Source: Pocillopora damicornis
Taxonomy: Eukaryota
DNA length: 64,000 bases
Direction: 5' to 3'
NCBI RefSeq assembly: GCF_003704095.1
Contig: NW_020845304.1
Span: 248,001 to 312,000, forward strand
Shown: positions 1 through 64,000 of the stretch, in pieces
How the letters are laid out: each line of letters begins with the position of its first letter
How positions within the stretch are numbered: position 1 is the stretch's first letter
Translations under genes and position numbers: made by a program
Notes under the pieces: generated by a model
What the model was told of the DNA's origin: nothing
Databases searched by the model: none
The model's input: only the letters and a program-made list of their open reading frames with translations

Positions 1-176
1 AACAACCAACTATTGTATGGCTACCTTACCCGTCACCACCTCCGTCACCCACAGAGAAGCCAAATAAAGTTGCTGACTCAGTGATTAAGCAAACCACTGG
101 CAGCAGAAAGGAAGCTGCTCCGATAGTGACGTCACTAAGCAACACAACAGTATTACCCGTATGGAGACCTTGGTGA
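1..176 (+). CDS. 3' end (partial) of a Hairy/E(spl) (HES)-family bHLH-Orange repressor
   Basis: Frame starting at nt 3 is open: QPTIVWLPYPSPPPSPTEKPNKVADSVIKQTTGSRKEAAPIVTSLSNTTVLPVWRPW*, with TGA at 174-176. A terminal WRPW is the Groucho-binding hallmark of HES proteins. The bHLH lies outside the window, and this ORF is not in the supplied track. Confidence 0.85.
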   Translation, partial: QPTIVWLPYPSPPPSPTEKPNKVADSVIKQTTGSRKEAAPIVTSLSNTTVLPVWRPW

Positions 177-2920
177 CAGACAAGTAGATAAATTAAAACA
201 ATGCTGGAGACGAAATTATTTTAAGAGAAAAGTGAATTAACACTCGAGACTACTTAATACAACGAATGTTCCTGCTTACTTATGGAATATGATAACGCTA
301 AATTCTTTCGTGTAACATAAAATTCCCACCGTGTCCGCATTAAAGCAAAATCAGTGTTGTACTATACATTTGTATCCCTCTGATCTTAGCGTCACATTCC
401 GCAAAAAGCAAAACATAAACCACGCGATTTACTTTTCAATATCGTGCAATGTTCCCTTAAAAAAGGCCTTTGTCTGACTGGGCGCACGGAAAAGCTTTTT
501 ACTCAATCCAGAATCCACTCTTAATCTAGACAGAAAGAAAATAATATGTACACGGAGAGTCTTATAACAGAAATCACAGAACACTTACGATAGCTAGGTA
601 ATACATAGGTCACAAGCAAATTGATCACTGGTAGAGATCGATTTGCGCAAAAAAGTCGTAAGCGTGGACTCACGTATTCATTTGCCTAAGCCACTCGTGC
701 GGTTAATGTCTATGCCCAGTGTCTCTCTTTTTTCATTCACTCCTGACCTATTGTATTTAGAGACTGCGAGTATTCATATAGACAATAACAAATTACACGG
801 CTCGTTCCTCATTCAAAAGGAAGTTAAGTCAATTATGTAGCTTCTTTAGAAATGTGCGTCTCATTTGCAGAGCAAAGTAATGCTCATCCAAAGAAGGTTT
901 AAGGTTATTCTGTCTTATTTCATTGCACATTCTTACTGCGCATAATTTCACACGTAACTAGGGGCTGCACATGAAAAAATGGTGGCTTTTTCTCCATGAT
1001 CAGATCTCAGCAGATCCCGCTGGTAGGTAATTCGTCATTTTCTCGCAAACGGATACAGTGAATTTGTACAGAAGAATGACACGAAGTTCGTCGTGATGTT
1101 CGTCATTCATCTGTGATAATTTGCCTCGACTCTGTAGACGGCTGTTCACTTTTCATATTGTAACCTTGGACCTTTTACCCGGAGTAATCAGACAGATAGC
1201 CAGTCATAACCATAATGCAAACAGGTTAGGAGAATAAAAAACGCCATCAGCAAAGGAACATAATGTTAGTATAGCGAGGTATAACGTATAACGCCAGTTT
1301 CTCAAAAGTATCACACGATGCATGTATGGTAGTAAGGAGACTTGGTGTCCGATTTTGGCGATAGTGTTGCGATCCATAAAGTGTACATTGGTTGAACTTC
1401 AGAGCTTTCTCAATCAGTGATATAGGACACGCACCATTTTGATATCAGTGAAATAGAGGAAGAAGATGTCAAACTGTCCTAATTGTTTTGTCTAAGATTT
1501 TCAGTCTACACTACTTTTTATCAGTTCATCTCGAAAATTTGATATGTCTTTTAATGCTCGCTCCTCCCCACTCCAAGCCCGGATGCTTTAGAGTAAATTT
1601 CAAGGCATTTGATAAGCTTCAAAACAGCAAATTCAGCCAGAAGATATCCAAAAAGCAGAAAGTGATAAGGAATTTTTGGGGGATATGCAGACGAAAGTAA
1701 CCTGGACGACCAATGACAAGTTTAGATGGTAACTTCAAGAGGTACAATCAAATACTTCCCCCGAGATAATCAGTGAGTTTAAAGCAGTGCCTCGCTCATA
1801 CATAACAACGGCACAGCAACAAGTTGAGGGAACTGAAGTCTGCAGGATAATGTTGATATTAAGCGTCTAGGAAAGACTTACTCACAGGTATGTGGGTACA
1901 CGAAAAAGTATGCGCTAGGGTCACCTATGATAATAATTGCTCAAATATTTCGCTTGAGAGTTGCTCATTCTTTGGACGCTGAGAATAACAAGAAAACTGG
2001 CATTTTCTCGCACCATTCTTGTCAACAAAATTTCGTTACCGCATACATAGGGAAAGTTGACTTCAACGAAACACTTCAAATTTTTTTGGGCACTGTAAAC
2101 AACTACAAGTATTCCGTTCGAGGAAGGATAGTTTTCGTATATTCATTAAATAATTTAAGAAAAATTTTACTTAACCGCGTGGTTAATTTACATTAAATCA
2201 AGGTTGTTAATTATTCTTTGTTTTCATTCTGTTTTGGTTTTTTTGTATCGACAAATAGTTAAACTCCACTGAAGATCTTAGAAATTTCATCAAAAAAATT
2301 CTTGCAATACTCGGAACCATTTTCTGTAAGATATCTAACATCTGCCGTAATTTCACTTCTTCAGCTTCCAAAGATAACTTGTTTCACCTGTTCGCGAACT
2401 TTATTGCGATAAATTTTTGTTAACATAACCTGTTATAAATAACTTTCTCTGCTTTATTATAATGTTTTAATATTTATAGGCATTAGCCTTTGTGCCCTGA
2501 ATCTGTTGGAATGTTCGAATATTTTGTTGTGAAAAACCTATGTTTTGTTTAGTCTGGTGTATGTATTGGAAATGAACGAACATGTGGTAACAGCAGTGAA
2601 GCTTGCTTTAAACAGTGGAACTATTTAGATTCGTGGCTGGTACAACGTTTAAAAAAAAAAAGGTACATTAGATTGATTTTTTGAGTCAAAGGAGTTCAGG
2701 CTATCAGGAGAAAACGAGATTGAAGCTTTGAAGGTTTGGAGAAGATTCAAGGTATCTCTATGTAAACTGTGAACGAATAGATTCCTGACACAAATGAGGT
2801 GATGTCGAAAAACGGATTTTTTGTTTCGAAATCTCGGAGCTTAATTGCACCAGTTACAGAGAGACGAGATAAGATTGAAAGTCTATATAATTGATGTTTT
2901 GACGTTTCCTTGCTGAAAAA

Positions 2921-3062
2921 ATTGGTAAAATTTCCGCACAGCCTCATACTATTGTAAAACAAATCTGTTTTCCCAACGGCAATGTATTGTTTTTGTCATT
3001 GTTTTCTCTATCCAAGAACTGAATGCATAATGTAGCATGGGGCTGTGCGGAAATTTTACCAA
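2921..3062. repeat. Short inverted repeat (~30-bp arms), MITE-like hairpin
   Basis: TTGGTAAAATTTCCGCACAGCCTCATACTA (~2922-2951) pairs with TAGCATGGGGCTGTGCGGAAATTTTACCAA (~3033-3062). Confidence 0.6.
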
Positions 3063-4849
3063 AAAATTTCGTACTGAGTATAAATGAGATCATTACCGTA
3101 CTGTACAGATTAGACACAGGTAAATAAAGCCGCTGCCAGCCTGCATAACCAAAGGAGAAGTATTGTGAGGCGATTTTGGTAATGTGGACAATGACACGTA
3201 TCTACTCTGATTTATATGGCTAAACATGAGTATAAAGTGGTAAGCAGGTGAGAGAAAACACATTTTAATGTTAATTGCTCTTCCACAGAAAATTGAACTA
3301 AAAAGAAAAAACTCGTTGCTAATGTGTTCAAACACAAATCGCGAGCAAACGAGCCTACAAAAACAAAATAATCACATTCTTTTATCAATTTCGCAGAATT
3401 ATCGAAGTGAACAGCAACAACATATTGGTTGACTGGCGTAAATCGCGATAAAAGTTTAGAAATTTACGAGAACCTTTTAGAAATCGTGTGTAATGGCGTG
3501 CTTGTCACGTTATTGTTCACGATTGTGCAGTAAAGTGTGTGCGTGCAACAGCTTGCACACAGTTGTGCAAGTTGTTTTTTTTTTAATTATTTTTGGAAGG
3601 TAAAACTGTCCTTACAACGGTCAAAAACAAATAAACACATACGTAATTACTCTCGTGAGGGAAAAAGAAAATCAAAAGCTAGAATGTGGCTCATTGCTAC
3701 TGCTGGCTCGCTTAATTTTGTCTTATTATGAGTCATAAAACTACCAGACTAAAAAGAATTATAAACTACCAAAATAAAACTGTATCCGGCAAGCGTCCTA
3801 CTTTGAAAAGGTCACAAATCAAAAAGTTCAGCGGCGTGAGAACAGCACAAAAATATTTTTATCGAAGGTTCTCGACTCCGGAACTGTGCCAGAACTTAAA
3901 ATATCTAGTAAAAATAGTAAATACATCACAGCTCCTCACAGATTTGAAAGGCTGACAACAAAGGAAGATTATTTTTAACCTTGTCACCCATAATAAAGGG
4001 AAGCCGATACAGAACAATCCCAAAATCATTTTGAAATCCAAAAGAAATATTTCGGAATCACTTTTTTTTTTTATACAAATCGTTTTTGAAAAGTTTTTGA
4101 TATTTAAAAAGCAATTATAAATCCTGATCGAATTATTGGATTTACAAAAACCTTATTTTTGAAACCCAACTATAAATTGCGATACCAAATTCTCTGTGAA
4201 ACCCAAAAAACTGTTTAAAATCGCAAGAAATGTTTTACTTGCACGAGAAGCTAGTTGAAATCAAAGGACGAGAAGGAGAAATAAGTTACGAACATCATGC
4301 ACTATCATGGATTTTAAAAACATGTCGGAATTGTCCCTTATCAGCTTCCGTACAAATATCATGCTTAACATCGAGTTTTCTTCCTCTCTGTTTCACGTTT
4401 TTCTCCAAAAACAAGCTGTGAAAATCTGATGTCATATCAAAATAATATATCTTTTAAACGCCATTCGCACCAAACCCTAAACATGTCTTAAAGCTATTTT
4501 CTCAAACAAGGTTGAACATTGTTTTCTTCAGAGAAGCTGCTTAAACCGATGACCGTCGATTTCAGTTTTAGCACTTTACTAATTACTACTACTAGTTAGT
4601 GACTACTTGAATCCTATGGAAAACTCAGTTTTTCAGTTCTTAAACCCGGTTTAACTAAATATGTTTTGGTGGTGTCACTGGGTATTAGATGTCATAAGGA
4701 GAACGTACTCCTCAGTGGGAGTAAAAGATTTGATTTATAAATAACTTACCGTGAGATATCGATGTTCCAGCGAGCACAGATGTGTAAAAAAATAACATCA
4801 ACTAATACTTGAAGAAGACTCCAGATTTTTTTTCGTCTTAAGATTTAGC

Positions 4850-5053
4850 TCAACCCTTTAACCCAAGATCTGAGTGTTTATTCTTTCCTCTAGCTGCTAC
4901 ATATTTCCTTCAAAATTAGTTAGACAAATTTGGTGTTGGTAGCAATTTGTTCCTGATTATTTCGAAGATTCTCGTGACCTGTTTGTTGAGTAATGAATGG
5001 ATATTATAGGGAGAAGATACATGTTAAACACTTCTGGAAGTTAACGGGGTTAA
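4850..5053. mobile_element. TTAA-flanked ~200-bp MITE (piggyBac-like termini), degenerate copy
   Basis: Runs AACCCTTTAA...GGGGTTAA. The internal sequence resembles the copy at ~34985-35189 and other family members. Confidence 0.6.
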
Positions 5054-5171
5054 ACAATCGTCCAAGCGTCACAAATTTAAAATGGAAATCTTCAAATTCA
5101 TGCATCCTACGTCTTTGCTTTGAGAGTTTGTGTTCCTTGTTTTGCTTATGAATTACTGTGGTGATGACCTC

Positions 5172-5316
5172 TTTCGAAACGTAAACCAAATTTTAAAACA
5201 AACCTCCCTAGCACGTGTTTTTTCAGGAAGGCAATGACCAATACAATGACCGCTTTCGAAACGTTACGTAACCCAAATTTAAAACAAACCTCCTTAGCAC
5301 GTGTTTTTTCAGGAAG
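5172..5316 (+). repeat. Tandem duplication of a ~60-bp segment
   Basis: TTTCGAAACGT...CCAAATTTAAAACAAACCTCCyTAGCACGTGTTTTTTCAGGAAG occurs at ~5172-5230 and ~5254-5316. Confidence 0.75.
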
Positions 5317-7205
5317 TCAATTGAGTGAACATTTGAAGGCTTGTGGGCGAGGTTCGAAACACAAGCTGCGTGAAAACGCGAAGAGAAAAAACATTTGATT
5401 AGAAATTTTGTCAGAAAAACATCAAGAAAAATCAAGCAAAGTCTGAATTACAGCTCTTAAGTATTCCAGTGGTTTTAACAAATATAATTTAAAAAAAATA
5501 TTTCTAACCATATACCTTAATCTTCTCTTTTAGAGCACAACATCGTTAGAATTTTCTACCCCTCACAGGAAGTGGTTGGAATAAAAACGTATTAGTCGAT
5601 TGACACAACTTGACGGCAACCAAGCTGAACCAGATGTGAGTATTTTAAATCAATGTTTTGACTATTTCATTTAAGCACGGTGTTCCATGACAGAGAAGAT
5701 CTATAAATATAACAAAAATCTACTGTTTTGAAGGTTCGTCAATCTCTTCATCGCTGGCGGCGATTTTTATTTTTGTGCAAAACTACTTCCGATCTGTCAG
5801 TCTTTGGAACAGCAACAGCTGATTCAAAAATTGTTATTATTTTTTGTTAAAAATGAGTATAAATTGTCTAATTACGGGCAATAAAAATAAGGTTTTCGAT
5901 CAAAAATCACACCTACATACCATAAACTGCCGTATACAGAGCGTGTCCTCTACCAGTACGTATGTCATTAGCATTTCAGTGACTGATCGTTCTCCAGAGG
6001 TTTACTGTGACCAAAAAGTAACTGAAACCAAAGCCTCAGCCTTTATAAGGAGCCTGGATTTAACTAGTTTTGAATCTGTGCCTCGTGAGTAATTTTGGTC
6101 CGCTCCTTTTTACAGCTGAGCATCGAAAACACAAGTTGGGAGAGAGGTAAATTTTGCTTCCTTGAGATTTGCTGGAAAACTCTGCCGCCCTTTGCTGGTT
6201 CGTGGTTTACGCAAGTAAAGGTATTTCTTATTTGATGTACTTTTCATCAGTAACACGTACTTTATACTCACAAGTCAATTAAAGAAGTGCTGCCCTTTTG
6301 GGGATAAATTCTTAGAAAAAAATTCGAGTTTGTACCACGTAACTGTTATTTTAGATAGGATGAACTAGAATTAACTCACCCGTAAAATAATTTCCNNNNN
6401 NNNNNNNNNNNNNNNNNNNNNNNNNNNNNNNNNNNNNNNNNNNNNNNNNNNNNNNNNNNNNNNNNNNNNNNNNNNNNNNNNNNNNNNNNNNNNNNTTTTT
6501 TTTTTCGCCAAGACGAGATATTTTCATCAGCAATTTTGAATGCACCAGGTTACTTTCGAATCCTTAGCTGATCGTTCTGTTAGTAGCTCGCAACAACTTC
6601 GTCTGTTACAGTTCCCCAAGTTCTTTGCGGTGTCGTAATGGCCGAGATAATTAAAGCAAATACAGCAGTCACAAAGTCCATTGTAATATCAGAGCGTAGT
6701 TCTAAAGGCTTATTAGGTTAATTATGAAGGAGACAACTTTAAGGTTTATATTACACAGAGATACCAGCAGATGTCAGTTCCCCGCCCCACACGGTAAACA
6801 TTCATTAAACTAAGTGGGCGTGCTTCCAGGAATGTTCAAATTTTCCGTCAATCTTAATGCAACTCATTCACATAGACCATTCTTCTTCTCAGATTACAGC
6901 CAAATTTATAAGGTGTTCAAAGCTAGGAGGTTCTTTAAAACTTATTAAAGTAAAACTGATGCAAGATTTTCGAACATGGGGATTTGGAGAGTTGTTGCAT
7001 GCTTCTTGAGAAATAAGAAGATGGTAATGACCATTTCCTCTCTTGCGGGACTATTCGCGAGTACTTCAAATTTAAAAGCAAAGAGAAAATTACAAGACTT
7101 ATAACAATCCACCTAAGTATGGTAAAATATCAAAACTTTCTCAAAAGCTGATATTGTAGAATTAATACAGAAAGTCAACCACTGTCCCAAATCCAATATC
7201 CCTAA

Positions 7206-8530
7206 GGGAATGTACGTTTTTCTTGGGGGGGGGGGNNNNNNNNNNGAAGGGAGGGTCATCAGTCGAAAGTGAGCACAAAAAGGAAAGGGTCATACCTCTT
7301 TGTAAGCTATTCAATGGGAGGGTCACACACCTTTTCCAGAATTTTTTAATGAGGATTTTTGTAATGTTGCTTTCAATTATTCTTACAGATTAAGTTTTTC
7401 TTTTCCCCTACTTTGATTTAATTTGGTGTTTAATTATAGGCTCTAGGTGACATTACGACATGTATATTATGACATGGTACAGTTTTCTCGGAGGACTCGT
7501 TTCCTTTTCGGTCCGTATCGAGACGTACTAGACTCAGGTATCGTTTCTTCACCTTCTTGCTCCATTTAACTATCCGCTGCCTGATCCTCTGAGTCATTTA
7601 GTTCTGAAGAGTTACTACTAACAATGCGCTCTACCCTGCGACTGTCAGATTCTGAATTTGAGTCAGAGGCTGACTGAATGTTGTTCTGACTGTCCTGCAC
7701 AGTAGAAGTCAAAATCTTACTGCAAATATGTGCCTTCACCACCCTCACCCTCAATGTTGTGGTGATTAATATAAAGTTCAAGTTCACCAACTCTAAGGGA
7801 TGACATCTGGTTTCTGTGATAGAGATCTTCTCAGTCAATGTCTTTGTATTCCTGTTGCTTTCTTTCTGTACGCTTCCTGTTATTATCTGTTAGCCGCTTA
7901 TCTTTTATCATTTCAATGTCACTTAGATGCTCAATATAATTTGCAACAAGCTTTTCTGAAACAATGTATTTTTCAGAGAACTCTTTGACTGTCTTTTTAT
8001 CCCTTGCTTTGAGCTTACCCTCTCGAAACAACTGTTTATTTGAGCTCGAGGCTGATAATCATCAGGTTTGCGGCCACTCGTAGGTGTTTTCGTACTTGGT
8101 AGGTAGTGAGAGTCGCGAAGTTTGCTATAATCGGGATAGGGTCGTGGAGTTGGTGTAGCTGGAGAAGGACTTACAAAGTATCAAATTTTATACTTCCATA
8201 TTCAAACTTCAGCTATAAAATATAAATATTCCACACTGACTGTTCGCATTTTCTTGTTTCAGCTAGCACACATTCAATATCGAAATATATTTATATTCAA
8301 ACATTTTGCGTTCACAAGCAAAATGTTCTGAGGTTTCTACGGCATGGAACATAGCATGTAGTAGTGAGGGGAGGGTCACACTTTTGTCAGTCACTAAGGG
8401 TGGGGGGTCAGGAGTTTTTTCTTTTTATATATATTAAAACGCAAGGGAGGACCAACACTTTTAAAAAAAAAAAATAAAAAAATACCAAAATTCCCCAGCC
8501 CCCCTCCCCCAAGAAAAAACGTACCTTCCC
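7206..8530. mobile_element. Non-autonomous PIF/Harbinger-like DNA transposon (TAA target duplication) with a decayed ORF fragment
   Basis: Left end TAA|GGGAATGTACGTTTTTCTTGGGGG; right end CCCCCAAGAAAAAACGTACCTTCCC|TAA. TAA lies at 7203-7205 and 8531-8533. Subterminal GGGAGGGTCA motifs occur near both ends. Confidence 0.75.
7566..8170 (-). pseudogene. Frameshifted, stop-containing gene fragment inside the Harbinger-like element
   Basis: PTPRPYPDYSKLRDSHYLPSTKTPTSGRKPDDYQPRAQI /frameshift/ QLFREGKLKARDKK...EYKDID*EDLYHRNQMSSLRVGELELYINHHNI, followed by an acidic Ser-rich tail in another frame. Confidence 0.55.
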
Positions 8531-11500
8531 TAAAAAGACACGGTTGATATCTCGGGCAGACAACAAATAAAATAAGCTACATACAATGTCAGAAGAATGA
8601 AAAGGTGCTGAATTTCTGATAAGGAAATCGCTTTATTACAGCGGTGTATTGCTAAATCCAATTGCAAATAAAGTCCATGAAAGCAGAACGAGTAAAAATA
8701 TAGAAATGTTCCTTTCTCCAGCACAAGCGATTAAATGAAAATAAAGCAAATAACCTGTTTTAATGAAGTATTGAACAAATGTCTCCGTAAACTTCACTCG
8801 TCAGCAAATAATTTTTAATAAATTTTAATTTCAACATTTGTTAAATTCACACCATGCAGTCGGCAAGAAAAAGCATTTTCATTATTGCTGGAATTAAATA
8901 ACGTACGTTTTCTCGAAAATACGTAGAGCAAGTTCAGCAGGCTTAACTCGTCTTACAGGCGTAACTGGATGGACAAGTTTAACACGATGACAGCTACGGC
9001 AATAAATTATTCACTGGTTACTGCCTTGAGGAGATGGAAAATTTTGCCATGCTTGTTTTCGCGAAATTATCCCATATTCTAGTACTCTTTCTCACGGAAC
9101 TTTCTTTGTCGGATTTCTGAAAGCGACTTAGGAAAATAACGGCTTGGAGCATTAATTCCTTTTGTCTCCATATATCATGCAGTTTATTTCCAAAATGTAA
9201 AGTTTAGTTGCTGAGTTTTCCTCTATCACTAGGAGAAAAACAGTAGGATATTATTTTCCTTTGCATGTTTTTACCTATTTTTTCTCCATGAATGGAAATA
9301 TTGAAAACGTTAAGTGGGTTTTTAACTTATTCATAATTCCGAACAAAGTTTCATTGTGGTTAAATCTTAACTTTGTCCAACGATTATTAAACTGGAATCG
9401 GCAGACATTACATTTGAGTTTTTCCTTTTTTTAGCCATAATAACATGAATACGCCTTTCTTCTCTCTTCGTTAATCGATATCCAGCGGTTGCTTAATGTT
9501 TTGCTATGGATGTCGCCAAAAGCTTCCTGCTGGTTCTAATACACCCCGTTGGCTCAATTTTATTCGAAGTGATATACAATTGTATATAGAACTTAACATG
9601 AATCCAAAACAGCTTCCAGGAAAGGAACTTCTTAATTCTATCAAGGGACTGTTTACATTTTATGAAGATTAATTGAGCTTCCCCCCTTCTCAGTTCAAAG
9701 TAACACATGCAGCGAAAGAAAATCCCCCTTAAAGTTATCGTTTTTTGATATCACTCTATCCATTTTAAGCGGTGTTCAGATAACTCTACTAAATTTAAGT
9801 TCACGGATTCCAAAATTAACATCAGAGAGAAATAAGGTACAAACGTTGACCGCATGAAGTCCTCAAACGCTAAAAAAAATATGTGGATAATTCATCTTTT
9901 TTAAAGTTTCATTAACTAAATTTCGCCTTAAGCGACAGCTAAATTTTCCGGCATTGAAATAATCATGTCTCCTGCAGATGCTTTATAAGATGAGGCTGTT
10001 ACGAGCGACACGCGAGCCATTCAATTTCACAACATTATGTTTGCAAACGACCATGTTCAATCATTAATGGTGAGGTAGATGTCACTCTAAGCTGCTGAAG
10101 TTTTAAAACGTTTTCAGTAAATGTTATTATAAGTTGATGCTTGAATTTCTTCCAAGTCCTGAGTTACGGATAACAAGTGACTAAATTTTCTGAAGTTGCG
10201 AAAAGCAAATAAAGACCACTGTGTAAGAATCATCCCATAGCTTAATATTTACAGTTACGTGGGGAATATTTCAAATATCATATATATGATAATTCGCATA
10301 TACCAATTTTTTTCCCCAAAATTAATGTAAGTTTCATTCTATAGAATAAAAATTATCAAAATTCATTTTTTCAGTCAAAATTCTGCTAAATCGCAATTTT
10401 CCTTTTCCAGTTTTCGAGAAAGCCAGACTTTGTCGAATTCTGTGATAAATTTAATTCCTGTTGCTTATGAAAAGTGTTTTATTGAAGCTTATGAAAACGT
10501 CGGAAAGAGTTGTTGAAATGCTGACAAGTTATCTGATAGGTAAAAAGTGATATCCATATTGTTAAGATTTTTTTTTGTCTTCATCATTCGCTGGAAATTC
10601 TCCAGAATAATAACAAAAACCGACAGTTTCTTCTGGCGTTCCCATATTTACAAAACAAAAGGAACAAAAACATGCCGTATCTACAAAAATAATTATACGA
10701 TTTCAAATTGTAATCTAAGGGAATGAAACTTTCGGAAACAAAATCGCTGAGTTAGAATATTCATGGCTGCTCAGCCTCCTTCATGAGTTCTCATTTCTGA
10801 AGATAACACGAAATATTTTTTATTGGAGAGGTAACCTGTTTACTCGACAAGCTTGCCAGCTTTGGGAAAGTTATGTCACGGTAGTTTCTGCGCCAAGTTC
10901 TGTGGCTCGTTTTTTTCGAAACGAAGCCTGAAAACCTTTATTACTCTGGTTTCAACATGATTATCGAAAGGATTGGCTAACGTTCAAATTTTAAAAGCCC
11001 CCTGTCAAACATAATATTCATCGTTTCAACTTAGTCTTTCAAATTTGCTTATCGGGTGACAAGCTATTTCCTTAGGCTTTTGCAAACAACAGAAAACAAA
11101 TAAAAAGTTTCTTTCAAAATTTATCAAATTTCCTTGCAAGCTCCTTTGCCAATAACTTCCCCTATAGATCGACCTAAATTCTGTGTATCTATGCGATTAG
11201 CTCTAAATAATAATAATTTATAATGAGACCCAACTCTTTCTTTTAATAATTTAGATTGATCAGTTCTCTGCGAAAAGTAGATTTAAATAAATTCACACCT
11301 GTGGGTAGGGAAAACATTAGAAGGAAAATTTATTCACCTCAACAAATTACAACTCTAGTTTTGCACGGTTAAAAAAAACCTCGATCACTCTTTTAATTAT
11401 TTCTAATATCTGCTCAAACTGTTCGGTCCTTTTTCGTCGCAATATACTCAAGAGATAGGGATTGATTTTTCCAAGAGTAAATTGAAGCTGCTTTCGAAAC

Positions 11501-12497
11501 CTGTTAATATCCGATGCACCGGTTACGATACTGCTAAGAAAAGTTATGATCCTTGGTGATATAGAACCTGATTAAATTTCGAAGTTATGGGTTCCGTGAC
11601 ACTTTGTCAAAGAGCTCATTATCTTCTTGGATGAAATCACTAATTTTGCTTTTATCCTGAAAGCGAGCTCCACCGATTTTGTTTATTTAGCTAAATGCGA
11701 ATGAATATTGCATAATGTCCGGTGTTCATTTGAGAGAGTTGGTAGGGTTGTAACACCTGTAACTTGCCTTAAGACATAAATTAGTGAGTGGTGGGCGTCA
11801 TTCGCTGTCAATTTAAACAGTGTCTCTGCGTCTTATTCCGAGCAGGTATTAAAGTTAAGATAAAAAGATAAGTTTACTGAGCTAAATGGTTTTCATTTTG
11901 GATTCCCACTGTTATCTGAAGACTGTTCCTGCCACGTATTGACAACTTGGGTTGAATTCAAATGATCCGACGCCTCAAATAGGCGCCCCATTGTAGGAAA
12001 GTCCAAAGATTAAGTCAAGATGTGGGAGGCATTAACTTTGAAAAGTACTCCTTGAAAAACAAACAAACACTAGTGAGGTGTCTGTTACCACTGGGGCACC
12101 AAAGGCTCTTGGGATGCTTAATTATGAGCTTATATAAACAAAAACTATTTTTGATGAAAATCTATTTTCAAAACCAAAATCACCCGATGCAGCTCTCTTG
12201 ACCACAAACACTGAAGGAAGTTTTACATCAGGAAAATCACGCTTGTAACGTCTTGGAACAAAAAAAAGGTCAGCTTCTCGAAGCAAAAATATCGGATTTC
12301 CTCTATCAATCATCATTTTACACAGTGATGACTTTTCCGTCGTGAAGGTACATCGATAGCGGTTCCGTTTTGTACACGCGTAAAAAAAACTAAGATATTT
12401 TCAAAATCGAAAATTTCTGAAGGGCGAACATTGCGAACATGGTCGGCTTTCCGCGATGAGGATGTGCTCTTGATTAGAAGCTGAAACTGTTCACAAG

Positions 12498-13544
12498 ATG
12501 GATAATTCAACTCCAACAAATGCTTCTCTTTCGAACGACGATGACACCGGGTTTAAAATACCCCTTGGTTACCACATCGTGGCCTATTTGGCGATTGTAC
12601 TGGGATTCTCTGCCAATCCCTTTATATGTTTCTCCTTCGCTTATTTCAGACGAGTACGATCCGTGAATAACTATTTTGTTGTCAACCTGGCTGTTATTGA
12701 CATATTATTTATAATTCTCCTCTGTATCCAGTTAGCAGCGCCGGCCCTGCAAAAGAGAATGTCAACTGATAATTTTTATTACTTGAAGGAGACTTTACTC
12801 ATTATAGAACAATTCTGCTACTCAGGATGCATGGCAGCGGTGACCATCATAAGCTATGATCGGTACTATTCCGTCACCAAGCCTCTCCATTACTACACCA
12901 ATATTACCCACACTAAAGCAATAATTTTTATTGCTTGTAATTGGAGTTATGCGACGGTGATGGCATTACTGCAATTGCTCTTTTATCTTCCCAATGAGAA
13001 TTATTTCAAATACGGTTACCTCTCGTTAATGGGACTTACCAATGCAGTGATTCCTTTGTATGTCATACTATATTGCTATATGAACATCTTTATTATCGCT
13101 TCGCGACACCTACGACACAACCCGCACCGTGGACAAGATCAGAATGGCGAAGCTAGTGTGTTCACAAAGAACCTGAAAATAGCATTTCATATCCTTGTTC
13201 TCGTTGCTCCTGTCCTTCTTTTCTGGAGCACTTTCTCCGCTGTAACGATTATAGAGGTTCACTGCCCAGATTGCATACCCAATCATGGTTTTCTGAGTAC
13301 AATAATGAGTATGACTCCAAATGTGATAGCCTCAGTCGATCCTATTATATACATTTTCCTCACCAAAGATTTCCGTGAGATCATTTGTGGCTGGTTCAAA
13401 CTCCACAGGAGTCATCCTTTCTCCGTCAGTGAAACTTTTCACCTTTCAACGACAAAATCAACAAACCCTCAGGTTTTGCCGGCGGCAAAGAGACTCGTCA
13501 GCGAAAGCGGGGATTCTTTGGAGGGTTCTTATCGTCTATATTAA
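12498..13544 (+). CDS. Class A (rhodopsin-like) GPCR, single coding exon, 348 aa
   Basis: Seven hydrophobic segments; TM2 NLAVID, TM3 SYDRY, TM4 W, TM5 IPL, TM7 DPIIY, helix 8 KDFR; N-terminal N-glycosylation sequons. Confidence 0.93.
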   Translation: MDNSTPTNASLSNDDDTGFKIPLGYHIVAYLAIVLGFSANPFICFSFAYFRRVRSVNNYFVVNLAVIDILFIILLCIQLAAPALQKRMSTDNFYYLKETLLIIEQFCYSGCMAAVTIISYDRYYSVTKPLHYYTNITHTKAIIFIACNWSYATVMALLQLLFYLPNENYFKYGYLSLMGLTNAVIPLYVILYCYMNIFIIASRHLRHNPHRGQDQNGEASVFTKNLKIAFHILVLVAPVLLFWSTFSAVTIIEVHCPDCIPNHGFLSTIMSMTPNVIASVDPIIYIFLTKDFREIICGWFKLHRSHPFSVSETFHLSTTKSTNPQVLPAAKRLVSESGDSLEGSYRLY

Positions 13545-51337: not shown

Positions 51338-54300
51338 ATGGCCACAGCTGCTGCTCCAGTGTCATTTTCATCTACTAAAGAGACCACCAATTATGCAAGA
51401 CTTTGTCGTCTCCTGGTTGATGTGGGATCTTATGTGCTGCGAGACAAGTTTGACAGTATTCATCCTCCAACAGATCTTTACAAAGACTTGATAACACATC
51501 ATGCCACACTACAGCTACTTCAAAGGAGGAAGGTTGTAAATCCAACACAATGGGGAAACCTCTACCCTCCAATACGCACCTCAGTATCATCAAAAAACTT
51601 TGATATAACTCTTCTGACAGTCCTACTAAGGAACATTTGTAGCCTAAGTCCACCAGCCACTGGATGGGATGCACTTCCACCTGCCACAGATATGAGCTCA
51701 GAGGCTGACATTGCCCGAGTGAAATACTTCAGAAATACAGTGTATGGCCATGCTGAGAAGGCTTCTGTGGATGATGCTACATTCCATGTGTATTGGCAAG
51801 ATATCAAAGATGCTTTGGTGAGACTTGGAGGGCCTGCATATGAAGTAGCAATTGATAATCTTAAAAATGAGTGCATGGACCCTGTATTTGAAGAACACTA
51901 CAGAGAACTTCTAAAGGAATGGAAGAGAGATGATGATAACACCAAAGACAAACTGGATGAAATTGATCGGAAACTTGAAGAACTGATATTGAAAGCTTCA
52001 ACAAGCACGCCATTGCCAAAAGGTAGATTTTAAATTTACTAATTAAGAGTGGTGAGGACGGAAGGAGAGGGAGAAACAAATTATAATAGAGAAGGGGGAG
52101 GAAAACAGAGGTGGACCTAATTAGGACAGAGGAAACTAAGAAAAATCTCCCAATCTTGTCATTAAATCATATTTTCCATTTCACTTTCCATTTCTACTCT
52201 TTATTTCACTTTTTTTATTCCTTATTTTGTTTCCTTTCAGTTTTTTCCTTTTTCTTCTTTCCCTTGATTTATTCAAATTCTCTTGACAATTCTTCTTATT
52301 TGAAGTATAAAAGGGAGAAAATTAAGCAATCAAACACAATTGCAAGTTTTTGTTTTATTTATTCAGTACCATAATGAAAGCAAAATTAATCCTTTATTTA
52401 CCTAGTTTATCTTAATTTAATTTCAGACGTTGAAGAGCCAACTGAACTTATAGAAAGGATTCGCCAACTTTACCAGACATGCGAAGGACGACTTTCACCA
52501 TTTCCATGGTGTGAGGGCTTCAACTTTGACATTAATGATATATTTACCAGGCCAACCATTGTCAGGCGAGACAAAACTAGACGAACAGCTGCAGAACAGG
52601 TAACCAGCATCACTGGAGTCTTTAAACCTCACAGTGGAATCTCCAAGCCCAGAACTGTCCTGATTGAGGGAGAACCTGGAATTGGCAAGACAACCTACTG
52701 TCAAAAGGTAGTGTATGACTGGGCCAATGGTCAAGAAACTGACCCCTCTTTCCCAAAAATCAAATTGGTTCTCCTGCTCAAATGTCATGACCTGTCAGGA
52801 GACATCTGGGAAGCAATTGATGATCAGCTACTTCCTCGAAACATTGATGAAAAGGCAAAAGAGAACTTCTTCAAATACATCAATGCCAATCAGTCCCAAG
52901 TACTGCTGATACTTGATGGATTGGATGAAGCACCATCTAATTGTACAAAGATGTTTTCTGACCTTGTTGAGAGCAGGGAGCTTCCAAAGTGTCACATCAT
53001 TCTTACATCCAGGCAAGAAGGTAGTGTCAAGATAAGCAAGTTTTGTGATAGCTTGTTTCAAATAGAAGGATTTGCTTCAGAGAATTCTCACAATTATATC
53101 ATGCATTACTTCAAAGACTTGGAGGCACAGGGACAAAACCTTTTGCAGGACATAGAACAAAGTATTGAACTTGAAGAACTGATTGCAAACCCCTTATTCA
53201 CAGCAATGCTTTGCCTTGTTTATGAGGATTTAAACAGTGGTCTGCCTCTAAGCAAGACACAGTTGTATCTTGAAATCACTGAATGCATTCTTAAGAGATT
53301 TTGCCAAAAGCAAGGGTTGCCTCACAATAATGAAAACCTAACTGAAGTTTACAAGGAAGAGCTGGAACAATTGGGAAGTATAGCCTTGAAGGCCTTGAAG
53401 AAAGATAGAATGCATATTGAAGACAGTGAATTTCCCGCCACAACAGGAAAATCACCTCTATTTGAATTTTTATCAGTTCAGTCTAACAGTAGCAAAAGAA
53501 GATCCCAGTCATGCTACCGATTTTCACACAAGAGTTTTCAAGAATTCTTTGCAGGTCTTTATCTCTCTGACCAAATTTTGAAAGGGGAAACAGACTTTGA
53601 GACTCTCCTTGAAAGTGAAAGAGCCACTCTTGAACCAGTCCTTTTGTTCACTGTTGGTATTCTTGGCCATAAAAGAGAAAATAGAGCCTTGTCTCTTTTA
53701 CATATCATTATCAAGAAAGCCAATCTTTTCAAAAACTATAAGTTTCAAAGTTTTTATTTGAGCTTTGCTTTAAAGTGCATTGGTGAATGCTCCACAGAAA
53801 ATTCAGGACTTCGATCCCAGATGACAAATTTGCTAGGAACAAACCTAGAACTTCAAGAGATGATAATATCTGACAAAAGTTTTCCCATTAAGTTGTTTGT
53901 TGAGGCCCTTCAAGTTAACAGCACACTTGCTCATTTATGCATCATGGTTCCATTTTTTGGAGACCAGTTTATTGTGTCATTGGCAAATATACTTCGAGTC
54001 AATAAAACTTTAACTTCAGTTGACTTTTTGACAAATGGTATTGTCAGTGCACATGGTGTGCAGCAACTGGCTGATTCTCTAATGGATAGCAAAACACTAA
54101 ATGACTTACTGTTAAGCGGAAATGCATGGGGCAATGATACAGTCAGGATCTTGGCAGGTTATTTGAAGAGGAGTGTAAGCTTGAGTTCTTTTCATCTAAC
54201 TGATAGTGACATTGGTGATGCAGGAGCCACAGCACTTGCAGAGGTTTTAAGGACCAACACCACTTTAAACAGTTTGGGCCTTTGTGGTAACCCAGGCATT

Positions 54301-55386
54301 GGTAATCCCAGTGTTATGTCACTGTGTGATGCTCTGAAAGTGAACACAACCCTTAGCTCATTAGATTTGTCTGAAACTGGTATTAGTGATGCTGGTGTTC
54401 TTTCTCTTGTGGAAGTTCTCAAAACTAATACCAGCAGCCTAACCTCATTGTTCCTGTCAGATATCAAAATAAGTCATCAAAGTTTAAAGTCTATCGCAGA
54501 AGTCTTGAGAGTCAACTCTACTTTGAAAGACCTTAAATTCGAAGGAAATAAGGTTGGTTTTGGTGGAACAAAGTTGATTGCTGAAAGCCTTAAAGCCAAT
54601 ACAACCCTGAAACTTCTAAGTCTCTCAAGGAACAACATCAAAGCTAAATGTGGCTGTTTATTTTCTGATTCCCTCAAAGTTAATGGGACACTGGAATCTC
54701 TGACTTTGGCAGAGAATGCCCTTGGTTCTCGTGGTGCCCGACTTCTATCAGAAGGGCTCAGAGTGAATACCTCACTTAGACATCTGGACCTGTCTTGGAA
54801 TTCCATTGGCAGTGAAGGTGCAGAGTCAATTGCAGAGACCATCAGAGTTAATGCTTCACTGACCAGCTTGAAGCTAGTAGGGAACAATATTGGTGATCCT
54901 GGAGCCAACAAAGTCTCTGAAGCTCTTAAAGATAATGTCTCTTTGGAGAAACTGGATTTGTCAGGTAATGCCATTGGTGCTGCTGGAGCTGAGTCAATTG
55001 CTGAGGCCCTTAAAAGTAATGCTACTCTGACTATTTTAGACCTTAGTCTTAATGTCATTGGTGATAATGGAGCCCAATCACTTTGTGAGGCTCTTAAGAA
55101 AAATGCCACCTTGACCAAGCTGAGTGTTTCTGACAACAATATCCATTCAGCTGGTGCTCAAGCATTTGATGAGCTCCAAGGACATAATAACACCTTAAAG
55201 AAAGTAGCTATGATCATGAACAATATTGGTGACCTAGGTGATCATGGGGATCAAGAATTTAATGAAGTCCCCATGGGAAGCTGGCCTTTTTTTCCTATTT
55301 CACATGATCTTTCACTGCACTGTACTGATCAAGGAAGCTTTGATGTACTTGTTTCTAAAGAGACTTTGATGCTACCTCAACAGTGA
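51338..55386 (+). CDS. NLR immune receptor: DZIP3-like HEPN + NACHT + RI-like LRRs (NLRC3-like), two coding exons
   Basis: Exon 1, 51338-52022: TTNYARLCRLLVDVG, FDITLLTVLLRNIC, ADIARVKYFRNTVYGHA, coiled coil. Phase-1 GT-AG intron. Exon 2, 52427-55386: Walker A GEPGIGKT, Walker B LLILDGLDE, ILTSR, NPLF, FSHKSFQEFFAG, and roughly 15 28-aa repeats (LxxNxTLxxLxLxxNxIGxxGA). No internal stops. Confidence 0.92.
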
Positions 55387-56372
55387 AGCAATTTGTAAAT
55401 AACCAAATGGAAGGCAAGTTGTAAAAAGCTAATTTCATTTCTGTGCTGGAATTGATAAGGATGACATCCATGAAAAACTATGTTTACTTGTGGACAGTGA
55501 AGTTAGATCTCTTCCCTCTGACAAGAAGCTATTGAGGACTGGTTTGAGCCTGAGTACAACTTGGATTTCTCTCCAGTTGGCTGGTGTGAAAAGAGGAAGG
55601 CCCTCTGACATCCTCCTCAAACCTCTAATTTTTCTGGGAGTGAACCAAAAAAGTTCTCTTTCCTAGACTTGCAGAAAGCTCCCATGTTTTTCTCATATGA
55701 AGGAGATCCAAATTCACTGACAAGGAACATGTTCCTTTTCTGCTATTGCAGTCTGAGGATTAAGTAATGCATAAGTTTAACCATATACAAAAGAAAATGG
55801 TGTGTTTAGATGTTTATTCGTATGTTTACCTAATAATATATATTCTAAACCAAAATGGCCAAATATGTTTCAAAGATAAGGTTAAGGAAAAGCAAAGGTT
55901 GTTACTACCAACATAAAATCACCTTACAGTTTAGGAGAGTAGAGCTAAGTCTTCCTCACAGCTGACATCAGTTATCACACAGGTAGCCCAACCTCACAAA
56001 ATGAGCCTCTGTAAAGATGTAAATATGTTTATGTTGTGTGATAATCCCATAAGAAGAAGGTTAATTTTAAGTATATATTATAGGTTCAAGTTTTTAGGTT
56101 GAGGGTGAAACTGTTTATTCCCATAAAAATCCTTACATTCCACCCACTAAGCAACATAGAAATATTTTCATAGTTACAGACACTCATTTTTTGTGCTTTG
56201 GCTACTTGTGGCTAAGAAAACAGATTTATGCTCAGGCTTTAAGGTATCAATCAGTGACAAAACTGAAAAANNNNNNNNNNNNNNNNNNNNNNNNNNNNNN
56301 NNNNNNNNNNNNNNNNNNNNNNNNNNNNNNNNNNNNNNNNNNNNNNNNNNNNNNNNNNNNNNNNNNNNNNAG

Positions 56373-56488
56373 TTCGTGGAAAAGTTTCAATTTTAGGGGG
56401 CCTCTTGAATAGGTCAAAGGCCACCATAGTTTCTTCAGAAACTTACCACCTTCAGTTCAATGATCAACTTTTTCGGTTCTGTAGTACT
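56373..56488 (-). repeat. Right copy of the ~116-bp inverted repeat pair flanking the NLR
   Basis: Reverse complement AGTACTACAGAACC...GGTGGTAAGTTTCTGAAGAAACT...GAGGCCCCCTAAAATTGAAACTTTTCCACGAA matches 49212-49327. Confidence 0.8.
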
Positions 56489-56844
56489 TTTCTTAGTGTC
56501 TCAAACACAGTCGACGGTGTCGATAAGATGGAAGAATGAGCAAAAACACTGGCAATGTTCGTGAGAAACCTTATGGCCGACAAAAGAAAAAAAGGAAGAG
56601 ACTTGCGGTGTCACGTGCGATTTCTCTGTCACGCGATAGTCAATTTTAGTAATGGTTCTAGGTTATGCGGAACATGTGTCATATATAAGCCTCTGTGGCC
56701 AGGTGGTGGACCATCGGAAAGGAGCAGAAGAGCTATTCCAAAATTTAATCTTTTTCCACGCTCGTTACATGGCGAAAAAAAAAGCTTTCTTCAGTGGTGG
56801 TTCTTTCACTTCACAGCACGTCACACTACGTCACACTAATATGT

Positions 56845-58430
56845 AATATCTAGGGGATTATTAGTTGATCGAAACCAAATTCTCCAAACTTACATTTTAA
56901 GAATTGTGTGACAGACAGTAAGGAGAATTATTAATGAGATTTGTGAGTGAAATGGTTTGGATGAGCTCCAGAAACCTTTTTGGATGAAAAAACCATTCTT
57001 TGATTTGGTGTAATTTTAAAAGTTTAGGTACATAATTTAAGCATAAACTCCCCTCCCCTTCCTTCCCCTGTGGCCCTTACTTGAAATGTACTTTTATTTA
57101 TATATATATTTAGAAGAAACACGTTAAGCTTTGGGTGTGATTATATTTTGAAGAACAATTTAATTTGGAATTGTTTTATTCCAGTGTTGTATGGTGATTG
57201 GAGTGATCATATGTTGGGTGGCGGAGGCACAGGGATGATCCTAATGTCTTATTTCTCAAGTACCAAGACTTGATTAAGGTTAGATTGTGTTTTAGTGTGT
57301 TTTATAAAATTCCATTTTCACACTTATTCATTCAACAACCAAATCAAAGTAGGTTGATATCAGATAGTGCATTATTATATTTTTAATTACCATCACAACA
57401 GGTTGGGGTCTGTCAGTCTTTAGCGAGAGGTGTATCCTTACGAGGTGGTTTCTTTAGCAACAATTATAAGCATGCCAAGGTTTTTTTTCTTTCTTATCCC
57501 TTTTGAATCCCAGCAGTGACTAGCATCCTATTTCTCCTTACAGTGTTACAGCTGAAGCAAACGTCAAGGTTATGAGAATGAAGAAAATGATCACCAACTA
57601 CAGTAGCTTTGGTTATCAAATAAATCCTCCTTGCCAATACCATAACAAATGTAAAGAGAGCAGTATGGANNNNNNNNNNNNNNNNNNNNNNNNNNNNNNN
57701 NNNNNNNNNNNNNNNNNNNNNNNNNNNNNNNNNNNNNNNNNNNNNNNNNNNNNNNNNNNNNNNNNNNNNAGCATGCTTATAATTGTTGCTAAAGAAACCA
57801 CCTGGTAAGTAGACACCTTTGGCTGAAGACTGGCAGACCCCAACCTGTTGTGATGGTTAAATAAAATCTTACACTATCTGATATCAACCTACTTTAACTT
57901 GATTGTTGAATAAATACATGTAAAAATGGAATTTTTTAGAACACAATAAATTACAATCTAACCTTAATCAAGTCTTCATACTTGAGAAATAAGACATTAG
58001 GATCATCTCTGTGCCTCCACCAGCCTAACACATGATCACTCCAATGACCATACGACACTGGAATAAAACAATTACAAATTAAATTGTTCTTCAAAATATG
58101 ATGACACCCATCCACAGCTTAATTTGTTTATTCTACATTATGCCAGAGAATAAACATGCAGGCAGAACAGGGAAGTACATTTGAAGTAAGGACCAGAGGG
58201 GAAGGAAGGAGAAGGGAGGACATTATGCTTAAATTGTGTAGCTTAACTTTTAAAAACTATATACCGAACCCACGGACAGATTTTTTCATCCAAAAAGGTT
58301 TTCGAGTTCACTCTGACCATTTCACCCAAAAATTTCACTAATAATTCTTCTTATTATCTGTCACATAATTCTGATGATGTAACTTCAGAGAATTTGGTTT
58401 AGATCAACTGATAATCCCCTAACAGATATT
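56845..58430. repeat. Diverged inverted duplication (~630-bp arms: 56845-57475 and 57770-58430) around an N gap
   Basis: GGTGGTTTCTTTAGCAACAATTATAAGCATGC pairs with GCATGCTTATAATTGTTGCTAAAGAAACCACC. Similarity continues outward with many substitutions and includes a shared TTAA-MITE segment. Confidence 0.85.
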
Positions 58431-58675
58431 TTCCCTAACTCTCAGTTGTTGTCTGCTAGATATTATATCGATATTGTAAGAGGAAATTCTCTCTTGGTCA
58501 ATCGTGGGAGTAAAAGAGTTATTAAATACATCTTCCTGGTTGACTTGCATACTGTGGGTAACACAGTTGTTTCATCAACACTTAATTTCTGGAAATGTTC
58601 CAAAATCTTTTTCTTTTTAGCCTCTAGGAAAAATCCCTGTCCCATTCTTACCATTCATGCAAAAGTAAAACTCAC

Positions 58676-59253
58676 CTTTCCCAGTTGCAAATAATCTGGC
58701 AAAAAATTCCCATGGACCATTATACCCAGCAAGAGAACCATGTTCCTTCATAAATTCATAAAATGACACAGCCAAATCCTTAGGATTCCGTGCAATATAA
58801 ATATATTTGCACCTTTCGTCATCGCCCTCTCCTTGAGGAATGACATCGTGGGTCAAATGAGAATGAAGAAGCCGTGGACTGGGGAGAGTTGTGACATCAG
58901 CACGGTCACGCTCCAAAAACGAAACTCGGTCAAAAATCATTTTTGTACTTTCTGCGCCGTTATTATACACCTGCCAAAGGATCTCTGAAATCCATGTTGT
59001 CCCTTGAATAAAAATGCATTGCAAATTATTACTTCTTTTTACTTACCTAATCATTCAGTCATAAACACAAAACATTGGCAGGTCAAGCTTCTTTACCTGA
59101 TTTCGGATAAGTCACAACAAACACATCATTGTGTCTTGTTTGGAAATTGATGATCATCTCGCGCAGTGCTGCAGGATTTTTTGTGAAAAAGTCATGAATT
59201 GGAACTCCTTCCAACAGAATTGTTCTTGGTGATGTCCACTCTCCTTCCTTTAC
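58676..59253 (-). CDS. Cytosolic sulfotransferase (SULT1-like), partial (two exons visible)
   Basis: Exons 59097-59253 and 58676-59002 give the 5'-PSB loop DVFVVTYPKSG|TTW, catalytic-His region PRLLHSHL and 3'-PB motif RNPKDLAVSFY. Start and 3' exons are not seen. Confidence 0.88.
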
Positions 59254-59494
59254 CTGGGTANNNNNNNNNNNNNNNNNNNNNNNNNNNNNNNNNNNNNNNN
59301 NNNNNNNNNNNNNNNNNNNNNNNNNNNNNNNNNNNNNNNNNNNNNNNNNNNNNNNNNNNNCAGCTTTGCCCAGTTGCAAATTTATTTATAGTTTTTACCG
59401 AACTGTGTTACAGCAAGTACATTGCGATCGGCCGGCGGTGACCTGCTGCGTTGATTCTTGTGTTGAGTCTTCCGGTGAAAATAAGGTAGCCCGC

Positions 59495-59901
59495 TACGGT
59501 GCTGTCCACTTTTATCGCGCGATAAAGAATAAATTGTCGCGCGATAAACGATAAATTATCACGCGAGAAAAAAAAGTTATCGCGTGATAAGTGATAAATT
59601 GTCGCGCGATAAATGATAAATTATCGCGCGAGAAATGAAAAGTTATCGCGCGATAAATGATAAATTATCGTGCGATAAACGAAAAACTTGTTAGGTCGCA
59701 CGTGATCGGCTGTTAAAAAAAAATGTGGCATGTCCTCTATGGGCCAACGATCCACGTACGACCTAACAAGTTTCCCATTTGTCGCGTGATAATTTTTCAA
59801 TTATCACGCGATAATTTCAATTTATTGCGCGATAAATGAGATTTATCGCCCCCCCAACAAAAAAAAAAAAAAATGTGGCATGTCCTCAATGGATCACCGT
59901 A
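59495..59901. mobile_element. MITE-like element with a tandem array of the palindrome TTATCGCGCGATAA (~22-bp period)
   Basis: Ends TACGGTG...CACCGTA. About 8 palindrome copies at 59512-59678 and about 4 more at ~59779-59850; internal inverted repeat AACTTGTTAGGTCG / CGACCTAACAAGTT. Confidence 0.65.
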
Positions 59902-60284
59902 TGGTGCCGGAAAACTAATGTTGTGCCAGAAAATTAAAGTAGCATGGAATGTTAAAGTCACGCCAGAATGTTAAAGTTGTGCCGGAATGTTTATGTCGTC
60001 CCGGAAAGTTGAAGTCGTGCCGAAAAGCTGAAGTCGTGCAGGAATGTTGAAGTCGTGAAGGAGAATTGGAGCCGTGAAGGAAAGTTGGAGTCGTGAAGGA
60101 AAGTTGGAGTCGTGAAGGAAAGTTGAAGTCGTGAAGGAAGTTGAAGTCGTGAAGGAAAATTGAAGTCGAGAAGGAAGTTGAAGTCGTGCCGGGAAAAAAC
60201 TGAGATGGTGAAAAATAAAGTTGAGATGGTCAAAAAATAGTTGAAGAGAAATGCGAAATGGCACTAACTGGGTTTTTTACCGTA
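59902..60284 (+). repeat. ~19-20-bp minisatellite (AAGTTGAAGTCGTGAAGGA) ending in a CCGTA terminus
   Basis: More than a dozen degenerate units; the terminal AAATGGCACTAACTGGGTTTTTTACCGTA resembles the neighbouring element end. Confidence 0.75.
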
Positions 60285-61407
60285 GTGTTAGGTGTCCCAA
60301 TTCACAACCCGCACGAATGTCACGCAGTCTATTTTCATACACTGTTCGGTGCGCGCGACGATCTTCAACACCATCGCTCCAGTCTCCGCTCCCCTGTTAG
60401 AACAGGGAGGGCATTGGAACGACTCTGTATTCGAGGACCAGCCTTGGCGTTTGTTGCAAAGTTTGAAAGTACGGCTTCGCGCGGAAGGACAAATTGAGTA
60501 TTCAATTTGCGTTTATGCACTAAATCATTTTGTCAAGAACGTCTCATTTAAATTATTGTGTTTTAAGATTTACCAGGTGGTTAGTTGGAAGATTTTTTAA
60601 TTAGATAGATTGTGAGCGAAATGAAAAATGAGAAAGTCATTGACAAAATTGAGGATTTAACTGATTAGTAAATATTCAAAGAATAATTTCTGGAAATATC
60701 CCCTCAGGACGTGAAGGGCTCTAAACACTACGAATGAGAATATCCTCTTAAAGTGATGGATTATATTGCTTTATCGACTGCAATAACAATGTAATAAAAG
60801 TTCAGAGAGCATAAATCTTTGACTCAATGATTAATTTCCCTCAACTTGAGTAATAAAATTTTGATACAGTTTTCAGCTGCCTTACCTCGCGCGCACCGAT
60901 AACTTCATATAAGCTATACATTTCCTATAAGATGCAATCTTGAATCAACGCTGTACTGAGCTCCTCTAAATTCCATCCTTTAAACCGTAGAAACTGAAAA
61001 TCTGTTTTTTATTACACTCACTAGCTAAAACCGAGATTTTTGTTAATGCAATGTCCACGGCGAATTGTGATATGATCATACACTTAAATTAAAATGTCAA
61101 AATATGTAATTGCATACGAAGTGATACTTGAGACGGAATTTACAAAATGTCAAAATCTTTTGAAATATCGTTTAAGCGAACATAAAATCTTCAATTAGAC
61201 AACTCAAAATTTATAACTTCAGTTCAAGTAAAAGAACCTTGATTCAGAACAGTTACAATCTGTCGGCTGGATCACACGGAGAAAAAGTAATGTAATCATC
61301 TTCCTATCTAACCTCTGCTTTTGAATAACTAATCTTAACTCGTAACAACATCCTATACCAGTCTATGCGTTAGCTAACTTTTCATTTCATGTTGTAGCGA
61401 TTACCAG

Positions 61408-63850
61408 ATGTCGCTTAAAGTCTTTGCTGCGATAATTCTGTCCATACCAGCCAAGATAACTGCAGAATCTCCTCGGGGAGTCTACTTTGAAATAAAAGAA
61501 AACAGTTTTCTTTCCGCTGATACTCTTTGGGATAGAAAAGCTGACTCTTTGCTGTCCTGTACACTGCTGTGTGCGAGGGAAGCTGCTTGTGAAAGTGTAA
61601 ACTTCTTGGCAAACCAAAGATCCTGTTCACTCCTTGGAAACGGACAAACACACCTGGCGGAAAAGCTTTTAAAACGACTAGAGGGATCTTTCTATGCGAA
61701 AAAGGTATTTTATCTCGAAAACCGGATTAGGAATCATTCAAATGATGAGCATGTGGCTCTTATTTAAATATTTTAAAACAGGATAATAACATTAAGTGTG
61801 AGCGTTGCGCTTGCAGCGAACGCCAACTTGTTCCAAAACGAGACGTAACAAAACGACCTCTCGACGTGACGCAACTAATGTGTGGGACTGCTTTACAGGT
61901 CGTCTTCAAAGACGAATAAACTACGAAGAACCAAAGTTGACAGTTTTCGACGATTTATTGCATTCAAATAAACGATCGTAAAATGTCGGTCCCGGTTGAG
62001 CCAAGGGTTAAGAATCAAGAAACCTCGAGAGAACGAGGTTGAGAAAGCCACGCGAAATCGAACGAAAAACTACTTTAAAAAGGGACGCTAACTCAGCTTC
62101 TATATGCGCCTGGTAACGCTTAAAGGTCCGATTACAAAACCAATGAGAAAAGAAGTAAACATTGTAACTACGTTCGTAACTAAGATACGGAGATACAGAG
62201 ACAATTATTATGTTATCGAAATAGGCCTTTGTCTAATGTCATTAACAGAGGGATTTTCTATTACAGACTGAACTTCCAGGAATCGCCAGTCCATTGGGTA
62301 GGTCATTAAGAATGTCTCTAGGTATCAGGTCGTTTTGTAATCACGGTCGTTTCGCACCCAATCCCATCGTTATCAACGATAATAAATTCGTTTGATCTGA
62401 CGAAAAAAAAATATATTAGTATTAAGTTGTAATCTATGTTAAATTAGGATGGAATGAAAATATAAATGTTTTCTGGTAGAAATATCCTTCGCGTCTATCT
62501 CATGACTCCCAGACTCCCCATTTTCGGCTCCAGACCTTACACTAGATGATTTGTTTTTATGGACTGAGCTGATAATGTAAATTGGGCATACTCGGTGGTC
62601 GCGCTTCAAAAATGGACACCTCGTTAACAAAGCAAATTTGACGCAGGTAATGTTACTATTCAAAACAAGAAACTGACCTTACTTTAAACAATCTTAACAT
62701 GGAAAACATATTTTAATAATTTTATGTACGAAACGACCGAGCTGGGTACGAAACGACTCACCGACTAGGTACAAAAAGATCGGTTACCTATCTCTATACG
62801 TGGTCATAAACATTCTTATTTCATATGGTTCTACTTGCTCTCTTAGCCGGGTAAAGCAGTGCAGGTGAGATACTAACGGTATATAAGATGGCTTTAGCAG
62901 ATACTGAAAAATATCTTAAATGATTGTAGTTTCTGAAAGAGAAAGCTCTTTCGAGCGGAGAAAACATCTGCATCTATTGAACACAAACTCTGGTCTTGAG
63001 TGAAACATTTTACGTCATCATGTGCGCGTTACCTTCATTAAAGTGATATCTCCCTCAAAAAGAACAAGGCACGCATCGCGACTGGAAAAAAGGTGTAATA
63101 TTGCACTCAGTTGAGCATTTTAAAATCGTAATATTTATCTTTATTATAATCATACACTCAATTTAAGGCCACGTCACACCTTGTATAGGTTCTACTCAAC
63201 TGTCAGCAGTTTCTTCGTGCCAGATCCTTCGCGGCCAACTCCCCTCTCTTTCCTCTGGTGTTTACTGGATCGACCCAGACGGTGGATCCCAGGGCACGGC
63301 TTTCAGGGCCTACTGTGACATGGAAACAGATGGAGGGGGCTGGACTCTTGTGTGGAGCTATAAATTCACTGATTACGATACGTTTTCTTCGAGTTTAAAT
63401 GCTATTACACCGAGGCCGAACTGGCAGATAAATTCTGCTCTCAACGTCCCTGTCTCGGTAACCCCGCCGTTGGGTGAAACAGACTTCAACGCCATGAATT
63501 TCTCCATATGGAAACAACTCGGCAGACAGGTCCTCATCAAAAGCAACATAAACAACTGGCTGGTTTGTCATCCGGGAACTGGAAGCTTGGTTGATTGGCA
63601 GGAAGGGAGCGTCAAGTGTCAGGTCGTTAAAAACGTGACTGACACGTGTCAAGATTCGCCAGCGCCATCTAGGTTTGTGCCGATTCATAGTCAGACCTTT
63701 GGACCGATCTTTTCCTCCTCCAACATTTATTATTATTTTGATGGTTACACATTGATGCACTGGCCTACCCATGATCCTTGTGGAAAAAACGAACTCAACC
63801 ATCTGAAGAATGTCGACAATCCACACGGAAACATTTTCATTCGATCTTGA
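61408..63850 (+). CDS. Secreted PAN/Apple-domain + fibrinogen-like domain protein, three exons
   Basis: Exon 61408-61704 (signal-like MSLKVFAAIILSIPAKITA; PAN pattern CTLLCAREAACESVNF...CSLL), microexon 62267-62297, exon 63189-63850 (SCQIL...SGVYWIDPDGG...YCDMETDGGGWTLVW). Phases 0 and 1 are consistent. Confidence 0.82.
62321..62788. mobile_element. MITE with GGTA...TACC termini, TA flanks and subterminal GTCGTTTCG repeats
   Basis: TA|GGTATCAGGTCGTTTTGTA ... TACAAAAAGATCGGTTACC|TA; GTACGAAACGAC is repeated at the right end. Confidence 0.7.
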
Positions 63851-64000
63851 CGAGATTTAAAGGACTCAAAACTGATGGAAAATTTTCTAACGTCAAAGTC
63901 TAATCCCTTGCACAAATGTTTCACAAAGTAATGAGGAAAATAAAAGCTGCAAGATAACTGTTCTGTTTTTTCTGTGGGTGTGTATTCAGTTCGTGAAATC

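Follow-up and report, generated by a model that had tools for sequence, protein, structure and literature searches.

HEPN-headed NLRs form the largest coral NLR class in published counts. The available sections of PMC3710099 describe the DZIP3/hRUL138 family of HEPN domains as mostly conserving its motif, as fused to NACHT and LRR domains and as expanded in Nematostella and oyster; for the CXorf38 HEPN–NACHT fusions they propose an RNase L-like role or antiviral RNA decay and draw a parallel to bacterial HEPN-STAND proteins. The RNase reading and the analogy to bacterial STAND proteins have been in print since 2013. According to the accessible parts of further papers, NACHT is paired with HEPN more often than with any other partner in nine named cnidarians, at 17-83 proteins in each anthozoan (PMC8260672), the pearl oyster has more than 50 such proteins and keeps the motif in 194 of 202 HEPN proteins (PMC9646362), HEPN-NLRs with a putative function occur in nine invertebrate taxa (PMC8662601), and the orthogroup OG0000015, of HEPN/NACHT/LRR make-up, contains 1093 genes from 11 corals (PMC10236652); excerpts of PMC13581612 and PMC8195603 give side examples only. 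In the literature we searched, which covered few subscription papers, no biochemical or cell-based test of a DZIP3-like HEPN or a HEPN-NLR was found. An earlier note on the locus studied here had said as much, and had also recognised that HEPN-NACHT proteins are known among coral NLRs; they are the commonest anthozoan type. The novelty it claimed is nevertheless overstated, because papers already in print contain the architecture, its interpretation as an RNase, a count of R-x4-6-H motifs and the parallel to bacterial HEPN-STAND proteins (PMC3710099, PMC8260672, PMC9646362, PMC8662601, PMC10236652, each as far as available). What is added here is proof from RNA that the exons are spliced, the finding that the HEPN is conserved while the LRR face varies, and direct evidence of a shared HEPN cassette.

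We analysed a 64,000-nucleotide stretch of a Pocillopora damicornis contig (the window), in which an HEPN-NACHT-LRR gene occupies positions 51338-55386 of the forward strand (Table 1). Translation starts at the ATG at 51338, and the spliced frame of 3645 nt encodes a protein of 1214 aa with no internal stop, laid out as HEPN_DZIP3, helix, NACHT and LRR. The coding part of the first coding exon (51338-52022) is 685 nt long and ends in the phase-1 donor AAG/GTAGAT. RNA data were poly-A and cDNA contigs from four runs of four studies. Both coding exons were covered by RNA contigs in all four runs while the upstream intron was almost bare, and the joint across the GT..AG intron was exact in three of the four (X1, X3, X14); in run X2 the coding exons were joined via a diverged allele. 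This is a real, transcribed NLR gene with two coding exons. The possibility of a pseudogene or mis-joined exons was ruled out by the RNA joint and by the full-length relatives, the closest named proteins among the matches listed being P0015 and P0016 of Stylophora pistillata (76% and 73% identical over the full length), followed by an Oculina patagonica protein at 60%.

The earlier note had called this an intact two-exon gene. The gene is intact and its two coding exons are spliced in RNA, but a 5' UTR exon probably lies upstream: in one of the four runs (X1), an exon ending at 49795 was spliced to 51331 (joint 49792>51328, GT..AG, cut +3), with a short side of 30 letters. Because the spliced leader in this run has an in-frame TAG ahead of the ATG, we count two coding exons and a probable UTR exon; the same TAG ruled out an upstream coding exon, in one run and with the intron partly masked.

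Table 1 Features of the HEPN-NACHT-LRR gene (positions in the window; aa, residues of the 1214-aa product)
Feature	Position	Strand	Basis or remark
Probable non-coding first exon, 3' end	49766..49795	+	Donor CAG/GTTTGT; RNA joint, 1 of 4 runs
First coding exon	51331..52022	+	7 nt UTR, ATG 51338, HEPN and helix, phase-1 donor
DZIP3/hRUL138-like HEPN domain, aa 14-177	51377..51868	+	Pfam PF18738, model, fold matches
R132-N133-x4-H138 (RNTVYGH, aa 132-138), predicted RNase motif	51731..51751	+	End of helix 121-136 and next loop
Long helix (aa 182-222) that may form a coiled-coil linker	51881..52003	+	Model, heptad count
Phase-1 GT..AG intron, 404 nt	52023..52426	+	RNA joint, 3 of 4 runs
Second coding exon, 2960 nt	52427..55386	+	NACHT, HD1, WH, HD2, LRRs, short tail, TGA stop
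NACHT NTPase	52651..53118	+	Pfam; PDB match NLRC4
Walker A GEPGIGKT	52669-52692	+	Within NACHT
Walker B LLILDGLDE	52903-52929	+	Within NACHT
H596 in FSHKSFQE	53527..53529	+	Aligned to NLRC4 winged-helix histidine motif
About 15 ribonuclease-inhibitor-type LRRs, 28-29 aa each	54010..55230	+	Hypervariable concave positions

A local NLR cluster was ruled out, as the contig has one HEPN and one NACHT match. Short repeated elements at ~49520-49570 and 56870-56940 of the window flank the gene, and the depth of RNA contigs there was very high. Directly upstream are pieces of a phospholipase/carboxylesterase (Abhydrolase_2) gene (window 47822-48920, plus strand, partly masked). Elsewhere the window holds two single-frame genes of rhodopsin-family GPCRs (12474-13544 and 19932-20900, plus strand), and sulfotransferase exons and a fibrinogen/COLFI-like frame (58617-59385, minus strand, and 63167-63850, plus strand).

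The first coding exon had been read as a DZIP3-like HEPN with a complete R-x5-H motif, and this reading held: Pfam assigned HEPN_DZIP3 (PF18738) to aa 45-188 with an E value of 1.3e-62 (210 bits against a cut-off of 27), and the R-polar-x3-5-H motif conserved in catalytic HEPN RNases is present. In the AlphaFold2 model, built from 50 aligned exons, the domain was all-helical with a mean pLDDT of 86.6; R132 and N133 close helix 121-136 and H138 sits in the loop that follows, which is where the available text of PMC3710099 places the catalytic motif of HEPN RNases. As for the coiled coil that had been assigned to the same exon, a long helix does appear in the model (pLDDT 59-89), but its heptad pattern is modest, with hydrophobic residues at 7 of 11 a/d positions, and a coiled coil is only possible.

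When the HEPN model was compared with known folds in a wide VIA search, ranks 1 and 2 were both Csm6 (Z 7.7, rmsd 3.5, 112 aligned residues; Z 6.6). Of the 50 rows, 16 were labelled by hand as HEPN-superfamily; these we take to be Csm6 (three times), AbiF, Cas13, AF0298, sacsin, Swt1, MtlR family, YutE, HEPN toxins and Roquin. Since all Z values were below 8, a range that according to the tool can reflect a common helical arrangement, it is the enrichment of HEPN among the rows that we regard as evidence and not the single scores. Foldseek gave no match of the model in the PDB at E 0.001, and searching the PDB by sequence, with exon 1 as well as with its profile, returned chance matches only and no solved homolog. 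The ESM Atlas, with PF18738 excluded, returned DUF4559 (0.87) and HEPN_Swt1 (0.85), which are leads only because both are under 0.9. The Pfam family and the top Csm6 fold matches, though each with Z below 8, point to the helical HEPN fold, and the identity of exon 1 as a HEPN is supported.

The earlier note had proposed a survey of paralogs for conservation of the R and H. There are 95 matches to exon 1 in the genome, and R-x4/5-H was kept in 60 of the 62 primary matches examined, the present gene included (in two of the 60 the alignment had shifted and the motif was read by eye); in the two motif-less exons, S or K replaces R. Across the 50 aligned exons, with a mean column identity of 46%, every exon has H138, and conservation of R132 and N133 reaches 90% or more; in the alignments these three rank with the best-conserved polar residues of the domain. 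The motif was also kept in 139 of 144 HEPN copies from 120 homologs among the matches listed, and kept in 141 and lost in 19 of 162 stretches from the best 150 of 3627 cluster representatives. This conservation bears on the possibility that the HEPN is not an enzyme but binds RNA or acts as an adaptor, for RNA sensing or partner recruitment, while other proteins signal. High in the VIA ranking there were also HEPN folds without catalysis (Roquin, MtlR, sacsin), DED or TRADD-N domains occur on some family members, and the available text of PMC8662601 leaves open whether such a domain is an RNA sensor or an RNase. In the available text of PMC3710099, however, HEPNs without catalysis typically lack the motif; the strong conservation of R, N and H in this family speaks against such a domain, and we consider a non-catalytic role quite unlikely.

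As had been noted, the second coding exon encodes the NACHT and all of the LRRs, with Pfam E values of 4.8e-25 for NACHT and 2.2e-44 for LRR_6. The best PDB match of the NACHT part was NLRC4 (E 1.4e-21), with its winged-helix histidine aligned to H596. Walker A, Walker B, sensor I (TSR) and this histidine are all intact.

The LRR part consists of 14 repeats found by pattern and one added by eye. Compared with the two Stylophora relatives, concave LRR positions were identical at only 20/60 and 21/60 (33-35%), whereas the other non-core LRR positions were identical at 195/271 and 206/272 (72-76%; Fisher p 6e-8 and 4e-9), and two more distant relatives showed the contrast in the same direction. 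The HEPN of the Stylophora relatives is 84% identical, and HEPN and NACHT lie at 81-87%. The RNA contigs differed from the genome at 370 places, 40 of which were displayed and 35 of those were coding; these differences may stem from alleles, a sister species or paralogs. Among them, all three in exon 1 were silent, while 7 of the 13 in the LRRs fell at concave positions and all seven changed the residue. The combination of a conserved HEPN with a variable LRR face fits a putative pathogen-facing sensor with a conserved effector, the contrast being one of identity and not of dN/dS.

Integrated decoys occur in plant NLRs, and the HEPN could in principle be one, mimicking an antiviral RNase so that a pathogen attack on it trips the NACHT. 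The mobility of the cassette, described below, would suit a decoy. The HEPN, however, is conserved (84%) and it is the LRR face that varies, and Pfam found no other N-terminal output domain in the protein, so that a decoy appears highly improbable.

HEPN RNases work as dimers with composite active sites. The intact and transcribed stony-coral gene encodes a DZIP3-like HEPN–NACHT–LRR NLR that probably acts as a ligand-gated ribonuclease; this mechanism is our best guess and is one already published. A foreign or damage signal would be detected by the fast-changing LRR face; the NACHT would then exchange ADP for ATP and associate with further copies of itself, and this would bring the HEPNs together in pairs, two R-N-x4-H motifs jointly making up a site that cuts RNA. 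Invader or host RNA may in this way be lost in the affected cell. We infer these steps of sensing, oligomerisation, dimer-gated catalysis and outcome, and the cell death that may follow, from NLRC4-type NLRs, from the histidine-gated nucleases of bacterial NACHTs and from the HEPN dimers mentioned above.

The earlier note had further suggested that the effector is swapped on a phase-1 exon, and the genome bears this out. The HEPN exon precedes NACHT-LRR exons and also B-box–filamin–NHL exons (loci L031-L034; partly L036 and L037), it stands ahead of TRADD-N with TPR or PARP14-like frames, and HEPN is fused in one frame to STAND-WD40 and to NB-ARC-TPR. At L075 and L078, TRADD-N, KH and Macro frames (PARP14-like) lie downstream of the HEPN exon, and in some relatives DED or TRADD-N domains are paired with the same HEPN (P0017; L070, L075). 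The best-scoring donor of the HEPN exon was in phase 1 at 16 of 19 loci, tied at two and absent at one. RNA contigs of three of the four runs splice the HEPN exon to a B-box–filamin–NHL exon at L034 (6001-9000, minus strand); exon pairings other than this one and that of the HEPN-NACHT-LRR gene were inferred from adjacency. The HEPN–B-box–filamin–NHL proteins are TRIM-NHL-like, with RING not detected, and the fusion is found in several coral species; filamin or NHL domains stood in one chain with HEPN in 26 of 120 homologs among the matches listed, as counted by eye. No paper on a fusion of HEPN with B-box, filamin and NHL was found in the literature searched, and this TRIM-NHL-like fusion is the sole feature not found in print.

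Trees and identities agree with exchange of the exon. In the HEPN tree, six exons linked to B-box–filamin–NHL form a clade (100/99) nested among NLR-linked exons, and an AU test with 23 of the 50 rows, a test chosen after the first tree had been seen, rejected a separate NLR clade (p 0.025). HEPNs with 61-66% identity to that of the present gene are paired with NACHTs from distant clades whose identity spans 26% to 46%, and NACHTs 38-42% identical sit behind a different HEPN-like exon or GT4; the closest NACHT paralog of the gene is only 47-50% identical. Mapping HEPN onto the NACHT tree (21 rows) takes three changes of label, at least two of them forced by starred branches, and two related NACHT exons are preceded by DED exons. 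Among the alternative first exons, the best donor was in phase 1 in all six checked. Taken together, these results support the HEPN exon as a phase-1 cassette moved between sensor scaffolds. Losses could explain part of the distribution of HEPN over the NACHT clades.

Several other exons were seen upstream of related NACHTs. A second HEPN-like exon, with RNDWAH and weak DUF4559/Swt1 matches below the cut-off, lies at L095:3961-4611 and L096:4624-5463 (minus strand), has a phase-1 donor and is followed by NACHT exons 40-42% identical. GT4-conflict glycosyltransferase and DED exons were found at L101:6689-7933, L104:4870-6111, L102:7715-7981 and L103:3932-4285. A SIR2 frame (L109:143-1594) and OTU-like frames (L100:8495-9641) are upstream of NACHT genes by position only. 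No effector exon was identified upstream of the NACHT paralogs L091, L093, L097, L107 and L108, which were kept unlabelled for this reason.

The spread of the exon raises another reading, in which the HEPN is an active RNase but is not switched by a homo-oligomeric NACHT ring: it would pair through its helix, with HEPN proteins of paralogous genes or as one half of a sensor and a helper, and would cut a narrow substrate while the cell survives. In keeping with this, the same exon is found on scaffolds without this NACHT (B-box–filamin–NHL, TPR, WD40 and PARP14-like), the genome has 95 matches to exon 1, and the gene was detected in RNA contigs of all four runs. However, the nucleotide-switch motifs are all kept, and the same histidine gates nuclease effectors in bacterial NACHTs according to the available part of 10.1101/2022.07.19.500537. 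We regard an RNase independent of the ring as unlikely, and prefer the ligand-gated ribonuclease.

A broader interpretation can be offered tentatively, at somewhat less than even chances. One catalytically intact HEPN exon, a shared phase-1 junction and unrelated sensors that cluster may amount to a modular RNase immunity of corals without caspases or death domains, whose sensors would be NACHT-LRR proteins under diversifying pressure and RING-less TRIM-NHL-like proteins in which HEPN replaces the ubiquitin ligase. If true, sensing would be followed by RNA cleavage with no step between, and an animal NLR would carry the nuclease of its output within itself. Should the RNase mechanism hold, intracellular receptors of corals and bivalves would themselves degrade RNA, much like bacterial abortive-infection proteins, which would matter for antiviral defence, control of symbionts and disease in corals. 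The present gene, one of many, is a convenient test case with its two coding exons, its transcription and a known auto-activation site, and the HEPN–B-box–filamin–NHL paralogs provide a second, NACHT-free setting of the same effector.

Compared with known systems, the gene is closest to the DZIP3/hRUL138-like HEPN–NACHT–LRR NLRs of anthozoans and bivalves (PF18738 and PF05729). An N-terminal HEPN_DZIP3, a central NACHT with its motifs and C-terminal LRRs are found in one polypeptide, the domain make-up is that of OG0000015, and the domain order, the R-x4-6-H motif, the expansion and the proposed RNase role are shared; there is no difference in architecture, and the coral gene stands alone on its contig. 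The earlier note had also presented it as a counterpart of bacterial nuclease-effector STAND proteins. It does resemble the bacterial NACHT/STAND nuclease proteins (bNACHT25; HEPN-STAND in the available text of PMC3710099) in the layout of effector, STAND and repeat sensor, in the winged-helix histidine and in effector swapping. However, the tested bacterial NACHT example carries an Mrr-like DNase, unlike the coral HEPN, and swapping in the coral gene proceeds via spliceosomal exons, unlike in bacteria. Exon 1 matched none of the PADLOC profiles, the NACHT gave two weak P-loop-sized matches only (E ~0.002), and the gene did not match a described prokaryotic STAND/NACHT anti-phage profile (Avs, bNACHT); the resemblance is one of analogy only. 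With Csm6, Cas13 and the KEN domains of RNase L/Ire1 the HEPN shares R-x4-6-H at a helix end, Csm6 being the top fold match; a sequence match to them is undetectable, and the putative activator is an NLR switch in place of CARF/cOA, crRNA or a kinase. Finally, the gene shares the NACHT-WH-HD2 core and RI-type LRRs with NLRC4, NOD2 and NLRC3-like vertebrate NLRs, but it carries an enzyme-type head in place of their CARD or PYD.
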